Virus record (IMG/VR): IMGVR_UViG_3300026187_000019
Location: 1-55,224 of that record
Strand: one strand, 5' to 3'
Origin: a virus
Lineage: Duplodnaviria; Caudoviricetes
Length of the DNA stretch: 55,224 nucleotides
A program made the position numbers and the translations under genes. The notes under the pieces are model-generated. The model searched no databases. It saw only the letters and a program-made list of their open reading frames with translations, and had not been told where the DNA came from. Of this stretch, positions 1 through 55,224 are shown piece after piece (position 1 is the first letter of the stretch; the number at the start of each line of letters is the position of its first letter).

Positions 1-31
1 GATTGAGCAGAACAACGAAGTTGTCCATTTG

Positions 32-66
32 AGGCTGTAGGGTAATCCCCTACAGTCTACCTTTTC
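32..66 (+). terminator. Possible intrinsic terminator/hairpin after the 212-aa early gene
   Basis: AGGCTGTAGGG-TAATC-CCCTACAGTCT stem (one G-U pair) followed by ACCTTTTC; overlaps the stop of ORF 54481-55119 in the duplicated copy. Confidence 0.45.
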
Positions 67-69
67 ACT

Positions 70-85
70 AGTCCGATGTCGGACT
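70..85. promoter_or_regulatory. 16-bp palindrome AGTCCGA-TG-TCGGACT
   Basis: Perfect 7-bp inverted repeat; identical copies at 582, 2022, 2690 and 54204; lies just upstream of GGAG and ATG 107. Confidence 0.85.
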
Positions 86-106
86 TAACAATACGGAGTA
101 TTGAAT

Positions 107-274
107 ATGATTGATTTTATCATCGCCTTGTTTCTAATCGTCACCAGTGCAGTCATTGGACTGCTGTCTGTCATGTCACTAGCGGCTGGTGTGCCGGGTA
201 TGGGTTGGGTTGCACTTGGCTGTGTGGCTTGCTTTGTCGGTGGCTGGGTAATCATTGCAACGGAGTTGTCATAA
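107..274 (+). CDS. 55-aa two-TM membrane protein (not in ORF track)
   Basis: MIDFIIALFLIVTSAVIGLLSVMSLAAGVPGMGWVALGCVACFVGGWVIIATELS; GGAG RBS; TAATG coupling to the next gene. Confidence 0.75.
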   Translation: MIDFIIALFLIVTSAVIGLLSVMSLAAGVPGMGWVALGCVACFVGGWVIIATELS

Positions 275-516
275 TGGCTCGTAAATTCATCACCCCAATG
301 GGTCGCCACAAGCCTGTTCGTTCAAGCTGGGCGGCTATGGATACACAGGCTTTCAGCCGGTCATATGAGCCTGAGACACGGCCTGAGTTTCGGTGCTTTG
401 TGACTGGTCAAGCTGAAGCTATGCAAGCTGAGTATGAAGCGAAGCTGAAGCGTGAGGCACAAATGCAAGCCTTGCTTGACTTGAAGCAAAGGATGCTTGA
501 CAAAAATTTGCTTTAG
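274..516 (+). CDS. Hypothetical early protein (80 aa, MARKFITP...)
   Basis: Start reassigned to ATG 274 (TAATG overlap, GGAG upstream). Confidence 0.7.
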   Translation: MARKFITPMGRHKPVRSSWAAMDTQAFSRSYEPETRPEFRCFVTGQAEAMQAEYEAKLKREAQMQALLDLKQRMLDKNLL

Positions 517-526
517 TGTGAATAAC

Positions 527-562
527 GTAAATACACTTGAAACATAGTGAAAGTGTATTTAC
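527..562 (+). promoter_or_regulatory. Hairpin with GA..TAGTGA loop (copy A)
   Basis: Perfect 12-bp stem GTAAATACACTT/AAGTGTATTTAC, loop GAAACATAGTGA; TTGACA at 497-502 upstream. Confidence 0.75.
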
Positions 563-581
563 TTATATACACTACTAACTT

Positions 582-597
582 AGTCCGATGTCGGACT
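582..597. promoter_or_regulatory. 16-bp palindrome AGTCCGATGTCGGACT
   Basis: Exact copy; upstream of GGAG and ATG 617. Confidence 0.85.
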
Positions 598-616
598 TAA
601 CCAAACGGAGTTTGAT

Positions 617-889
617 ATGCAAAATCGTAAAGATGAATTGATACAAACATTGTGGGATTTGTTCAAGGATGTACACGGTGTACGTCCTCGTGGCATAGAC
701 TATGACCGTTGGTCAGTGACTGACCTTGAGTGGGAAGTAGCTATGCTACAGCGTCAGCTTGAGGATGACTTGCGCTGGGAACGTGAGCAGGAAGACCGTG
801 CAATCAATGCTTGCATGGACTGTGGTGCCAGTGACATAGCTACGGCTATGCGTTGGCTTGAGGATGCCTATGATATGGAGTGGGTGTAA
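617..889 (+). CDS. Hypothetical early protein (90 aa)
   Basis: GGAG RBS; DLFKDVHGVRPR motif seen in small phage proteins. Confidence 0.8.
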   Translation: MQNRKDELIQTLWDLFKDVHGVRPRGIDYDRWSVTDLEWEVAMLQRQLEDDLRWEREQEDRAINACMDCGASDIATAMRWLEDAYDMEWV

Positions 890-1053
890 TGTCAAAATTG
901 GATAAATTTTGTGATAAATACTATGCCATCACTGGTCTACCTTTCAGGTTTGACGGTGGCTTGTATCTTATGGACACGGATGATGATGGCAATGCTGTTA
1001 TTACAGACATTAGCCAAGCGGAGAATGATGATGCAAACCGGAAAGATTGTTAA
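889..1053 (+). CDS. Hypothetical protein (54 aa, MSKLDKFCDKYY...)
   Basis: TAATG coupling, GGAG RBS; translated by hand. Confidence 0.6.
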   Translation: MSKLDKFCDKYYAITGLPFRFDGGLYLMDTDDDGNAVITDISQAENDDANRKDC

Positions 1054-1237
1054 ACTACAAGGCAAGACCCGTCATGGCAAAAACCGTGTGAATGAACACG
1101 GCGAGTTTTGGCAGGTGCTTGACCTACCCAAGCGTATACCCGAATGGCCTACTGGTACATTCCGCTTGCAGTCTCTTGAGACTGGTGATATACGTTGGCT
1201 ATCGAATGACTTTACTGCAACCATTGTTACGGAGTAA
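1028..1237 (+). CDS. Hypothetical protein (MMQTGKIVKLQGKTRHGKNRV...)
   Basis: GGAG RBS before tandem ATGs at 1025/1028/1031; exact start uncertain. Confidence 0.7.
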   Translation: MMQTGKIVKLQGKTRHGKNRVNEHGEFWQVLDLPKRIPEWPTGTFRLQSLETGDIRWLSNDFTATIVTE

Positions 1238-1241
1238 CACT

Positions 1242-1943
1242 ATGACTTACCAAATCTTAGGCGTTGGCAATAATGCCAAGACAATCAAGGGTGATGGCTC
1301 AGAATATGTGACAGCTATCCGCTATCTCAAGCCGTTCAAGACCATGTTCAAGGGCAAGGTGCATAACCTATGCGCTATGGCTGAGACAGCCAAGTGCCAT
1401 GTCGGTTGCCTCAATACGGCAGGGCGTGGTGCTATGAACGCTGTGCAACGTGGTCGTGAACGCAAGACTATGTGGATGCTGTCTGACCCTATCGGGTTCT
1501 ATGATGCCTTGAACAAAGACATTGAGACATTCATTCGCCGCCAACTCAAGAACGGCATCACGCCGTGTATCCGTCTGGGTGGCACAGATGACAAGGGTGA
1601 CGCTATCAAGCTGGCACCAAATTATCCTGATGCACAGTTTTATGATTACACTAAAGTAATCAAACGTGCCTATCAAAAGTTGCCTGACAACTACCATATC
1701 ACCTTGTCATACAGCGAAGCCGATATGAAGTATGCTGATGCTGTGGTCATGGCTGTGGTCAAGACAGGTGTCAACATGGCTGTGGTATTCCGTGACAAGC
1801 TGCCCGATACATTCCGTGGCTTGCGTGTCATTGATGGCGACAAGGATGACTTGCGCTTTCTTGACCCGAAGGGTGTAGTCGTTGGCTTGATTGCCAAGGG
1901 CAAAGCTAAAAAAGATACGTCAGGCTTTGTGATTGACTGCTAA
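1242..1943 (+). CDS. Gene product 88-like, radical-SAM-related phage protein
   Basis: Cys cluster CAMAETAKCHVGCLNTAGRG plus IRLGGTDD, FYDYTK and DGDKDDLRFLD motifs; GGAG RBS before ATG 1242. Confidence 0.65.
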   Translation: MTYQILGVGNNAKTIKGDGSEYVTAIRYLKPFKTMFKGKVHNLCAMAETAKCHVGCLNTAGRGAMNAVQRGRERKTMWMLSDPIGFYDALNKDIETFIRRQLKNGITPCIRLGGTDDKGDAIKLAPNYPDAQFYDYTKVIKRAYQKLPDNYHITLSYSEADMKYADAVVMAVVKTGVNMAVVFRDKLPDTFRGLRVIDGDKDDLRFLDPKGVVVGLIAKGKAKKDTSGFVIDC

Positions 1944-1961
1944 ACCTCTTATGTATATCTT
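1933..1961 (+). promoter_or_regulatory. sigma70-like promoter
   Basis: TTGACT-N17-TATCTT. Confidence 0.6.
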
Positions 1962-1963
1962 AT

Positions 1964-2005
1964 GTAACATATATACTGATACTTTAGTGAAGTATATATT
2001 GTTAC
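1964..2005 (+). promoter_or_regulatory. Hairpin with GA..TAGTGA loop (copy B)
   Basis: Stem GTAACATATATACT/AGTATATATTGTTAC (one bulge), loop GATACTTTAGTGA. Confidence 0.75.
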
Positions 2006-2021
2006 TTAGATATACTAGACA

Positions 2022-2037
2022 AGTCCGATGTCGGACT
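2022..2037. promoter_or_regulatory. 16-bp palindrome AGTCCGATGTCGGACT
   Basis: Exact copy; GGAG 3 nt downstream, ATG 2051. Confidence 0.85.
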
Positions 2038-2050
2038 AACGGAGATTACA

Positions 2051-2191
2051 ATGCGTATCAGACCTATCAATCCTGTGGCGAAGGCAGTGGCACAGTCACG
2101 CCGCAGGACAGCCGTTGTGCCAGACAAAAAGAAATACAATCGCAAAAAGGAACAAGACCGTGAAAACAAAACACGAAAAGATAATGACTGA
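2051..2191 (+). CDS. 46-aa basic protein, weakly ArfA-like (not in ORF track)
   Basis: MRIRPINPVAKAVAQSRRRTAVVPDKKKYNRKKEQDRENKTRKDND; GGAG RBS. Confidence 0.7.
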   Translation: MRIRPINPVAKAVAQSRRRTAVVPDKKKYNRKKEQDRENKTRKDND

Positions 2192-2336
2192 GTTTGACCA
2201 CGATTGGAATGACTTGTCACTCTTTGAGAAATTGCCAGTGCGTAAGACTGCTAATCCAAAGCGTGACAACTGGAAGCGTGACCGCAAGGCGGCTCGTAAT
2301 GCAAAGCGTACAATGCAGGAGAAAAACTATGGGTAA
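2184..2336 (+). CDS. Hypothetical basic protein (50 aa)
   Basis: MTEFDHDWNDLSLFEKLPVRK...; overlaps both neighbours in operon style. Confidence 0.65.
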   Translation: MTEFDHDWNDLSLFEKLPVRKTANPKRDNWKRDRKAARNAKRTMQEKNYG

Positions 2337-2715
2337 GTATAGACTTTACTGGAACCTACACAAAAAGAAATGGTCACTACAAGACCGCAAGACTGGACGT
2401 GTTCAACAGCACGTTACTGCGTTCACAATGTATGACGCAAAGTTTGTTGTGCGTCCTGCCGGGCAAGCCAAGGTGCGGCGTGAGGGCAAGAAGAATGTTC
2501 ATGCCTTTGCCGTTGGCACTGCTGGCTTCCGTGATGGCATTGCTATTCGTGGTCATGGCAGACCAGTCACATACAACCCATACGAGAATGATACGTTTGT
2601 ATTCGCTGACACTGGTGAGTCAGTGACTGAGGTGCAAGCTATCTCTGTATACACTGAGAATGGTAAACCCAAAGTGTATGCAATCCCTAAGTCCGATGTC
2701 GGACTAACAAACTAA
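2329..2715 (+). CDS. Conserved phage hypothetical protein (YWNLHKKKWS...KNVHAF...YNPY)
   Basis: AGGAG RBS before ATG 2329; motif pattern common in phage proteins; function unknown. Confidence 0.75.
   Translation: MGKYRLYWNLHKKKWSLQDRKTGRVQQHVTAFTMYDAKFVVRPAGQAKVRREGKKNVHAFAVGTAGFRDGIAIRGHGRPVTYNPYENDTFVFADTGESVTEVQAISVYTENGKPKVYAIPKSDVGLTN
2690..2705. promoter_or_regulatory. 16-bp palindrome AGTCCGATGTCGGACT
   Basis: Exact copy inside the last codons of the upstream CDS, 33 nt before ATG 2739. Confidence 0.85.
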
Positions 2716-2738
2716 CCAACCATAAAGGAGATATTACT

Positions 2739-3152
2739 ATGACAACATTCAACATCGAGAACACAATCAAAGCTGGCACATACTTCAAGCGCACTACAGG
2801 TAAGAAGGGGCAAGTGCAGGGCAGTGCTGAACTGTCTGCCAAGTTCCGCAAGGTAGAAGCCTTGTATCTGGAGTTGCATGGCAAGCGTATGGGGCGTGAA
2901 GCCTTCTATGACATGTGCCTCAAGTATGCCCGTGCTACCAAGGCAGATGTTGGTGGGTACATACAGTACATGGCGCAAGACATTGCTGGCATCTTCCTCG
3001 ACAAGATGCACAAAGAGATTGGCAAAGAGGTGCGCCTAAACCGCCAACGCAAAGAGCAACGCAAGAATGGTATCACAATTCACTTGGGGACACATGACTT
3101 GAATACCATTGACTTAGCCAGAGCCAAGACTGGCAGAAAGGTAGCGGCATAA
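2739..3152 (+). CDS. Hypothetical basic protein (137 aa)
   Basis: AAGGAG RBS. Confidence 0.8.
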   Translation: MTTFNIENTIKAGTYFKRTTGKKGQVQGSAELSAKFRKVEALYLELHGKRMGREAFYDMCLKYARATKADVGGYIQYMAQDIAGIFLDKMHKEIGKEVRLNRQRKEQRKNGITIHLGTHDLNTIDLARAKTGRKVAA

Positions 3153-3325
3153 TGTATTGGGAAGTCGGTATGACAGTGGGTGTACAGGACACGGCAGTGA
3201 ATGTACACCCTGCCTCACTCACTCAGCATGGCTGGGAAAGTGCGGTTGAGTTCGCTATTGAGATGACACAAAGCCAATACCCTGACCATAGAGTAGAACT
3301 GGACTATGTTAAAGAGTATGACTGA
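3152..3325 (+). CDS. Hypothetical protein (57 aa, MYWEVGMTVG...)
   Basis: TAATG coupling; translated by hand. Confidence 0.65.
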   Translation: MYWEVGMTVGVQDTAVNVHPASLTQHGWESAVEFAIEMTQSQYPDHRVELDYVKEYD

Positions 3326-3449
3326 GTGTGTGACACCACTATGCGTATACAACCAGATGCCGTGGGACAGTGTGTTCATTGGCGGTTATCTGGTTGTATC
3401 TGTAGTCGGAATATGTTATATAATGTATAAACTGTTTAAGGATGAGTGA
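3318..3449 (+). CDS. 43-aa single-TM protein
   Basis: MTECVTPLCVYNQMPWDSVFIGGYLVVSVVGICYIMYKLFKDE; fills the operon gap. Confidence 0.5.
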   Translation: MTECVTPLCVYNQMPWDSVFIGGYLVVSVVGICYIMYKLFKDE

Positions 3450-3450
3450 C

Positions 3451-3618
3451 ATGAGCAAGACATGGGTAGTGTGGGTAGACTTGACCCACCGTATTGAAGT
3501 AGAAGCAGACAACATGGATGATGCTAGTGATATTGCTATTGAAACCATATGGGATGAAACCAACATGGTGAATTGCATTGTCACACCAGAACTGTTAGAG
3601 GAGAATGGGTATGCCTAA
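3451..3618 (+). CDS. 55-aa acidic protein with IEVEAD motif
   Basis: MSKTWVVWVDLTHRIEVEADNMDDASDIAIE...; AAGGA RBS. Confidence 0.65.
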   Translation: MSKTWVVWVDLTHRIEVEADNMDDASDIAIETIWDETNMVNCIVTPELLEENGYA

Positions 3619-3748
3619 ATATTTAGTGCGAATAGAAGCAGAGATTGAGGTAGAAGCAGACTGTGAAACAGAGGCAGAGATTACTGCCGCACAGTGCTTT
3701 GACTTTGGTAGTGCAGAGTTTGAAGTAGAGGAGATTGATGATGTTTGA
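3611..3748 (+). CDS. 45-aa acidic protein with IEVEAD motif
   Basis: MPKYLVRIEAEIEVEADCETEAEITAAQ...; GAGGAG RBS. Confidence 0.65.
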   Translation: MPKYLVRIEAEIEVEADCETEAEITAAQCFDFGSAEFEVEEIDDV

Positions 3749-3947
3749 TATAGGTAAATCATACAGCGTACTCGTATGGGATATGCCTGTCGCTGTATTT
3801 GACAACGAACTGGATGACTACATTCGCAATGAGGATGGCACAGTCAAGCTGTTCAACATACCTAACTATGACTACTCATACGTCTGTGATGGTGTAGATG
3901 TGGATGAACTACAGGAACGTGACAAGGGAGATGACTACGATGACTGA
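3741..3947 (+). CDS. Hypothetical acidic protein
   Basis: GAGGAG RBS; ORF track. Confidence 0.7.
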   Translation: MFDIGKSYSVLVWDMPVAVFDNELDDYIRNEDGTVKLFNIPNYDYSYVCDGVDVDELQERDKGDDYDD

Positions 3948-4254
3948 CAATTATGACAGCGGCTTTGACCTTGTGTTATCTAATGATGAACTAAATACGC
4001 TGATGGCCTACTACTACGACAATTGTTTGCCAGAATACCGTGTCGATAAAGAAGATGACTTGTGGTATGGCGTACAAATAGGTGACAGGATGTTTGACCT
4101 AAACGTATGGACTGACTATGGTGGCATCCCTGACAAAGAAAAGATTGTCTGCACAGTCTACGAGTGCGATTGGGATGGCACACAGAACAACTGGAAAACT
4201 AACTGCCGCCATAGCTGGACACTAACAGAGGAGAATGAAGATGCTATTGCATGA
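3940..4254 (+). CDS. Hypothetical acidic protein
   Basis: GGGAG RBS; ORF track; start at 3931 or 3940. Confidence 0.7.
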   Translation: MTDNYDSGFDLVLSNDELNTLMAYYYDNCLPEYRVDKEDDLWYGVQIGDRMFDLNVWTDYGGIPDKEKIVCTVYECDWDGTQNNWKTNCRHSWTLTEENEDAIA

Positions 4255-4450
4255 GTTTTATAGTGACGAAGATTGTAGCCGTGGTGATGGCAGTTACCGC
4301 AAGGCTACTGTCTTTCTTGAGCCTGACGGTAGCTACACTGTATACATGATGCAGGATGGTGCTATCATTGAGGAACGTAACATACAAGGACACAGTGAGG
4401 TGTATGCCGAAAACTGTGCAGAGAACTGGGTATTGGGAGTTATACGATGA
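4241..4450 (+). CDS. Hypothetical protein (HSEVYAENCAENWVLG)
   Basis: GAGGAG RBS. Confidence 0.7.
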   Translation: MLLHEFYSDEDCSRGDGSYRKATVFLEPDGSYTVYMMQDGAIIEERNIQGHSEVYAENCAENWVLGVIR

Positions 4451-4614
4451 ACTGCTGGCACTGTAAGCACGAAGTTATATGGGAAAGCGACTATGACATT
4501 GATAATGACATGCATAGTATGATTACAATACTTGGGTGTCCTAGTTGTGGTAGCACATATGAAGTATACTACCCAAGAGAAGGACATGAGTGGAAGGAGA
4601 TTGACGATGAATAG
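4447..4614 (+). CDS. 55-aa zinc-ribbon protein (not in ORF track)
   Basis: MNCWHC...LGCPSCGS, two CxxC pairs; ATGA coupling, GGGAG RBS. Confidence 0.7.
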   Translation: MNCWHCKHEVIWESDYDIDNDMHSMITILGCPSCGSTYEVYYPREGHEWKEIDDE

Positions 4615-5098
4615 ATTTCTAATTGAGCAGGAGCCTAGTGATATAGCCAAGTCACTGTGTGACCAACACATTGTCAAGATGCCATTGGAAGAAGCGCAGA
4701 TGCTATGCACTAGCGTATGGCATCATGCACCTGAGTATGCAGAGGAGCATGGGTTATATAAACCTGTGCATCAGAAGCATCCTTGCACACTGTGGGCAAT
4801 GGAGAACCGTGCTAATTACCGCTGGGCATACAGCCTATACACAGCCATGCTGTGCGAGTATCACCACAGATATGGCAAGTGGCATGGTGCAGGTAAGCAT
4901 AGCCTCGCTTTATACAAGGCAAGGGATTTGTTGCCAGACGGTGATGTGACTGCACACCCACAGTGTTTCAGTGGACACGATGACTGTAAGACAGATGAGG
5001 AGTGGCCTATCATGGCGTACCGTGCGTTCTACAAGGTTGACAAGACTGCCTTTGCACGGTATAACAAGGGAAGGAGTAAGCCACAATGGATGTTATAA
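4607..5098 (+). CDS. Pyrimidine-dimer DNA glycosylase / endonuclease V-like family protein
   Basis: CDQHIVKMPLEEAQML, YKPVHQKHPCTLW and EYHHRYGKWH motifs; AAGGAG RBS before ATG 4607. Confidence 0.7.
   Translation: MNRFLIEQEPSDIAKSLCDQHIVKMPLEEAQMLCTSVWHHAPEYAEEHGLYKPVHQKHPCTLWAMENRANYRWAYSLYTAMLCEYHHRYGKWHGAGKHSLALYKARDLLPDGDVTAHPQCFSGHDDCKTDEEWPIMAYRAFYKVDKTAFARYNKGRSKPQWML
5037..5065 (+). promoter_or_regulatory. sigma70-like promoter within upstream CDS
   Basis: TTGACA-N17-TATAAC. Confidence 0.7.
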
Positions 5099-5154
5099 TT
5101 TTTGTGACTGTAATATTACCACTAATTATATTAGCTATATAAAGGAGATATGAT

Positions 5155-5436
5155 ATGTCGAAGAAAGAATATCACAACATGACACCCAAGCAACGCATGG
5201 CGTATTGGGAGAAGCTGCGTGAGAAAGACAAAGCTGAACGTGCAGTCAAGATAAACAAGTTATCTCTTGAACAACGCAAGGCAGTTGTTGAAGTGAATAG
5301 ACTGCTTGATAGCATACTTGATACCGCACTATACCCAGACATGGGTGGCATAAAGATGGTGTCTGCGTATGACCTGCAAGAACTGTCCGATGCAAAGGAC
5401 ACACTTGAATTTCAATTCAATCTGAAAGGAGAATAG
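5155..5436 (+). CDS. Hypothetical protein (93 aa)
   Basis: AAGGAG RBS. Confidence 0.75.
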   Translation: MSKKEYHNMTPKQRMAYWEKLREKDKAERAVKINKLSLEQRKAVVEVNRLLDSILDTALYPDMGGIKMVSAYDLQELSDAKDTLEFQFNLKGE

Positions 5437-5438
5437 AT

Positions 5439-6272
5439 ATGCCATTAGAATACATCCCTGAGAACCTCGACTTTGATGTAACCTTTGAGCCTACTCGTGT
5501 AGCTGACAAGAAGTATGTCATTGATGGCAACACTGGCGAACCTATCGCTATCGTGGGCAAGGACTTCACCTGTGCATCACATGGTGATTTCTTCCGTGAC
5601 GTTATGTCAACTGTGACAGACAACCTGACTGATGAGCAGACAGATGGTGCGTCTATTGTGTGGCGTGATGCTCACCGCAATGGCTGGGCTATGATGGACA
5701 TGACCTTGCCTAACATGAAGCATACCATCGTTACACCAAAGCATGAGACAGAGATAGCACAGCGTATCATTGCACTGCATGGTGTGGACGGTACATGTTC
5801 AAACACTGTGTTGTTTGGTGCTATCGACTTCTTTTGCACCAACGGTATGATTCGTGGTGAGCATGACAAGGTGCGCCGTAAGAACACTAGCGGCTTTAGC
5901 CTTGACAGATTCATTACACAGTTGGGCAAGTCAAATGATGACTTCACTAACTACCATCAGCAGATGCAACGCTGGGCTAACACCCCTGTGCATGTGAGCA
6001 ATGTCAAAGCTATGCTTGAATCGCTGCTCAAGTCTGACCGCACCGCCGACAAGATGCTTACCTTATACAATCAGGAAGCGGGTGTGCGTGGACAGAATGT
6101 GTGGGCATTGTATTCTGCATTCACCAACTACGCATCGTATGCTGATGAGCGTAATGGCTTCAAGCTGCGTAACACTGGTGGCGATACCAACGCTGTTAAC
6201 ATGTTCAAGCGTGAGCATGAAGTGTCACAGTGGATTGAAAGCAAGCAGTTCAAGGAGTTGATTGCAGCATGA
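5439..6272 (+). CDS. DUF932-family protein
   Basis: HGVDGTCS and FFCTNGM motifs and ~280-aa size typical of DUF932. Confidence 0.7.
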   Translation: MPLEYIPENLDFDVTFEPTRVADKKYVIDGNTGEPIAIVGKDFTCASHGDFFRDVMSTVTDNLTDEQTDGASIVWRDAHRNGWAMMDMTLPNMKHTIVTPKHETEIAQRIIALHGVDGTCSNTVLFGAIDFFCTNGMIRGEHDKVRRKNTSGFSLDRFITQLGKSNDDFTNYHQQMQRWANTPVHVSNVKAMLESLLKSDRTADKMLTLYNQEAGVRGQNVWALYSAFTNYASYADERNGFKLRNTGGDTNAVNMFKREHEVSQWIESKQFKELIAA

Positions 6273-7147
6273 AGACAGTAAAACATCTTGTGGATAAGTA
6301 TTACAATTCCAATGATTTCAAGATGTTACGAAGCAGAACTAAGAAAGACTATAAATACTTTCTTGGCATCATGCTAGATGATTTTGGCTCTGTGAAATTT
6401 TGTGAACTCACAAGTAAGCAAGCCAAACATGCATACGAAGGCTGGGTTGAGCGAGGCATTAGCCTTGCCAACCACGTCTGTACTGTGTCATCTATTCTGT
6501 TTCGTTACGCCATTGACATGGAGTATGCAACGGTCAATCCCTTTGCCAATGTCAGGCGCAAGACACCACCACAACGCAAAGTTGTGTGGACAGAGGATGA
6601 TGTGCGTCAATTCCTTGACACTGCCTATGGTGAGTTTCAGTGGCGCAGCATTGGCCTGATTGTACACATGGCATACGAGTGGTGCCAGCGTCTAGGTGAT
6701 ATGCGTCTGTTGACGTGGGACAACATTGACTTGGAAGAACACAAGCTATATCTTGAGCAGTCTAAGCGCAGGGCAGAGGTGACTTTGCCTATCGAAGATG
6801 ACTTGCTTGAGATGCTGACACAACAAGAGCAGGACTTTGGCTTTCAACAGTACGTTGTTCCCCGCACAACGCCCGTACAGGGCGAGTATCACCCGTACAG
6901 CATGGAACGTCTATCCAAAGCTGGAAGGGCTGTCATGCGTGAAGCTGGGCTGTCTGAGGAACTACGCCTGATGGACTTGCGGCGTACTGGCACAACACAA
7001 ATGGTAGAGGCAGGTGTACCTATGGGACAAATCATGTCGGTTACAGGACATAGTAATCCACAGTCAGTAAAACCGTACATGAAAAATACATACGCCAGTG
7101 CAAATAGTGCCTTGACAGCACGTAAGTCACATGGTAAAAGCACTTAA
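6269..7147 (+). CDS. Tyrosine integrase/recombinase
   Basis: Catalytic pattern QRLGD (R), QSKR (K), MDLRRT, TGHS (H), VKPY (Y). Confidence 0.9.
   Translation: MKTVKHLVDKYYNSNDFKMLRSRTKKDYKYFLGIMLDDFGSVKFCELTSKQAKHAYEGWVERGISLANHVCTVSSILFRYAIDMEYATVNPFANVRRKTPPQRKVVWTEDDVRQFLDTAYGEFQWRSIGLIVHMAYEWCQRLGDMRLLTWDNIDLEEHKLYLEQSKRRAEVTLPIEDDLLEMLTQQEQDFGFQQYVVPRTTPVQGEYHPYSMERLSKAGRAVMREAGLSEELRLMDLRRTGTTQMVEAGVPMGQIMSVTGHSNPQSVKPYMKNTYASANSALTARKSHGKST
7112..7140 (+). promoter_or_regulatory. Possible sigma70 promoter for replication genes
   Basis: TTGACA-N17-TAAAAG with TG extension, inside the integrase 3' end. Confidence 0.5.
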
Positions 7148-7172
7148 CTGCCGCAACGAAAGTGAGTATATA

Positions 7173-7943
7173 ATGAATAATATATATAACATTATAAGTG
7201 ATATAGATGTACCCAATGGACAGACTAAACGTATGAACTGTCCTAATTGTGGTGGGTACAAGACCTTCACTGTTACTAACAACATGGGTAGCCTTGTGTG
7301 GAATTGCTACAAGGCATCCTGTAATGTAAGTGGCGGCAACCGTGTGCATCTCACAGTGGATGACATACGGTCAGGCATGGGTAACGTAGCTGAGTTTGCT
7401 GATGAGACATTTGATATGCCATCGTATATCATACCGCACAGAAACAAGCGTACTGTGCTTGCCTTCTGTTACCAGTACAGGCTAGACCCAGATGAGTTGG
7501 GTGTGATGTATGATGTGAAGGATGACAGGATTGTATTTCCTGTAGTGCATGACGGTGTGACCGTTGATGCTACAGGCCGTGCCATTGGTAAGCGATTACC
7601 TAAATGGAAACGATATGGAAAAAGTGGCTTGCCTTACACCGTTGGGTGTGGTAAAGTCGCAGTTGTTGTTGAGGACTGTGTGAGTGCAGCCGTGGTTGGT
7701 GGCAAATCCTTTGTCGGGGTTGCGATACTTGGTACATCTCTACAAGAGTCGCATAAAGGGTATCTCGCACAGTTCTCAACAGCCGTAATTGCATTAGACC
7801 CCGATGCACTACCCAAGACTTTGCAGATGGCAAAGGAACTACGTGGTCACGTAAACGATGTTCGTGTCCTACGTTTGAACGATGATTTGAAATATCGTAA
7901 CCCGACAGATATGGAGAACTTATATGGAATTATCAATCATTAG
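7173..7943 (+). CDS. DNA primase (zinc finger + TOPRIM)
   Basis: CPNC...CYKASC zinc-binding domain; VVVEDCVSA and ALDPDA TOPRIM motifs. Confidence 0.85.
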   Translation: MNNIYNIISDIDVPNGQTKRMNCPNCGGYKTFTVTNNMGSLVWNCYKASCNVSGGNRVHLTVDDIRSGMGNVAEFADETFDMPSYIIPHRNKRTVLAFCYQYRLDPDELGVMYDVKDDRIVFPVVHDGVTVDATGRAIGKRLPKWKRYGKSGLPYTVGCGKVAVVVEDCVSAAVVGGKSFVGVAILGTSLQESHKGYLAQFSTAVIALDPDALPKTLQMAKELRGHVNDVRVLRLNDDLKYRNPTDMENLYGIINH

Positions 7944-9147
7944 AAGCCTAATGGATAAGTCATTCTATGATGACCATCGTGGTAGCAAATGCCCACCACG
8001 CTTGTTCAGCAAGGATGCACGTAAGATTAAAGAGGCTATCGACACAGCTATGGATAGGTATGAGCGTACTGTCACACCCGATGAGGTTGAGGCATTGTTT
8101 ATGGCTAACAATCCTACGCTGACTACAGCACAGAAGCAGGGCTACTCATCTATGTTCTCTTCTATCAAGCGTGAGCAGCCAATGGGTAGTGACATAGCAC
8201 AAGAGGTGCTGTCTAAACTATTCCAGCAGGTTGTTGGCGAGGACGTTGCTAACATAGGCTTTGACATGGTGAATGGTGACGGTGCCACACTTGAGAAGCT
8301 ACGCAACTTGCTTGAGCGTTATGGTGATGACTTCATTCCCAACCTCAACATTGAGTGGGATGATATCAGCATTGAGACACTCATGGCTAAAGCTGAACTG
8401 GAAGCCAAGTGGACATTCAATATACCAAGCGTAACACGTAAGGTAGAGGGCGTGTCAGGTGGACAGTTGATTGAGGTAGGCGCACGGCCTAACACTGGCA
8501 AGACATCCTTCCACGCCAGCTTGATTGCTGCACCGGGCGGGTTTGCACATCAGGGTGCAAAGTGTATCATCCTGTGTAACGAGGAGCCTACTCACCGTGT
8601 CGGTGCAAGGTACTTGACTGCTGCGGCTGGCATGACTGCACGTGAGGTGCGTGACAACATAGGCAAGGCCAAGGCACTGTATGAACCTGTGATGAATAAC
8701 ATCAGGATTAAAGATGCAGGTGGTCGTGACATGGCATGGGTTGAATCAGTCTGCAAGGCTAACAACCCTGACATCCTTGTGCTTGACATGGGTGACAAGT
8801 TCGGTGTGGCAGGTAACTATGCCAGACCTGATGAGGCACTCAAGGCTTGTGCTATCTATGCACGGCAGATTGCCAAGACATACGACTGTGCTGTATTCTA
8901 TATGTCACAGTTATCTGCAGAGGCAGAGGGTAGGTCACAGCTTAATCAGTCTATGATGGAAGGCTCACGTACAGGTAAGGCTGCTGAAGCTGACTTGATG
9001 ATACTGATTGGCAAGTCACCTAGTGTGGAAGGCCAAGAGGAAGACAGCCCATTGCGTCACATCAACATCGTGAAGAACAAGCTGAATGGCTGGCACGGTA
9101 TGGTGAACGTAGAACTTAACTATCAGACTGCGAGGTACGAAGGATGA
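7924..9147 (+). CDS. Replicative DnaB-like (SF4) helicase
   Basis: Walker A GARPNTGKT, ILVLDMGD, MSQLS and VKNK motifs. Confidence 0.9.
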   Translation: MELSIIRSLMDKSFYDDHRGSKCPPRLFSKDARKIKEAIDTAMDRYERTVTPDEVEALFMANNPTLTTAQKQGYSSMFSSIKREQPMGSDIAQEVLSKLFQQVVGEDVANIGFDMVNGDGATLEKLRNLLERYGDDFIPNLNIEWDDISIETLMAKAELEAKWTFNIPSVTRKVEGVSGGQLIEVGARPNTGKTSFHASLIAAPGGFAHQGAKCIILCNEEPTHRVGARYLTAAAGMTAREVRDNIGKAKALYEPVMNNIRIKDAGGRDMAWVESVCKANNPDILVLDMGDKFGVAGNYARPDEALKACAIYARQIAKTYDCAVFYMSQLSAEAEGRSQLNQSMMEGSRTGKAAEADLMILIGKSPSVEGQEEDSPLRHINIVKNKLNGWHGMVNVELNYQTARYEG

Positions 9148-9581
9148 GGAAACAGTTTAGTGAAGCCTTACATGGCAAGCATGACAAACCTGCTCGTGTT
9201 CGTACTATGGAGTACATGCAGATACGAGGCTACAAGATATGGGAGAACCCGAATACGTATGGACAGGACTTGATTGCGGAAGGCAGCAAGGGTAAGTTCT
9301 ATGTGGAGTGCGAAGTCAAGACAGTATGGAGTGGCTCAGTGTTTCCGTATGACACACTACAGCTACCTGAACGTAAGTCTAAGTTCTTTGACAAGCCTAC
9401 CCTGTTCTTTGTATGGAATAAGGAACTGTCTGATGCACTTATGTTTAAGTCGGAAGACATTAAAGACTTGACACCAGTAGAGGTATCTAATAAATATATA
9501 GCTTCTGGCGAGATGTTCTACCAGATTCCATTAACCCTGACAGGAAGAGTAAGGATGAGCAAATATGAAACTAACACTTGA
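9144..9581 (+). CDS. Putative PD-(D/E)xK-fold nuclease
   Basis: QDLIA...YVECEVK pattern. Confidence 0.5.
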   Translation: MRKQFSEALHGKHDKPARVRTMEYMQIRGYKIWENPNTYGQDLIAEGSKGKFYVECEVKTVWSGSVFPYDTLQLPERKSKFFDKPTLFFVWNKELSDALMFKSEDIKDLTPVEVSNKYIASGEMFYQIPLTLTGRVRMSKYETNT

Positions 9582-11607
9582 TGTAGAGAACACCGTCACC
9601 AAGCGTGATGGTAAGATGCACCTTGACCCATTTGAGCCTGATAACTCACTGACTATGGTGGGTATGCTCAATGACCAAGGCGTTAAACGCATCGTCACGT
9701 TTGACCATAGTGACGTGAATGCAGATGAGTATGGTCATGTATTAGTGCAGGAGTTCCTTGATGCAGCTACTGTACTCATCTGCCACAATGCAGCGCATGA
9801 CTTGCTGTGGCTATGGGAGTCAGGCTTCAAGTACGATGGCGCAGTATTTGACACGATGCTGGCAGAGTATGTTCTGCAGCGTGGTATCAAAGAGCCGCTA
9901 TCTCTTGAGGCTTGTGCAGAACGCTATGAGTTGGACACCAAGAAGCAGGACACACTGAAGGAATACTTCAAGCAGGGCTACAGTACTCGTGACATACCAC
10001 ATGATGAGTTGTCTGAGTATCTGTCTGCTGACCTTCATGCTACGCAGCAACTTGCTGACAAGCTGATGTATCGTTTGAATACACCAGCAGACAGTGGCCT
10101 ACGTGGTACAGTAGACCTGACTAATCAGGTAGCTGTGTGCCTGTCACGTATCTATCAGCGTGGCTTTGCTGTAGACTTATCTAAGTTGGATGAGGTGCGT
10201 GAGGAGTTTGAGAATGAGAAGCGGCAACTGACCGATGACCTACAGGCTCATGTGCGTAAGCTGATGGGTGACACACCTATCAACCTCAACAGCCCAGAGC
10301 AATTGTCTTGGGTTATCTACAGTCGTAAGGTTGTTGACAAGCCGTATTGGGGCAACGCTATTGACCCATACATGGATGATGCAGACTTCCGCAGCCTGAT
10401 TGCTGGCGGCACAGAGAAGATATACAAGACCAATGCAAAGCAGTGTAGTGACTGCAATGGTACTGGACAAATACGAAAGGTTAAAAAAGATGGAACACCA
10501 TTTGCTAGAACAAATAAATGTACACGCTGTGATGGGGCTGGTTATCTTCTTATACCTAGTGTGGACTTGGCGGGGCTAAAGTTTAAGCCACCTTCAGCTA
10601 AGTGGGCAAGTGCCAACGGTTTCAGCACAAGCAAGCAGAACCTAGAGTTACTAGAGTCTGCTGCCAAGCAGCGTGGTATGAATGACGCTGTTGACTTCCT
10701 ATACAAAGTGCGTAGGCTCAGTGCAGTAGACACATACCTATCATCCTTTGTTGAGGGCATTAGTACATACACAAAGCAAGACGGTAAGCTGCATGTACGT
10801 TTGTTACAGCATCGTACAGCTACAGGCCGCTTCTCTGGTGCTGACCCTAACATGCAGAACATGCCACGTGGCGGCACGTTTCCTGTGAAGAAAGTATTTG
10901 TGTCACGATTTGCTGGTGGCAAGGTAATGGAAGCTGACTTCGCACAGTTAGAGTTCCGTGCTGCAGCCTACCTATCACAAGATGAGGTTGCTATTGAAGA
11001 AGTATCTACTGGATTTGATGTACACTCATATACCGCTAAAGTTATTAGTGATGCTGGTCAACCTACGAGTAGACAGGATGCGAAGGCTCACACGTTTGCG
11101 CCACTCTACGGTGCGACAGGCTACGGCAGAACAAAAGCGGAAGCAGAGTACTACACCCACTTCACAGACAAATACCAAGGTGTTGCCGATTGGCATTCCC
11201 GACTGGCTAAAGAGGCTGTGAACACAAGAAAGATTACCACGCCCAGTGGTCGTGAGTTTGCGTTCCCTGATGTGGTGCGTAAGCACACTGGACGTGTCTC
11301 ACACTTTACACAGATTAAGAACTACCCTGTGCAATCGTTTGCTACAGCAGACATAGTGCCTATTGCATTGTTGCACATTGATAGCTTGCTCAAGGGTATG
11401 CAATCGTGTATAGTGAACTCAGTGCATGACAGTATTGTTATTGACATACATCCTGACGAAGAAGCGCAGGTAATCAATGTCATACAGCAGACTAATGATG
11501 CACTACCTTATCTCATCACCCAACGCTGGGGTGTTGAGTTCAATGTGCCTTTATTATTAGAGGCAAAAATAGGCCCGAATTGGCTTGACGTGAAGGACGT
11601 AATCTGA
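9565..11607 (+). CDS. Family A DNA polymerase with 3'-5' exonuclease and DnaJ-type zinc-finger insert
   Basis: Exonuclease motifs LDVE and HNAAHD; CSDCNGTG and CTRCDGAG; polymerase motifs TATGRFS, ADFAQLE, KAHTFAPLYG, VHDS. Confidence 0.95.
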   Translation: MKLTLDVENTVTKRDGKMHLDPFEPDNSLTMVGMLNDQGVKRIVTFDHSDVNADEYGHVLVQEFLDAATVLICHNAAHDLLWLWESGFKYDGAVFDTMLAEYVLQRGIKEPLSLEACAERYELDTKKQDTLKEYFKQGYSTRDIPHDELSEYLSADLHATQQLADKLMYRLNTPADSGLRGTVDLTNQVAVCLSRIYQRGFAVDLSKLDEVREEFENEKRQLTDDLQAHVRKLMGDTPINLNSPEQLSWVIYSRKVVDKPYWGNAIDPYMDDADFRSLIAGGTEKIYKTNAKQCSDCNGTGQIRKVKKDGTPFARTNKCTRCDGAGYLLIPSVDLAGLKFKPPSAKWASANGFSTSKQNLELLESAAKQRGMNDAVDFLYKVRRLSAVDTYLSSFVEGISTYTKQDGKLHVRLLQHRTATGRFSGADPNMQNMPRGGTFPVKKVFVSRFAGGKVMEADFAQLEFRAAAYLSQDEVAIEEVSTGFDVHSYTAKVISDAGQPTSRQDAKAHTFAPLYGATGYGRTKAEAEYYTHFTDKYQGVADWHSRLAKEAVNTRKITTPSGREFAFPDVVRKHTGRVSHFTQIKNYPVQSFATADIVPIALLHIDSLLKGMQSCIVNSVHDSIVIDIHPDEEAQVINVIQQTNDALPYLITQRWGVEFNVPLLLEAKIGPNWLDVKDVI

Positions 11608-11613
11608 TATAAC
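11585..11613 (+). promoter_or_regulatory. sigma70-like promoter
   Basis: TTGACG-N17-TATAAC with TG extension, overlapping the polymerase stop. Confidence 0.7.
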
Positions 11614-11647
11614 TATGCATCTTACAACTGAAAAGGAGTTAATAAAC

Positions 11648-12526
11648 ATGAACGATATTACAACGATTGATACTAATAACTACGCTGAAATGGCAAAGGC
11701 TATGGGTCTTGCTAACGAGGCACCTGCACAGAAGAAACAGGGTATGTTCCTTGCTCGTCTGCGCATCAACCACACACCTATCCTTGGTTCGGATACCATC
11801 AAGGTCAAGGGTGGTACATACAAGCTGGAGATTCCTGATGGCCCTACGTACTATGCAGAGTCGGCAGTAATGCGTCCATTCCTACAACGCTTCATGTACA
11901 AGAAGTTTGTGATGGGCAATGGTGGCACACCTAATCGTTACGTCAAGACTGTTATGGCTGATACGCTTAACATGGACTTGAAAGATAACGATGGCGGCTT
12001 CAACTGTGGTAAGCCTTCTGGTTGGATTGAAGACTTCAAGTCCCTGCCAGATGCTACTAAGGAACTCATCCGTTCCATCAAGCGTGTACGTGTAGTGCTT
12101 GGTACAGTTGAGTTGGTTAACCCAAAGGATGCGGATGGTAATCCTGTAGACTTAGAAGCTACGCCATTCATCTGGGAAGTAGAGAATCGTGACGCCTTCA
12201 AGACTATTGGTGGTGTGTTTACACAGCTTGCCAAGATGAAACGTCTTCCTGTGCAGCACAATGTTACGCTGAATACTGAAGAGCGTAAGCTGCCTAACGG
12301 TAATAGCTTCTACTTGCCTACTACATCCTTGGACATCACTAACACAGTGGAACTCACACAGGATGACCAGACAAAGTTTGCTGACTTCATGTCGTGGGTT
12401 ACTAACTACAACGAGTACATCATCAATACTTACGCAGAGAAAGCGTCAAGTAAAAACGATATGGACTTGGATGAAGTAGACATTGACGGTGTGGTTGATG
12501 TCGAGTTTGAAGAAGAGGTAGCATAA
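11648..12526 (+). CDS. Putative single-stranded DNA-binding protein
   Basis: Position after the polymerase; strongly acidic C-terminal tail; AAGGAG RBS before ATG 11648. Confidence 0.55.
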   Translation: MNDITTIDTNNYAEMAKAMGLANEAPAQKKQGMFLARLRINHTPILGSDTIKVKGGTYKLEIPDGPTYYAESAVMRPFLQRFMYKKFVMGNGGTPNRYVKTVMADTLNMDLKDNDGGFNCGKPSGWIEDFKSLPDATKELIRSIKRVRVVLGTVELVNPKDADGNPVDLEATPFIWEVENRDAFKTIGGVFTQLAKMKRLPVQHNVTLNTEERKLPNGNSFYLPTTSLDITNTVELTQDDQTKFADFMSWVTNYNEYIINTYAEKASSKNDMDLDEVDIDGVVDVEFEEEVA

Positions 12527-13380
12527 TGAACCATCCTGCTGAACTGGCACTGCATCAGTATCTTGAGAATGCCGTAACAGGCAAATCAAGTATGTCACAA
12601 CGGACAATCACACAGATTGGTCTTGATGTGATGGCTGCGGCAGCACGTCAGTTCGGTGGGGGTAACAAGCGTGACAAGTTCGGTCTACGTATGTCAAACG
12701 TAGGTAGGCCAACTTGCCAACTCTGGTATGACAAGAACAAGCCAGAGGTAGCGTTACCCTTTCCGACAACATTCGTAATGAACATGATGATTGGTGACAT
12801 TGTTGAAGCAGTGTTCAAAGGCATCCTTAAAGAAGCAGGAGTTAAGTATGAAGACACCGATAAAGTTTCTCTTGACCTTGGTGACGATAGCGTTTCTGGT
12901 TCTTATGACCTCATCATTGATGGTGCAGTTGATGATATTAAATCAGCTTCAGACTGGTCATATAGAAACAAGTTTGAATCCTATGACACTCTTGCCAGCG
13001 GTGATGGCTTCGGGTATGTGGCTCAGTTAGCTGGTTATGCTAAAGCTGCAGACAAGAAGGCGGGTGGCTGGTGGGTAGTCAACAAAGCCAATGGTCAGTT
13101 CAAGTATGTACCAGCTACAGGTCTTGACGTGGATACCGAAGTATCCAAGATTAAAAATACCGTAGATAAAGTAAAGGAGAACAAGTTTGAAAGATGTTTT
13201 GAACCAGTGCCTGAGACTTTTCGTGGCAAGCCCACAGGTAATAAAGTCCTTAATGATGGATGCAGATTTTGTAACTACCGTCACGATTGTTGGGATAGTC
13301 TTACTGAGCGTCCATCTGTAATGTCACAGGCCAAGAATCCGCCTACCGTCAGCTACATTGGAGATGTAATTGCTCCATAA
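12526..13380 (+). CDS. Cas4-like PD-(D/E)xK exonuclease
   Basis: RMSNVGRPTC, GSYD, DDIKS, QLAGY and C-terminal CRFC..C Fe-S pattern. Confidence 0.8.
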   Translation: MNHPAELALHQYLENAVTGKSSMSQRTITQIGLDVMAAAARQFGGGNKRDKFGLRMSNVGRPTCQLWYDKNKPEVALPFPTTFVMNMMIGDIVEAVFKGILKEAGVKYEDTDKVSLDLGDDSVSGSYDLIIDGAVDDIKSASDWSYRNKFESYDTLASGDGFGYVAQLAGYAKAADKKAGGWWVVNKANGQFKYVPATGLDVDTEVSKIKNTVDKVKENKFERCFEPVPETFRGKPTGNKVLNDGCRFCNYRHDCWDSLTERPSVMSQAKNPPTVSYIGDVIAP

Positions 13381-13822
13381 GGCACGGCGTATGGCAATAC
13401 GACATGGGTATCGCAGTGGGCTAGAATACAAGCTATCCATTTATCTTGATGAAAACAAGGTCAAATATGGCTACGAGGACATCAAGATTGAATGGGAAGA
13501 CCTAGCCTACCGCACCTATACCCCTGACTTTGTTCTCGACAATGGTATTATCATTGAGACAAAGGGCAGGTTCATGGCTGCAGATAGACGAAAGCATATA
13601 GCTATTAAGAAGCAGCATCCCAAGCTGGACATACGCTTTGTGTTTACTAACAGCAAGGCTAAACTAAGCAAGGGTGCTAAGTCTTCATACGCAGACTGGT
13701 GCATCAAGCACGGCTTCAGATACTACGACAGGATTATCCCGGAAGAGTGGCTGAAGGAGAAGGGTAAAAACAAGCATCCAAAGTTTATTAAGTTTGGCGG
13801 CACGAAAGTAAAAAGGAGATAA
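13370..13822 (+). CDS. T7 gp3-like endonuclease I (Holliday junction resolvase)
   Basis: YRSGLE, YTPDF and IETKGRF motifs; TTG start after GGAG. Confidence 0.9.
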   Translation: MLHKARRMAIRHGYRSGLEYKLSIYLDENKVKYGYEDIKIEWEDLAYRTYTPDFVLDNGIIIETKGRFMAADRRKHIAIKKQHPKLDIRFVFTNSKAKLSKGAKSSYADWCIKHGFRYYDRIIPEEWLKEKGKNKHPKFIKFGGTKVKRR

Positions 13823-13824
13823 GC

Positions 13825-14196
13825 ATGAATATGATGGATAAACTATCTAAAGAAATACAAAACGAGGACTTCCTTATACGTGTCAGACCATTCGCTGATA
13901 ACGATGGTAAGTGGTCAGGCGAAGTTGATATATCTATAATGGCTATGCCTGACAATCCTCTTGATGATGACGACTACTATCAGGTCATGCACTTTGCTAA
14001 GATGATGTGTGCTGCTGTGCCTGTCATGGAAGAGGTAGAGGAACTACGCAATATTGTTCACGAGTATGTCACAAAAGTTATTGACAACGAGATGGATATT
14101 GATGTAGAACTGGAGGAAGAAGCGGGTGTGGAAAAGACCTATGATGGTAATGTAGTACACCTTAACTTTAACAGCAGGACAAAGGGGTCAGCATGA
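13825..14196 (+). CDS. Hypothetical protein (123 aa)
   Basis: AAGGAG RBS. Confidence 0.75.
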   Translation: MNMMDKLSKEIQNEDFLIRVRPFADNDGKWSGEVDISIMAMPDNPLDDDDYYQVMHFAKMMCAAVPVMEEVEELRNIVHEYVTKVIDNEMDIDVELEEEAGVEKTYDGNVVHLNFNSRTKGSA

Positions 14197-14513
14197 TGAA
14201 GCACGAACAGTTTATGAAAGCCAAAGCAGCAGAGTTAAATCCTAAATGGGCAGATTTAGCAGAGCAGGAAGGTAAAGAGATTTATGGTAACGTGGATATG
14301 GTCAACAGTCCACCACACTATAATCAGACAGGCATTGAATGTATTGACGCTATCAGTGCAGCCACAGACGGCGGCTTCAAGTATTACCTGCAGGGTAACA
14401 TTATGAAATATCTATGGCGTTTTGACTACAAGGATAAACCCATTGAAGATTTGCAGAAAGCCAGATGGTATCTGGATAGGTTGATTGAAGAGGTAATGGC
14501 AGATGCGAGTTAA
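14193..14513 (+). CDS. DUF3310 (SaV-like) protein
   Basis: DMVNSPPHY...ECIDAI...GNIMKYLWR...EDLQKARWYL. Confidence 0.85.
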   Translation: MMKHEQFMKAKAAELNPKWADLAEQEGKEIYGNVDMVNSPPHYNQTGIECIDAISAATDGGFKYYLQGNIMKYLWRFDYKDKPIEDLQKARWYLDRLIEEVMADAS

Positions 14514-14661
14514 GATGTTCATTACAATTGATATTGACGAGGAAGAGTATCCCGTCCCTGCTGATGGGCAGGTGGGCGAGGAATTAGAGGAAAGCATCCA
14601 AGAATACTTTTATGATATTGACGGTGCTAGTATTAGAAACATTAGAACGATAACGGAGTAA
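14503..14661 (+). CDS. 52-aa acidic hypothetical protein (not in ORF track)
   Basis: MRVKMFITIDIDEEEYPVPADG...; GAGG RBS; fills the gap before RNR. Confidence 0.65.
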   Translation: MRVKMFITIDIDEEEYPVPADGQVGEELEESIQEYFYDIDGASIRNIRTITE

Positions 14662-14664
14662 GAG

Positions 14665-16593
14665 ATGATTAGCAATACATTACCAACAGACTACCAGAAC
14701 TTCATAGCCCTTTCACGCTATGCAAGATGGAAAGAAGATGAGCAACGAAGGGAGACATGGGGTGAAACAGTTACAAGATATTTTGATTATATGGCTAATC
14801 ACTTGGGTAGCTATTGCGGTTACAAGCTACCAGATACACTGAGGGCGGAACTAGAAGAAGCCGTACTCAATCAGTCTATCATGCCTAGCATGAGGGCGTT
14901 GATGACTGCAGGACCAGCACTAGACCGCTGCCATGTGGGTGGATACAACTGTTCATACGTACCAGTGGATAGCCCACGTGCGTTTGATGAGACTATGTAC
15001 ATCCTCATGTGTGGTACAGGTGTAGGCTTCAGTGTAGAACGTCATAACATTGAGAAGCTGCCTATGGTAAATGAAGAGTTTCACGAGACAGACACAGTAA
15101 TCAAGGTAGGTGACAGCCGCCCCGGTTGGGCAAAGTCACTGAAGGAACTTATCTTCATGCTATATGCTGGACAAGTTCCAAAGTTTGATGTGAGTGAGGT
15201 TCGCCCTGCAGGTGCAAGACTGAAGACATTCGGCGGTCGTGCATCAGGCCCACAGCCTTTAGTTGAACTATTTGAGTTTGTCATACAGAAGTTCAAAGGT
15301 GCAGCAGGTCGCAGACTGTATCCAATCGAGTGTCACGACATCATGTGCAAGATTGGTGAAGTTGTTGTGGTTGGTGGCGTACGCCGTAGCGCATTGATTT
15401 CATTGTCTAATCTTAATGATGACCAGATGGCTCATGCCAAGTCAGGTCAGTGGTGGGAGAATGAAGGTCAACGTGCGCTGGCTAATAACTCTGTAGCGTA
15501 CAAGCAGAAGCCAGAGATGGGTACATTCATGCGTGAGTGGTTGTCGTTGTATGATAGTAAGTCAGGTGAGCGTGGTATCTTCAATCGTGAGTCAGCTAGG
15601 AAGCAAGCAGCTAAGAATGGTAGGCGTGATGCTGACCAAGACTTTGGTTGCAACCCTTGCTCTGAGATTATCCTACGTCCATACCAGTTCTGTAACTTGT
15701 CAGAGGTTGTTGCACGTGAAACGGACACGCTGGCATCATTGAAAGAGAAGGTACGCCTTGCCACTATTCTAGGTACATTCCAATCTACACTGACAAACTT
15801 TCGTTACCTACGTAAGATTTGGCGGCAGAATACAGAGCAGGAACGCTTGCTTGGTGTATCCCTGACAGGCATCATGGATTGTGCTGAACTACACAAGGGC
15901 AAGCAAGTAGCAGATACACTTGAGATGCTGCGTGTCACTGCCATTGAAGCTAATGCAGCTATGGCATTTGAACTTGGCATTGAGCAGTCTGCTGCTATCA
16001 CTTGTGTCAAGCCTAGTGGTACGGTATCGCAGCTTGTAGATAGTGCTAGTGGCATTCACGCCAGACACAACCCATACTACATTCGCACTGTCCGTGGGGA
16101 TAACAAAGACCCATTGACACAGTTCTTGATTTCACAGGATATACCTGCTGAACCTGACGTAATGAAGCCCGACTCAACGACAGTGTTTAGCTTCCCTATG
16201 AAGTCACCTAAGAACGCAGTGACACGCACAGGTATGACAGCCATTGAACAGCTTGAACTGTGGCTGACTTATCAGCGTCACTGGTGTGAACACAAACCAT
16301 CAGTCACCATCTCTGTAAAAGAGAATGAATGGATGGCTGTAGGTGCGTGGGTCTACGAACACTTTGATGAGGTCAGCGGTATCAGCTTCCTGCCATTCAG
16401 TGAGCATACATATCAGCAAGCACCTTATCAGGACATTGATGCTGACACATACAAAAAGTGGGCAGCTAAGATGCCAAAGAACGTAGACTGGTCTATGCTT
16501 CAGGAGTTTGAGAAGGAAGATACTACATCAGGTGGACGTGAGTTGGCTTGTACTGCTGGCGTTTGTGAAGTAGTTGACTTGAACGCAGCATGA
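14665..16593 (+). CDS. nrdJ: Class II (B12-dependent) ribonucleotide reductase
   Basis: GGYNC, GGVRRSA, NPCSEI, TCVKPSGT and C-terminal CTAGVC; no beta-subunit gene seen. Confidence 0.85.
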   Translation: MISNTLPTDYQNFIALSRYARWKEDEQRRETWGETVTRYFDYMANHLGSYCGYKLPDTLRAELEEAVLNQSIMPSMRALMTAGPALDRCHVGGYNCSYVPVDSPRAFDETMYILMCGTGVGFSVERHNIEKLPMVNEEFHETDTVIKVGDSRPGWAKSLKELIFMLYAGQVPKFDVSEVRPAGARLKTFGGRASGPQPLVELFEFVIQKFKGAAGRRLYPIECHDIMCKIGEVVVVGGVRRSALISLSNLNDDQMAHAKSGQWWENEGQRALANNSVAYKQKPEMGTFMREWLSLYDSKSGERGIFNRESARKQAAKNGRRDADQDFGCNPCSEIILRPYQFCNLSEVVARETDTLASLKEKVRLATILGTFQSTLTNFRYLRKIWRQNTEQERLLGVSLTGIMDCAELHKGKQVADTLEMLRVTAIEANAAMAFELGIEQSAAITCVKPSGTVSQLVDSASGIHARHNPYYIRTVRGDNKDPLTQFLISQDIPAEPDVMKPDSTTVFSFPMKSPKNAVTRTGMTAIEQLELWLTYQRHWCEHKPSVTISVKENEWMAVGAWVYEHFDEVSGISFLPFSEHTYQQAPYQDIDADTYKKWAAKMPKNVDWSMLQEFEKEDTTSGGRELACTAGVCEVVDLNAA

Positions 16594-16724
16594 GTGTAGT
16601 ATGGAAGACAGGTGACGGGTGGGTGCAACATAACCCACCTGTTCATCACCCTTGCAGAGAAGAGTGGTTGAAACAAAAAGAAAAGGAGAAATCCTATGAC
16701 GAAAAGCGTACTGAAGACAGCTAA
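16590..16724 (+). CDS. 44-aa hypothetical protein
   Basis: ATGA coupling to nrdJ; MSVVWKTGDGWVQHNPP... Confidence 0.45.
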   Translation: MSVVWKTGDGWVQHNPPVHHPCREEWLKQKEKEKSYDEKRTEDS

Positions 16725-17238
16725 GACAGTATTTGAAGATGGAGAATGGTGGTACATTCCCAGTGATGGTAAGCGGGAACGCTTAGAACAATACCAAACA
16801 AAGAATGCACGGCGTATGTGGGTCAATGGTAAGTATATCCCACGATCTCATCCTTTGTGGAAGGCAGGTAGATACAAGTCACTTGATGATGCATGGTCAC
16901 ATGAACAGATTGAATCTACAAAAGAAGGGGAAGTGTACGCCATTGTCAATGACGCATGGCTAGGATGGGTAAAGGTAGGTAAGGCAGTCAATGCTGATGA
17001 CCGCTGTAACGGATACCAAACATCCTCACCATTCCGTGACTACCGTATCATCGCCCGTCTTGAGACAGACAATAGACACAGTAAAGAAGCTGAGATGCAT
17101 AAGATATTCCAGCACTTTGCCGATGAACGTAAGGGTGAATGGTTTAAGATTGATAATGTAAAAGCTATCAAGATATTCAACCATCAAACAAAGACACTGT
17201 TCAATGAGTTCAAAAAGGAGTTAGTAGATGCGGCGTAA
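16696..17238 (+). CDS. GIY-YIG (T5orf172/MUG113-like) nuclease-domain protein
   Basis: GEVYAI...WVKVGKA...R...YQTSSP...GEWF. Confidence 0.75.
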   Translation: MTKSVLKTAKTVFEDGEWWYIPSDGKRERLEQYQTKNARRMWVNGKYIPRSHPLWKAGRYKSLDDAWSHEQIESTKEGEVYAIVNDAWLGWVKVGKAVNADDRCNGYQTSSPFRDYRIIARLETDNRHSKEAEMHKIFQHFADERKGEWFKIDNVKAIKIFNHQTKTLFNEFKKELVDAA

Positions 17239-17461
17239 TGGATTAAGTAAGTACGATGCTCCGCTGCGTATTCAATACCAGTGGGGATATGAAGCATTTA
17301 AGCATGGTGGCAGGTTTAATAAGAAGGGCGTATATCTAGAGCATCGTCCTAATATGGACACCCATACTATGCAAGCACGTGAGTGGCAGCGTGGTTGGAA
17401 TGATGCCTACTATGAGCAGCTAAACAAGGTACAGACAAATGAAGCTAGAGCAAGAAGCTAA
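17228..17461 (+). CDS. Hypothetical protein with Rmf-like pattern
   Basis: YQWGYEAF...REWQRGWNDA resembles the ribosome modulation factor pattern (RGYQAG...W..GW..A). Confidence 0.6.
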   Translation: MRRNGLSKYDAPLRIQYQWGYEAFKHGGRFNKKGVYLEHRPNMDTHTMQAREWQRGWNDAYYEQLNKVQTNEARARS

Positions 17462-17810
17462 ACAGTGGATGAAGGAGAAACAAATGAGTGGCATAACAGC
17501 ATCAGAATACCAAAGTAAAGCATGTACTACAGCCATCTTCCCAAAAGAAACAGCCCTAGCGTACTTGACGTTAGGACTGACAGGTGAGGCTGGTGAGATT
17601 GCTAACAAGGCTAAGAAGCTGATACGTGATGGTGATAACCCAGCTAAACGTGCAGAGATTACAAAGGAACTAGGTGATGTCTGTTGGTACATTGCTGTAC
17701 TATCGCAAGAGTTAGGAGTGAACCTTGGTAAAATCATGGAAGACAACTTGGAGAAACTGGCGGATAGGAAAGCTAGGAATCGTCTACAAGGTGATGGCGA
17801 TAACCGATGA
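17439..17810 (+). CDS. mazG: MazG-like nucleotide pyrophosphohydrolase
   Basis: LGLTGEAGEIANK, ELGDVCWY, NLEKLADR...GDGDNR. Confidence 0.9.
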   Translation: MKLEQEAKQWMKEKQMSGITASEYQSKACTTAIFPKETALAYLTLGLTGEAGEIANKAKKLIRDGDNPAKRAEITKELGDVCWYIAVLSQELGVNLGKIMEDNLEKLADRKARNRLQGDGDNR

Positions 17811-17881
17811 TACTATTAGGTATTGTAGCAATGCTATATATGTATTTGTTGCATGTATTAGTAAAGGAGCAGGGGATTTGA
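17807..17881 (+). CDS. Possible 24-aa hydrophobic peptide
   Basis: ATGA coupling to mazG; MILLGIVAMLYMYLLHVLVKEQGI. Confidence 0.35.
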   Translation: MILLGIVAMLYMYLLHVLVKEQGI

Positions 17882-17899
17882 TTCCCCTGTTTTTTTTTT
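17870..17899 (+). terminator. Intrinsic terminator at the convergence of both arms
   Basis: CAGGGGA-TTTGAT-TCCCCTG followed by T10. Confidence 0.9.
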
Positions 17900-20800
17900 A
17901 TCTGTACGCATCCTTTAATGCTTTACCATACTCAGCAAGGGCAAATAAGTCTTCCACACTAGCACCATCAGCAGGTCTACCCCGACTTAACAAAAACTCT
18001 GATGCCGCATTTTTACGTATATCCTTTGGTAGCCTACGGTATGCAGTCATTGCCTCAATGTAAGCAGGTGCTTCTGAGTTAATTGTGTTACCATCAGTTA
18101 ACTCTTGTTTAGCTGCTCTGATTTGAGACTTTATTAATGGTCTGATACGACTGTTAACAAACTCTTGCTCAGTCATTTCTTTCTGTAGTTCTGTATTACT
18201 TTTATATGTCTCACGAGATGCCTCTTCATAAGCCTGTGCAGCAGACACAATGCCGGGTATAATGCTACGTAGTTGTTCATTCTCAAATCTACGTACACTA
18301 GGTACTTTAGATGTGCTGCCCAACTCAAACTCAGTTAAGCCAAGGCGTTTAATATATTCACCCTCTTCACTATCTTGTGTTCTCAAGGTAAGCCCTAACC
18401 CAACCTTTAATGCTGAAGCTACTCTACTTGATTCGTCTTGGAATAGACGTTCACGATTAGGAAAGTCTGCTTCTTCTTTTGGCGACGTTGTAAAACCACG
18501 AGCATCAAAAGGTCTTTTAACTTCCTTCCCAAATGTAGAACCAAACTCTAGTGTAGGGTCTTGTGCTACATCCTTGTATGTTTCACCCCGTATACCTAGC
18601 GCACGTTCACTGTCAATTATCTGTGCAAACGGTACAGCCCAAGTAGATAGATAGTTACCTAACGCACGGCCTACACGCCTTGCTGCAACTTCATCTCTAG
18701 TTAAGTCAGAGTCACCTGCAAGCTGTACCACTTCATCTACAAGGCTATTACCTACACCTACACGTATATTAGTACCCAAGAATGTTTCTGCGAACTCTTT
18801 ACCATTCCAAAAGTCATCAAACGTACCATCCTTTATACGCTTAGTTGCTTCACCTAAGTATAGCATCTGACGTAGCGGAAACTGTGGTGTAGTATCCATC
18901 ACTGTACCATCGCCTACATTAATCTCTTTATAGTCTGCAGGTGCATCCTCACCACTACGAGCCATGTAAGCTGCACCAACTGCGCCTATACCTACTAGGT
19001 TACGTGAGATACGTTGTCTATCTTTAGCGGATAGTTTAGTGCCTTTAGGTATTTGACCCATAATCTTTTTTGTCAAGGGTATAGATGCACCACCCGCATA
19101 ATTACCCATCAACTCCATTGAGTTAAACATAAAACGTGGGAATGGCATTACAACAGTCAAACCATTACGAGTAATGAATGATGTAGCTTCTCTGAACACG
19201 CCGATGTCAGGCTGCTTTGCGTAGGTTACATCTAGTGCATTGTTAGTAGCATCAGCTACCAGTTCATTGAATGACCTAGCCCCTTTAGGACGCACTGTAG
19301 TTGAATCATTGAGCAAGTCTTTAATCTTGCCATCATTCAACGTGTCAATTAAATCAATCTTATATTCACGCTTGACTAGGCGTTCTAGTTCACCAAGGAA
19401 TGCACCCCTACGTACAAGGTATTCTTGCCAGCGGTTAGCACTGTTTAGTACGCTGACACCATCCTCTAGTTCAGATAGCACTGTATCTACACCTTTACCT
19501 AATGTTGGTGTAGCATCAGCAGCCGCTTCAGCTTCCCGTCTAGCTTTCTTTAAATCAAATTTTGTTTTAGTGTCTTTGGCACGTTGTCTAGCCGCCTCTA
19601 TAAAATTATCTACTTGCTCTTTACGTGCCATACCCCTACCAGTAGCCGCCTGTAATTCGTTAAGCTGGTTAAACATAAGGTCAAACTGCTTGGCTAGTTC
19701 AGGTCTATCCAAGATAAAGTCAACATAATCTTTGGCATCCTGTCTGTTTTCAGGGCCAAACATATACTTCATATTGGCAAAGCTATCCTTCCAGTTTTCT
19801 TTACTGATAAGAGACTTAGCACCAGCAGCAGCCTTACCACCCACACCTTTTGCTTCGCCCATATTATATAAAGCAGTATCCATTACGTTACCTAGTGAAT
19901 CCATGGGTGAACGAATACCTGCAGACTGTAGGTTACGTGCAGCGGTAGCAAGTTGAGACACCAGACCACCACGGCGTATACCTTCTAGGCGCATAATGTT
20001 ATTACGTATAGCACCTTGACGTGCCTGTGTAGCTGCACGTTGCAAGTCTTGCATCTCATTTAGGGGCCTTGCACGTTTAATCTGAGACAGCTTGTTGAGT
20101 ACTTTACCTGCCTCTGAGCCAGACCCTACAACAGTAAGAATGTAATCCTCAAAGGATACATTGTACTTGTTCAGTGTGTCGATGAGTTCGTCACCCGCTA
20201 TCAATTCTTTGTTGATAGTCAGGTCAAGTAGGTTATCTATTACAGTCTTATCATTATCAAACGCTGTAGGATACTTAGTCTTTAGGTCAGATGCTGCAGC
20301 AACTAAACCATCTAGCTTCTCTGGCTTGAGTATAGGCGCAGTAAGTGTATCACCAACGCCAGCTAGTTTAGCTGCATCATCAGCCTCGACATCACCAAGA
20401 CCTAACGCTCTAGCTGTCTCACTTCTAGTTTCTTTAAAACTTATCTCTTCAGCAGTTTCTTTACCAGCTTTACGTGCTAGTTCATCATCAACTACACGCA
20501 CACCATCTACTACAGTTGAGATAGTCTTGCCTGTCTGTTCCTCAAAGCCTACAATAAGTTCATTCTTTAAGTCTACGTTCTCCGCCGCAACTTGTTCAGC
20601 CCGTGCCGTCTTAGTTGCTATCTCTTCTGCTGTAGCTTCCTTGGCCTTGTTGATGTTCATCTTACGGTCAAGTAGTTTAGCACGGGCTTTCTCACCCCTT
20701 GCTTTTAACTTGGCTGTCTGCTTGGCTTCTCTAAATAGTTTTCTTACGGGACGCATAGCCGCTGAAGCACCGGGAACCATATTCTCCATCATTTCTAACA

Positions 20801-21488
20801 TCATACCCATATCACCAGCAAACTTCTCACCGCCTACTCTGTCCTCAAAAGGTATGTCAACTCCGACAGCTTTTAATCCTTTAGTTAAGGCTACCCCAAC
20901 ATTAGCAGTAGTGTCCGACACAGCTTCCATAGCTACAGCTAGATTTCTAATGTCTTTACCTGCTGCTTTACCAATCCATTCTACAATAGGCTGGAAAGGT
21001 TCTGCTATAGATTCCTCTATAAAGTTTTCTGGTATTACACTGCCAATATTACTAAGTTCCTCTGCTGTTTTTGCAGTACGGGCATAGTTAAACGCAGAGT
21101 CAGTCTGTTTTGACACTGTTGGTGTAGGCGCATCAATGGGTTCTAGTTTGGGGAGATAGTCCTCTGGTGCATCACCAGTAGGTACTTGAGGAACAGCCTT
21201 AAAGCCTTCAGGTACTTCACCTGTATCTACAGGCTCTGTTGAGACAGCAGTATCTAATTGCTGCCCCTGTCGTCTAGCTTTTAGTCTGTCTTTTAAAGAT
21301 ACTACAGTAGTGTCGGGGGCAGTTACAACTTCATCTTGTTCTGCTTGTGCTGCCTGTAGTCTCCTAGCCTTTAATTTATCTTTAAGACTTTGACCTTCTT
21401 CCTCATCATCCTGAATATCAGATGATAAAGCATCATCAGTAAAAGACTGCTGCCTCTTTAGTTTTAGTTGTTCTCGTAAAGAAGACAT
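17898..21488 (-). CDS. Large internal virion/ejection protein (1196 aa)
   Basis: Size, helical composition and last position in the podovirus structural arm. Confidence 0.6.
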   Translation of the reverse strand: MSSLREQLKLKRQQSFTDDALSSDIQDDEEEGQSLKDKLKARRLQAAQAEQDEVVTAPDTTVVSLKDRLKARRQGQQLDTAVSTEPVDTGEVPEGFKAVPQVPTGDAPEDYLPKLEPIDAPTPTVSKQTDSAFNYARTAKTAEELSNIGSVIPENFIEESIAEPFQPIVEWIGKAAGKDIRNLAVAMEAVSDTTANVGVALTKGLKAVGVDIPFEDRVGGEKFAGDMGMMLEMMENMVPGASAAMRPVRKLFREAKQTAKLKARGEKARAKLLDRKMNINKAKEATAEEIATKTARAEQVAAENVDLKNELIVGFEEQTGKTISTVVDGVRVVDDELARKAGKETAEEISFKETRSETARALGLGDVEADDAAKLAGVGDTLTAPILKPEKLDGLVAAASDLKTKYPTAFDNDKTVIDNLLDLTINKELIAGDELIDTLNKYNVSFEDYILTVVGSGSEAGKVLNKLSQIKRARPLNEMQDLQRAATQARQGAIRNNIMRLEGIRRGGLVSQLATAARNLQSAGIRSPMDSLGNVMDTALYNMGEAKGVGGKAAAGAKSLISKENWKDSFANMKYMFGPENRQDAKDYVDFILDRPELAKQFDLMFNQLNELQAATGRGMARKEQVDNFIEAARQRAKDTKTKFDLKKARREAEAAADATPTLGKGVDTVLSELEDGVSVLNSANRWQEYLVRRGAFLGELERLVKREYKIDLIDTLNDGKIKDLLNDSTTVRPKGARSFNELVADATNNALDVTYAKQPDIGVFREATSFITRNGLTVVMPFPRFMFNSMELMGNYAGGASIPLTKKIMGQIPKGTKLSAKDRQRISRNLVGIGAVGAAYMARSGEDAPADYKEINVGDGTVMDTTPQFPLRQMLYLGEATKRIKDGTFDDFWNGKEFAETFLGTNIRVGVGNSLVDEVVQLAGDSDLTRDEVAARRVGRALGNYLSTWAVPFAQIIDSERALGIRGETYKDVAQDPTLEFGSTFGKEVKRPFDARGFTTSPKEEADFPNRERLFQDESSRVASALKVGLGLTLRTQDSEEGEYIKRLGLTEFELGSTSKVPSVRRFENEQLRSIIPGIVSAAQAYEEASRETYKSNTELQKEMTEQEFVNSRIRPLIKSQIRAAKQELTDGNTINSEAPAYIEAMTAYRRLPKDIRKNAASEFLLSRGRPADGASVEDLFALAEYGKALKDAYR

Positions 21489-23041
21489 TAGTAGTCCCCG
21501 TCATATAAATCTCTACCAGTCCATATAGCGTATTTAGTAACGCCATTTTCATTATACTGCACAATATCTCCCTTTGAATAAGCGTTAGCAGTATAGGCAT
21601 TATCTATCAATTCATCTGGGGAACCATCAAATACTTTTAACCGCTTGGATTTTTGTGCAGGTATAGCCAACTGTTTATCAATAAATGCCCTTACATCTTG
21701 TGCAAGTACATTTTCTTGTGCCTCTATCGCATTACGCATAGTTTCGTCACTTGTACCATACGTAGTTTCTACGGCATTTATAGCCTGATTAAAGTTATCG
21801 AAATAAGATTCGGCATTACCTTCTGTTATTTGTTTAACTTTATCTGCTACACCATCATATAATCCTGCTTTACCCATAGTTCTTTTAATTTGCGCATTAA
21901 ATACAGCGTTTACACTTTGTGGGGAGAACTGGGCATCATCATCAGCCTCTGGGTTAGCTTCTTTCCACGCTTGCGTACCATCAATCGCACTTTGTCTTAG
22001 TGCATCAAAATCATTACGTTGTTGTGGTGTAAGACCGCCTTGAGCCAACTTCTGTTCAGCATACACAAACATTTCCTCAAAGTCTTTAAACTCTGGTGGA
22101 GATTTTTCTTTCTGTATTTTCAACTCATTTAGAGTAATACCTTGCTCTGCTGCTCTTTTACTCAAGATATGATTTTCAGCTTCACGTTCTAGTTGCTGCT
22201 GCCTCTGTAAGTCTGCTACGTCTTGACGGGCGTTGTCTCTAGCACGTTGGTCTGCATCTGTAGCCTCTTTTCTGTTAGCACGTGCTTCAGCGGCGTCAGC
22301 AATCTGCATAGCTTGGTCAATGCGTTTAGCGTTTTGGTCAAACGCACCTACTTCCATATCAAATCGTTGTGTGTCTCTTGCTCGTTCAGTAGCTGCAAAC
22401 CCAGCTTCTTGAGCAGCAACCTGCCTAGTAAAGTCTAAGCCACTGACTTTACCCATGCCTGTAAGAGAAGGCCGTGCAGCAGATGCAGTGCTGGCTACGC
22501 TTGCATTCATCCTATCTGCTGCTCTTTTTGCAGCTTGTCCTTCTCTACCAAACAGTCTTCCAATAGGGTCATCTACTTCAAACATAGACGAACTTACTGT
22601 AAGATCGGGTGCTTCAGGAGATTTACTTGCGAGAAAAGCAGATTGAGTAATGGGTGTTTCACCTCTGACATAACCTTCAAAATCAGCCGCCGCATCGTAT
22701 TTTTGTCCCGGCTGTAAAGTTGCTCTTGTTTTATCAACATTAGCTAAGTATGCTTTTACCTTTTCTGCACTACCTAATCTTTCAAAGGCGGCTGCTGTAA
22801 AGTCAACATCTCCACCCAACTCTGTTGCAAGTAGTTCAAAGGCTTCTTTATTTTCTTGGTCAACTTTTAACTTTCTTGCTTGATAGGCATCTTCTTTCGC
22901 AGCGTTTCTAGTTTTTATATACTTACGTGCTTCACTAAGTTCACTATTACGTCTTTCTAAAGCGTCCTGCATAGATTTATCGACACTAGATGCAAAACCA
23001 GTTAAAAGACCTCTACCAAAACTGCCGCTAAATAATCCCAT
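21488..23041 (-). CDS. Putative internal virion protein (517 aa)
   Basis: Gly-rich amphipathic N-terminus (MGLFSGSFGRGLLTGFA) followed by coiled coil; synteny. Confidence 0.55.
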   Translation of the reverse strand: MGLFSGSFGRGLLTGFASSVDKSMQDALERRNSELSEARKYIKTRNAAKEDAYQARKLKVDQENKEAFELLATELGGDVDFTAAAFERLGSAEKVKAYLANVDKTRATLQPGQKYDAAADFEGYVRGETPITQSAFLASKSPEAPDLTVSSSMFEVDDPIGRLFGREGQAAKRAADRMNASVASTASAARPSLTGMGKVSGLDFTRQVAAQEAGFAATERARDTQRFDMEVGAFDQNAKRIDQAMQIADAAEARANRKEATDADQRARDNARQDVADLQRQQQLEREAENHILSKRAAEQGITLNELKIQKEKSPPEFKDFEEMFVYAEQKLAQGGLTPQQRNDFDALRQSAIDGTQAWKEANPEADDDAQFSPQSVNAVFNAQIKRTMGKAGLYDGVADKVKQITEGNAESYFDNFNQAINAVETTYGTSDETMRNAIEAQENVLAQDVRAFIDKQLAIPAQKSKRLKVFDGSPDELIDNAYTANAYSKGDIVQYNENGVTKYAIWTGRDLYDGDY

Positions 23042-23529
23042 TATTTCTTCCTCACCATTAAACCTTTAGGTTCTTCTATATCAGACTCTTCGTCTTTCTT
23101 TAACTCTTCAGTATCTACTTTATTTAGTTTCTTTTTATATTCCATTGCGTATTTAGCTAACGCTGAATTACGTGGCTTATCTTTATCAGGATTAGTTAAA
23201 CCTGTTTCATAGTCAATACCTGCACTATCACCTAACAACATAATTAATTCCATAAGTATTGGCACTACAAGCATACCTACATCTACAGTATGTTTACCTT
23301 CCATAACGCTAGACAGTTGCATACTATTAGCAATAGAGGTTACAGGAACTCCTAATTCTAACACTTCAATAATCTGATCCATAAACTCTTCTGTTGTCAT
23401 GCTTGCCATATAATACTCAATGGCTTCATCTACAGTAGAAAACTGTGATGGTTGTTGCCAAGGTCTTGCCCCTAACTCATGCGTTAGTGACATACCGGGA
23501 ATAGGAGCATCAAAAAATTCTTCAGCCAT
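23041..23529 (-). CDS. Conserved virion-associated hypothetical protein (162 aa)
   Basis: FDAPIPGMSLT...PWQQP motif; basic C-terminus KGLMVRKK. Confidence 0.7.
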   Translation of the reverse strand: MAEEFFDAPIPGMSLTHELGARPWQQPSQFSTVDEAIEYYMASMTTEEFMDQIIEVLELGVPVTSIANSMQLSSVMEGKHTVDVGMLVVPILMELIMLLGDSAGIDYETGLTNPDKDKPRNSALAKYAMEYKKKLNKVDTEELKKDEESDIEEPKGLMVRKK

Positions 23530-23740
23530 TTTTTATTTCACCCCTGTGTTTACGTATAACCTGCATTTGTTTTGCTACACGAACTGCTGGATTAGATAAA
23601 TCTAAACCCTCACTCATCTTGTTACCTGCGGTTGTTTTAGATAGCAATCCACCTGTAGGTTTTTCAGGCTTATCGCTAGGCATATTTTCAATATCCATAT
23701 TGTAATATGCTTTAACTATATCAGTAAGCGCACGAGACAT
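23522..23740 (-). CDS. Hypothetical protein (72 aa)
   Basis: AGGAG RBS; overlaps both neighbours. Confidence 0.65.
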   Translation of the reverse strand: MSRALTDIVKAYYNMDIENMPSDKPEKPTGGLLSKTTAGNKMSEGLDLSNPAVRVAKQMQVIRKHRGEIKNG

Positions 23741-25844
23741 TATGCTTCTCCTTCTTTTTTTCTACTACCATATCCATAAGTTTCTTAGTTGCCCATTTTA
23801 ATGGCGGTACTTTAGCTATTAGTTTAGCATAATTTTCACCGTGTGTCATGTATAATTTTTTAAACCATTTTGGTGCATCATACTGTAACCATGTACGGAA
23901 GATAAACCACTGTACATTCTGTTTGCCATACACTTCACGGGCAACCCAGCAAAGGCCACCCGACATAATCCATGCAGAACCTAGTGTGCCAATCAAGCCA
24001 CCGATAGCATTACCAGCAGCACCAGAAGATTGCTCATTTGCAATTGTGCTACGTGTCTTAGCATCCAGTTCTGCAATAGCCAAAGCGTTAACACGGTCTA
24101 TTTGATTTTCAGCAGATGTCCATGCCCACTCCATCGTATCTGAATAGTAGTTCCATAAGTTGCTGTATGCTTGCTTACTAATATCCAACACTGCTGAAGC
24201 ATTAAGTTCGTTAGCACGATTAATAGCTGCAGTATCTGCTGTGGCAATCTGCCTACGCCACTGTGCATTACTTTGTGCAATCACAAGCTGGTTCTGTGCA
24301 TTGAACTGGTCACGCTGATTATTCAACTCAGCATTAAAACGCTCAATAGTATTAGCTTGACCTGCATTAAACTGTGACTGTGCATTTTGTTGTGTTGCGT
24401 TAAACTGTGAAGTTTGAGATGCAAGGCTTGCAAAGAATTGGTCAACTTGATTCTGTGAACTAGCGTTAAACTGTCTTGCAGCATTCTCTGCAGCTTGATC
24501 TGTAAACATTGCCTGTACACGCTGCTGTGCTTTGAACAGTTCAGTCTGCTGGCGATTAGACAAGTTAGCCATGTCAATCTGTAAGAAATTTTGTGCGTTC
24601 TGTACTGCAGCTTGCTGACGATTGCTTAAATTAGCTGTATCCAACTGTGCTAGTGCAGATGCTTCAGCCATTACAAGAGCCTGTGAGTTAGACAGGTTCT
24701 GCAGGTTCATTGTATTAGCAGCACGTGAGTTTTCTAGCTGTACCTGCTGCTCTGCTGTAAAGTTCTGATTGGCAATGTCACTAATCTTACTAGCGTTCAT
24801 TACCTTTGTTTGAAAGGCTTGGTCAAACTCTTGGCCCATAAACCTAGCACGTTGCTCTGCAGCCAGCATTGCTGATTGCTGCCTATTAGATAAGTTTTGC
24901 GATTCAAACTTGGCTACTGTCTGTGCATCTGCCATTGCAATAGGCATTGCAGACTCCATAGCAGCCTGTACAATAGCCTGACCAGCCAAAGATGATGCAC
25001 CTAACCCACGAGCAGCCATAGACGATGTAGCAGCCCTCATAGCCCCTGCAGCCCATGCTGGTGTAGCACCGCCTTGAAACTGCTGCATCAAACCGTCAAG
25101 CTGTGTAGCCACCATAGTTTGTGCAGATGGATTAGCCTGTGCAGCAGCAGCATCTGTCTGTGCAGTTACTTGTGCAGCTTTAGTAGCATCAACACCTGTG
25201 CCACTAATCAGTTCGCCTTGTTGTATTTGACGCTGTACAGGATTGTTAATAAGTATTGCATTTCCCTGTGCTGCTTGCAAGTTACCTACAGATGAAGCAG
25301 TCTGCTGTGCGGCAGTTACTTGTGTGCGTGGGTCTTGCGGATTTGACTGTGCAGCTTGAGTAGCTGTTACAGCAGCATCTACATTAGCAGTAGCAGTATC
25401 TGCTTGCATTAAATTAGCTTGAGTAGGCTGAGTTACAGGTGGTGCTGTATATGCTTTAGCTGTTTGTGTTCCCACCCCAACTTGTCCAGTAACTGTACCT
25501 ACACCGGGCTGCAACTCTTGTCCAGTATCGTACTGTGTTAGTTGAGGAGTAGTGACACCACCTGTTGGTAATGTAGGATCGTAAATACGTTTAACTGTTT
25601 CCTGCGTAATACCCGGCCCATCCGAAGATACTGCATTTGGTTGCACTGACCCACCTGTCTGAAACTTTTTAACTACACCACCTTTAGCCATCTGCATAGC
25701 TTTGTTTGTATAGTCATTCATCTTCTGTTGTTTCATAGGGTCTTGTGCAAGGAAGTCTTGAAATCCCTGCATATTACCTTGATAGCCCATAGACCGTGCT
25801 ATCTTCTCCATGCCACTAGGTTTAAATGCTTTAAACATTGCCAT
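23721..25844 (-). CDS. Gln/Ala/Asn-rich internal virion protein with C-terminal CWVAREVYG domain
   Basis: Repeated NLSNRQQ and QFNA heptads; hydrophobic GG-rich segment followed by a Trp-rich terminal domain. Confidence 0.6.
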   Translation of the reverse strand: MAMFKAFKPSGMEKIARSMGYQGNMQGFQDFLAQDPMKQQKMNDYTNKAMQMAKGGVVKKFQTGGSVQPNAVSSDGPGITQETVKRIYDPTLPTGGVTTPQLTQYDTGQELQPGVGTVTGQVGVGTQTAKAYTAPPVTQPTQANLMQADTATANVDAAVTATQAAQSNPQDPRTQVTAAQQTASSVGNLQAAQGNAILINNPVQRQIQQGELISGTGVDATKAAQVTAQTDAAAAQANPSAQTMVATQLDGLMQQFQGGATPAWAAGAMRAATSSMAARGLGASSLAGQAIVQAAMESAMPIAMADAQTVAKFESQNLSNRQQSAMLAAEQRARFMGQEFDQAFQTKVMNASKISDIANQNFTAEQQVQLENSRAANTMNLQNLSNSQALVMAEASALAQLDTANLSNRQQAAVQNAQNFLQIDMANLSNRQQTELFKAQQRVQAMFTDQAAENAARQFNASSQNQVDQFFASLASQTSQFNATQQNAQSQFNAGQANTIERFNAELNNQRDQFNAQNQLVIAQSNAQWRRQIATADTAAINRANELNASAVLDISKQAYSNLWNYYSDTMEWAWTSAENQIDRVNALAIAELDAKTRSTIANEQSSGAAGNAIGGLIGTLGSAWIMSGGLCWVAREVYGKQNVQWFIFRTWLQYDAPKWFKKLYMTHGENYAKLIAKVPPLKWATKKLMDMVVEKKKEKHNVSCAY

Positions 25845-25845
25845 T

Positions 25846-26073
25846 TTACAGTTCCCTACTCAATACTTTATCTAGTTTATCTTCTACACGATGTAGTGCT
25901 TCCATAACCTGCCTCATATCATCACGGAGTTCATTGCGTGTAGCATACTCTTCACGTGTTTTGTTTATTAAAATGTTCAACCGCTTCTGCTCTTTGCTTT
26001 GGTCAGACAAAAACCATGCAAGGCCAGCTACAACTAAACCAATAAGTATATCTATGAGGCTTGTCATTTCCAT
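25846..26073 (-). CDS. Small N-terminal TM + coiled-coil protein
   Basis: ILIGLVVAGLAWFL TM segment; TREEYATR...LHRVEDKLD. Confidence 0.65.
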   Translation of the reverse strand: MEMTSLIDILIGLVVAGLAWFLSDQSKEQKRLNILINKTREEYATRNELRDDMRQVMEALHRVEDKLDKVLSREL

Positions 26074-26075
26074 GT

Positions 26076-26648
26076 TTAAATCTCGTCAGGCCAGTCATTT
26101 ATCGGCGCATTACCTGTTGGATTATCGTTATCATCTACTGGAATATCAAACAGAGCAATAAAAGCATCCAAGTCTGCTGCATTGTCTATTGCAGTTTCTA
26201 TTGTATTACTTGCTGTGCGTACCGCTACACGATATGTTGTGACTTCACTAGGTACAGTATACCCAGATACTTCAGCAGCCTTTACGATGTGCCAGTCGGT
26301 TGGTGCAAGCAACAAACCTGCCTGTTCTTTTGTTTGTGCTTTGTGGATTGACTTGAGGCCAAGTGTTACAACCTGATTGCCGCCTTCGTCTAATATAGGA
26401 TTGTCATCTTCATCGACTTCATTTATGTCAGTTAGTGATTTTGGTATTAGTGTGCCGTCAAGATTACGACCCCAATAAAAACGGTTGTCAACAGGTTCTT
26501 GCACTGGGGCTGGCTCTTCCCACACAATATTATATCTTGCTTTAAACGCATCATTATACCTCATCCACAAACCAGAATGCAGTGTTCCATTGCTATCTGT
26601 CCAAGCTGTTCCCGGTCTTAATATTTTGTGTCCGTGTTTCCAAGGCAT
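26076..26648 (-). CDS. Tail fibre assembly/chaperone-like protein
   Basis: LLAPTDW...YRVAVR...WP motif of tail assembly chaperones; directly follows the fibre gene. Confidence 0.6.
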   Translation of the reverse strand: MPWKHGHKILRPGTAWTDSNGTLHSGLWMRYNDAFKARYNIVWEEPAPVQEPVDNRFYWGRNLDGTLIPKSLTDINEVDEDDNPILDEGGNQVVTLGLKSIHKAQTKEQAGLLLAPTDWHIVKAAEVSGYTVPSEVTTYRVAVRTASNTIETAIDNAADLDAFIALFDIPVDDNDNPTGNAPINDWPDEI

Positions 26649-26659
26649 TATTATATCTC

Positions 26660-29600
26660 CTAGTTAGAATTAGAATATTTAAATGGACATTCAGCAAATG
26701 CAATATAGAAATGCCCATTATTGTTTTGATTTATACCTGCTGTTGAAGCGGTGCGTATCTGAAACCCATTGCTTAAAAAGTCTATGTCTGCATTTGATGT
26801 GTCTTCATCATTATAGTTGTCAGCATCAAGTCTATCATCCATTTCATTGATAGGACTTCTTACTGAATCTAATATAAACCAGTTACCTGTTCCTTCGTAA
26901 CATTTTATCATAACCCATCTTGGCTTAAACCCAGTGTAAACAAAAGGACCTTCCGCAATACCATTTCCTTCATAACTTCCCAGCTTACAATAACCATCCA
27001 CTGAATGAAAATTATACATAATAAAATTGTGATTATCTTCGTTATTTGTTCTAGTTGCGGCAGTTGTACCAGAAATGCCAACAGTTACAGTTTCATCATT
27101 TCCTGACGTTGGGTATACTTGTGCAGTTCCAGTTGGATTCATGCTAGTCCAATATATATAATCATCACCTATATGTGTTGATGACAGGCTCCAGTTGTCG
27201 TTATTACTATTATTACCACGATCTTTAATAAGCGTAAATTCTGTCTGTTTTAATAATCCATGACCAACAGGTCTACCGCTTAGACCAGCAGAAGTATGAT
27301 CTCCAACATAACTAGCTATACTAAATCCAGCAGTTTGATTAGCAGTTACAATTGATTCTTTACCGCCTTTAAAATTACTTGAACCACGTTTTGTATTAGG
27401 AGTAACTTGTCCACCCATACCACTATGTGATGAACAATAATAGTATAAAGTTGGTGCATCGCTTGCAAGAACTATAGTTGTTGTACCATCAGTACCCGGC
27501 GTACCTGCTGTTGTTACACCCGTTGTATATTCTGAGCCACCGCCATGAGTACCGTCTGATGTAGTAGAAAAACGAAGTGGATGACCTGTATTACTACTGT
27601 CTGATTGGTCAAATGTATATGTACCACCCGGTTGTAGTGTTAATGTAGGAGCATATATAGTTGTATTTCCATCAAACAAATATTTATTTTGATCGCCATC
27701 ACTAGCATCTGCATCAACTTTTACAGTATAATTTCGTGTAGGAGAAGGCCCACCTGCTTTCCACATCCAAGCTACATATGAATCACCACTTCCATTAACA
27801 TCACCATTAGAGCCAATGGTAAATCCTTGAGGATCAAAAGATATTAAAGTAGTATCATCTGTTCTTGTGGCTTCTGATGTACTATGGGCTACACTAGATT
27901 GTACATATGTTTTTGGTCCTCTAATTGTGTCAAATAAATAGTGATGGACATTAGCATCTCTTTCTTTAATCCATACAAAATCCGGACTATCTATACCTTC
28001 TTTGGGAATGTTGTCGTCTACTAATGCGAGGAAACCTGTAGGTACATCATAGAAAAATTTACCTAAACCATTAGCGTCCGTTTTATCCGTAGCTGGTGCT
28101 GTTTCATCTCCAGCAAAAGTTGGATCCTGCCCAAAGTTAGCATGATGTGGGTCATTGCTTGATGTGCCACCTGTCTTACTAACCATCATAAGATAAGTAC
28201 CTTCAATGCCCGTAAAAGCTGCGTTAGTTGTGGTGCCATCCGCTATCTCTGATGCTGTTGCACTATTTTGCCAAGTACCGTTTTTACTAAACCAAAGCGC
28301 ACCATTATCCGCATCAAATGCAACACCGACTATGTCACCATCAGCACTCCAAGAGTCACCGTATGACCCCTGATCTCCGCCATTATATATATTGCCCTGA
28401 TCGTAGTATAAATAACAATCGCTATTATTATATGGGATACTACTTATAGTTGTATCTTTTTTAGCGATACCAATGAGTCTTACCATACTACCAGAACCTG
28501 CACTTCCGTTTCTAGCTTCCCAATACCATTTTCCAGATGATACAGCAAAAGTAGATCGCTGCGTTCCGTTATTGCCGCTAGTTAAAGCACGAAGATTTCC
28601 TTCAGTTGGTGCATTGTAATTATAATTATTGTTTGGATCCCAAGTATCAAAGTTCTGTGTAGGACTGTCACCCATCTGGTCAGTTGTTTCTATATTGACA
28701 GACGGTGTAAAATCATTACCCTTACCTGAACTGTCTGTACCCAATGCACTAGCAGTTGAGTTATCAGAGAAGTCAAGATAGAAACCATTATCGCCAAATG
28801 TTAAACCCGACACTGCCTTTGGAATCCAATAACCATTAGAACCTAATTGACCAAATTCTGTTGGATCAACTATACTACCATCAATTACATTCATTTCAGC
28901 AAGGTAGCCATCAAAGTGATAGGCACCATCAGTGTCATCACCAATATAAGTAGTAACACCATTACGCAATAACATGGTGGCTGTATCATCCGGCACAAAT
29001 GATCCACTGGTTGTTCCAGATATTAATTCTCCATTTACATAGACCTTATGTATGTTTGCGCCAGTTTGGTCTTGACTATCCGCTTGAGCAACAATGTGAT
29101 ACCAAGCTGATGTATTTTTAAATTCTCTATCACTTGTAAAGCTGGTATATCCCGTATTGTATGCATTCCATGTTATTTTGTCACTTGAATCAAACTGTAA
29201 AAAAGCACTACTACCACTTTTTGCAAATATAATATTTGTTCTAGCACCTAGACCAGCACGTTTGACCCATACAGATATTGTCATTTTTTTAGTATTAGTC
29301 TGTGTGCTAAAATCGCTTTTTGATAATGCTGGCTCATCATCAGGCTCAAACCTAAGACTATTAGCAATAGTAGTGACATCTTGAGGATGCTGTACGCCAC
29401 CCGAACCAATGTGTTGTTCTCCACCTGTGCCTGTATAAAGAATAGTTTCAAAATGATCGTCAACTTGCAAACCAGCATCTTGATTTGGGCCAATAGCTGG
29501 TGTTGGTAAATTGGAAGTACATAAAGCTAACGCATCTGTTGGCGGGGTATAATAAAAATCGCCTACACCGTTTGCGTCAGATGCCTCTGCTGAACCGGTT

Positions 29601-31033
29601 GTTTTATTATCAGCAAAGGTATCATCCTGACCAAAATTAAATAGATATTCTCCACTGCTATATGCTAGTGCCATAGCGTGAACAACCCTACCTGCTGATG
29701 GGTTTGCAAGCCCCATTGAAAGGCCACCTGTTAAAGCATCTGGGTCCGCACTATTTTGCCAAGTATTATTTTTTCCAAAATATACTTCGTTGTCATCAAC
29801 ATTTACAAAAACTTGAATAATATCTCCTGTTGTCCAAGTGTCTTGGCCTGTAACTTCGTTTTTGCCACCACTTGTAGGACCATAATAAATTTTTCCAGTA
29901 GAGTTGTATAAAGGTATTTGATTGGAGTAACTGCCCGGTCCACTGTAATCAAAATAACCTCTGTAACTTGAGAATATACTTCTGTCAATAGTCTGAAAAC
30001 CTATTCCGGGTGATCCGCCTTTGGTTTTTACATAAACTTCAAAGTACCATTTTCCAGATACGGGTATTGCAGCACTGCTATAACCACCATTTTGATAACT
30101 ACCACTACTATTTTTGTAACCTATAGCACCTTCAGGATAAGTACTACTACTTGTTGCTGTTTCCGGCCTCATATTAGGATTCATAGTATAAAAATTATTA
30201 GTGGGTGTATCCGGCACAACATCGTTTGCAGTTATACCATTTATAGTAAAGTGATTTCCCTGACCAGAATTATCTGCAATAGTATTGTTTGGTTGATCCG
30301 TAGCTGATCCATAAGGGTCATCCCTAGAACTACCTGTGGTGTTTATATCCGAACTTTTATACGTAAAATAAAATCCATTTACTCCATAAGTAAACCCAGC
30401 ACTAGAAAGATTCTTTGGAACCCAAACGCCATTAATATCTTCTGCAAAATCATTTATATCGCCAATATAGCCATCAAGAGCAACAGTTTCAGCAAGATAA
30501 CCATCTATATACTGAGAAGCGTTACTTCGTTTCATTATTGTGGTTAGATGACCAGTATTGATAAGTTTATCCATTGTACTGGTTGTGGCTCCAGAAACAC
30601 CTTTTTCTAAAGAACCATTTATGTAAAGTTTATACTCACCTGCTGAATGGTCAAATGTAAAAAATACATGATACCAAGCTGTAGGATCTCTAAATAGGGC
30701 ATTTGAAAAATATGTGGAACTATTTTCTATGAGTCCTATTTTTTCAGTATCTTCAAAAATAATACCTTCAATACCACTAGCGGCAGCACAAATAATACTA
30801 TCGTAAGTTGCAAAACGTACTTTAGACTGTTTTATCCAAGTTGAAAAAGTTCGTTTGTTTACATCTGTCGAAGTTCCAAAATCATTTTTACTTAGATATG
30901 CCGCAGAACCATCAAACCGCAGAGATTGATTTATAGTAGTAGGATAGGCGAAGTCACCGCCGCCGCCACTTAACGGTCCACCCGGCGCACCCGCACCGCC
31001 CAGTCCAGCATGATTTCCTTTTACAATACTCAT
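26660..31033 (-). CDS. Receptor-binding/tail fibre protein with duplicated LamG (ConA-like) + SPRY modules and a cupredoxin-like insert
   Basis: Two repeats of SLRF..TxSxWxK..AWYH..YxNG..DGYLAE..NGFY, each followed by SGKWY(F/W)E SPRY-like units; YYCSSHSGMG motif. Confidence 0.75.
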   Translation of the reverse strand: MSIVKGNHAGLGGAGAPGGPLSGGGGDFAYPTTINQSLRFDGSAAYLSKNDFGTSTDVNKRTFSTWIKQSKVRFATYDSIICAAASGIEGIIFEDTEKIGLIENSSTYFSNALFRDPTAWYHVFFTFDHSAGEYKLYINGSLEKGVSGATTSTMDKLINTGHLTTIMKRSNASQYIDGYLAETVALDGYIGDINDFAEDINGVWVPKNLSSAGFTYGVNGFYFTYKSSDINTTGSSRDDPYGSATDQPNNTIADNSGQGNHFTINGITANDVVPDTPTNNFYTMNPNMRPETATSSSTYPEGAIGYKNSSGSYQNGGYSSAAIPVSGKWYFEVYVKTKGGSPGIGFQTIDRSIFSSYRGYFDYSGPGSYSNQIPLYNSTGKIYYGPTSGGKNEVTGQDTWTTGDIIQVFVNVDDNEVYFGKNNTWQNSADPDALTGGLSMGLANPSAGRVVHAMALAYSSGEYLFNFGQDDTFADNKTTGSAEASDANGVGDFYYTPPTDALALCTSNLPTPAIGPNQDAGLQVDDHFETILYTGTGGEQHIGSGGVQHPQDVTTIANSLRFEPDDEPALSKSDFSTQTNTKKMTISVWVKRAGLGARTNIIFAKSGSSAFLQFDSSDKITWNAYNTGYTSFTSDREFKNTSAWYHIVAQADSQDQTGANIHKVYVNGELISGTTSGSFVPDDTATMLLRNGVTTYIGDDTDGAYHFDGYLAEMNVIDGSIVDPTEFGQLGSNGYWIPKAVSGLTFGDNGFYLDFSDNSTASALGTDSSGKGNDFTPSVNIETTDQMGDSPTQNFDTWDPNNNYNYNAPTEGNLRALTSGNNGTQRSTFAVSSGKWYWEARNGSAGSGSMVRLIGIAKKDTTISSIPYNNSDCYLYYDQGNIYNGGDQGSYGDSWSADGDIVGVAFDADNGALWFSKNGTWQNSATASEIADGTTTNAAFTGIEGTYLMMVSKTGGTSSNDPHHANFGQDPTFAGDETAPATDKTDANGLGKFFYDVPTGFLALVDDNIPKEGIDSPDFVWIKERDANVHHYLFDTIRGPKTYVQSSVAHSTSEATRTDDTTLISFDPQGFTIGSNGDVNGSGDSYVAWMWKAGGPSPTRNYTVKVDADASDGDQNKYLFDGNTTIYAPTLTLQPGGTYTFDQSDSSNTGHPLRFSTTSDGTHGGGSEYTTGVTTAGTPGTDGTTTIVLASDAPTLYYYCSSHSGMGGQVTPNTKRGSSNFKGGKESIVTANQTAGFSIASYVGDHTSAGLSGRPVGHGLLKQTEFTLIKDRGNNSNNDNWSLSSTHIGDDYIYWTSMNPTGTAQVYPTSGNDETVTVGISGTTAATRTNNEDNHNFIMYNFHSVDGYCKLGSYEGNGIAEGPFVYTGFKPRWVMIKCYEGTGNWFILDSVRSPINEMDDRLDADNYNDEDTSNADIDFLSNGFQIRTASTAGINQNNNGHFYIAFAECPFKYSNSN

Positions 31034-31040
31034 ATTTTAA

Positions 31041-33470
31041 TTACACACCTTCTGATGTCAGTGAACCTGATACTGATAATAACACATCGTTTGTTCCTGA
31101 TGTACCTACTGTATAATAAGCTAAGTGATATACACCTGCTGTTTGTAGAGCAGTTAGTGCTGATGCATTCATTGCAACTACAGCATTCGCAGTAATAGCG
31201 TGTCCTCCAGAGTTATCAAACTTAATATTGCCTGACTGACCTTCTACAATATTAGAAAATGTAATTTCTGCATCGGCAGTAGGGGTACATTCAAAATTAG
31301 TATTAGCAGATAAATCAAAACTAGCATCATCTTCTGCTGTAACAGCATCAGTTCCATCTGAACTTAATGCACGTCCTGTTACAGTAACTTCATCTGCACC
31401 AATCTCTAATACAGTAGATGATGTATCTTGAATCTTGATGCTACCTTCACTTGTAGCATTATCAATAATACTGTCAGTACCATCGTGATAAATCTCTAGG
31501 TCATTACCTGTACCAAACCGCAAGCGATCATCTGTTGCTGCACCACTGTCATCAAACTCAATGTTAAAGCCATCTGCAGTAAGTGTACCACCAAGAGCAG
31601 GTGATGTATCACTTGATATACTTGTTCCCGGTAATGCTTCAAGCTGTATTGTACCACCAGTGTTATCATATGTCAACACATAATTATCTTGACCCGCACC
31701 TATACTTTGGTCTGCGTCAAATTCAAAGTTGCCTATAAAAACATTACCTGTGGTATTAGGATCAAGTATAATGTCTCCAGCCGTATCTGTACTTATAATA
31801 CTGTTGCCGTTAATATTTATATTATCTACTTGTAACTCTGTTACTGGACTATTAGTACCAATAGTTACACCGTCAATAGCACCGCCATCAATATCAACTT
31901 TGCTAATATCAACTTCGCCTGTGCCATCTGGTGTCAGTGCAATATTACCGTTTGTATCGGTAGATGTAATAGCATTGCCATCAATATTAATATTGTCAAT
32001 TTGCGCTTCCGTAACAGGACTGTTTGTACCTAAAGTAATACCGTCAATAGCACCACTGTCAATGTCTACCTTGGTAATGTCAACTTCTCCAGTGCCAGCA
32101 GGAGTAAGTTCAATGTTACCGTTAGCATTTGTGCTTGTAATAGCATTACCATCAATATTAATATTATCAACATCGAGGTCTGTATTAATTACAACTGTAC
32201 CAGTTCCGTTTGGTGATAGGTTAATATCGCCGTTAGTATCTGTGCTGCTAACAGTGTTGCCATCTACATTGACATTACCAACAGTAGCACCCGAACCATT
32301 CAGCTTTAAGCGTTCTGCAGCAGCAGTACCAGTTGACATGGTTTTGAATATCATGTCAAATTCTTCAGATGTAGGTGTTAAGCCGCTGGCTGATGACTCA
32401 ATAACGCCACCAATTTCTAAGTTACCTGAAGCAGTTTCAGTGGAAAACTCAACGCCAGTACCGATGCCGACAGCAGGTGTACCACTGCTTTGTGCTTGTA
32501 GTTTAAGAACATCAGTTACTGCGTTTGTTGTAGAGTTTTCTACGTTTAGTGTTACGCCTGTATCTGCTACGTGTGTAATATTTACTTCGCTACCTGCACC
32601 AAGATTAATAGCAGATGCATCAGTAGATAAATCTACATTTCCAGTAACATCAATGCCTGTGCTTTCTGTTGAAAGTTTAATAGAGTTATCATAGTAGATG
32701 TCTACAGCACCATTAGCAGTACCATGTAAGTATGTTTCAGTACCAGCAGTAGCAGACAATCTTAAATCTGTAGCAGCAATACGCAAATCACCAGTACCTG
32801 CTGCAAAAATTCTACTTTGATTAGATGCAGTATCGTGATATATTTCTAAATCAGGATTAGCACCAACACGGATTCTGTCATTATCATCTACATCAATATT
32901 ATTACCACCAGTAGTATTACCGTTAGAAAGTACTTCACTGAGTTCATCTGCTCCACCTATTTGAGAATCTACGTATGCTTTAATAGATTGCTGCGTAGCT
33001 AGTGCTGTATCACTATCTGAAGTCATTGTGTCTTCGTCAAGAATAGCAGTCACAGTTGCGCCGCTAGCTAACGTAAGGTCTGTGCTGCCTGTAAGGTTAG
33101 TAAATGTACCAGCAGCAGCACTATTAGCACCAATGGTAGTTCCGTCAATAGCACCTGCGTCAATGTCTACGGTAGGTAAGTTTGCTGTACCAGCAAGGTG
33201 AAGGTCTTTATACTCAAGAGAAGATGTACCAAGGTCTAGTGTGTTAGTCGTCTTAGGACGCATTTCTGTAGACGACACAACCACATCTTGCACAGGGCCA
33301 ACCACAGTAATAGGACCACCTTCTGCAGCAGTACCATCGTGTGTATGTCCTGTGGTAGCATTAAAGGCTGCTTCAATGGCATCATATTCGCCATCAAAGT
33401 CAGCAGCGTTAATTACGTTACCATCAGCAATATTATTAGCTGTATCGTTTCTAGTGTATCCTGTTCCCAT
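31041..33470 (-). CDS. Tail fibre protein (809 aa) with internal repeats
   Basis: N-terminal attachment segment (GHTHDG), DLEIYHD motifs and ~4 DNINIDGNxITSTxxNG repeats. Confidence 0.75.
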   Translation of the reverse strand: MGTGYTRNDTANNIADGNVINAADFDGEYDAIEAAFNATTGHTHDGTAAEGGPITVVGPVQDVVVSSTEMRPKTTNTLDLGTSSLEYKDLHLAGTANLPTVDIDAGAIDGTTIGANSAAAGTFTNLTGSTDLTLASGATVTAILDEDTMTSDSDTALATQQSIKAYVDSQIGGADELSEVLSNGNTTGGNNIDVDDNDRIRVGANPDLEIYHDTASNQSRIFAAGTGDLRIAATDLRLSATAGTETYLHGTANGAVDIYYDNSIKLSTESTGIDVTGNVDLSTDASAINLGAGSEVNITHVADTGVTLNVENSTTNAVTDVLKLQAQSSGTPAVGIGTGVEFSTETASGNLEIGGVIESSASGLTPTSEEFDMIFKTMSTGTAAAERLKLNGSGATVGNVNVDGNTVSSTDTNGDINLSPNGTGTVVINTDLDVDNINIDGNAITSTNANGNIELTPAGTGEVDITKVDIDSGAIDGITLGTNSPVTEAQIDNINIDGNAITSTDTNGNIALTPDGTGEVDISKVDIDGGAIDGVTIGTNSPVTELQVDNININGNSIISTDTAGDIILDPNTTGNVFIGNFEFDADQSIGAGQDNYVLTYDNTGGTIQLEALPGTSISSDTSPALGGTLTADGFNIEFDDSGAATDDRLRFGTGNDLEIYHDGTDSIIDNATSEGSIKIQDTSSTVLEIGADEVTVTGRALSSDGTDAVTAEDDASFDLSANTNFECTPTADAEITFSNIVEGQSGNIKFDNSGGHAITANAVVAMNASALTALQTAGVYHLAYYTVGTSGTNDVLLSVSGSLTSEGV

Positions 33471-33475
33471 AGTTT

Positions 33476-35656
33476 TTACCTTCTTGAGTTAGTGGCATAT
33501 TCTACCGTTAATGCGTCAAGGGAAAACGGCGGTGCCTCTGTAGCAGAATCAAACAAGAATGAAACTGCAAATCCTGAACCAACAACTTGACTTTCAAATA
33601 GTTTAACTAGCTTGGCTCCATATGATGTTACACCAAATGTACCTTGTCCAAAGAAACCAACAGTACCCTGTGTGTTTTGAATGTTAATAGGTGCTGGTTG
33701 TATTATACCTGATTCGTCAAAATCTAACTTTAAACTTAAATCAAATGCCACACTACCTTGTGGATCTGTGTACAAAAATATCTTATAAAAAGTTTTTCGT
33801 ACACGTGGGTCTTCAATAGGAATAAACGGCGTAGCAAAAGTAATTAGTATTGGTGTACCATCAAAATCACTTCCTGATTCCATTTGATACAAGTAGCCAT
33901 CATTATTAGCAAAAACCACGACTTCTGTATTTAAGTGGTAGTTACTGTCTGCTACATATGCTCGTATGCCTCTTGTTTCTGCATACTGCATATTTGCACC
34001 GCCCTGTTCTGCAAACTGCGTAGCAATAATACCTTGAGCATTTTCCTGCGTAATGTTATTGTTGTACCCTAATATTCTATACTGCGACTTTTCTCTAATA
34101 ACACAACTTGAAAAATTTGTATTCGCTGAAATAAATGTCGTTAAGTCATCCTGTATAGTTTTAGATACAACACCTAATCCAAAGTCACCAATTCTATCTG
34201 TTGCACTTAACAGTCGCAGACCATCAGGTGCTAAGAACATAATGTCACCGCCGACTTCTTGAATGGTGTCACTTTCAATACAGCCAATATCGTTTGTTAC
34301 TGGCTGCAATGTAAAGTCTGCGATAGTGTTACCGACTAATCTTTGTATAGATACTTCAGTAAAAATAATTAATTGGTCACGAAATACTTCTAGTCCAGTA
34401 ATTGGTGAGCCTACGTTGATTGCACCTGCGCCATTAGCTACTGAAAAGTCATTGTCTGTATATGGTGCAGTAAAATTAAGATTAGTTCCTTTACCAAAGA
34501 ACAAAGCATTTTTAAAATTGCTTACAAAAGATGAGCCTTTTACATCTGCTGGAGCATCGTTTAGTACTGTAAATATACTATCATCATATGTGGCTGGTGC
34601 ATTGGCACCGTCAACTATAGCAATCTTTTGCGTACCATCGTAGTTGTATTTAGCAAACCGGGTACGTGATGCACCTTCTCTACTGGTAGATATAAATGTA
34701 ATGGCGGCATTATCTGCTGGGCTAGAGTTAAGTGCTGGGTCTATGCTTATAGTTGCTGCACCAGAAGTAACGCTAGGTGCTGCTGTAACTGTATATATTA
34801 AGTCTACACCAGCAATAGTAAACTGATCTTGTGGTTGCGGAGTAGCGTCTAAACCATCTACCGCTAATGACGAACCTGTTTGGCTTCCACCATTTACTAA
34901 TACAGTACCATAACTAGGCACATTTATTTTAGTATAGCCAGTACCTGTAGTGCTGTATATGTCATCATTTTTAGCAACAATAGCTTGGCTTTCCCAGCTT
35001 GCTACGCCTAATGCAAGGTAGTCTAGTACGGTAGATACAAACGTAATGTCATCTTGATCTGACGGATTGACCACCATTGTTTGGTCAAATGTTAATGTTG
35101 CTCTGTTTACACCTGCAGAAAAACTCACGCCGCCTGTGGCTATAGTATATCTGAAACTAAGAACAGCGTTGTCTGTAGGAGTAACTGCTAACTCTGGTGT
35201 TATTGTAAGAGTAGATGCTGTACCTACAAGAGCCGTTGCTGCGCTTACTGTGTATACAGTTGTGTCACCTTCTATAGTAAATGTATCATTTACAGATGGG
35301 GTTACATCTAATCCGTCTACGTCTAGTGATGTACCTGTCTGCGCCGCACCTGCAACTGCACCACCTGTAAATGTCAACACATCACCCGCAACAGGTGTTT
35401 GGTGTATATTTGCTATTGTAAGTGATGTACCGCTTTGACTACCACCATGTACCTTTGGTGCGCCATATGGCGGAATTATATTACTGTCGTATTTGTCATA
35501 GCCCTCAATTCTACGATAGCCACCTTCAACAGACGGTTCAAAGTTACGTAGTATTCTTGCGCTACCCGGTGCGTTAATACCCTGCTGCAAAGGTGACAGA
35601 TTACTTATAAGACCACCACGAAACTCAACGGCATAGGTTTTCCATGCATCAGCCAT
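33476..35656 (-). CDS. Tail nozzle / tail tubular protein B-like
   Basis: FRGGL N-terminus, IGCIESDTIQEVGGDIMFLAPDGLR motif; position after the adaptor gene. Confidence 0.7.
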   Translation of the reverse strand: MADAWKTYAVEFRGGLISNLSPLQQGINAPGSARILRNFEPSVEGGYRRIEGYDKYDSNIIPPYGAPKVHGGSQSGTSLTIANIHQTPVAGDVLTFTGGAVAGAAQTGTSLDVDGLDVTPSVNDTFTIEGDTTVYTVSAATALVGTASTLTITPELAVTPTDNAVLSFRYTIATGGVSFSAGVNRATLTFDQTMVVNPSDQDDITFVSTVLDYLALGVASWESQAIVAKNDDIYSTTGTGYTKINVPSYGTVLVNGGSQTGSSLAVDGLDATPQPQDQFTIAGVDLIYTVTAAPSVTSGAATISIDPALNSSPADNAAITFISTSREGASRTRFAKYNYDGTQKIAIVDGANAPATYDDSIFTVLNDAPADVKGSSFVSNFKNALFFGKGTNLNFTAPYTDNDFSVANGAGAINVGSPITGLEVFRDQLIIFTEVSIQRLVGNTIADFTLQPVTNDIGCIESDTIQEVGGDIMFLAPDGLRLLSATDRIGDFGLGVVSKTIQDDLTTFISANTNFSSCVIREKSQYRILGYNNNITQENAQGIIATQFAEQGGANMQYAETRGIRAYVADSNYHLNTEVVVFANNDGYLYQMESGSDFDGTPILITFATPFIPIEDPRVRKTFYKIFLYTDPQGSVAFDLSLKLDFDESGIIQPAPINIQNTQGTVGFFGQGTFGVTSYGAKLVKLFESQVVGSGFAVSFLFDSATEAPPFSLDALTVEYATNSRR

Positions 35657-35665
35657 AAATTACCC

Positions 35666-36394
35666 CTATGTTATTGAAGAATATCCGTATCTAAGGCCAC
35701 CACCTGTGTTTTGCGGAATCATATAAGAACGCACATACCGTGTACGGTTAATCAACATTGAACGCATATATTTAATGCCTTCATCAAACTTTTCTTTCAT
35801 TACCAACGCATCTTGCGTATTACCACGGAACAAGTACGCATAGTGCATAGCACCATCTACAATCACATGAACAAACCTATCAGGTATTACTATTGTATCA
35901 TTGTTTGCAGATAAGTCAGCAGTAAAGTTAAAGTACTCATATACTAACTCATATGCAGCATTTGGTTCTGGGGATAAAATAAACTCAAGGGAAGGGGCGT
36001 GTACTACACGGGTGGGAACACCTTGAAAACTGGTGTTGTTATATTCTTGTGCTACAAATTTATCTAAGTATTCTTCATATGTCATAGGTAATATACGAGT
36101 TGTAGAATTACCTAGTGAACTATTTTCTTTAATTCTAAAAGTATCAAAGTTAATTACCTTGCAATCAGCAGGAAAAGAATAACGGCTCTGATTAGCCGTT
36201 AGTGTTAATTCTTCTACATTATGGTTAAAAGGCCACTCAAATTCGGATTGATTTATATATCTAATAGATGCATTAACAGCGTCCTTTGCGTGTGCATAAA
36301 AACCTGTCGCACTTGCAAAGTTTGCAGAAGTTAGTTCAACTTCATTCAAACGTCTGTTTACTTGATTTACTAATTGTAAAAATGTCGTAGCCAT
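35666..36394 (-). CDS. Head-tail adaptor / tail tubular protein A-like
   Basis: TFLQLVNQVNRRLNE N-terminus, EWPF and IPDRF motifs; synteny. Confidence 0.7.
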   Translation of the reverse strand: MATTFLQLVNQVNRRLNEVELTSANFASATGFYAHAKDAVNASIRYINQSEFEWPFNHNVEELTLTANQSRYSFPADCKVINFDTFRIKENSSLGNSTTRILPMTYEEYLDKFVAQEYNNTSFQGVPTRVVHAPSLEFILSPEPNAAYELVYEYFNFTADLSANNDTIVIPDRFVHVIVDGAMHYAYLFRGNTQDALVMKEKFDEGIKYMRSMLINRTRYVRSYMIPQNTGGGLRYGYSSIT

Positions 36395-36406
36395 CTATGA
36401 TTCCTC

Positions 36407-36444
36407 AAAAGAAAAGTGAAGGGGCAAGTTGCCCTGCCCCCTCA
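36407..36444 (-). terminator. Intrinsic terminator after the capsid operon
   Basis: Minus strand GAGGGGGCAGG-GCAA-CTTGCCCCTTC followed by ACTTTTCTTTT. Confidence 0.85.
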
Positions 36445-36449
36445 ACTAT

Positions 36450-36959
36450 TTAGGCAAGTGTGTCACGATCTACTTCATCAGCAGCCATGTCACCTGTGTC
36501 TGCCATATTCATCAGAACTGCGAACACACGGACTTTACCTTCAGTTGGAGCAGTAGTTGCTGCCTGAAGTTCCCAGTCAATTGTGTCTTCAGCTTCGATG
36601 AAGATTGGAGCAGATGCATCAGCCATAGTTGCATAGCCAACACCAGATGTCAAAGAAGCAGAGTTATCGTCAATGTCAAAAGCTGACACAAAACGAGTAA
36701 CATCTACACCAGTAACACCAAGGTTAGCAGTACAACCATCAGCAGCCGTTTGTACAGAAGCAGTCATTTCAAACCCTGCGGTAAGAATGAGTGTTTCAGC
36801 AGGTACGGTAATCGCTTCAATGATGTCATTGGCAGCAAGAGCAGAACCTTTAGCAGTTACTGCAGCAGCCAAATCAATCGTTTGCTGTACCATGTACGGC
36901 TGACGACCCCGTGCGCCAACGCCACGGGCAGTAGAGGCAAGAGTAGTTACAGTAGCCAT
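36450..36959 (-). CDS. Capsid decoration/minor capsid protein
   Basis: Between the MCP and the terminator; strong RBS; beta-rich Ala/Thr composition. Confidence 0.6.
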   Translation of the reverse strand: MATVTTLASTARGVGARGRQPYMVQQTIDLAAAVTAKGSALAANDIIEAITVPAETLILTAGFEMTASVQTAADGCTANLGVTGVDVTRFVSAFDIDDNSASLTSGVGYATMADASAPIFIEAEDTIDWELQAATTAPTEGKVRVFAVLMNMADTGDMAADEVDRDTLA

Positions 36960-36972
36960 AATCTATTCTCCT

Positions 36973-38031
36973 TTACGCTAAGTGGTAGATGGCGTTGACA
37001 AGAGCCTCTGGACGGAGAATCTTGCGACCATACAAATGCATACCACGAACAATGTCAGCAAAGCTGTCAGGGTCACGGTAGGTTTCGGTCTTATTAATCT
37101 GCTCTGCAGTTGCAACAGCAGATGAATGACCAGCAACAATTACACCAAAGTTAACGGCACTGTTTGTTCCTGCAAAGGAAGGACCAGTACCAAGTGCTGG
37201 CAAATTGTTAGACGAGTACACGGTGAAGCCGTGGATGTTGTTGCTTACAATGCCGTTCTGCAAGCCTGACCCACCAAAGTCAGCATCAAACAGACGAGAA
37301 TCTTCGTCTTTCAATACTTCCATGAACACTGGATCAAGAACAAGCCAACGACCCTGTGTGTCAACATTCTGCTGGTCTAGCAGACGTGACATACGGGCAA
37401 TGATTTGCAACGGATTTGCATCACCTGCGGCAGTTGGAGCAGCACCTGCACCAGTACGTGGCAGGATAGCAATCGCTTCACCCGCAGTACCAGAGTTAAA
37501 GTCAGATGCGTCCAGCTTCATGCTGGCAAGCAATTCGTCTGTACCTGCAGTTGAAACAGCAACAGAACCGTTAACAGTTGTGTTTACTGTGTCAGCATTT
37601 GCATGAAGTGCAGACTGCTTGTAGCCTGACAAGTAGCCAAGAACGTCTTGGTCAAACTGGTCAGCCAAACGGTACGCAGCACGGTCACTTGCCAAAGACT
37701 GGAAGTTAACGTGGCTGTGTGCCTCTTCAATGTCGTCAACCTTAAATGCAAAGTAGTTAGCTTTGTCAATTGTCAGGCTGAAGTCTTCATCGTCAAGGTC
37801 TTGTGGGGTGATTGTTGTACCACGCTCATAAGCCTTAACTGTGATTTCGGGTTCCTTGATAATCTTCACGGAATCACCCATGTTAGCAATCTCACCGAAG
37901 TAATCGGAGTTTGAGATAGCTTCAGCAACAGCAGACTTGCGGAAAGCAAGTTGCACCTGTTTGCTGTAAATTACGGGTGAAAAATTACCGTTAGGAAGAT
38001 TGCCATACCCCGCAGCGGAAGTAAATGCCAT
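36973..38031 (-). CDS. Major capsid protein
   Basis: FSPVIYSK, YFGEI..GDSVKI, FKVDDIE and FADIVRGMHLYGRKILRPEAL motifs. Confidence 0.9.
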   Translation of the reverse strand: MAFTSAAGYGNLPNGNFSPVIYSKQVQLAFRKSAVAEAISNSDYFGEIANMGDSVKIIKEPEITVKAYERGTTITPQDLDDEDFSLTIDKANYFAFKVDDIEEAHSHVNFQSLASDRAAYRLADQFDQDVLGYLSGYKQSALHANADTVNTTVNGSVAVSTAGTDELLASMKLDASDFNSGTAGEAIAILPRTGAGAAPTAAGDANPLQIIARMSRLLDQQNVDTQGRWLVLDPVFMEVLKDEDSRLFDADFGGSGLQNGIVSNNIHGFTVYSSNNLPALGTGPSFAGTNSAVNFGVIVAGHSSAVATAEQINKTETYRDPDSFADIVRGMHLYGRKILRPEALVNAIYHLA

Positions 38032-38228
38032 TTTAAAATCTCCTATTGTAGCATTTTACAGATACAAACTCGCAAGACTAATCAGGAGGCTGATTCACAT
38101 TGGGTGCGTATTTTAGCAAGATGGCCGTCCTGCTATTCTACGGGCCATGTTCGTCAGGTAATCCGTAAGACTTGGCTGTTTGCGAATAGTAGTGTAACCA
38201 TGTTGCGCTACACAGTTACACTAATCTG
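38032..38228 (-). ncRNA. Candidate structured 5' leader of the capsid mRNA
   Basis: ~200 nt non-coding; stems at 38190-38223, 38107-38142 and 38080-38095, closed by 38069-38075/38180-38186. Confidence 0.5.
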
Positions 38229-38234
38229 ACTATA

Positions 38235-38262
38235 GTTATACTTACAAATAACTATTTGTCAA
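38235..38262 (-). promoter_or_regulatory. sigma70-like capsid promoter
   Basis: Minus strand TTGACA-N16-TATAAC. Confidence 0.7.
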
Positions 38263-38270
38263 CACTTTTT

Positions 38271-39143
38271 TTATCTAGCAGAGCCAGATACATCATAGAT
38301 AAACTTTCCAGAACGGATAGCTTCCATAATTTCGTCAGACCGCTTTTCGTATTCTTGCGGTGACATTTTTTGTACAGCAGACTCTTTGAGGTACGTAGTA
38401 GCTTCATCTGATTGTGGCTTACTACGTGAGTCTTTTGTAGATACAGACTTAGCTGCATCTTTATTAGACTTAGGTTTTGTTTTAGCAATACCCATGTCAG
38501 CTTTGTACAAGTCAATGGCTCTAGCAGCAGAACGTGCGTCATTGTCATTGTCATACAGTGCATCTTGCACCCACTTAGGCTGCTCTTCTGCCCACTCGTG
38601 AAACTCATCACTGTCACGAATGTCACCAAAGTCAGGATGCAACCGCATTAGTTCTGCTTCAGCTTTTTCTTTAGTAGCACTAGACTGCAACTCATCAATT
38701 GCTTTCATACGTTCTTCCAGTGCTGTTGACTGTTCACGTGCTTTCTTCATAGCAATTGTTTCAACGATAGCTGCTACATCAGGATAGTCTGCTGCCCATT
38801 GTTCAATGTCTTCGTCAGACTTAGGCAGTTTCATTTCTTTCTGTGCAGCTTGGCTGAGTTGAGATTTGAGTGCTTCAATCTCTTTCTTAAACTCTTCAGC
38901 TTGTTGTTGCTGGTGTCTACGTAAATCAGAGTAACGCTTTTTAAATGTTTTCTCTTCTGCGTTTGCAGGTTCAGCTTCTTGTTCTTCGGGTTGTTCTTCT
39001 ACTTCACCCTTCTGTTCTTTTAGAAGCTGCTCTAGTTCTTCTTCTTCCATTTTGCGTTTTTCTTCGTTAGTGTATTTACGATTTGCAAACGCAATCTTCT
39101 TTTCAGGCTTCATTTCTTCAGCCATAATAGCTTGTTCTGCCAT
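38271..39143 (-). CDS. Capsid scaffolding protein
   Basis: Acidic coiled coil with FKKRYSDLRRH and HPDF motifs, directly upstream of the MCP; start reassigned to MAEQAIM after AAGGA. Confidence 0.8.
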   Translation of the reverse strand: MAEQAIMAEEMKPEKKIAFANRKYTNEEKRKMEEEELEQLLKEQKGEVEEQPEEQEAEPANAEEKTFKKRYSDLRRHQQQQAEEFKKEIEALKSQLSQAAQKEMKLPKSDEDIEQWAADYPDVAAIVETIAMKKAREQSTALEERMKAIDELQSSATKEKAEAELMRLHPDFGDIRDSDEFHEWAEEQPKWVQDALYDNDNDARSAARAIDLYKADMGIAKTKPKSNKDAAKSVSTKDSRSKPQSDEATTYLKESAVQKMSPQEYEKRSDEIMEAIRSGKFIYDVSGSAR

Positions 39144-39226
39144 TGTTTGTACTTCCTTTTGTTGGGGCCAACGTAGCCACGCCGGGGTGGGGGATGGGTA
39201 GGCCAACTGATTGTGGATTATTTTTA

Positions 39227-40999
39227 TTAGTGGCCTAATCCACCGTAGCCACCACCTGTATCTGCCTCACTTCCATCTGCAGCAGAGCCTCCGGTATGGC
39301 CTCCGCTGTCACTGTTGTCCTCTTTACCAACTGCTGCATCTCTATCTTCTGACCTTACGCCGCCACCAAATGATGCATCCAAATCTTCTGACCTTACGCC
39401 GCCACCTTTGCCAGTAGCCACATCAGCTTTACCGAAATCTGCTGCAGATTTATCAGAGGTGCCGCTAAATGAGAAGCCGCTATCACCATCTCTTGTTTCA
39501 TCAGCAAGACCTTTACCGCCACCCTTTGGATAACCCATAATATCAGCAAATTTATCGTAATTTACTTTGCCTTGTTTACTTAAACCTGAATATGTTGTTG
39601 AGTCAATAACGCCACCACGCCAACCTGATTTTCTACCTGCATCAAGTGCTTCTTTGTAATCTGAAAAAGAAGCGTAACTCATACTTCCATTGTCACTTTT
39701 AGCTTGACCACCTGTTCTTATATCTATAGCAATACCATTTTTATCAAAGAAACCACCAGTAACAGGGTCTAAATCCCCTTTTTCATAACCTGCATATCGT
39801 GAAGGTGTTACGCCTATATAATCTTGAAGTGCCTTTAGGTTACGTGCTACAACAGCAGATGCTGGCAATAGACCTTCTGCTGGTTGAATTTCCCCTTTTA
39901 CTGGTTGAACGCCTAATCCAGTCATGGGTAATCCGGGTAGCCCTGATAAATCTGCTGGGCCAAATGGAGCAGACGGACCACCTATTGCAGTAGGCATAGC
40001 CTCTGGATCTTTTTCAAACACGGTTGCAACATCACCTAATCCAAAAACTTCTTTTACAAAGTTACCACCCGGAACAAAAGATAGTAAATCTATTCCACGC
40101 CTTCCTGATATTGCATATTTTTCTTTAACCACGTCTTTTTGTTCATCTATAGCTTTTCCAGCTACAGTTACAGCAGTATCTTCTGCCGACCTTCCTGAAT
40201 CATCATTACGAACTCCTGTTTGACCCATAGTAGGAGTCACTGCCGTAGTTTCTTCTTGTGATTGATCTCCTTTAGGTTTATACCCATCTGGAATAGGATA
40301 AACAGGTTTACCATCTACAAACGGTATCTGTAATACTTGACCTGCATCATTTACGTAAGTTCGCAACTCTGAACCCTGATAGCCAGAACCAACCATTTGA
40401 CCAAAGGTAGGTATATTAGTTGTTTGATCTGCTGTAGTATACTGAGTTCCTGTATACTGTAACGGTTGCATATAAGGTTGTGTACCTGTGTATGGTGTAA
40501 ATCCAGTATTAGGCATTTGTTGTGCTGGTTGAAAACCGCCGATACCTGTTCCGGGCATAGTGTATGTACCTGTTCGTGGATCGTATGAAGGAACCATACC
40601 ACCTGCTTGCATCTTTAGTTCATCACTATTATACTCTTCTTCTTCATCTACGTCAAGGTCATACATATCAAATGGCAAGTCATCTTGCACAACAGCTTCA
40701 TCACCATTACCCATCTGACCCATAGCTTCCATTTGTGCCAAGCCTTGCTTTGCTTCTTGACGCATACGCATTAAGTTTTCAAGACCAATGTAACGCACTA
40801 CGTCTGCAGGAAAAACAAATTCACCTTCACTCAACTGAGCAGGAATGTCATCACGTACTTCTTCACGCAATGAACCCGGTGGTACTTCGTTGCCTGATTC
40901 CTCATCAACCATACCACCTTCATCCATAAGGCCGCCTTCGTTGAAGCCACGTTCTACTGGCTCAAAGAGTTCCATTTGTTCTGCCATGCGTTTAGCCAT
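39227..40999 (-). CDS. Head-associated protein with DDIPAQLSEGEFV domain
   Basis: GG..VPPGSL.EEVRDDIPAQLSEGEFVFPADVV motif; located between portal and scaffold. Confidence 0.7.
   Translation of the reverse strand: MAKRMAEQMELFEPVERGFNEGGLMDEGGMVDEESGNEVPPGSLREEVRDDIPAQLSEGEFVFPADVVRYIGLENLMRMRQEAKQGLAQMEAMGQMGNGDEAVVQDDLPFDMYDLDVDEEEEYNSDELKMQAGGMVPSYDPRTGTYTMPGTGIGGFQPAQQMPNTGFTPYTGTQPYMQPLQYTGTQYTTADQTTNIPTFGQMVGSGYQGSELRTYVNDAGQVLQIPFVDGKPVYPIPDGYKPKGDQSQEETTAVTPTMGQTGVRNDDSGRSAEDTAVTVAGKAIDEQKDVVKEKYAISGRRGIDLLSFVPGGNFVKEVFGLGDVATVFEKDPEAMPTAIGGPSAPFGPADLSGLPGLPMTGLGVQPVKGEIQPAEGLLPASAVVARNLKALQDYIGVTPSRYAGYEKGDLDPVTGGFFDKNGIAIDIRTGGQAKSDNGSMSYASFSDYKEALDAGRKSGWRGGVIDSTTYSGLSKQGKVNYDKFADIMGYPKGGGKGLADETRDGDSGFSFSGTSDKSAADFGKADVATGKGGGVRSEDLDASFGGGVRSEDRDAAVGKEDNSDSGGHTGGSAADGSEADTGGGYGGLGH
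39344..39406. repeat. In-frame tandem duplication (period 39 bp)
   Basis: atcttctgaccttacgccgccacc identical at 39344-39367 and 39383-39406 (GGGVRSED twice). Confidence 0.9.
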
Positions 41000-41198
41000 T
41001 GACTGCATCCCTTAGTGTTTTAATACTACGTAACACTGCAATCGCCCCCTGCGCACGATGCATAAAAACTGTGTTATCGCCTTGCTCTAATGTACGATGT
41101 TGCTGTTCAATTAGCACATCTAAATACTTATTGAAGTTGTCCCACTGGCGGCTGTTGCTGACCAGCGGCTTCAGCTTGCTGAGTATTTCCTTGTCCAT
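40992..41198 (-). CDS. Small conserved protein after the portal (HRAQGAI motif)
   Basis: MDKEILSKLKPLV...; a common small gene downstream of podovirus portals. Confidence 0.7.
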   Translation of the reverse strand: MDKEILSKLKPLVSNSRQWDNFNKYLDVLIEQQHRTLEQGDNTVFMHRAQGAIAVLRSIKTLRDAVNG

Positions 41199-43269
41199 TC
41201 GCACTAAATCCTTGTTCACCCGGCACAGGAGCCTGTCCAGTACCTACGTTACCACCACCTGCACCTGTTGGGTCCATTGCATCCGCACCCGGCGGTGGCG
41301 TCATACCACCCTGCTCTTGTTGCATTGGCTGCTGGAAGCCCTTCATAATTTCTGCTTGCAGTGCAGCTTCATCCATATTGTTGGTTACTTTGTCGGGGTC
41401 TAAGTCCATAGACTTTGCAATCTCACGGATTACATACTGGAACTTAGCAAAGGGTGCGAGTGCAGGATTACTTGCAATCTGCAAGAACTGCATTAGACGC
41501 TGGCTACGCACTTCATTAGCCATAAGACTTTCTGTACCCCGTGCTTTAACTTCCAAGTCACCTTTGATTTCTGGGTCAAAATCAAACTGCATATTAAAAC
41601 GGAAAAAGCCTTCACCAAGTGGGCGAAGCAGATAGTCGTCTACATTCTTAATAACTGTTTTGGTACTACCTTGTGCAGCACCCATTAGCATTGAGATACC
41701 TGAAGCTGTACGGCCTACACCAGACACGCCTGTCTGTCCATGTGCAAATGATGGGAAGCCTGTGCTTTCATCTGCCAGTACACGTGCCTTGTCAAATAGC
41801 ATCATGTTCTCAGAAGATACGTTAGGGAACTTTGTACCAAATATAGCTTGACCCGGTGCGCCACCCTGTCTGCGGAATACCTTGCCCGGATACAGTGACA
41901 AGTCCTGACCCGGCACCAAGTTTGTTTCATCTACCTCAACAATCAAGTTGCCAGACAGTACAGCATTATCAACAGCCATACGCATAAAGCCATTCATCAA
42001 TGTCTGTGTATCGTCCATGTTCTCTGCAATACCTACACCAAAGAATGAATACGGGTTCAATTCGTATGGTGCAGCAGAGTATGGAATCTTAGATGGCTTG
42101 AATGGATTAAGAACCATACGAAGCAGTTTGTTGTTACAAATCCAAACATTGGCTTGCAACTCATCAAACTCTTTCAGTTCTTTTGGAATGTCAATACCCT
42201 GTTCTTCAAGCAGTTCTGTATCAACCATACCCCAATACTCAAGTACCTCAAAGCGGTCTACACCATGTTCTGGTGCATAGTCAGATAAGTCATCTTCCCA
42301 ATATTGCTTAGTGTAGTTTTCACCCATAGCAATCACTTCATTGATAACTTCACCACGAAAGTATGGACGCTTCTTTAGGTTACGTAATTGTGTACGAGAC
42401 ATCTTGTGACGTTCAATTACAAACTGTGCTTCATCCATGTTGTTAGCATCTGGGTCTGGATAAAAGTTCCAAACAGATACATGATTTACTTGTGGAATTG
42501 TTTTAAATAGTGGGTCATACTCACCATCGTCATTCCAGTTAGGGTACTCTTTGTCAACAGCAAACGGACCTTTCATAACACCTGTACCAAACAATGCCAT
42601 TTCAAATGCTGCATTGCGTAAGTGTTTAGTGGCACCAGATTCTTCTAGCTGGTCGTGTATCTTCTTTTGCATTTTCTTTGCAGCAATTAATGCAGGGCTA
42701 AATGCAATAGAGGTAGGTGTCTTACCCGGCCCCTCTTTTAGTTTGTCAGCAACAGGTTCCAGTTTGCCTTCCAGCACCCCAAGTTTTTCTTGTAAGGACT
42801 GCGCTGTGGCTCCCGGCGGTAAGTCTTTTCCGTCACCCGCAAAACCGTAGGGACTAGAAATAGCAGTTTCACCACGTAATTGTTCTGGTTCTTTAGGGTC
42901 AAAATGTACATCGGCAACAACCCCCTCTGGTAATTCAGTAGGCTCAATAGATAAAGGAAAACGCTGGTTAGCAAACAAGACATCAACAATCTGCCCGTAT
43001 GCTGCCAGCGTTTTAGTTTTTGTGACTTTAATAAAGACACGAGATTTTTCTGTTTCAGTAAATTGAACATCGGGGCCATACAAACCACGATAATTGCGGT
43101 AGGCTTTTAGCCAACGCTGTTCGTCATCATAACGATAATCTTCAGATCGCTTATAACGATCCAATACAAATGGAATAATGTTACTTACGTCTACGTCTGA
43201 AACAGATGTATCATCACTATCTTCCAGTGCGATAGCATCGTCTTCGATCATAATTTCATCTTCATTCAT
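41128..43269 (-). CDS. Portal protein
   Basis: Follows TerL; LFGTGVMKGP, VWNFYPDP, FFGVGI and RTASGISML motifs. Confidence 0.9.
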   Translation of the reverse strand: MNEDEIMIEDDAIALEDSDDTSVSDVDVSNIIPFVLDRYKRSEDYRYDDEQRWLKAYRNYRGLYGPDVQFTETEKSRVFIKVTKTKTLAAYGQIVDVLFANQRFPLSIEPTELPEGVVADVHFDPKEPEQLRGETAISSPYGFAGDGKDLPPGATAQSLQEKLGVLEGKLEPVADKLKEGPGKTPTSIAFSPALIAAKKMQKKIHDQLEESGATKHLRNAAFEMALFGTGVMKGPFAVDKEYPNWNDDGEYDPLFKTIPQVNHVSVWNFYPDPDANNMDEAQFVIERHKMSRTQLRNLKKRPYFRGEVINEVIAMGENYTKQYWEDDLSDYAPEHGVDRFEVLEYWGMVDTELLEEQGIDIPKELKEFDELQANVWICNNKLLRMVLNPFKPSKIPYSAAPYELNPYSFFGVGIAENMDDTQTLMNGFMRMAVDNAVLSGNLIVEVDETNLVPGQDLSLYPGKVFRRQGGAPGQAIFGTKFPNVSSENMMLFDKARVLADESTGFPSFAHGQTGVSGVGRTASGISMLMGAAQGSTKTVIKNVDDYLLRPLGEGFFRFNMQFDFDPEIKGDLEVKARGTESLMANEVRSQRLMQFLQIASNPALAPFAKFQYVIREIAKSMDLDPDKVTNNMDEAALQAEIMKGFQQPMQQEQGGMTPPPGADAMDPTGAGGGNVGTGQAPVPGEQGFSANGQGNTQQAEAAGQQQPPVGQLQ

Positions 43270-43280
43270 ATCGTTTTTCC

Positions 43281-44849
43281 TTAGTATCCAAAGGTTGAGT
43301 CTGCGACTTGCATACCACCACCGGGTCTACCCATTGGGTCATAGTCAAATATACTAAACCTTGGTCTGGACATTATACCATACCTAAGAGCATCATACAA
43401 GTGGTCTTCACTCTTTGTGTCAATGTCTTCTGGGTTTTTCTTGTCCAACGGTATTGAGGGAAGTTGGGCCGTGAGGTTTGTGCAAGTATCAAAGAAAACA
43501 AGTCTAGGCTCCTCTGTAAATTCATCTATCTGTAGTCTACGGTGTATCTCGTTCTTACCAGCTACACGACTGCCCCTGCTTCTGTCTGACGGACGCCAGC
43601 GACATCCACGGCTAATCATTTGCTCCGCAAGAGAAGGGCCAGTATCACCACGCTTATGCCAAAGAGAACTGTCCAGAACACCGTACTTAATATTGCCATC
43701 TTCCGCTTCCAAATCCAGAATCATATCTGCCAAGTCTGTGGCAAGGACTTTAGAAACGTAGAGTTCTCTATATACCACAAGTTGCTCAGAAGGCGCAACG
43801 GCAAACCAAACAACACCACTGAAGCTACCGTAGCCATAATCGCAAGCCCGAAACTTAACCCAGTTGCTAGGAATCCTAAAAGGCTCAACAACATGAACCC
43901 GCCTATCAAACTCAGTAAAGGCTGCTCCCTCTTTAATATCCCAATCGCCTTCAAGAAGCTGCCTACGCTGCTGTTCTGGAAGCGATAGAAGCATGGCTTC
44001 GTAGTCACCTGCATTCGCAAGGTATGGGTTATCAGAAAGTCTTGCGGGTATAAATCTTCTTTTGAATAAAGATTTTCCAGCTTTACTATGTCCTGCTGGA
44101 TAGCGGAGAACTTCTCCTGTGTCTGTGTCTGTTGCATCGAAGGCTCTATTATATGGCGAAGGGTCAATGAACATTTTTTTGACCCAGTGATGACCTCTTC
44201 CGCCGGGGTTAGTCGTAGCCCTCATAAATATTGGCAAATCAGGTGCAGTAGACCGTAGACGAGAACGCATATAATTCCATGCGTATGGTGTGGACCATTG
44301 TGTTAACTCGTCAAAGCCTATCCAGCTAAAAGCTAGACCCTGATAGCGCAATACATCATCATCCCTGTCGAGATAAGACATCCACAATCTTGCACCAGAT
44401 GGCGCAGTCCACTGCATTTTTCTTTCTGACCACTTAATACCGGGCCAGATTTTTGGGTACAACTCCTGCGACTTAAATATAAGTTCCCGCAACTCTTCCG
44501 TTGTGTGTCGCAGTAGCAGCCCACTAAACTGTGGATGTCCCATGTAACGTAATGGGTCAGCAAGCATAGCGTAGCTTTTGCCACCACCTGCAGAACCACC
44601 ATACAATACTTCTCGTTCAGCCGCCGCTAGGAACTCTGTCTGTGGTCCTTCGTTTGGCTTGAACAAAACATTAGCGTGTTGTTCTATCTCGCTGCTGTCA
44701 TATTCAGGTGATACAGTTTCCTGTATCTCAACCTTCGGCTTTGGAGCCTGTTCTTTGGTTACTGATTTCTTCCGCTTTGGCGATTGCCGTTTTCGCATAT
44801 TCTGCCCACTTGCGGAGGCTTGCAGCTTGATTCTTACGTCTTCGCTCAT
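43281..44849 (-). CDS. terL: Terminase large subunit (start uncertain)
   Basis: YGGSAGGGKS Walker A, IGFDELT Walker B, TTNPGG and DHLYDALRY nuclease motifs. Confidence 0.95.
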   Translation of the reverse strand: MSEDVRIKLQASASGQNMRKRQSPKRKKSVTKEQAPKPKVEIQETVSPEYDSSEIEQHANVLFKPNEGPQTEFLAAAEREVLYGGSAGGGKSYAMLADPLRYMGHPQFSGLLLRHTTEELRELIFKSQELYPKIWPGIKWSERKMQWTAPSGARLWMSYLDRDDDVLRYQGLAFSWIGFDELTQWSTPYAWNYMRSRLRSTAPDLPIFMRATTNPGGRGHHWVKKMFIDPSPYNRAFDATDTDTGEVLRYPAGHSKAGKSLFKRRFIPARLSDNPYLANAGDYEAMLLSLPEQQRRQLLEGDWDIKEGAAFTEFDRRVHVVEPFRIPSNWVKFRACDYGYGSFSGVVWFAVAPSEQLVVYRELYVSKVLATDLADMILDLEAEDGNIKYGVLDSSLWHKRGDTGPSLAEQMISRGCRWRPSDRSRGSRVAGKNEIHRRLQIDEFTEEPRLVFFDTCTNLTAQLPSIPLDKKNPEDIDTKSEDHLYDALRYGIMSRPRFSIFDYDPMGRPGGGMQVADSTFGY

Positions 44850-45129
44850 TATTCAATCGTTTCCTCAAACCTACGTGCGAGATGTATCTGCCAGTCTGTG
44901 TACTCAGCCAATTAGCTACTTCACGGTAGCTGTATTGATTTACGTGCTGTCTAGCTTTCTCTAACAAGTCCAATTCAATTTGGATAGGTTGAAGAATGTC
45001 GGGGTCTTCATCATCCTGTTTATATCCGAATGGTACAGTACGTGCAATACGTGGGATGGGTATCCATTCGTTTTCTTCTTTGATGTCTGTTGGCTGTGGA
45101 AGTTTCCACTTGCCTATACTACGTGACAT
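44728..45129 (-). CDS. HTH DNA-binding protein
   Basis: VPFGY followed by SYREVANWL...ISHVGLRKRL helix-turn-helix. Confidence 0.65.
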   Translation of the reverse strand: MSRSIGKWKLPQPTDIKEENEWIPIPRIARTVPFGYKQDDEDPDILQPIQIELDLLEKARQHVNQYSYREVANWLSTQTGRYISHVGLRKRLNNERRRKNQAASLRKWAEYAKTAIAKAEEISNQRTGSKAEG

Positions 45130-45295
45130 TTTTCCTATTATCTTTTGTTGTGTGTTTAAGAAACGAAGTTTTTTTAGTGGACGACTTTCTAGTCCCCTTT
45201 GTCTTCGTTGGTTTAATTAAATCTGTATCATAGAAGTCAGACATATCCATGCCTATACTTTCCATAGTTGAAACTGGTTCTTTTGATTTAGCCAT
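45119..45295 (-). CDS. 58-aa basic protein (not in ORF track)
   Basis: MAKSKEPVSTMESIG...KKTSFLKHTTKDNRKNVT; GAGGA RBS. Confidence 0.6.
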   Translation of the reverse strand: MAKSKEPVSTMESIGMDMSDFYDTDLIKPTKTKGTRKSSTKKTSFLKHTTKDNRKNVT

Positions 45296-45307
45296 TAGTC
45301 ATCATCC

Positions 45308-45694
45308 TCATTTGTTTTTACGTATGGTTCTACCCGGCAAAGTTCCTGTAGTATCAAACGTAACACCATTTTTCTTTTTAGGTTTTGGTTTAGGTAACGT
45401 CTTTGGTAAAGGTTTCTTTTTGGGTTTTGGTTTAGGTAAAGGCATAGACTTTCTAGTGCTTGGGTCTGCCCTATATTTAGGTTCTTCTTTTCTAGCCAAA
45501 ACATTTTTTCTCATGTCCCTGAACTTTTGCATTTCACCGGGAAATTCTTTATTAAAAAGTCGCCTTTCAGATGGGCTTAATTTTTCAAGAGCCTTCTGTG
45601 CCGCATTAACAGATGCAACAGTTTTTATATCTTTTTTAATTCTGTTTCTAAGTTTTTTAAGATTAGCAATATTTTCTTTTTGTCTATCAGTCAT
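45308..45694 (-). CDS. Lys/Pro-rich basic protein (PKPKP repeats)
   Basis: ORF track; TGATG coupling; flanked by a 17-nt direct repeat. Confidence 0.7.
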   Translation of the reverse strand: MTDRQKENIANLKKLRNRIKKDIKTVASVNAAQKALEKLSPSERRLFNKEFPGEMQKFRDMRKNVLARKEEPKYRADPSTRKSMPLPKPKPKKKPLPKTLPKPKPKKKNGVTFDTTGTLPGRTIRKNK

Positions 45695-46068
45695 CAGTCA
45701 TCATCCTCTACAATAGCTTTAGGTGGCATAAGCATGACACCACCCGATGCTTCTACCTGCATCTTTTCTGTCTTTACCAGACCCACACGGTCAAGCAGTT
45801 CTTTAGCTGCAGACATCTTATCACGAATGCCTAACTCAGTCGGGTCATACAAAGCACCTGTCATCGCCATCGCAGCTTTAGGCGCATTACGAGCCATGTA
45901 CATTTGCGTTGCCTCAAGAATTTCTTCTTTAAGACCTTTGATAATTTCGCCAGTGCTAGAAGTGTCAGCATACCCTGCCAGTTTCTTGGCAGCAACCATG
46001 TCACCACCAGCTTCATCAAACAAGACGTTTAAAAATGCTTGTTGCTTTTCTGTTAGTTCTCTAGCCAT
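45694..46068 (-). CDS. Putative terminase small subunit
   Basis: LTEKQQAFL...AAKKLAGY N-terminal HTH and AAKELLDRVG motif; upstream of TerL. Confidence 0.65.
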   Translation of the reverse strand: MARELTEKQQAFLNVLFDEAGGDMVAAKKLAGYADTSSTGEIIKGLKEEILEATQMYMARNAPKAAMAMTGALYDPTELGIRDKMSAAKELLDRVGLVKTEKMQVEASGGVMLMPPKAIVEDDD

Positions 46069-46229
46069 TAATTACTTAAACCCCTTACAAAAGAACTTAC
46101 ATTCTTTGCTGCTCTTTTTATATTATCCTGTATCGTATGTGGCAAAAAAGTTGTTTTCTTTTTAGGGTCAACACCCACAACTATTCTACCTTTTCTTGAA
46201 GAGCTAACTGTCCGAATGTTTTTACTCAT
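46068..46229 (-). CDS. 53-aa basic protein (not in ORF track)
   Basis: MSKNIRTVSSSRKGRIVVGVDPKKKTTFLPHTIQDNIKRAAKNVSSFVRGLSN; coupled to genes at both ends. Confidence 0.65.
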   Translation of the reverse strand: MSKNIRTVSSSRKGRIVVGVDPKKKTTFLPHTIQDNIKRAAKNVSSFVRGLSN

Positions 46230-46714
46230 CAAAATTCTCCATTATGCATTGCGTTAGCTAATTTCACTGCACGTGATTTTACCTGATTTGCCCACCTGCT
46301 GTCAAGCATTTCTTTTGCTGCAATGTCATATTTTTCTTCGTGGATAGCAGCCCACATCTTTTTAAACTTACAAAGTCTAGGTACGCCCATATTGAAAGCC
46401 ATATCCATAACTATAAGTTGACGTACAGAGTCCAACCTGTCCACGCAAGGGTGCGCACGTACCAGTTCTTCTTCGACAATCTGCACGTCATTTGTTGCTA
46501 GATAGACCGCATCAGCTTCAGTGATTCCATATTCGTACACGTGGTTAATATTAGGAATATCTAATTCATCTAGTTCCTGCTTTGTAATGCCACGGTCTTC
46601 TAGGTTTCGTCCGATACCAATAGTATCAATTCCAAGAGTGTCTTTGTACACTTGTAGCTTCAAGCCTTCGTGCTTGATTAATTCATCAATAAAATGTTCT
46701 CTACGGTACTTCAT
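46229..46714 (-). CDS. Lysozyme-family endolysin (T4-like muramidase)
   Basis: HEG...YKDTLGIDTIGIGRNL (E..D..T triad), MAFNMG and EMLDSRWANQV motifs. Confidence 0.9.
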   Translation of the reverse strand: MKYRREHFIDELIKHEGLKLQVYKDTLGIDTIGIGRNLEDRGITKQELDELDIPNINHVYEYGITEADAVYLATNDVQIVEEELVRAHPCVDRLDSVRQLIVMDMAFNMGVPRLCKFKKMWAAIHEEKYDIAAKEMLDSRWANQVKSRAVKLANAMHNGEF

Positions 46715-46905
46715 GTTTCCATAGCCCCTACGATACCACATTTATATTCAACAGATGCCCATGAACCATCTTTTGGTATCTCTTCATATATTTGCTTATA
46801 TCGTATACATTCATTCTCTTTATCGAACCACTGAACAGTTTGATTAAAGCATTTACCGTCTGAGGTACATATAGTAAGTACTAATGCCCAAATCATTATA
46901 CTCAT
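46711..46905 (-). CDS. Small signal-anchored Cys-containing protein
   Basis: Hydrophobic N-terminus, four Cys; lysis region. Confidence 0.6.
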   Translation of the reverse strand: MSIMIWALVLTICTSDGKCFNQTVQWFDKENECIRYKQIYEEIPKDGSWASVEYKCGIVGAMET

Positions 46906-47108
46906 TTTTGTTCATGCCCCATCCAGACAGCAAAAGCACCAGTCATTGCCCCAACTACTGTAGACACAAATGCTGTCTGCTGCGTTGTAGCTGCTGGGCC
47001 TAATTCCATAAACCACTGTACTACCTGATAAGCCATGAACGTCATAGCCAACATCATTGCTCTAGGTAGTAACTTCCACGCTAGAATCTTTTCCATTGTG
47101 TAGGTCAT
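46902..47108 (-). CDS. Two-TM membrane protein (holin-like)
   Basis: LLPRAMMLAMTFMAY and AFVSTVVGAMTGAFAVW segments; near the endolysin. Confidence 0.6.
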   Translation of the reverse strand: MTYTMEKILAWKLLPRAMMLAMTFMAYQVVQWFMELGPAATTQQTAFVSTVVGAMTGAFAVWMGHEQK

Positions 47109-47545
47109 TTTTTCTTTTTGTTATATCCGCCCCGATTATATGCGGGAGTAGACTCAAAAGCAGTTAAAAAAGCACCTACTAATGGAATAGAACGAAGTCC
47201 AACTTTTTTAGCAATTTCCTTTGCCGTACTTTTTGTGGCACCTTGTATAATATTTTTTTGCTCTTGGATAAGGGCTTTACGTACAAGTTTATCTCTGTCA
47301 CTTAAATTAGAAGGTTTAATATTTTTTAGTCTTTCTAATTTATTTTGCGCATTGGTTGCATTAGCAGTATTACGCATATTTGTAGTTTTAGTTTGTCTTG
47401 CTTCTGTACGTTGTTTTTGCTGTTTACGAATCTGCTCACTTCTTTTTTGTCTAGGCGATTTTTTACTCGCTAATGCAGTAGCACCTGCTGCCGTTGCTGC
47501 AGTTCCTATGACCGCAGCACCACCATATTTATCTTTGTCTGCCAT
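47105..47545 (-). CDS. Basic protein ending YNRGGYNKKKK
   Basis: Start reassigned to MADKDKYGG after AAGGA. Confidence 0.7.
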   Translation of the reverse strand: MADKDKYGGAAVIGTAATAAGATALASKKSPRQKRSEQIRKQQKQRTEARQTKTTNMRNTANATNAQNKLERLKNIKPSNLSDRDKLVRKALIQEQKNIIQGATKSTAKEIAKKVGLRSIPLVGAFLTAFESTPAYNRGGYNKKKK

Positions 47546-47550
47546 TATCC

Positions 47551-47934
47551 TTACCTTTTTCCAAAGAATTTTGTAGCTGAACGTACCCCAAAAGAAGCGG
47601 CAACGATAACGCCCAAGGAATATTGATACCACTCAGGCATTGCTTGTAACTGTAAGAATCCATTTGCCACCACCTCTTCCATGCCGGGAATAAATGCCAG
47701 TATCAATGGGATGCTAAATAAAATAGTAAGCCACTCATCTTTCCACGAAGATGCGCTACCTTTAGCCATCTCCAAATCCCAGTCAATTTCACCCGTAGCT
47801 TTCTTTTGCATTACGATAGCTTCAGCTTCAGCTTTAGCTACACGTGTCTTTGCTTGCGCTTTCTTTTCTTCTACTTTGCCGGACATCCATGTGCCAGCAA
47901 GTTCAGCAATAGGTCCAATAAGTAAGTTAAGCAT
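47551..47934 (-). CDS. GTA-type (3TM) holin-like protein
   Basis: Amphipathic N-terminus, SWKDEW followed by TM segments and ASFGVRS. Confidence 0.65.
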   Translation of the reverse strand: MLNLLIGPIAELAGTWMSGKVEEKKAQAKTRVAKAEAEAIVMQKKATGEIDWDLEMAKGSASSWKDEWLTILFSIPLILAFIPGMEEVVANGFLQLQAMPEWYQYSLGVIVAASFGVRSATKFFGKR

Positions 47935-48182
47935 TAGGCTCCCCGTCTAAACTGCGCCGTTTTCTTTTGTATCTTTTTAGGCTGCTTGACGAACTGCTTA
48001 CCAGCACGAGTTCCTGCTCTTTTAGCAGCGGTGGTGGCTGCGTATTCTTGCGGCGAAAGCGATTTGATAGCAGCCTCTGGTAAGTAACGCTCACCTGTTT
48101 TGGCGGATGGTTTACCACTCTTGGTTCTCCACTTTTGTTTAGTCCAGTTCTTTAAACTTTGTTGTGGTGATTTTAATGCCAT
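47934..48182 (-). CDS. DUF5872-like protein, C-terminal half
   Basis: QSLKNWTKQKWRTKSG...ERYLP...GKQFVKQP. Confidence 0.65.
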   Translation of the reverse strand: MALKSPQQSLKNWTKQKWRTKSGKPSAKTGERYLPEAAIKSLSPQEYAATTAAKRAGTRAGKQFVKQPKKIQKKTAQFRRGA

Positions 48183-48188
48183 GAATAA

Positions 48189-48217
48189 GTTATACCATTA
48201 TCTTATAGGATTGTCAA
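48189..48217 (-). promoter_or_regulatory. sigma70-like promoter for a probable leaderless mRNA
   Basis: Minus strand TTGACA-N17-TATAAC; ATG 48182 begins 7 nt after the -10 box, with no RBS. Confidence 0.7.
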
Positions 48218-48676
48218 GAGAAAAATTAAAAGACCTACCGCCGCTAACACAATAACTGCAACGCCAGTTCCCATCTTTATATTTTCCATTATTTCGTTCT
48301 GTCGCTGTATAGCTTCACGTCTAGCTTGCTCTGCAGCTTCTTTTGCCTCACGTATACGCTTGGCTCTTTCATCTACAATGCTCTGCCACGTGCCGGGGCC
48401 AAAACGTAAGTCTACTAGGGTACGCATCTCCTGCACTTTTTCCTGTGCAAGTCTAGCGTCAATCACTTCCTGTGCTACGGACTGTATACCAAACTGGTCG
48501 CCTAGACTGTTGCCAGACTTCTTAGACCGTTGTTGTTGTGTTTGCTTTTCACCCTCAAGTAGATTGTCTACATACTTTGCGATGTCGCCTATATCGTTGG
48601 CGGTATTAATGGTAGACTTAATACCATCTACGGCACTCTTCACCAGTGCGATACCCGCAAGGGTTTCTGCAATCAT
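48203..48676 (-). CDS. Coiled-coil protein with C-terminal TM
   Basis: GAGGA RBS; RFGPGTWQSI motif; hydrophobic tail. Confidence 0.75.
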   Translation of the reverse strand: MIAETLAGIALVKSAVDGIKSTINTANDIGDIAKYVDNLLEGEKQTQQQRSKKSGNSLGDQFGIQSVAQEVIDARLAQEKVQEMRTLVDLRFGPGTWQSIVDERAKRIREAKEAAEQARREAIQRQNEIMENIKMGTGVAVIVLAAVGLLIFLLTIL

Positions 48677-48710
48677 CTCTGTTCCTCATTGGTTGGTTGA
48701 TAGTCATTGT

Positions 48711-49781
48711 TTAAGCTGCCAGTGCGGGATTACTAGCATCCAGTTGCATCCACTTAGACCACTCTGCGTAGTAGTGGCGCATACCTACTTCATCGTGTAT
48801 TGTGCTATTCTCATGTCGTCCATGCAAGATGTTACGGGGTTCTGTACCTTCTCGCATTGTAGTGCCTTGACCTGCGACACCAATCAGGTCTTCATGTAAA
48901 TTTCTACCAAACGGCCCCCATATAGAGTTGTGGTGTTTGATACGTGTCTGCCGTTCTTCGGGGGTATCTTTTTTTAGGCCATAGCCACGGAACTCAATCA
49001 GTACTTTGTTTGGTCCTAGTGGCGTTACACTGTCGCTACGATATGCACTGCCACGCAGGTTAAAGTTGTAGCCGGGAAACAAGTCTACCATATACCACTG
49101 GTTAGGCGGAAGGTTAGGGAAACTAAGTTCTCCTCTGTCTTCAAAACCATCGTACTCTTCGTAGTTAACTGTAAAGCTACTGACGTTGACGTGTCCGTTA
49201 TCAAATGGGATATTTTTTCTAGCAAAGTACTCATCGTTAAATCCTGACACACGGTTAAAGTAATGCATGAAGTCATGGTAGAACTCGCTGTTAGTATCGT
49301 GCCACAGTTTGTAATTAGTGTCTATCACTGCCTTGTGATAGTGAAATACTTCCATCTCTTCTGCGTCAATGGCATCAGCAATACAATCAAATGCACCTGC
49401 TGTCCATTCATCTACGCTTTGTGTTGGGTTAGGGTCTAGTGTAACCCAGACCATTCCACCGTGTTTAACTTCACAGTGTAGTTCTGGTTCAAGTGATACC
49501 ATAGGTACAGCCAGTGTTCCACTAGGTTTATTGATAGTGTGATTTTTATATGCCTTTACGCCATCGCCTGTGTTCCATGCTATAACATTTACACCTGCTA
49601 TTTGCGTTGTTCTAAAGTTACCCTTGTTATACATCTCACTGATGTGGCACATAGGCACCCATACTTTAGAGAATATGTTTTCTTGTTCTTGTTTGTATAA
49701 ACTGTGGTCAGAATATATCAAAGAGTTTATGTACTCTACTTTAGGTTTCTTAATCCAGTCTTTATGATTACGTGGTGACAT
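48711..49781 (-). CDS. msmA: Methanesulfonate monooxygenase hydroxylase alpha subunit-like AMG lacking Rieske ligands
   Basis: IYSD..LYxQExxxIFSKVW N-terminus; NYKLWHDTNSEFYHDFMH and HED mononuclear Fe ligands; no CxH/CxxH. Confidence 0.8.
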   Translation of the reverse strand: MSPRNHKDWIKKPKVEYINSLIYSDHSLYKQEQENIFSKVWVPMCHISEMYNKGNFRTTQIAGVNVIAWNTGDGVKAYKNHTINKPSGTLAVPMVSLEPELHCEVKHGGMVWVTLDPNPTQSVDEWTAGAFDCIADAIDAEEMEVFHYHKAVIDTNYKLWHDTNSEFYHDFMHYFNRVSGFNDEYFARKNIPFDNGHVNVSSFTVNYEEYDGFEDRGELSFPNLPPNQWYMVDLFPGYNFNLRGSAYRSDSVTPLGPNKVLIEFRGYGLKKDTPEERQTRIKHHNSIWGPFGRNLHEDLIGVAGQGTTMREGTEPRNILHGRHENSTIHDEVGMRHYYAEWSKWMQLDASNPALAA

Positions 49782-49984
49782 TAACTTTTGTATCCCCCGC
49801 CAGCTTTTTTGTACTCAAGGGCTAATAGTTGGGCTTTACGTGCTGACCACTGACCCGGCTTACCGCCACGTGAACCTGCTTTGATTTTTTCAAACAGTCT
49901 TTTGCGCAGAGCAGGTTTGGTATAGTTACCTGCTTTGTTTACCGTGCTTTTCTTTTTTGGCGTACTCTTTTTTCTAGGTGCCAT
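49781..49984 (-). CDS. DUF5872-like protein, N-terminal half
   Basis: NYTKPALRKRL...GGKPGQWSARKAQLLALEYKKAGGGY. Confidence 0.7.
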   Translation of the reverse strand: MAPRKKSTPKKKSTVNKAGNYTKPALRKRLFEKIKAGSRGGKPGQWSARKAQLLALEYKKAGGGYKS

Positions 49985-49989
49985 AATTA

Positions 49990-50355
49990 TTACCTTGCGG
50001 GATCAAAATATTCTTCTACAGATATTGTAACATCTAAAGTCATACCACTTTCAATATACGCTAACAATTTATCTTTTTGATGAAGTGTAAAAAAGTTGCC
50101 AGACACTACGTCATGTGTTGAGTGACCTGCCATACTTAAACCATTTATAAGATAGTGGTATGTAGTATCATCGTTATGATAAAACTGTAGATATGCTTTC
50201 TTAGTACTATTAGTACCATTGCTTAGATGTAAAAATCTAACAATAGCACTATAGTTATCCGGCACAGTATAGATAACGTCAGCACTTGCGTCAGCAGAGG
50301 TGCTGGTTATTGTTTTACTTTCCGTGGTAAATTTAGCTACACTAAGATCAGGCAT
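49990..50355 (-). CDS. Small beta-rich virion-type protein
   Basis: IYTVP...LHLSNG...LHQKDKL...SVEEYF pattern. Confidence 0.65.
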   Translation of the reverse strand: MPDLSVAKFTTESKTITSTSADASADVIYTVPDNYSAIVRFLHLSNGTNSTKKAYLQFYHNDDTTYHYLINGLSMAGHSTHDVVSGNFFTLHQKDKLLAYIESGMTLDVTISVEEYFDPAR

Positions 50356-50473
50356 TATCGTTCCAGTCTAATACACGCTTGTGCATCTTCCAAAACCAGT
50401 TGCCTACACAAGTAAAAGGCTTGCCCATATAGAGCAAAGCCCATCCAAAGTATTTTACTGCTTGCTTCCTCAT
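50348..50473 (-). CDS. 41-aa Trp-rich peptide (not in ORF track)
   Basis: MRKQAVKYFGWALLYMGKPFTCVGNWFWKMHKRVLDWNDNA; ATGA coupling. Confidence 0.5.
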   Translation of the reverse strand: MRKQAVKYFGWALLYMGKPFTCVGNWFWKMHKRVLDWNDNA

Positions 50474-50628
50474 TTCTTTTTCGCCATTCCGCCACGCATC
50501 ATTTTCTTTTTAGCCATTTTAGCCATTCCACCGCCACGCATCTTTTTGGCTGCTACACCGCCACCACGCATCTTTTTAGATGCCATCTTAGCCATACCGC
50601 CGCCACGCATTTTTTTCTTAGCTACCAT
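50470..50628 (-). CDS. 52-aa Met/Lys/Gly repeat protein (not in ORF track)
   Basis: MVAKKKMRGGGMAKMASKKMRGGGVAAKKMRGGGMAKMAKKKMMRGGMAKKK; AAGGGA RBS; synonymous codon variation between repeats. Confidence 0.8.
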   Translation of the reverse strand: MVAKKKMRGGGMAKMASKKMRGGGVAAKKMRGGGMAKMAKKKMMRGGMAKKK

Positions 50629-51145
50629 TTCTAAGTTCCCTTCTATCTAATACTAGACTCTTATACACTTCCTCTGGAAAGTGTTCATAATACCCAGACT
50701 TCTCCAGACTTAATGCTGCATCGTCTAGTGTAGACAGTCTTTGTACAAACACCATGCAGTACACAAGACCTTCATCTGTTGCATCCTCATCAACAAGGAA
50801 ATCCAGACCCGCCTCTTCAGCGTCATAGTCTGGATGAAACACCATGAGGTGCATATCTTTACCTGCTATGGACATGGCTTCGTTTATGCCATCACAATAT
50901 CCATCTAGGTATTCCATGTCAGGTAAGTATTGATTTGCCCACACTACTATGTCATAGTCGTGCTGCTCAAACTGTTTGACTTCAGATACCAGTCCCTCTA
51001 GTCCTGTATTGATACTGAAGGATACCTTATCATCTAACCACGCTTGTTTTGCATAGGGGCAGGGTGGTAGGCCGTTAAGTTTTTTGTTGGATACTTCTAG
51101 GAAGTCGTGCGACCACTTACGTATGTCAGCTTCTACTGGATGCAT
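50618..51145 (-). CDS. DUF1415-like protein
   Basis: LPPCPYAK and VFHPDY motifs. Confidence 0.55.
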   Translation of the reverse strand: MHPVEADIRKWSHDFLEVSNKKLNGLPPCPYAKQAWLDDKVSFSINTGLEGLVSEVKQFEQHDYDIVVWANQYLPDMEYLDGYCDGINEAMSIAGKDMHLMVFHPDYDAEEAGLDFLVDEDATDEGLVYCMVFVQRLSTLDDAALSLEKSGYYEHFPEEVYKSLVLDRRELRNGS

Positions 51146-51523
51146 TTACTTGCCAGTAATTTTGTTATACGCCTCTGGGCTGGCAGCTTTGAGTGCCTTC
51201 AGGCCGGGGTTATCTTTAACCATACCACCTGCTGCATACATATGTTGCTTACCGCCTGACATACCGCCACGCATCATCTTAGCTTTGCCTTTAGGTAATT
51301 CAGCCATGCCTACACCGATAGAGATAACAGGTACTTTCTTTGTGGCTTTACCGCCTTTAGACATTTTCTTTTTGCCCTGATTTTCTTCATTTTGTTTTTG
51401 TCTAATCTTAGAGCCAAACATTTTCTGTACGGCTGCATCGCTCATATTGTTTTCTTTGCCGTACTTCATCGCATAGGCTTGCAGTTCTGATGAAGACATT
51501 TTGTCTAGCTTAGATTCAAACAT
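51146..51523 (-). CDS. Basic protein with three (M/Y)xxGG motifs
   Basis: MSKGGKA, MMRGGMS, YAAGGMV. Confidence 0.75.
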   Translation of the reverse strand: MFESKLDKMSSSELQAYAMKYGKENNMSDAAVQKMFGSKIRQKQNEENQGKKKMSKGGKATKKVPVISIGVGMAELPKGKAKMMRGGMSGGKQHMYAAGGMVKDNPGLKALKAASPEAYNKITGK

Positions 51524-52815
51524 TATTTTTTCTTTCTATTGTCTACGGATGACAGCAGCAAGCCGCCTTTGTTCATACGGAAGTCATGTGCGCCTGTTGC
51601 ACGTTTGGTGACTTTGCCGCCACGGTTCATGGGTGAATCAAGTTCAGTATTTCCGGGTTTACCTCTGCGTGATGTAACTTCTCTACGTCCGGGTTGTCGT
51701 GTATTACTTCTGTCCACAGGCCGTAGATTATATTTTCTATCACCTACAATTGCGCCAGTCTCACTTGGACGTGTACCCTTTTGTCCTTGAGAATTACCAC
51801 TTACCATAGAACGTATTTCTACAAGAAACTCTTTTTTAGTTTTACTGCCGTCCAGTATCTTGTTGAATAGCTGTGTGCCTTTTCTTTGACCAAAGACAGC
51901 TATTAAAGACTTCTTAGCATCCTGAACCATTCTGTCACTAGTGTCAATTGTACGTGTACCAGCAGATTCTAACTGAGGAGTTTTGCCTTGCTTTAAACTT
52001 TCCTTTTCCAAGATAGCGTCTAATCGCCGTTTACCCGGAGCATCTAGTGATGCTTTTGCACTGCGAATAAGTTGCTCTTGAAGATTTTTATTTAATTTAA
52101 AAAACTCAGGAACTAACTCACCTCCACCTTTACCCGTTTTAGGGTCTGGCATAATTGCAGCTAATGCAATATCTTTATCTGTTTTAGGTGTTCCTCTAGG
52201 TTTGCCTCTGCTTCCTCTGGAAATATTAGTACGTCTATTTTTTTCTGCTCGTACATCCGCCTCTTTACGTTTCTTTCTAATCTCGTCAAACTCTGCTTGA
52301 CGTTTTGCTTTTTCGGCTTTAGTGGGTGCAGCTTTAATGTAAGCAGCATAGGCTTTATTTTCTACATCACGTGCAGCCATTCCGGGTGATGCATTTTTCT
52401 GGTCTTTAATAAAGTTAGCAATAGACCTAGAGCCTATATTAGTTTTACCGGGAGCATTAGTACTGCGACCCGCACTAGCCGCACCACGTGCCTGATTAGT
52501 TTCAGACACAGACCGTGAGGCATCACTTTCTACTTCAATATCAACCTCTGGCTTATCTCTAAACCTCAGTCCACGTTGCGTTGCTGCGGCTTCTACATTA
52601 CGTGGCGGCGACTTTGGTTTTGGTTTTGGCTTATCTTTTGGAGCCTTTACACTTTTCTCTTCAGCTTTTTTAGCTTCAAATTTATTTAGACCTTGGCCTA
52701 GTTGTTCGTCTGTTAATTGACCAACCCCACTTTTTTTACTTGTACCAAATTTGTTTTTGGCAGCAGTAACTCCAAATCTAGAAATATATTTTATTATGCT
52801 AGTTGCGCCAGCCAT
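51523..52815 (-). CDS. 430-aa Lys/Arg-rich low-complexity protein
   Basis: AAGGAG RBS; C-terminal MNRGGKV and MNKGGLL. Confidence 0.75.
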   Translation of the reverse strand: MAGATSIIKYISRFGVTAAKNKFGTSKKSGVGQLTDEQLGQGLNKFEAKKAEEKSVKAPKDKPKPKPKSPPRNVEAAATQRGLRFRDKPEVDIEVESDASRSVSETNQARGAASAGRSTNAPGKTNIGSRSIANFIKDQKNASPGMAARDVENKAYAAYIKAAPTKAEKAKRQAEFDEIRKKRKEADVRAEKNRRTNISRGSRGKPRGTPKTDKDIALAAIMPDPKTGKGGGELVPEFFKLNKNLQEQLIRSAKASLDAPGKRRLDAILEKESLKQGKTPQLESAGTRTIDTSDRMVQDAKKSLIAVFGQRKGTQLFNKILDGSKTKKEFLVEIRSMVSGNSQGQKGTRPSETGAIVGDRKYNLRPVDRSNTRQPGRREVTSRRGKPGNTELDSPMNRGGKVTKRATGAHDFRMNKGGLLLSSVDNRKKK

Positions 52816-52827
52816 AGTGTATTCTCC

Positions 52828-53121
52828 TTACCACTTAACTTTGTGTGACCAATATTTCGCAGACAGCTTAGTGGTAGGCTTACCCTGCGCATCGTGTCTT
52901 GCGTAGTACGACTTCTTACGTGCTTTGTCTTTAGCACTTGTAGGATTCTTGCCAGCACCTTTTACGCCCTGCTGACCGAAGCGAATAAATTTATACTTGC
53001 CACCCTCGGATGCCATCACGCAATGTGACTTAGTTGGGTGCTTGGGTGTCCGCTTGGGTTTGTTAACGCCAGTCAGACCTTCCTCTTTCATTTTGTTTTT
53101 GACACGTTCAGGTATTGCCAT
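52828..53121 (-). CDS. Conserved basic phage protein (IRFGQQG...RKKSYYARH...SAKYWS..VKW)
   Basis: Motif pattern widespread in marine viruses; function unknown. Confidence 0.75.
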   Translation of the reverse strand: MAIPERVKNKMKEEGLTGVNKPKRTPKHPTKSHCVMASEGGKYKFIRFGQQGVKGAGKNPTSAKDKARKKSYYARHDAQGKPTTKLSAKYWSHKVKW

Positions 53122-53333
53122 TACGTACTTAATCCTTTTTGTGGCATAGCCATATCTAAGTCAACCTTAGTACACCTTGCTCGCCAATCAACTATTTCGC
53201 CAGCATCTACCATTGACTGATGATACTGCATCACATACTCTGTGCTAGGGCATTCCTGTACAACATCGCTGTAGGCTTTTACTTCACCAGCAGGAGTTAT
53301 GATTACGGATAGGTATAGGAAGAGTGAAACCAT
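53121..53333 (-). CDS. Hypothetical protein with hydrophobic N-terminus
   Basis: TAATG coupling on both sides. Confidence 0.65.
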   Translation of the reverse strand: MVSLFLYLSVIITPAGEVKAYSDVVQECPSTEYVMQYHQSMVDAGEIVDWRARCTKVDLDMAMPQKGLST

Positions 53334-53545
53334 TATTCATCTTTCTCTGTCCACCCCTCTGCTCGCATAGCATCTTCTACGTGCTTCAAAGTAAATGAAC
53401 GCCCGTAATGGGCTTCGACTGCACTACGCACATAGAATACATCACTATGAGGTATATGCAGTCGGTCTAATGAATTGTTACGAATAGCATCGTAGAATGC
53501 TTCAAGAACATTATCTGTGTATAGTTTTACAGATTTCTTTGCCAT
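53333..53545 (-). CDS. Hypothetical protein, first gene of the late arm
   Basis: MAKKSVKLY...HIPHSDVFYVR. Confidence 0.7.
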   Translation of the reverse strand: MAKKSVKLYTDNVLEAFYDAIRNNSLDRLHIPHSDVFYVRSAVEAHYGRSFTLKHVEDAMRAEGWTEKDE

Positions 53546-53595
53546 TGTCAAGAACTTTCTTTGTATAGCACGAATAATCTTTGCACGTAGGGATA

Positions 53596-53730
53596 CACTA
53601 TAAGTGTTATCACTTAGAGTGCATTAACAAAGAAAATTTAGTAAGGACTAACTTATGTACATTTAAGTGATATAGTTAATAAGTTTTTTAAGAATTATTA
53701 TATAAACATTTAAGTGTATCACTTTAAGTG
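53596..53730. repeat. Cluster of five CA(C/T)T..AGTG boxes
   Basis: CACTATAAGTG 53596, CACTTAGAGTG 53611, ACATTTAAGTG 53659 and 53706, CACTTTAAGTG 53720, in very AT-rich DNA. Confidence 0.75.
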
Positions 53731-53746
53731 AGTTTAGTTATACATA

Positions 53747-53775
53747 ATTATATCAGATTTTTTATAGGCTGTCAA
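53747..53775 (-). promoter_or_regulatory. Perfect-consensus sigma70 promoter of the late arm
   Basis: Minus strand TTGACA-N17-TATAAT with TG extension. Confidence 0.85.
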
Positions 53776-54044
53776 CCCCCCTTTTGCAAAATAGTTCAAA
53801 TGGTCCATACACCCCCTTACAGTTGCCTATTATTTAGGCAGTTGCACAATGCTTGTGCATATAGGTAGTGACAGTTGCTCTTGTGGTTAACAATCAATTT
53901 ACCTGATCTGTGTATTTCTGTGTATACATATCTACGCTACCCCCCGGTGGCTCCTGCCTGCCCCCTCATCTAAGGCGTGTATGCCTCTGCATTATGCGCA
54001 ACCAGCCGCCTCATTAGGGAGCCATCTGAGTAAGCCCTTGATAT

Positions 54045-54335
54045 TGCATAGAATATGCAGTAAGTAATCCGGCAATTCAGTTGTAAACAACTGTTATGGT
54101 ATCAGTTGCCATACGAAGTATGACTGTAAAAGTCCAACAATACAGATTTGTAACGAAGTTACAAGGTTGATGCATCTAATCTTTTCACCAAAGGTGAACC
54201 ACAAGTCCGATGTCGGACTACACCCCCTATCACTGAAGGTGATAGTCATACCAGCTACCACAATCTGCCAAGCCTCGCTATGTGTCACGAGTTTAGCGCA
54301 CGAGTTTCGCTATCGAAGATAGCTGCAACCGTAGG
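54045..54335 (+). other. Array of short triloop hairpins
   Basis: Stems at 54045, 54110, 54148, 54184, 54227, 54309 and 54329 with loops GAA, GAA, GAA, AAA, GAA, GAA, GTA. Confidence 0.75.
54204..54219. promoter_or_regulatory. 16-bp palindrome AGTCCGATGTCGGACT
   Basis: Exact copy embedded in the hairpin array. Confidence 0.85.
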
Positions 54336-54410
54336 CGAAACGGCTTGGGCAGAGGATCACACACAAGGCTTCAACCCCAAACCTTAACTATCTTCTTACG
54401 GTTTTAAGGT

Positions 54411-54444
54411 ATATAGCCCCTTGAACGTAGTGAAAGGGTTATAT
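54411..54444 (+). promoter_or_regulatory. Hairpin with GA..TAGTGA loop (copy C)
   Basis: Stem ATATAGCCCCTT/AAGGGTTATAT (bulge, G-T pair), loop GAACGTAGTGA; upstream of ATG 54481. Confidence 0.7.
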
Positions 54445-54480
54445 CCCTATAAAACCTAAAGATAGATAAGAGGAACCGAA

Positions 54481-55119
54481 ATGCAAAACTCAATCAAAAA
54501 ATCTTTCGCCATTCAGCTTGCTGAAGCACCAAACACAAATGAAGCCAAAGGCTTGGTATTGTCCCGTTGGGACAAGTCAATCACCAAAGGTGATGTCAAT
54601 CGCTTCAAGAAACTCTGTGAGTTTGCTGGTTTCTGGTTCACCCTTGGTGAAATCCTTGTCCGGCTTCGGACTGAATCCGGCGGTAGCCGGACTGATTCAG
54701 CTTTGCTGAAGAATGCCAACCTTCATACCGTTGCAAAGCAACGCCGTAGTGAAGCCATGAAGTTCTTTGAGAACTTCCATGTAATCGTTGAAAACGATTT
54801 GCTCGGCAAGAAATCTACGATTTGCCACATGAAGGATCTGCTGAAAGCAGTGGACAAAATCGTCAACCCAAAGGTTGAAGATGAGCCAGTCCTTGAAGCT
54901 ACTATCGTAGCTGATGAGCCAGAGGTTCTGGCTATCGAAGATAAGTCCAGCGAAGCTGTACCACAGTCTAAAAAGACTGCTGAAGATTTGGCTCTTGAGG
55001 TTCTACTGCAAGTAGAACTTAATGAGGTCAGCCTTGCTGACTTCAAGATTGCCATGGCAAATGCCATTGGCATGATTGAGCAGAACAACGAAGTTGTCCC
55101 ATTTGAGGCTGTAGGGTAA
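54481..55119 (+). CDS. First early gene, hypothetical (212 aa)
   Basis: GAGGA RBS; long ORF with biased codon usage. Confidence 0.85.
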   Translation: MQNSIKKSFAIQLAEAPNTNEAKGLVLSRWDKSITKGDVNRFKKLCEFAGFWFTLGEILVRLRTESGGSRTDSALLKNANLHTVAKQRRSEAMKFFENFHVIVENDLLGKKSTICHMKDLLKAVDKIVNPKVEDEPVLEATIVADEPEVLAIEDKSSEAVPQSKKTAEDLALEVLLQVELNEVSLADFKIAMANAIGMIEQNNEVVPFEAVG

Positions 55120-55224
55120 TCCCCTACAGTCTACCTTTTCACTAGTCCGATGTCGGACTTAACAATACGGAGTATTGAATATGATTGATTTTATCATCGC
55201 CTTGTTTCTAATCGTCACCAGTGC
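55074..55224. repeat. Terminal overlap of circular assembly (copy 2)
   Basis: Duplicate of 1-150. Confidence 0.95.

Follow-up and report, generated by a model that had tools for sequence, protein, structure and literature searches.

The window analyzed here, the whole 55,224-nt stretch of IMG/VR record IMGVR_UViG_3300026187_000019, is a circular assembly with overlapping ends. It belongs to an HMO-2011-type phage, an assignment made in a first-pass annotation and confirmed here. The features on which the analysis centers lie on both sides of the assembly junction and are as follows.

53336 to 53545, minus strand: m72, a 70-aa protein, first gene of the divergent operon; used as the anchor for collecting relatives
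53747 to 53775, minus strand: sigma-70-type consensus promoter (12/12 matches, TG before the second hexamer) driving the divergent operon
54204 to 54219, plus strand: palindrome copy 1 (leader copy); the DNA around it, which separates the divergent operons, is non-coding and conserved
54407 to 54448, plus strand: third A element (long AT-rich hairpin), loop containing GAACGTAGTGA; before the first early gene, with no palindrome after it
54481 to 55119, plus strand: first early gene, 212 aa, no family; varies or is replaced among relatives
54657 to 54672, listed on the plus strand (minus in the mismatch scan): degenerate copy TGTCCGGCTTCGGACT, within the first early gene
32 to 58, plus strand: terminator-like hairpin, GC-rich and trailed by a T-rich stretch, downstream of the first early gene; relatives show covariation in the stem
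70 to 85 (= 55144 to 55159), plus strand: palindrome copy 2, 12 nt past the terminator-like hairpin and 21 nt before ATG 107
89 to 103, plus strand: small hairpin CAATAC-GGA-GTATTG with the Shine-Dalgarno sequence GGAG in its loop; a second one at 602 to 614
274 to 516, plus strand: g2, an 80-aa protein, second gene after palindrome copy 2; candidate trans-acting partner
514 to 574, plus strand: A element with conserved loop GAAACATAGTGA, preceding palindrome copy 3
582 to 597, plus strand: palindrome copy 3, 7 nt past the long hairpin and 19 nt before ATG 617
1953 to 2015, plus strand: second A element, loop GATACTTTAGTGA, preceding palindrome copy 4
2022 to 2037, plus strand: palindrome copy 4, directly past the long hairpin and 13 nt before ATG 2051
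2690 to 2705, plus strand: palindrome copy 5, in the last 9 codons of ORF 2329 to 2715 and 33 nt before ATG 2739

An exact scan of the whole window found AGTCCGATGTCGGACT on the plus strand at positions 70, 582, 2022, 2690, 54204, and 55144. Since positions 1 to 150 repeat positions 55075 to 55224 (with a 1-nt indel), the copy at 55144 duplicates the one at 70, leaving the five distinct perfect copies that the first-pass annotation had reported. All five fall within 54204 to 2705 and carry the TG center on one and the same strand. The remaining ∼51 kb, previously described as free of copies, indeed held no match at up to three mismatches, and the only match that this relaxed scan added was the minus-strand one at 54657. 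The palindrome is the most repeated 12-mer of the genome; 100 dinucleotide-preserving shuffles gave a mean of 0.14 matches, none reached 13, and 0 of 100 equaled the observed count. The looser core GTCC-N6-GGAC had two extra matches in the window, one at 54658 in the first early gene, whose homologue in relatives contains true palindrome copies, and one at 17346, which is at chance level.

Four copies had been described as lying 13 to 33 nt before an early ATG, and the gaps of 21, 19, 13, and 33 nt (copies at 70, 582, 2022, and 2690, respectively) agree with this. The copy noted inside coding sequence (KSDVGLTN) exists as well but is the one at 2690 rather than a separate fifth copy. The leader copy lies 261 nt upstream of the ATG at 54481, with no gene directly behind it, and is flanked by two small covarying hairpins (54184 to 54198 and 54228 to 54244); the equivalent place in relatives holds a copy or the genome's own variant. 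The conserved non-coding region beside the copies contains CAGTTG boxes and GAA or AAA mini-hairpins, and the small hairpin presenting the Shine-Dalgarno sequence has covarying versions in relatives. No recognizable sigma-70 promoter overlapping or adjoining any copy emerged from a promoter scan, and no palindrome was followed by a T-run. Searching the whole window against Rfam gave 0 matches at the gathering threshold and, at E values up to 5, only chance-level microRNA-like ones.

Palindrome variants among HMO-2011-type phages

The palindrome is a conserved cis-element of HMO-2011-type podophages and no local oddity; we found no published description of it in the literature. Related early regions totaling 406,708 nt contained 124 matches (108 unique) to GTCC-N6-GGAC, compared with ∼6 matches expected by chance. 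Among the matches listed in two IMG/VR scans, AGTCCG-N4-CGGACT was present at two or more copies in at least 28 sequences, counted over 127 sequences (126 loci from IMG/VR and the window). GTCCR-N4-YGGAC occurred five times in HMO-2011, five times in CRP-1, and six times in CRP-345 and was absent from CRP-2 and CRP-738, with 0 matches to the reversed control in all five genomes. All five HMO-2011 sites lie in the same region as those of the window, and one of the six CRP-345 sites lies elsewhere.

The invariance and fixed orientation that had been remarked upon hold inside the window genome but not among relatives, which show flips, other centers, and other arms. HMO-2011 carries AGTCCG-ACAG-CGGACT four times together with one exact flip (CTGT), and exact center flips occur in ordinary contexts at HMO-2011 position 60 and at positions 1103 and 2189 of locus L072. 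Relatives other than HMO-2011 have different centers or different arms, and at least 10 different centers were seen. Relatives with an m72 that is 87 to 100% identical carry other palindromes (GTCACTCAGTGAC, GTAGCACCTGCTAC, GTCTGAAGTTCAGAC, and others) in three to eight copies each, and these alternative palindromes of close relatives occupy the same kinds of places; at least 12 variants were found among contigs with an almost identical neighboring gene. We typed 46 loci with an early region of at least 1,900 nt, namely, the window and 45 of the 80 m72-anchored loci (m72 87 to 100% identical), and in 32 of the 46 a palindrome was repeated at least three times. The types seen were GTCCG, GTCCA, GTCCC, GTCTG, GTCAC, GTAGC, GTAAT, GTAAC, and GTGGT. 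Within one genome, the palindrome arms are identical across all copies. The outer four bases are fixed, and the center varies. The palindromes are uniform within a genome and different between early-region modules, which indicates a sequence-specific reader.

Of 90 unique contexts, 72 had a Shine-Dalgarno sequence and a start codon within the next 70 nt, the most frequent gap being 21 to 22 nt across unrelated spacers; for the other variants, both followed within 45 nt in 31 of 55. Upstream stop codons frequently overlap the first palindrome arm, and in four variants the palindrome stands directly in front of the g2 gene. The flanking bases (−1/+1) were identical as A/A in 39 contexts and as T/T in 36 and were complementary in 13 of 90, and in other variants A-runs flank the palindrome on both sides. 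Such non-symmetric flanks are a strand-specific feature. Since all copies share one transcription direction, transcript-level and DNA-level functions cannot be told apart on that basis. In several clades, copies also lie inside conserved open reading frames, namely, the first early gene and a small g8-like ORF (in which the palindrome is read as KSDVGL or VSNVGQ), so that the function does not depend on an adjacent ribosome-binding site.

Proposed reader and rival explanations

Folded as a hairpin, the palindrome has a 6-bp stem and a 4-nt loop and forms in every context, at about −8 kcal/mol alone (short L030 context) and at −9 to −23 kcal/mol in folded contexts. Dyad symmetry was present in all 14 variants listed. 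In 12 of these 14, the first base pair that is unable to form in a hairpin was still complementary (binomial P ≈ 3 × 10−6 against 25%), and counted by arm class, such inward symmetry beyond hairpin use held in 10 of 11. Non-Watson-Crick variants of the fifth pair were T.C, G.A, A.C, and T.T and never G.T, and copies in L065 and L072 with only four to five pairs occupy normal contexts. The A hairpins, the terminator hairpin, and the leader mini-hairpins keep their pairing while their sequence changes, and the palindrome shows no such drift. Judged from the sequences, this symmetry pattern fits duplex DNA. The palindrome nevertheless sits among covarying hairpins, making the region rich in RNA-type or single-strand-type structure; on the gene strand, early-region hairpins have 69 G.T versus 44 A.C mismatches, a weak excess confounded by base composition.

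These observations suggest, at about even probability, that the palindromes are operator-like duplex-DNA sites bound by a dimeric regulator that the phage encodes and that controls its early operon. The reader would be a protein, would bind DNA rather than RNA, and would act as a repressor. A genome-specific multicopy dyad site would thereby punctuate the rightward early operon of HMO-2011-type phages, with one copy in the leader and the others in short gaps before early cistrons or, occasionally, inside cistrons. One subunit of the dimer would bind each half-site, (A)GTCC(G), with the palindrome center serving as the spacer, and the gene for the regulator would lie within the same early module as the sites. 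Host RNA polymerase moving along the operon would be slowed or stopped at sites that are occupied, which could shut off early expression, allow autoregulation, or confer immunity to phages of the same kind. The first-pass annotation had offered a binding site for a phage or host protein, an mRNA hairpin, or a recombination site between cassettes, and the protein-binding option is the best supported of these: the arms are invariant beside covarying hairpins, the variants are genome specific, and the dyad is extended. It is unlikely that a host protein reads the sites, because phages with a nearly identical conserved arm have entirely different palindromes and because the motif was not enriched in 301 genomes of a candidate host order, where it occurred in 29, never in more than two copies, and more rarely than the reversed control. 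A host regulon is unlikely.

A candidate for the reader is the 80-aa protein at 274 to 516, g2. A profile search placed the g2 family in 31 of 32 palindrome-bearing loci and in 0 of 14 loci without a palindrome; here, 15 of the 31 matched loci contributed rows to the profile, and two of the loci classed as without a palindrome hold low-copy AT-rich ones. Independent blastp clustering recovered g2 in 30 of the 32, and tblastn recovered it in 23 of 23 GTCC-type loci, among which other early genes come and go. Identity between g2 proteins was 63% within a palindrome variant and 24% between variants. In the structure model, confidence is low for the N-terminal half and high for a long C-terminal helix (44 to 76). 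We did not detect g2 in any of the five loci of the AT-richer group or in CRP-1 or CRP-345, all with the same GTCC palindrome, and L311 is a palindrome-bearing locus without it; the association may reflect linkage inside one early-module type. Pfam and PHROGs searches found no DNA-binding family in the 30 window proteins, among which no CI-like repressor was recognizable, as noted in the first pass, and no DNA-binding family was found in 16 g2 relatives.

The m72 protein, 87 to 100% identical across loci with different palindromes, was rejected as the reader. The small, Arg/Lys-rich g7 and g8 proteins are conserved even where the genome carries a very dissimilar palindrome and therefore do not set the specificity.

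A somewhat unlikely alternative is an early-mRNA hairpin heading each cistron, which would shield processed 5′ ends and serve to insulate or adjust the ribosome-binding site. Alternatively, an RNA-binding protein or a nuclease would recognize the hairpin sequence specifically and thereby process or translationally control the polycistronic early transcript. The long A hairpins upstream would be the processing sites. Folding in every context, the regular presence of a Shine-Dalgarno sequence and start codon downstream (72 of 90), and the stop codons overlapping the first arm speak for such a hairpin, as does a second hairpin that covaries and carries the Shine-Dalgarno sequence in its loop. Identical, non-complementary flanks would stop helix extension, the compensatory changes in neighboring elements are typical of RNA, and the G.T excess points weakly the same way. 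Lambda nut sites lie just upstream of terminators, and other variants place a palindrome copy in just that position. However, a purely structural element should drift like its neighbors, and no differences are seen among the copies of one genome. The stem is constant at its base and the loop is variable and sometimes flipped, the opposite of the pattern in the RNA-protein hairpin pairs MS2 and boxB. Complementarity extending into unpairable positions, the missing G.U among fifth-pair variants, and the poorly paired copies of L065 and L072 likewise argue against an RNA hairpin, as do copies inside ORFs, a leader copy with no gene behind it, and the conservation of g7 and g8 beside a different palindrome.

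Recombination sites delimiting exchangeable early-gene cassettes, acting either through homology as in T4-type PeSLs or through the phage tyrosine integrase in an integron-like manner, appear improbable. Gene content between copies does differ among relatives, an integrase gene is present (6269 to 7147), and some junctions fall exactly on copies (L001, L051, and L079 at 582; L051 and L068 at 2690), with one DNA-run contig joining 2038 to 2689, palindrome to palindrome. Among 17 relatives, 176 of 1,212 HSP ends lay within 25 nt of a copy, compared to 69 expected, but this signal all but disappeared with the proper control, there being 2.8 HSP ends per copy versus 2.0 per motif-less gene start in the window. 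The suggestion that gene-content breakpoints mark the motif as a cassette boundary was thus not specifically supported. Moreover, many cassette differences lack bounding copies (e.g., L030), and CRP-2 and CRP-738 have integrases but not the motif. Tyrosine recombinase core sites are also longer than arms of 5 to 7 bp with a 1- to 4-bp center. A role in some other DNA process, such as replication priming, genome-entry control, or packaging signaled by cruciforms or single-strand hairpins, is very improbable. The symmetry is perfect almost to the center, and the copies lie at one end of the gene map beside the conserved non-coding region with its boxes and mini-hairpins. Against this, they are spread unclustered, one per intergenic gap, over 3.6 kb at a regular spacing to start codons, palindromes of 13 to 16 bp are short for cruciform extrusion, and the circular assembly of the window does not fix the true genome ends.

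Building on the operator-like reading, we tentatively consider that the palindromes and the co-varying small early protein could form a hypervariable specificity module with many mutually blind regulatory types. Each phage would then shut down, or be shut down by, its own kind only, providing immunity or superinfection control in a group without a recognizable repressor. Such a module may use a new DNA-binding fold in which a coiled-coil stalk carries a flexible N-terminal half. HMO-2011-type phages have been described as a dominant, widely distributed marine virus group, many members of which carry an integrase, with no other lysogeny-related gene reported for the group in that description (PMC9038755). 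A multicopy, genome-specific cis-element of the early operon is a first concrete handle on early transcription control in these phages and may reveal how they distinguish self from close relatives. The 80-aa candidate and the palindrome form a small, directly testable pair, and early-region modules in viromes can be typed simply by the sequence of their palindrome variant. Should the mRNA explanation be true, the palindromes would represent naturally occurring hairpin insulators, one before each cistron.

Comparison with known regulatory and cassette elements

T4-type PeSLs are described as a consensus sigma-70 promoter combined with a G/C-rich terminator stem-loop (PMC2839356; PMC4122927). 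Measured against this description, the palindromes are similar in being small repeated stem-loop motifs between non-essential early genes, in a plastic part of the genome, and in having some indel junctions between relatives on the motif. They differ in lacking an adjoining consensus promoter and a T-run, and breakpoints at palindromes are hardly enriched over those at other gene boundaries. In T7 RNase III sites and the lambda N-nut boxB, hairpins separate early cistrons or follow early promoters, and repeated hairpins among early cistrons are found here as well. RNase III needs a duplex of about 20 bp, however, for which the adjacent A hairpins (∼25 pairs) would qualify and the 6-bp palindrome stem would not. 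BoxB is recognized through its conserved loop by an arginine-rich peptide, and N-nut specificity differs between related phages; in contrast, the loop of the palindrome is its variable part, as seen from its many different centers.

In L5-type phages, dispersed near-identical sites, mostly in short intergenic gaps, are described as being used by one phage protein to stop transcription; these stoperators are asymmetric, are bound by a monomer, occur across the phage genome, and are said to co-evolve with the immunity repressor into distinct immunity types (PMC9283540; PMC6550527). As in that description, near-identical short sites lie here in gaps of transcribed DNA (five in the window, and 72 of 90 before a cistron). 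L5 genomes have about two to three dozen stoperators each. Unlike stoperators as described, the sites studied here are dyad symmetric, number three to eight, and do not extend beyond the early operon; a search of 30 window proteins revealed no homologous repressor. Palindromic operators of dimeric regulators include those of the 434/P22 type, the phiC31 conserved inverted repeats, and the RK2 KorA/KorB sites. Unlike these, the palindromes do not overlap a recognizable promoter and keep a regular distance to ribosome-binding sites, and g2 matches no HTH or RHH family. Like them, they have a dyad symmetry of 13 to 16 bp, with fixed outer half-sites at fixed spacing around a variable center, and autoregulation is plausible, since a copy precedes the candidate gene. 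As with the operators of dimeric regulators, several identical copies stand before different operons of one mobile genome.

Palindrome copies in the early region

The window represents an HMO-2011-type podophage whose early region shares 77% nucleotide identity with Puniceispirillum phage HMO-2011. Early and replication genes lie on the + strand from 54481 to ∼18 kb and structural genes on the - strand, matching an annotated relative. Positions 1-150 repeat 55075-55224 except for one C (gtccattt versus gtcccattt, a 1-nt indel) near the first early gene's 3' end, within its sequence; the window ends thus overlap, which points to a circular assembly. Scanning the window, we found the 16-bp palindrome AGTCCGATGTCGGACT without mismatch on the + strand at 70, 582, 2022, 2690, 54204 and 55144, the last being the copy at 70 seen twice because of this repeat. 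With up to three mismatches allowed, the sole further match was at 54657. The exact positions agree with those of the first-pass annotation, which had reported no others. None of 100 dinucleotide-preserving shuffles came near the observed count, and no 12-mers are repeated more often in the genome than those from the palindrome.

Palindrome copies, A hairpins (long, AT-rich, with a conserved 11-13 nt loop GAWAC(T)TTAGTGA) and predicted promoter
70, + strand: palindrome copy, ends 21 nt before ATG 107
582, + strand: palindrome copy, ends 19 nt before ATG 617
2022, + strand: palindrome copy, ends 13 nt before ATG 2051
2690, + strand: palindrome copy, ends 33 nt before ATG 2739; overlaps the final codons of ORF 2329-2715
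54204, + strand: palindrome copy in non-coding DNA, 261 nt upstream of the first early gene
514-574: A hairpin
1953-2015: A hairpin
54407-54448: A hairpin
53775-53747, - strand: sigma-70-type promoter, consensus 12/12, TG preceding the second hexamer; predicted to drive the divergent operon, whose first gene encodes the 70-aa protein m72

The measured gaps of 21, 19, 13 and 33 nt bear out the claim that four copies precede early-gene ATGs by 13-33 nt. One copy had also been described as lying inside coding sequence; its overlap with ORF 2329-2715 is real, but it is the same copy as that at 2690, and the fifth (54204) is non-coding. The - strand promoter (53747-53775) is conserved in seven aligned relatives, and a promoter scan of the window found no comparable consensus promoter for the early operon on the + strand.

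The first early gene holds another 16-bp palindrome, AGCTACTATCGTAGCT, at 54897-54912, and in several relatives its homologue has a true palindrome copy at approximately the same relative position. The early proteins encoded at 1242-1943 and 2329-2715 belong to families named for mycobacteriophage L5 genes, GP88 (PF17338, E 8e-43) and gp82 (PF25735, E 2e-29). Contigs from two marine RNA-seq libraries (runs X23 and X24) match small parts of window 1-3500, and some come from relatives in which AGTCCAAGGTTGGACT or AGTCCAACATTGGACT stands where the window has its 582 and 2690 copies; as assembled contigs, they are no evidence of transcription or of RNA ends.

Conservation and genome-specific variants

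The exact 16-mer was found in 31 IMG/VR stretches and a looser pattern in at least 117, single matches carrying little weight because chance predicts them at this database size. AGTCCG-N4-CGGACT was present in two to seven copies in 28 of 127 sequences (126 loci among the matches listed, plus the window). In HMO-2011 there are four copies of AGTCCG-ACAG-CGGACT and one of its exact reverse complement; GTCCAA-NN-TTGGAC occurs five times in CRP-1, six times in CRP-345 and not at all in CRP-2 or CRP-738; a reversed control pattern scored zero in all five of these phages. In related early regions totalling 406,708 nt we counted 124 occurrences of the core GTCC-N6-GGAC, with 108 unique contexts, where about six were expected; the degenerate scan of HMO-2011-type genomes proposed in the first-pass annotation did reveal comparable palindromes in relatives. 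In 88 of these contexts the fifth pair was G-C; 13 had A-T there and 7 a non-canonical pair. The centres, read in gene orientation, were ATGT (48), ACAG (27), CTGA (4), ATGA (3), CTGT (2), ATAG (2) and four others once each, including TCAT. The palindrome is a real, conserved cis-element.

For a comparison anchored on m72, a relative of which is encoded by at least 501 IMG/VR contigs, we took the best 80 (87-100% identical) and typed the 46 loci with an early region of at least 1900 nt (45 of these 80, plus the window). A palindrome was repeated at least three times in 32 of the 46, and was of the GTCC type in only 23 of these 32.

Non-GTCC variants of the palindrome
GTCACTCAGTGAC: 7 copies
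TGTAGCACCTGCTACA: 8 copies
GTCCCAASTTGGGAC: 5 copies
GTCTGAASTTCAGAC: 6-7 copies
GTAATCNNNGATTAC: 6 copies
GTAACGCCGTTAC: 5 copies
GTGGTAAATACCAC: 5 copies

These variants are placed alike, with one copy in the leader (the non-coding DNA between the divergent operons), one next to a terminator and the others 14-25 nt ahead of start codons. Fourteen of the 46 typed loci had no comparable repeat, two of them with low-copy AT-rich palindromes. The palindrome thus keeps one sequence throughout a genome, and early-region modules differ from one another in that sequence.

The palindrome had also been suggested to delimit exchangeable gene cassettes. Homology breakpoints did lie near copies more often than a uniform expectation allows (176 of 1212, versus 69), but in the window they were not enriched over motif-less gene starts (2.8 versus 2.0 per site), and recombination is thus probably a side effect at most. 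A role on host chromosomes fared no better: the palindrome was not enriched in 301 genomes of a candidate host order, being at or below control, and among the matches listed, genome contigs had single copies only, in diverse taxa, as chance predicts.

Duplex DNA, mRNA and the neighbouring hairpins

A Shine-Dalgarno sequence with a start codon lies within 70 nt downstream of the palindrome in 72 of 90 unique contexts, most commonly after 21-22 nt; upstream lies a long AT-rich hairpin, a terminator-like hairpin or just the preceding stop codon. Copies also occur within ORFs conserved across clades, where a small ORF resembling that of the basic early protein g8 is translated there as KSDVGL or VSNVGQ, and the first early gene contains a copy in several lineages.

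We consider it about an even call whether the palindrome is an operator on duplex DNA. Its outer bases are constant and its centre is free, exact flips are present in normal contexts, and no G.T is found among the non-canonical fifth-pair variants. The first pair that would be impossible in a hairpin is still complementary in 12 of 14 variants (p ∼3e-6), a count that leaves out the variable-centre type of locus L339, which would score as a failure. Of the options raised at the outset, a protein-binding site thus gains from the per-genome uniformity, free centre and symmetry, while the start-codon spacing and identical flanks favor RNA.

Action as an mRNA hairpin, which we regard as rather unlikely, would account for that regular spacing, for flanks that are identical in 75 of 90 contexts and complementary in 13 of 90, and for the A-runs on either side of the non-GTCC variants. 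It would also fit surroundings rich in covarying hairpins, including a Shine-Dalgarno sequence located in a hairpin loop. A strand test gave G.T 69 versus A.C 44 (p 0.02), a difference confounded by base skew and chance hairpins. Against a hairpin stand the symmetry at the hairpin-impossible pair and the behavior of the neighboring hairpins and leader mini-hairpins (53826-54480), which keep their pairing while their sequence changes; the palindrome does not change in this way. These neighbors show what purely structural selection yields, and such selection therefore fails to explain a palindrome so uniform and yet so diverse. A reader, that is, a trans-acting factor recognizing the palindrome, would produce this pattern if encoded in the same early module.

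The A hairpins themselves have stems that vary between copies and relatives (ACACTT/AAGTGT, ATATACT/AGTATAT, GTGGGG/CCCCAC, CCCCTT/AAGGGG), their covariation being judged by direct stem tally. They had no Rfam match and may be processing sites, attenuators or unusual promoters. Two early genes have their Shine-Dalgarno GGAG in the 3-nt loop of a small hairpin, at 89-103 (CAATAC-GGA-GTATTG) and 602-614 (CAAAC-GGA-GTTTG); both stems covary in relatives.

The conserved non-coding leader 53826-54480 contains four CAGTTGC boxes and CAGTTGTAAACAACTG, mini-hairpins at 54108, 54151, 54184 and 54228 with GAA or AAA triloops and covarying stems, and a conserved block (54280-54350) with the covarying hairpin GCTATC-GAAG-GATAGC. 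Possible identities for it are an origin, an attP-like region and a structured leader RNA. Five loose CAYTT..AAGTG palindromes occupy the divergent-operon leader (53595-53731), with arms that match the inner A-hairpin stem; at this place relatives show CAGTT..AACTG or TACACTTAGGTGTA. Across the window, neither the CAYTT..AAGTG pattern nor the CAGTTGC boxes nor a second palindrome, CACTTAAGTG, exceeded chance.

A candidate partner protein

No repressor-like family was detected among 30 window proteins scanned, which upholds the initial impression that the phage has no recognizable CI-like repressor. From its distribution, the best candidate reader is g2, the 80-aa protein encoded at 274-516. 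A profile search detected its family in 31 of the 32 loci that bear a palindrome and in none of the other 14, with 15 of the 31 positive loci having contributed to the search profile; independent blastp clustering placed it in 30 of the 32. No other early gene is retained throughout the 23 GTCC-type loci, the sequence class of g2 tracks the palindrome variant, and in four variants the palindrome lies directly ahead of its gene. In the predicted model the N-terminal half is of low confidence and residues 44-76 form a confident helix; 16 members gave no Pfam match below E 0.017, and no PDB sequence match was found. The protein was undetectable in five AT-richer loci, CRP-1 and CRP-345, all of which carry GTCC palindromes, and linkage within a single module type could explain the association.

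Other proteins were rejected as readers. The N-terminus of m72 does not vary among motif-bearing phages and differs in motif-less CRP-2, but proteins 87-100% identical to m72 adjoin wholly different palindromes or lack one beside them. Structural searches with the m72 model (mean pLDDT 70) yielded nothing significant (best Foldseek E 2.7, best VIA Z 4.2), no PDB sequence match was found below E 0.67, and Atlas gave unnamed viral clusters only. The L5 gp82-like protein g9 is missing from many motif-bearing loci, and the very basic g7 (46 aa) and g8 (50 aa, PKRDNWKRDRK), encoded within 2051-2336, were rejected as specificity determinants. In the AT-richer group, CRP-1 and CRP-345, codons 9-14 of a g8-like ORF hold a copy of the palindrome; such ORFs lie at L010 2488 and at CRP-1 2136-2324, the latter unannotated. 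The protein at 44728 had no family match; its gene-order counterpart in CRP-738, adjoining the large terminase gene, is annotated as a putative small terminase subunit.

The main genomic papers on HMO-2011-type phages contained no promoter, palindrome or repressor terms, and none of the papers searched had any of four motif strings; an earlier mention elsewhere may exist. The palindrome thus appears to be previously undescribed, and it comes with a testable candidate partner protein. As a multi-copy phage operator or intercistronic signal it would be of a known kind; what is unusual here is its genome-specific diversity.

Follow-up and report, generated by a model that had tools for sequence, protein, structure and literature searches.

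What is the function of the look-alike hairpins that recur near the start of the early genes of a marine podophage, and are they read as RNA or as DNA? The window, which here means the whole 55,224-nucleotide stretch of IMG/VR record IMGVR_UViG_3300026187_000019, is a complete HMO-2011-type marine podophage whose ends overlap by 151 nt. Among marine viruses, the HMO-2011 type is described as a widespread and dominant group (PMC9038755). The articles searched on these phages are silent on the hairpin cassette and on gene control. The rightward early/replication operon is 17.8 kb long, and copies of the element number 1–3 per genome, all near the operon start. For this locus, the original prediction proposed a repeated cassette of promoter, hairpin, palindrome, and ribosome-binding site. 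The parts of that cassette are considered below in turn, followed by the ways in which they may work together.

Architecture of the hairpins

The word TAGTGA occurs 24 times on the plus strand of the window and 17 times on the minus strand. At only three of these occurrences, all on the plus strand, does a stem of at least 4 bp close a GA...TAGTGA loop, and the three hairpins described earlier were all found where they had been placed. They prove to be the apical tips of imperfect hairpins of 67–73 nt. Element A (510–576, plus strand) has its apical hairpin at 527–562 with the loop GAAACATAGTGA, matches the covariance model at 38.3 bits, and folds with a z of −6.0; the TAG stop codon of the upstream ORF (514–516) falls within its outer stem. 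Element B (1947–2019, plus strand; 54.8 bits; z −4.5) carries the loop GATACTTTAGTGA on the apical hairpin at 1964–2005, and its outer stem pairs 1953–1960 with 2008–2015. Element C (54394–54460, plus strand; 35.5 bits) lies in the 5′ leader of gene 1, with the loop GAACGTAGTGA on the apical hairpin at 54411–54444. It folds at −24.2 kcal/mol (z −4.5), and the 3′ base of its stem adjoins the ribosome-binding site of gene 1. None of 200 shuffles folds as well as elements A, B, and C.

The elements share one architecture. From base to tip, an outer stem of 7–8 bp is followed by an internal loop, small and conserved, then by an inner stem of 12–14 bp, a tandem G–A, a 2-bp A–U/C–G step, and finally a loop of 3–4 nt. 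The outer stem of type B elements carries 3 bp more. The internal loop between the stems is asymmetric, with UAY on the 5′ side facing UU on the 3′ side, or with a bulged C in type A. The apical loop begins with GA, ends with GTGA, and spans 11–13 nt in 50 of 51 copies. In the same proportion of loops (50/51), the 5′ GA stands opposite the 3′ GA next to the closing stem.

Tandem G–A pairs had suggested a kink-turn or K-loop protein site. At the level of sequence the tandem G–A is present, and that part of the reading holds. The defining feature of a kink-turn is a 3-nt bulge between the canonical stem and the G–A, whereas here the GA and the AC step are separated by 0–1 nt on the 5′ strand and by no nucleotide on the 3′ strand, so the kink-turn is not supported. 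Nor are the hairpins intrinsic terminators. No T-run lies 3′ of any of the three hairpins and the terminator scan lists none there, unlike the ordinary terminator with its T-run at the end of the rightward operon (17863–17896). Other readings considered were a known self-cleaving ribozyme, a small ORF, a cassette of stops in three frames, pairing of the loop to the flanks, and sigma-70 boxes in the loop or 3′ arm; none of them is conserved across the three element types.

Conservation through compensating changes

A covariance model built from five gap-free sequences finds the element in HMO-2011, in the roseophages CRP-1 and CRP-345, and in 29 of 40 viral contigs searched. In the HMO-2011 homologue of element A the stem differs, and its GA...TAGTGA loop follows the same pattern (GATACTTTAGTGA). 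Element B is 100% identical to its HMO-2011 counterpart over 1948–2007, with flanks at 50–95%, and homologues of element C with altered stems are present in 13 aligned leaders. RNAalifold applied to MAFFT alignments, in which the hairpin arms were misaligned, returned no structure or a partly wrong one. Pairs were counted by script on forward rows only, with reverse rows, identical rows, and one doubtful match (L028:8009–8077) excluded.

Among the 51 distinct copies counted, 94.0% of stem cells hold standard pairs, compared with 70.5% in shuffles, and none of 500 shuffles reaches the observed level. Sliding the stem partner by 1–3 columns lowers pairing to 30–52%. The copies comprise 32 distinct variants of the outer stem and 34 of the inner stem. 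This pattern of substitution indicates that base pairing in the hairpin is under selection. Orientation is also constant, as each examined copy lies on the coding strand, 5′ of a ribosome-binding site and start codon. The cassette occupies all of the space between the upstream stop codon and the ribosome-binding site that follows, and it starts no more than about 6 nt from the stop.

Across the whole window, Rfam gives no match at the gathering threshold, and with an E-value threshold only weak matches to microRNA-precursor hairpins appear. The element is in none of the 80 pattern matches listed from bacterial genomes, and in a metagenome scan it was found in at least 13 of the 80 loci listed. 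These findings support the central proposal, namely a conserved and previously undescribed element that depends on its structure, has a loop of conserved sequence, recurs in the early region, and is linked to a palindrome and a ribosome-binding site; at homologous loci in relatives, both the loop and the spacing to the palindrome are conserved. Judged from sequence comparison, the hairpin cassettes are a real control signal kept by compensating mutations, and a promoter is not supported. A dominant marine phage group would possess a clear early-region control signal that is conserved by covariation.

The putative promoter

The original prediction placed a sigma-70 promoter directly upstream of each hairpin, so that the hairpin would be the 5′ leader of a primary transcript. 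Its basis can be found in the sequence: TTGACA at 497–502, and TTGACT at 1933–1938 as part of a TTGACT-17-TATCTT site (1933–1961) that scores 9/12 in a promoter scan, all on the plus strand. Both TTGAC words, however, lie outside the elements and inside the coding sequences of the upstream ORFs (205–516 and 1242–1943). In relatives the word is either missing or stands 12–23 nt from the proposed −10, a difference of more than 10 nt. The number of such promoter-like sites in positions 1–3200 is at chance level (7 observed, 5.3 expected). The “−10” of copy B, TATCTT, is one half of the covarying outer stem, and across copies this position is variable (TATCTT, TACCTT, TATGTT, TCTCTT, TGTCTT, and GTTCTT) and changes together with the 3′ arm of the hairpin. 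Transcription initiated at that spacing would, moreover, begin inside the 5′ arm, and its product would be without the outer stem that selection maintains. The promoter claim is not supported, and the model built on it is highly improbable.

The palindrome and its spacing

The second part of the cassette is a 16-bp palindrome, AGTCCGATGTCGGACT, which occurs exactly at six places that represent five distinct sites, all on the plus strand; shuffles give 0.00. After element A it occupies 582–597, beginning 5 nt beyond the hairpin and ending 9 nt before GGAG (607–610), with the ATG at 617. After element B it occupies 2022–2037, 2 nt beyond the hairpin and 3 nt before GGAG (2041–2044), with the ATG at 2051. 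Owing to the end overlap, 70–85 and 55144–55159 are one site, which lies before the second rightward gene (ATG 107) and is preceded by a short hairpin (35–55) holding the stop codon of gene 1. The copy at 2690–2705 precedes an ORF starting at 2739 and has no long hairpin ahead of it. The last, at 54204–54219, precedes element C by about 190 nt within the untranslated leader and is retained in 11 of 13 aligned leaders.

The proposed coupling of hairpin and palindrome is consequently true of copies A and B and not of copy C, which has no palindrome 3′ of its hairpin. A gap of exactly 31 nt between the end of TAGTGA and the palindrome had also been proposed. The value is correct for A and B, and the spacing is tight in relatives without being exact there. 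In 58 contexts the gap is 31 nt in 25, 29 nt in 16, 30 nt in 9, 32 nt in 3, and 28 nt in 2, with 35, 37, and 42 nt found once each, so that 55 of the 58 fall within 28–32 nt.

CRP-1 and CRP-345 have GTCCAA..TTGGAC in place of the window's palindrome at all of their 5–6 sites. Since all sites of one genome share the same palindrome and change together from one genome to another, the palindrome is read as sequence. Its centre occurs in both orientations (ACAG 32 and CTGT 2; ATGT 20 and ACAT 3). The palindrome site could equally be an RNA hairpin.

Gene 1 as a candidate reader

Gene 1 (54481–55119, plus strand), the first rightward gene, encodes a protein of 212 aa. Gene 1, the hairpin, and the palindrome are found together in the window, HMO-2011, CRP-1, and CRP-345, and all three are missing from CRP-603, CRP-2, and CRP-207. 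This co-occurrence across seven phages, which is confounded by their kinship, together with a weak fold likeness makes the gene 1 protein a candidate reader of the palindrome.

Profile searches of Pfam, PHROGs, NCBIfam, and PDB assign gene 1 to no family, and its only atlas lead is DUF3102, found in 29% of the members of one cluster. The structure model has a pLDDT of 82, and Foldseek retrieves nothing with it at E ≤ 0.001. A wide structural search returns KorB (Z 4.3 and 4.2), VirB (3.7), SopB (3.5 and 3.4), and P1 ParB (3.5), scores that are below the trustworthy level. All of these likenesses cover residues 48–135.

The palindrome, though not the hairpin, resembles operators of the KorB/ParB type in that several copies of a perfect 14–16 bp palindrome are spread over a few kb. 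A phage protein that may bind it, with a weak likeness to the fold of KorB/ParB DNA-binding domains, co-occurs with it. Unlike in such systems, the gene 1 protein has no ParB N-terminal domain, and its fold scores of Z 3.5–4.3 are too low to tell relatives from chance. A covariance model and a candidate protein partner are now at hand for the cassette.

RNA or DNA

Neither wobble pairs nor fold energy distinguishes RNA from DNA. G–U is found in 12 cells and A–C in 6 among 1093, the three outermost pairs being left out, and the minus strand folds about equally well (z −6.3, −5.1, and −4.0). Four metatranscriptome runs contain only 5–12% of sampled words. Their matches on 1–3000 are short assembled contigs of relatives, which cannot show RNA ends; one begins at 583, a position that says nothing on RNA ends since it is an assembled contig start. 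Depth is near zero at 1901–2000, although inverted repeats break assemblies. The leader of gene 1 contains additional small hairpins whose stems vary with compensating changes between phages in the 13 aligned leaders, which suggests that this region is transcribed and structured.

The elements might instead act in DNA, where the inverted repeat would extrude as a hairpin or cruciform and provide the rightward arm with a promoter of unusual type, a signal for replication or priming, or a site of recombination. Several observations are compatible with this. Pairs are almost all Watson–Crick with no clear wobble excess, the two strands fold equally well, and the palindrome centre is found in both orientations, as expected of a symmetric DNA site. 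The leftward arm has a perfect sigma-70 consensus promoter, and the promoter search identified none with confidence for the rightward arm. The HMO-2011 record starts inside hairpin A′, but this may be a mere assembly break. Extrusion would be disfavoured by an apical loop of 11–13 nt and by mismatches, and the orientation of the element always matches gene direction. Taken as a whole, a DNA-level role is unlikely.

A particular form of it would follow phage N4, with the hairpins as promoters or switches in DNA, read by a factor of the phage, for instance the gene 1 protein or a large polyvalent protein that is injected. As with the early promoters of N4, three hairpins point in the same direction at the start of the early region and combine conserved loops with variable stems. 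N4 hairpins are shorter, however, with a stem of 5–7 bp and a loop of 3 nt, and they require a virion RNA polymerase. No Pfam or PHROGs family of RNA polymerase was detected in the eight largest virion proteins, several of the large proteins having no family at all, and a motif scan found no catalytic motif. A cryptic enzyme may still be present; a 1196-aa protein lies near “large polyvalent protein” clusters in the atlas, which is a lead only. The N4-like form is very unlikely. If true, transcription initiation that recognises structure would have a second, independent example, in a marine phage group abundant worldwide.

A proposed RNA punctuation cassette

The reading favoured here, with a probability of roughly 40%, is that of an RNA punctuation cassette, in which a hairpin for RNase III-type processing and stability is joined to a GC hairpin or operator. 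The cassette is intergenic and in two parts, belongs to the rightward early/replication operon of one subgroup of HMO-2011-type phages, and has the imperfect hairpin of about 70 nt read as structure and the 16-bp GC palindrome read as sequence. For its mechanism we infer that transcription from the 0.9-kb divergent control region would yield one long RNA of the operon, in which the long hairpin, with its internal loops and its length of about two helical turns, would act as an RNase III-type processing and stability signal. Once processed, the upstream cistron would keep a 3′ hairpin that protects it. The downstream cistron would carry the GC hairpin at its new 5′ end or close to it, or else the gene 1 protein would bind the GC hairpin. 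The repeated cassette doubles as an exchange junction for accessory genes.

The dimensions of the element are consistent with such processing. RNase III substrates are typically two helical turns long, and internal loops or bulges restrict cleavage to one strand and so give protective 3′ hairpins (PMC1540722). The inner stem of 12–14 bp and the outer stem of 7–8 bp together provide a helix of two-turn length, and the asymmetric internal loop between them is a feature of the kind associated with one-strand cleavage. Among the points against this reading are that copy C has no palindrome after its hairpin and that the rightward arm has no confidently identified promoter.

RNase III signals of the R1.1 type in T7 early mRNA offer a known parallel. 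The element likewise sits between early cistrons of a podophage with T7-like replication genes, and its 3′ hairpin would remain on the upstream RNA. The irregular hairpin of about two turns with internal loops is shared as well. Loop sequence is not a determinant for the E. coli enzyme (PMC1540722). In the phages studied here, by contrast, the apical loop is invariant, and the element has no sequence likeness to T7 sites. Since E. coli RNase III is indifferent to loop sequence, RNase III alone leaves the invariant loop unexplained, and the loop would imply an additional sequence-specific partner.

A milder novel reading, itself very unlikely, is a loop-anchored “ruler” nuclease, which would bind the fixed loop and cut at the internal loop 13–14 bp away. 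Yeast Rnt1p cleaves in this loop-anchored manner; to our knowledge, no loop-anchored ruler nuclease is known in bacteria.

In a rival reading the hairpin is a regulatory RNA site for a conserved protein or RNA polymerase, either a translational operator or a site of processive antitermination like nut or put. Contact would be made through the loop and the internal loops, and the reader could be gene 1 or another early protein. An invariant loop on stems that are free to vary is the pattern expected of a protein-bound hairpin. The 1–3 copies all at the start of a long operon, and the presence of element and gene 1 together in four phages and the absence of both from three, point the same way, and the base of copy C next to the gene 1 ribosome-binding site suits autoregulation. 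Lambda nut (boxB) and HK022 put are likewise RNA hairpins in which unpaired bases are conserved, and a few copies of them lie close to where early operons begin. The element differs from boxB in being much longer. Among 10 early proteins scanned there is no arginine-rich N-like protein or known antiterminator family, and Rfam contains no related family. Nor does the rightward operon hold a set of terminators, as the scan gives an unremarkable 10 sites (9.6 expected), of which the only convincing one is at the operon end. Copies A and B, finally, are located between genes and not directly after a promoter. Such a site is possible but doubtful. Were the reader of the loop found, early gene expression would become more accessible in phages of hard-to-culture SAR116 and Roseobacter hosts.

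Gene junctions and recombination

The exchange of genes envisaged as a second role of the punctuation cassette could also be its main one. The cassette would then be mainly a recombination module resembling the PeSLs of T4-type phages, whose repeated homologous patches swap accessory genes with little or no regulatory role. PeSLs are described as gene-shuffling sites, short repeated composite early cassettes that stand before variable small genes at mosaic junctions (PMC4122927, PMC2839356), and the cassette of the window has the same placement. PeSLs themselves carry a sigma-70 promoter of consensus type together with a terminator stem-loop that is GC-rich. The cassette here has neither a conserved promoter nor a T-run, and consists of a long AT-rich hairpin with a fixed loop and a separate palindrome.

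Homology alone requires neither pairing nor a fixed loop, and both are under selection, so that a role in recombination without regulation is quite improbable; as an added role, it is compatible with any of the other explanations. Evidence that the cassette marks sites where HMO-2011-type phages swap accessory genes comes from several directions. One and the same cassette stands ahead of many genes that are unrelated, and a crude clustering of the downstream N-termini sorts 89 instances into 30 clusters. Within the cassettes identity to HMO-2011 is at its highest, and directly beyond cassette A it falls to 40%. Lastly, a contig from an RNA library joins position 105 to position 633, omitting the span between two cassettes of palindrome and ribosome-binding site.

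Structure and conservation of the long hairpin

The three hairpins with GA...TAGTGA loops named in the original prediction are present on the + strand as described, but minimum-energy folds and a covariance model show each to be merely the tip of a longer hairpin. The full structures span 510–576 (element A, fold z −6.0), 1947–2019 (element B, −4.5), and 54394–54460 (element C, −4.5). Read from the base, each consists of a 7–8 bp outer stem, a small internal loop that is asymmetric, a 12–14 bp inner stem, tandem G-A followed by one A-U/C-G step, and, at the tip, a loop of 3–4 nt. Only 3 of the 41 TAGTGA words in the window lie in a stem-closed GA...TAGTGA loop, all of them on the + strand.

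Puniceispirillum phage HMO-2011 is the nearest match of the window's first 8 kb (77% identity, 55% of the query covered), with weaker matches to several Roseobacter CRP phages. HMO-2011 carries all three elements at corresponding positions; the stems of A and C differ and that of B is identical. A covariance model of the long hairpin (R1), built from five gap-free copies, was run on loci picked by a pattern scan. For viral contigs the scan gave 41 loci; with an HMO-2011 duplicate (L025) left out, R1 found the element in 29 of the 40 searched. The same procedure located it in at least 13 metagenome loci (13 of 80 among the matches listed) and in 0 of 80 loci from bacterial genome contigs among the matches listed. 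In whole roseophage records, R1 found single copies in CRP-1 and CRP-345 and no credible match in CRP-603 (14 bits, E 0.75), CRP-2, or CRP-207.

Removal of reverse-strand rows, one doubtful match, and identical rows left 51 distinct copies. Standard pairs make up 94.0% of their stems versus 70.5% in shuffles (0 of 500 reach 94.0%), and fall to 30–52% when the partner is slid by 1–3 columns. The covariation score is 0.547 versus 0.141. There are 32 outer and 34 inner stem variants and, although the copies share kinship and their alignment was fitted to the model, so many different, fully complementary stems clearly show that the pairing is under selection. The loop starts with GA and ends with GTGA in 50 of the 51 copies. 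A kink-turn, as had been proposed, requires a 3-nt bulge; 0–1 nt is present in these copies.

Viral contigs L016 and L041 carry a GC-rich hairpin that is shorter and has a TAGTGA loop sequence; after it come an exact copy of the window's palindrome and a ribosome-binding site. This hairpin, which the covariance model misses, may be a fourth element type.

Genome layout and control region

The record is a complete virus contig of 55,224 bases. Bases 1–151 recur at 55074–55224 with one 1-base indel (the second copy has an additional C at 55100), consistent with a genome of ~55,073 bp that is circular or terminally redundant. By gene calls, a rightward arm (+) starts at 54481, crosses the end overlap, and reaches ~17810, and a leftward arm (−) runs from 53551 to 17898. 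They are separated by a 0.9-kb control region and meet at a bidirectional terminator (17863–17896). The HMO-2011 annotation lists no RNA polymerase. Position 1 of its circular record, NC_021864.1, falls within the 5′ arm of the counterpart of hairpin A, probably an assembly break at an inverted repeat, with a physical end as the alternative. At the end of the leftward arm, 17898–21488 (−) encodes a 1196-aa protein without a Pfam or PHROG family; its protein atlas neighbours with "large polyvalent protein" domains (LPD38, LPD3; score 0.91) provide a lead.

The leftward promoter is a perfect TTGACA-17-TATAAT with TG (53775–53747, −), kept in 13 aligned relatives. A short CACTT..AAGTG-type palindrome follows in the transcribed leader. 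For the rightward arm, no comparable perfect sigma-70 site was found. A candidate rightward promoter lies at 53842–53871, where TTGCAC is invariant in most relatives; the −10-like hexamer 16 nt past it is good in several of them (TATAAT, TATATT) and poor in the window. It is overlapped, in operator-like fashion, by the inverted repeat TGCACAA-3-TTGTGCA (53843–53859). The word CAGTTGC occurs four to five times in 53821–54112. These repeats, an inverted repeat at 54078–54093, and a 25-base block at 54088–54112, invariant in 13 of 13 aligned leaders, could be iterons or activator sites.

The rightward leader is long and conserved and holds further small hairpins (54184–54198, 54227–54245, and 54310–54324) whose stems differ in a compensating manner from HMO-2011 and other relatives. 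A single structured leader RNA may make up the ~300 nt upstream of element C. Because the rightward arm combines this leader with the lack of a perfect promoter, it would be transcribed as one long RNA, in which the elements would act.

The sigma-70 promoter that had also been predicted before the hairpins is not supported. The TTGAC words in question are codons of upstream genes, and in relatives they lie 12–23 nt from the proposed −10 or are absent. The "−10" of copy B, TATCTT, forms the 3′ half of the 5′ arm in the outer stem, where it changes together with its pairing partner. Promoter-like sites in 1–3200 are at chance level (7 versus 5.3 expected).

Context and possible function of the cassette

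The cassette, comprising the long hairpin and a 16-bp palindrome, occupies the entire gap from the upstream stop codon to the next ribosome-binding site. The palindrome sits a few bases past the hairpin base (2–5 nt in copies A and B), so its distance from the loop is tight, 28–32 nt in 55 of 58 contexts, though not the exact 31 nt first proposed. Downstream genes are diverse, with 89 instances preceding 30 N-terminal clusters by crude clustering. Identity to HMO-2011 is 100% inside cassette B versus 50–95% in its flanks, and drops to 40% right after cassette A. One RNA-library contig links 105 directly to 633, that is, between two cassettes of palindrome and ribosome-binding site. In gene context and sequence breaks the cassette is similar to the PeSL cassettes that T4-type phages carry, as described in PMC4122927 and PMC2839356, but lacks the promoter and terminator described there.

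The long hairpin shares the geometry of RNase III substrates, two helical turns with internal loops, as outlined in PMC1540722. By this analogy, the cassette would be a processing and stability signal of the RNase III type, a tentative reading given a probability of about 0.4. The upstream cistron would end in the long hairpin, and the next would begin with the GC hairpin or operator. According to the same source, loop sequence is irrelevant to E. coli RNase III, and the invariant loop is thus unexplained. For this reason the main rival, itself rather unlikely, is a regulatory hairpin bound by a protein or polymerase, which the invariant loop favors. Less probable still is action as a DNA-level hairpin; wobble counts (12 versus 6 in 1093 cells) do not separate DNA from RNA, nor do the fold energies of the two strands discriminate.

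Rfam holds no match to the element, and nothing on the cassette or its transcription signals was found in the searched papers on HMO-2011-type phages. Phage intergenic regulatory stem-loop cassettes are a known kind; what is new is this family, with its two-part make-up.

Within relatives, the commonest gene after element B (24 + 7 + 3 of 89 instances) is a 46-aa ORF (2051–2191 in the window) with a high content of arginine and lysine and a weak DUF7230 match (E 0.0012).

The palindrome and gene 1

The palindrome occurs at five distinct exact sites in the window, where none is expected by chance. Within one genome the long-hairpin stems vary among copies, whereas the palindrome is identical at all five window sites. 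HMO-2011 has another centre, in either orientation, and CRP-1 and CRP-345 have GTCCAA..TTGGAC at all 5–6 palindrome sites, one of them within gene 1. Since it is identical within a genome and takes another version in other phages, the palindrome is read as sequence, its reader probably being a factor that differs from phage to phage.

A candidate reader is the product of gene 1, the first rightward gene (54481–55119, +; 212 aa). Homologues occur in CRP-1 and CRP-345 and in 0 of 3 phages without hairpin and palindrome, a pattern across seven phages that is confounded by kinship. Gene 1 belongs to a small family of 32 representative clusters. The predicted structure (pLDDT 82) has no Foldseek match; its weak but repeated likeness to the DNA-binding domains of KorB, VirB, SopB, and ParB (Z 3.4–4.3) offers a model-based lead toward KorB/ParB-type domains. 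At 35–55 (= 55109–55129), a hairpin carries the gene 1 stop codon in its loop, with a T-rich stretch behind it. Placed at the end of gene 1, the structure could act as a weak terminator or attenuator; HMO-2011 has a different, equally paired stem at this site.

Follow-up and report, generated by a model that had tools for sequence, protein, structure and literature searches.

Evidence for a selected field of mini-hairpins across the early region of an HMO-2011-type phage

HMO-2011-type phages, whose hosts are SAR116 and Roseobacter bacteria, form a group that is very abundant in the sea. The window considered here, meaning the whole 55,224-nucleotide stretch of IMG/VR record IMGVR_UViG_3300026187_000019, is a complete podophage genome of this type. 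Its bases 1-150 repeat 55075-55224, and the map closes into a circle through this 150-bp overlap. Two gene blocks diverge from a 930-bp intergenic region, the right half of which spans 53980..54480. The rightward (+) block carries the replication genes; a DnaB-like helicase, a family-A polymerase and endonuclease I are encoded in the window, a primase is annotated in HMO-2011, and no recognisable initiator protein was found with this T7-like replication set. A perfect sigma-70 promoter is present for the leftward block. Upstream of the hairpin field described below, no rightward sigma-70 promoter is found at 9/12, the best relaxed matches reaching 8/12. The intergenic block with the strongest conservation is promoter-like, and the field begins just downstream of it. 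Between 53300 and 55224, no intrinsic terminator is found on the + strand and two terminator-like sites lie on the - strand inside gene 1. The cumulative GC skew has its minimum at the field and its maximum at 17-18 kb, a turn that is not independent evidence because it coincides with the switch in gene orientation. Two other ideas about the locus were dropped: a tRNA or attachment site, as the genome holds no tRNA genes, and the reading of the invariant TGTGGTTAA (53882) as a DnaA box, since matches with at most one mismatch number 20 genome-wide against 18 expected by chance.

The field comprises about 45 perfect hairpins with stems of 5-8 bp and loops of 3-4 nt, roughly one per 25 nt, and starts near 54045, spans the 212-aa first gene and ends, past the wrap, near 1400, some 2.4 kb in all. 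A first-pass annotation, made from the sequence alone, had described an array within 400 non-coding bp; it is indeed dense there, but it also spans the first gene and the region beyond. Against 1000 dinucleotide shuffles, 54045-54444 holds five perfect triloop hairpins whose stems measure 5 bp or more (0.36 expected), four of them with GAA loops (0.003 expected), numbers that no shuffle reaches, and it has no TNC loop. Over the early 2,355 bp the count rises to 29 triloop hairpins (2.42 expected), 11 of them with GNA loops (0.19 expected), again with no shuffle having as many, and GNA exceeds TNC by 11 to 1. The enrichment is local: the remaining 52,719 bp is at background, with 63 triloop hairpins against 60.6 expected, none with a GNA loop and five with TNC, and the genome's unique + strand GNA hairpins number 11, every one of them placed between 54045 and, past the wrap, 1240. 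The field is the sole hot spot in a genome-wide profile of 500-nt bins, where hairpins with 3-4-nt loops average 1.66 per bin; the densest bin, 54500-54999 in the first gene, holds 18, the bins starting at 0, 500 and 1000 hold 5, 7 and 5, and the leftward block shows no such field. Chance or composition as the cause of the hairpins is ruled out by the shuffles and this profile. In Rfam 15, no model matches the field near its gathering score, the best being a microRNA model on the opposite strand (E 0.076, 26 bits versus 77).

The non-coding part of the field (53980..54480, + strand) was examined by hairpin listing, shuffles and fold z-scores, and was aligned in 27 distinct relatives. The hairpins that had been listed at 54045, 54078, 54110, 54148, 54184, 54204, 54227 and 54309 are all found at those positions. 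The first, TGCATA-GAA-TATGCA (54045..54059, +), is replaced in relatives by the stems AGCATT, TACATC, AACATT and TACATT, with two-sided changes at 4/6 pairs. The second, CAGTTG-TAAA-CAACTG (54078..54093, +), has a conserved stem and a variable loop, and lacks covariation evidence because two-sided changes occur at none of its pairs. It overlaps, as does the third, a 25-nt block, CAACTGTTATGGTATCAGTTGCCAT (54088..54112, +), which served as the anchor for gathering relatives, its pattern with two degenerate positions occurring in 38 stretches of viral_contigs; the block has an alternative pairing, ATGGTA/TGCCAT. The third hairpin, CATAC-GAA-GTATG (54110..54122, +), varies to CATCC-AAA, CATCT-GAA, CATGC-TTTA, CATGTC-GAA and CATATC-GAA, and the fourth, TTGTAAC-GAA-GTTACAA (54148..54164, +), has two-sided changes at 5/7 pairs, its variants including TTACAAC-AA-GTTGTAA, TTGCATC-GAA and TCCACT-GAA. 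The site of TTCACC-AAA-GGTGAA (54184..54198, +) is occupied in HMO-2011 by TACCCT-TAC-AGGGTA. At 54227..54245 (+), CTATCAC-TGAAG-GTGATAG has a 7-bp stem; the eighth pair claimed for it is a T.G that closes the GAA core, and its HMO-2011 counterpart is CTATCACC-GAA-GG(A)TGATAG.

A conserved core block follows at 54286..54362 (+), with about 79-84% identity to the Roseobacter phages CRP-1 and CRP-345. It contains the CACGAGTTT direct repeat seen, as annotated, at 54286/54299, the hairpin GCTATC-GAA-GATAGC (54309..54323, +) and the GAAACGGC and GCAGAGGAT blocks. Thirteen matched relatives display eight stem/loop combinations of this hairpin, to which CRP-1 adds GGTATC-GAA and CRP-345 adds GCAATC-TTA. 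Further on, hairpin C is CCCTT-GAACGTAGTGA-AAGGG (54418..54438, +); relatives add an outer GGGATATA/TATATCCC stem, and its stems co-vary (CCTCTT/AAGAGG, CCCTCT/AGAGGG, TCACCA/TGGTGA). Hairpins with TAGTGA loops that resemble hairpin C to the eye lie at ~531-575 and ~1968-2016. Two elements that had been counted with the array, CC-GTA-GG (54329) and AC-GTA-GT, are discounted because their stems are only 2 bp and are not kept in HMO-2011. A third such element, the 16-bp palindrome AGTCCG-ATGT-CGGACT (54204..54219, +), belongs to a separate class. The early region holds five unique exact copies of it, each on the + strand (0.14 expected), the second at 55144..55159 (+; 70-85 in the end overlap) and the third at 582-597 (+); its arms are conserved, and its half-site co-varies with the gene-1 protein family; it is probably the operator of the gene-1 protein.

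The first gene (54481..55119, +) encodes a 212-aa protein (P0001) of a family conserved in 22 aligned relatives, and its coding sequence strings together 23 perfect hairpins whose loops are 3-4 nt long, a density equalled in relatives and in CRP-1 gp01. Pairing is kept through amino-acid changes, ATCACC/GGTGAT becoming ATCAGC/GCTGAT and ATCTGC/GCAGAT, and TTCACC/GGTGAA becoming TTCTCC/GGAGAA and TTTACC/GGTAAA. A structure model of the protein (mean pLDDT 77.9) finds nothing in the PDB at E <= 0.001 with Foldseek; a wide search gave at best the KorB DNA-binding domain (Z 5.0, rmsd 3.6, 89 residues), a lead only, as such a score is at the noise level for helical proteins. Translation signals sit within hairpins here and further on. 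The gene-1 stop codon lies in the loop of CTGTAGGG-TAATC-CCCTACAG (55109..55129, +), the gene-2 start codon opens a hairpin, and at least four ribosome-binding sites are placed in GGA triloops. These are the gene-2 Shine-Dalgarno GGAG in CAATAC-GGA-GTATTG (55163..55177, equivalent to 89-103, +), for which HMO-2011 has TAATAC-GGA-GTATTA; CAAAC-GGA-GTTTG (602-614, +), which follows the third palindrome copy and serves a gene starting at 617; TGTTAC-GGA-GTAACA (1225..1239, +), the last GNA hairpin of the field, which serves a gene starting at 1242 and has an identical hairpin at HMO-2011 position 452; and a 4-bp version at 258. Their stems co-vary in HMO-2011 and CRP-1. The tail of the field covers the small early genes 2-6 (151..1400, +), and past ~1400 the density falls to background.

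In an alignment of 26 distinct relatives (610 stem cells, 24 pairs, 500 shuffles), 97.7% of the stem cells pair and two-sided changes occur in 11 of the 24 pairs, in 78 cells, a result that none of the 500 shuffles reaches; in the control with partners slid by 1-3 columns, 21-53% pair. G.U accounts for 6 of the 610 cells (~1%) and other mismatches for 8, and GC-to-AU exchanges in both directions are frequent. The clustering recurs in HMO-2011, where 9 of the 13 GNA hairpins are positional homologues, and in CRP-1. The array is thus present in relatives, with its stems turning over and its pairing and GNA or A-rich loops retained, and this supports the view that the region is selected to fold as a single strand.

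Compensation almost always swaps one Watson-Crick pair straight for another, and intermediates are few, exactly as arm-to-arm correction would have it. The hairpins could then be functionless by-products of template switching between arms, which would perfect near-palindromes in a region that is often single-stranded. We regard this as very improbable: hairpin positions are kept in relatives of 50-70% identity as well as in phages that infect other host groups, both the loops and the closing pairs show a strong bias, and amino-acid changes have been accepted for the sake of pairing. The process would, moreover, itself require frequent single-strandedness, which is the core of the explanation preferred below.

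The loop bias points to the + strand as the one that folds. Across the non-coding array of the 27 relatives, GNA loops outnumber TNC by 53 to 3 and GAA outnumber TTC by 44 to 0, and 49% of loop bases are A. The first-pass statement that the loops are never TTC is borne out by these counts, with the qualification that TAC loops occur in 3 of the 27 relatives. Mismatches add a mild overall lean in the same direction, the excess of G.T over A.C suiting + strand folding of either molecule. The ratio of G.T to A.C is 8 to 1 in extended stems and 16 to 10 among distinct one-mismatch hairpins (13 to 8 in a control region); against shuffles, one-mismatch hairpins number 13 for G.T (3.1 expected), 6 for A.C (3.8) and 56 for other mismatches (13.9), and in gene-1 columns G.T and A.C stand at 95 and 106. 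Folding energies are of less help. Fold z-scores of the non-coding field, for both strands and as DNA and RNA, are -5.6, -6.8, -6.3 and -5.8, and overall stability does not separate strands or molecules because the values are alike; in 23 of the 27 relatives it is the - strand that gives the more stable fold as RNA, which we take to be an effect of G+U composition.

Which molecule folds is a finer question, the + strand being also the mRNA sense. Hairpin style is the more DNA-like. Loops of the cGNAg and CNNG kinds are described in the literature as stable in DNA rather than in RNA. Distinct hairpins with loops of 3, 4, 5, 6, 7 and 8 nt number 182, 132, 34, 25, 21 and 19, and the enrichment is limited to the smallest loops; 27 of 88 tetraloops are CNNG, none is GNRA or UNCG, and many nominal tetraloops are in fact C-AA-G. 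Inside the field, 21 of 31 triloops are closed by a 5′C-G3′ pair; outside it the figure is 9 of 57. G.U hardly occurs. This style fits motifs of the DNA-stable kind, with the caveat that very short stems may be intolerant of G.U in RNA too. Of the larger claim that the segment is selected to fold as DNA, the part on selection to fold is supported; as the folding molecule we slightly favour DNA over early RNA, each falling short of an even chance.

If the molecule were RNA, the field would form the structured beginning of an immediate-early transcript, made up of its 5′ leader and first cistrons, and the DNA hairpins would be a by-product. Hairpins forming behind RNA polymerase would shield the leader from Rho and RNases, limit backtracking and gate translation at ribosome-binding sites. 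Several observations suit this reading equally well or better than a DNA one: the loop bias lies on the sense strand of the early genes, the Shine-Dalgarno GGAG sits in co-varying GGA triloops at 55163 (= 89), 602, 1225 and 258, the gene-1 stop codon is in a loop, and the field starts downstream of the most conserved, promoter-like intergenic block. The gene-2 start codon, which opens a hairpin, and the RNA fold z-scores of the leader (-6.3) and of gene 1 (-7.9) are further points for it. RNA-library contigs also cover parts of the leader (X24 record 30 at 53969-54132; X22 record 21 at 54373-54470), which counts weakly as they are strandless and DNA is possibly present; in run X20, contigs cover leftward genes and none has depth on 53961-54524, an absence that proves nothing. 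On the other side stand the 8/12 ceiling for a rightward sigma-70-type promoter upstream, the lack of an Rfam match, G.U at ~1% of stem cells, and the dominance of triloops with neither GNRA nor UNCG tetraloops and with many C-AA-G loops among the nominal tetraloops. The leftward block, which has the perfect sigma-70 promoter, has no field, so the field is not a general habit of the early mRNAs of this phage. Taken together, we consider an RNA role a serious possibility, if hardly a probable one.

The explanation that we prefer, tentatively and at rather less than an even chance, is that the field acts as single-stranded DNA, in a transcription-activated origin or unwinding zone. The + strand is the non-template strand of the early genes, and transcription or unwinding of the region would release it. 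DNA-stable hairpins, with their cGNAg triloops, CNNG loops and C-G closing pairs, would then lock the freed strand; these hairpins would resist reannealing, SSB and nucleases and keep the zone open, and the T7-like set of DnaB-type helicase, primase and family-A polymerase could start replication from it. The physical chemistry would resemble that of the G4 and RSF1010 single-strand initiation hairpins and the N4 promoter hairpins. Precedent exists in the GNA and GNNA mini-hairpins of the G4 complementary-strand origin, RSF1010 ssiA and N4 promoters, to which SSB binds poorly (PMC13037366). An RNA copy would fold likewise by necessity and might be co-opted, for instance for ribosome-binding sites in GGA loops. 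Counting against an origin, about 45 hairpins far exceed the number in any known origin or priming signal. A bolder version of the proposal, which we hold doubtful, is that this is a new cis-acting element, a kilobase-scale field of DNA-stable mini-hairpins that lies on the non-template strand, overrides coding and provides an initiator-free start of replication or unwinding opened by transcription.

DNA hairpins might alternatively serve entry or defence. Lying on the first-entering DNA, they could block exonucleases, make ejection pause or signal its pulling step, or decoy or ward off host sensors of single-stranded or hairpin DNA. GNA mini-hairpins are nuclease-resistant and poor binders of SSB (PMC13037366). 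Nuclease resistance is also ascribed to Streptomyces telomere overhangs, whose seven palindromes per 180 nt have the same spacing as the field, with GNA triloops and sheared G:A pairs; a role in protecting single-stranded DNA and in recruiting priming proteins is proposed for them (PMC5449611). Hairpin DNA does meet host surveillance, because Lamassu DdmABC senses hairpin-forming phage palindromes (PMC11707656); hairpins that trigger a defence would, however, be a cost and not a shield. Injected DNA is double-stranded, moreover, the assembly is circular, and its 150-bp overlap falls inside genes 1 and 2, away from the field edge. Contig ends of relatives do cluster within ~170 nt of the 25-nt anchor (worked out by hand), which we read as assembly breaks at a conserved core between variable hairpins and not as proof of ends. 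We judge such a device improbable.

Promoters of the N4 type, read by a co-injected polymerase, are a further candidate, and the first-pass annotation had drawn this analogy. In N4, promoter hairpins carry a 5′-GGA-3′ loop on the template strand, and their 5-7 bp stems extrude at physiological supercoiling (PMC4496689). The stems of 5-8 bp, GRA triloops and C-G closing pairs of the field match that form, and this phage also has divergent gene blocks, with an unassigned 1195-aa protein as the last gene of the leftward one. The orientation, however, is opposite. Here the sense strand of the early genes bears the GGA loops, and N4-type promoters would therefore fire leftward, antisense to the genes that contain them; the stems, in addition, all differ, no shared flanking sequence is seen by eye, and the sites are far too many. 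A six-frame search with PF00940 gave no match at E <= 1, a weak test as control genomes were silent too, and no single-subunit RNA polymerase was found by Pfam or PHROGs in ~45 scanned proteins, a search that a very divergent enzyme could escape. That the 1195-aa protein might be a polymerase in disguise was also rejected. Neither the PDB (by sequence) nor Pfam nor PHROGs gave a match to it, and the named protein-atlas clusters closest to it, which are leads only, carry domains of large polyvalent or MuF-type proteins (scores 0.89-0.91). This makes N4-type promoters scarcely credible.

In the literature searched, no study links HMO-2011 with hairpins, and the main text of the principal comparative paper on HMO-2011-type phages (PMC9038755) makes no mention of intergenic regions, hairpins, palindromes or RNA polymerase. 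The field is, within that literature, a feature not described before, as the first-pass annotation had supposed, and thus a signal that has gone unnoticed in phages of great abundance. A first gene that accepted amino-acid changes to keep 23 hairpins paired is rare and offers a clean test bed for structure-limited protein evolution. Were the DNA reading true, the natural roles of GNA mini-hairpins, so far N4 promoters, priming signals and telomeres, would gain a kilobase-scale element of a double-stranded DNA phage, and the field would point to the replication start of HMO-2011-type phages; the bolder proposal would amount to a third way of holding an origin open, beside iterons and AT-rich unwinding elements. 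Were the RNA reading true, infection would open with an mRNA structure of unusual density and conservation. On either reading the field is easily recognised in metagenomic sequences and could serve there as a marker for the early end of genomes of this type.

Among known systems, T4 has stable intercistronic hairpins, and structured phage RNAs and leaders resemble the field in having sense-strand hairpins between and at the starts of early cistrons; the field differs from them in its lack of an Rfam match and of GNRA or UNCG loops and in the near absence of G.U. The lambda origin lies inside gene O, an example of origin signals that constrain the coding sequence around them. In-gene origins of that type consist of repeated identical protein-binding sites, whereas in the field all stems differ and only the hairpin form is kept. 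The promoters of N4 share with the field stems of 5-7 bp, 3-nt G-purine-A loops, stem bases that may vary if paired, and a location where the early region begins in a podophage with divergent gene blocks. N4, however, has three sites, conserved from -17 to +1 on the template strand and read by a 3,500-aa injected polymerase, in contrast to about 45 sites on the sense strand, with no common sequence and no polymerase found. Streptomyces telomeres likewise have packed palindromes with GNA loops at ~25-nt spacing, but they form the 3′ end of a linear replicon with terminal proteins, whereas the field is internal in the assembled map, with no fixed end found, overlaps genes and belongs to a phage with a family-A polymerase. 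In the G4 origin and RSF1010 ssiA/ssiB, GNA/GNNA mini-hairpins on single-stranded DNA exclude SSB and mark the primase start (PMC13037366). Those signals are one to three hairpins of conserved sequence in truly single-stranded replicons; the field covers 1.2-2.4 kb with unrelated stems, is coding over much of its length and lies in a double-stranded phage genome. What it shares with them is a set of cGAAg hairpins on the + strand, in a phage group that encodes its own primase and helicase.

The window is the entire genome of an HMO-2011-type podophage. Its bases 1-150 repeat 55075-55224 with one indel, which sits in a C run (CC versus CCC) near the 3′ end of gene 1 (P0001, 54481-55119, + strand) and probably arose by misassembly where the contig ends; the record is classed as linear by IMG/VR. 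Minus-strand genes run from 53551 down to 17898 and + strand genes from 54481 across the wrap to about 17.8 kb. The sole large non-coding region, 53552-54480, is the point from which both gene blocks diverge, and this layout therefore places the finding in a divergent non-coding region. Over 94% of this region there is a 69.7% match to Puniceispirillum phage HMO-2011, and two blocks within it have counterparts in Roseobacter phages CRP-1 and CRP-345 as well.

When perfect stems of 5 bp or more were scanned for mechanically, all the substantial hairpins that the first-pass annotation had listed in 54045-54444 were recovered at their reported positions; the annotation’s two ‘GTA’ items are trivial 2-bp stems, absent from HMO-2011. 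This interval holds five triloop hairpins (0.36 expected) and four GAA triloops (0.003 expected), counts reached by none of 1000 dinucleotide shuffles. The array had been confined to these ~400 non-coding bp; the hairpins are there, but the true array is much larger, forming a field of short perfect + strand hairpins from about 54045 to about 1400 after the wrap, gene 1 included. The stretch from 54045 to 1240 past the wrap takes in every one of the genome’s 11 unique GNA-triloop hairpins on the + strand. The field segment used for shuffling (53980-55224 plus 151-1260, 2,355 bp) contains 29 triloop hairpins versus 2.42 expected (largest shuffle, 8), with 11 GNA loops versus 0.19 expected and one loop of the complementary TNC type, whereas the 52,719 bp outside it contain 63 versus 60.6 expected, with no GNA and five TNC loops. 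With loops of 3-4 nt, 184 hairpins occur genome-wide, on average 1.66 per 500 nt; bin 54500-54999 alone has 18, and half of those with stems of at least 6 bp (33/66) fall within bins 54000-55224 and 0-1499. Equal density or loop bias was found neither elsewhere in the genome nor in shuffled sequence, and the array is present in relatives. The feature is real, highly non-random and conserved, and the field is larger and stranger than first noticed.

Gene 1, of 212 aa, strings together 23 perfect hairpins at a spacing of about 25 nt, and its stop codon lies in the loop of a further one. The RNA fold of this stretch has a z-score of -7.9; the non-coding part of the field gives -5.6 to -6.8, whichever strand and whichever molecule is folded. 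Inside the gene, stems stay paired even where amino acids change: in relatives, ATCACC-AAA-GGTGAT (I T K G D) gives way to ATCAGC-AAA-GCTGAT and ATCTGC-AAA-GCAGAT, TTCACC/GGTGAA to TTCTCC/GGAGAA and TTTACC/GGTAAA, and ATGGC/GCCAT to ATAGC/GCTAT. The gene still codes for a real protein, whose conserved family (22 aligned sequences) comprises three subfamilies among relatives. Its structure model is confidently all-helical over residues 10-130, followed by an acidic, disordered linker with many Pro, Glu and Lys residues and by a small C-domain; neither Pfam nor PHROGs gave the protein a family.

Relatives were gathered by the gene-1 protein, a 20-nt pattern and a 25-nt pattern. The 25-nt anchor, a conserved block at 54088-54112 overlapping hairpins H2 (54078) and H3 (54110), is present in 43 sources; these gave 27 distinct array sequences of 555 nt, with 46-87% identity to the window. 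HMO-2011 differs from the window by paired changes (TTGTAAC/GTTACAA versus TTACAAC/GTTGTAA, and GCTATC-GAA versus GTAATC-GTA), and the stems of H1 (54045) and H5 (54184) are entirely replaced in it. A covariance model of H1-H4 (H4 at 54148), made from eight sequences with the structure set by hand, aligned 28 matches, 26 of them distinct. In this alignment, which was fitted to the structure and is hence biased towards it, 97.7% of 610 stem cells are paired, and two-sided changes, still plain in the raw listing, affect 11 of 24 pairs (78 cells). The covariation score of 0.321 (0.114 in shuffles) was reached by none of 500 shuffles, and only 21-53% of cells pair when partners are slid by 1-3 columns; H2 showed no covariation in the alignment. 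H8 (54309) takes eight stem/loop combinations among 13 matched relatives, with more in CRP-1 and CRP-345. Across most relatives gene 1 carries 5-9 hairpins per 200 nt, CRP-1 gp01 has 14 in 627 nt, and nine of the 13 GNA hairpins of HMO-2011 are positional homologues of the window’s, four of them inside gp74. The most widely conserved part of the array, 54286-54362 (+), is common to CRP-1 and CRP-345 and contains a CACGAGTTT repeat, H8, GAAACGGC and GCAGAGGAT; GTTTC(G) and (C)GAAAC around H8 could pair, and neither varies.

Judged by the loops, it is the + strand that folds. Among 93 triloops in the non-coding arrays of these 27 relatives, 44 are GAA, 12 AAA, five GTA and four GGA, which makes 53 GNA against three TNC; A accounts for 49% of loop bases. 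Mismatch spectra lean only mildly to the + strand, and energy models discriminate neither strand nor molecule. A DNA-level reading, as proposed in the first-pass annotation, is plausible, and DNA is quite possibly the folding molecule, if short of probably so. Leaning this way, G.U occupies 6/610 stem cells, no commoner than other mismatches (8) despite frequent GC<->AU exchanges; only the smallest loops are enriched (182, 132, 34, 25, 21 and 19 distinct hairpins for loops of 3, 4, 5, 6, 7 and 8 nt); the 88 tetraloops include 27 CNNG (CAAG 17, CTTG 10) and no GNRA or UNCG; and a 5′C-G3′ pair closes 21/31 field triloops versus 9/57 elsewhere. In DNA form, C-G-closed GNA/GNNA mini-hairpins are described as exceptionally stable and resistant to nucleases, and as binding SSB poorly (PMC13037366). 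Folding as RNA is only slightly less likely; towards it lean the doubling of the + strand as mRNA strand, four ribosome-binding sites within GGA triloops whose stems co-vary, and the start of the field directly downstream of the intergenic region’s most conserved block. In public RNA runs, whose contigs lack strand information, two contigs touch the leader.

The 16-bp palindrome AGTCCG-ATGT-CGGACT, which had been counted as part of the array, is a distinct element, its arms being conserved and its spacer variable in relatives. Five unique exact copies lie on the + strand of the early region, at 54204-54219, 55144-55159 (= 70-85), 582-597, 2022-2037 and 2690-2705, four just ahead of an early gene and the fifth within the leader. 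The half-site GTCCG..CGGAC occurs in 11/11 phages with a family-A gene 1, and GTCCA..TGGAC in 8/10 with family B (L019 departs from this, and none occurs in L020) and 3/3 with family C. In one relative, L014, a family-B gene and A/T half-sites occur together, although its array shares 87% identity with that of the window. Because the half-site tracks the gene-1 family, L014 included, this correlation, among related phages that share labels, points to the palindrome as a binding site, and probable operator, of the gene-1 protein. The protein’s model weakly resembles the DNA-binding domain of KorB (Z 5.0), which may serve as a lead only.

The intergenic region holds further elements, and its left half also carries strongly conserved blocks. 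A perfect sigma-70 promoter (53775-53747, minus strand; TTGACA, 17 nt, TATAAT, upstream TG), conserved in relatives, points into the leftward block. In that block’s leader, several CACTT..AAGTG-type palindromes at 53590-53740 (e.g. ACACT-ATA-AGTGT, TAAGTG-TTAT-CACTTA and TCACT-TTA-AGTGA) look like operators; in relatives they are kept or swapped for CAGTT..AACTG. Four of the 12 genomic CAGTTGC heptamers (53820, 53839, 53872 and 54103, +) fall within 290 bp, in blocks invariant among relatives; only this clustering is notable, since over the whole genome the heptamer is no commoner than chance predicts. Runs of 4-6 C recur on the + strand at 53767, 53812, 53941, 53962, 54222 and 54376, several of them kept in relatives. 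Three hairpins with a TAGTGA-containing loop and variable stems, read by eye ahead of genes 1, 4 and 7 (54416-54456, ~531-575 and ~1968-2016), may represent a promoter or regulatory class of the phage’s own; each is followed by a TATA-rich hexamer. Worked out by hand, seven contig ends from 6/37 relatives’ contigs (L027/L038, L026, L010, L028, L036, L018) lie within ~170 nt of the 25-nt anchor, and one 56.6-kb contig repeats ~247 nt around it at both ends; such ends could stem from assembly breaks or hint at the physical ends.

The + strand is the non-template strand of the early genes and would be freed when host RNA polymerase transcribes or opens the region; DNA-stable hairpins on it would then hinder reannealing and SSB coating, keeping a long open zone in which a transcript could prime synthesis and helicase and primase could load. 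Genes for an integrase, a DnaB-like helicase, a family-A DNA polymerase, endonuclease I and ribonucleotide reductase lie in the rightward block. The phage has a T7-like replication set, in which no recognisable initiator was found. HMO-2011 has a primase annotated at the position equivalent to 7131-7940, where the window’s ORF gives only weak zinc-ribbon and Toprim matches (E about 0.04). A temperate life style is possible, since a tyrosine-recombinase (phage integrase) gene is present in the window (6269-7144) and in HMO-2011. GC skew turns at the field, which fits a replication start but is confounded by gene orientation. The chief weakness of the open-zone reading is the number of hairpins, about 45, far beyond any known origin.

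Literature searches found no paper joining ‘HMO-2011’ and ‘hairpin’, and no title on this subject for ‘HMO-2011’ with ‘promoter’; the main text of the main comparative paper lacks the terms intergenic, terminal repeat, hairpin, palindrom-, RNA polymerase and non-coding. Within the literature searched, and that paper’s main text, the field is undescribed. A known RNA family and a set of terminators were excluded. In its physical action the field would resemble the promoter hairpins of N4, whose extrusion takes place at physiological supercoiling (PMC4496689). The analogy with N4-type promoters, drawn in the first reading, was rejected for the early genes: N4 carries its 5′-GGA-3′ loop on the template strand (PMC4496689), whereas the GNA loops here are on the sense strand. 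By eye, the hairpins of the field share no common flanking sequence, and no RNA polymerase was found among the phage proteins scanned, a search that a very divergent enzyme could escape. The proposed open zone can be likened to what single-strand initiation hairpins do in G4 and RSF1010. Among known GNA-hairpin arrays the closest is found in telomere overhangs of Streptomyces replicons, where seven palindromes occupy 180 nt (PMC5449611); the phage field differs in that it lies inside the assembled map and in part is coding sequence.
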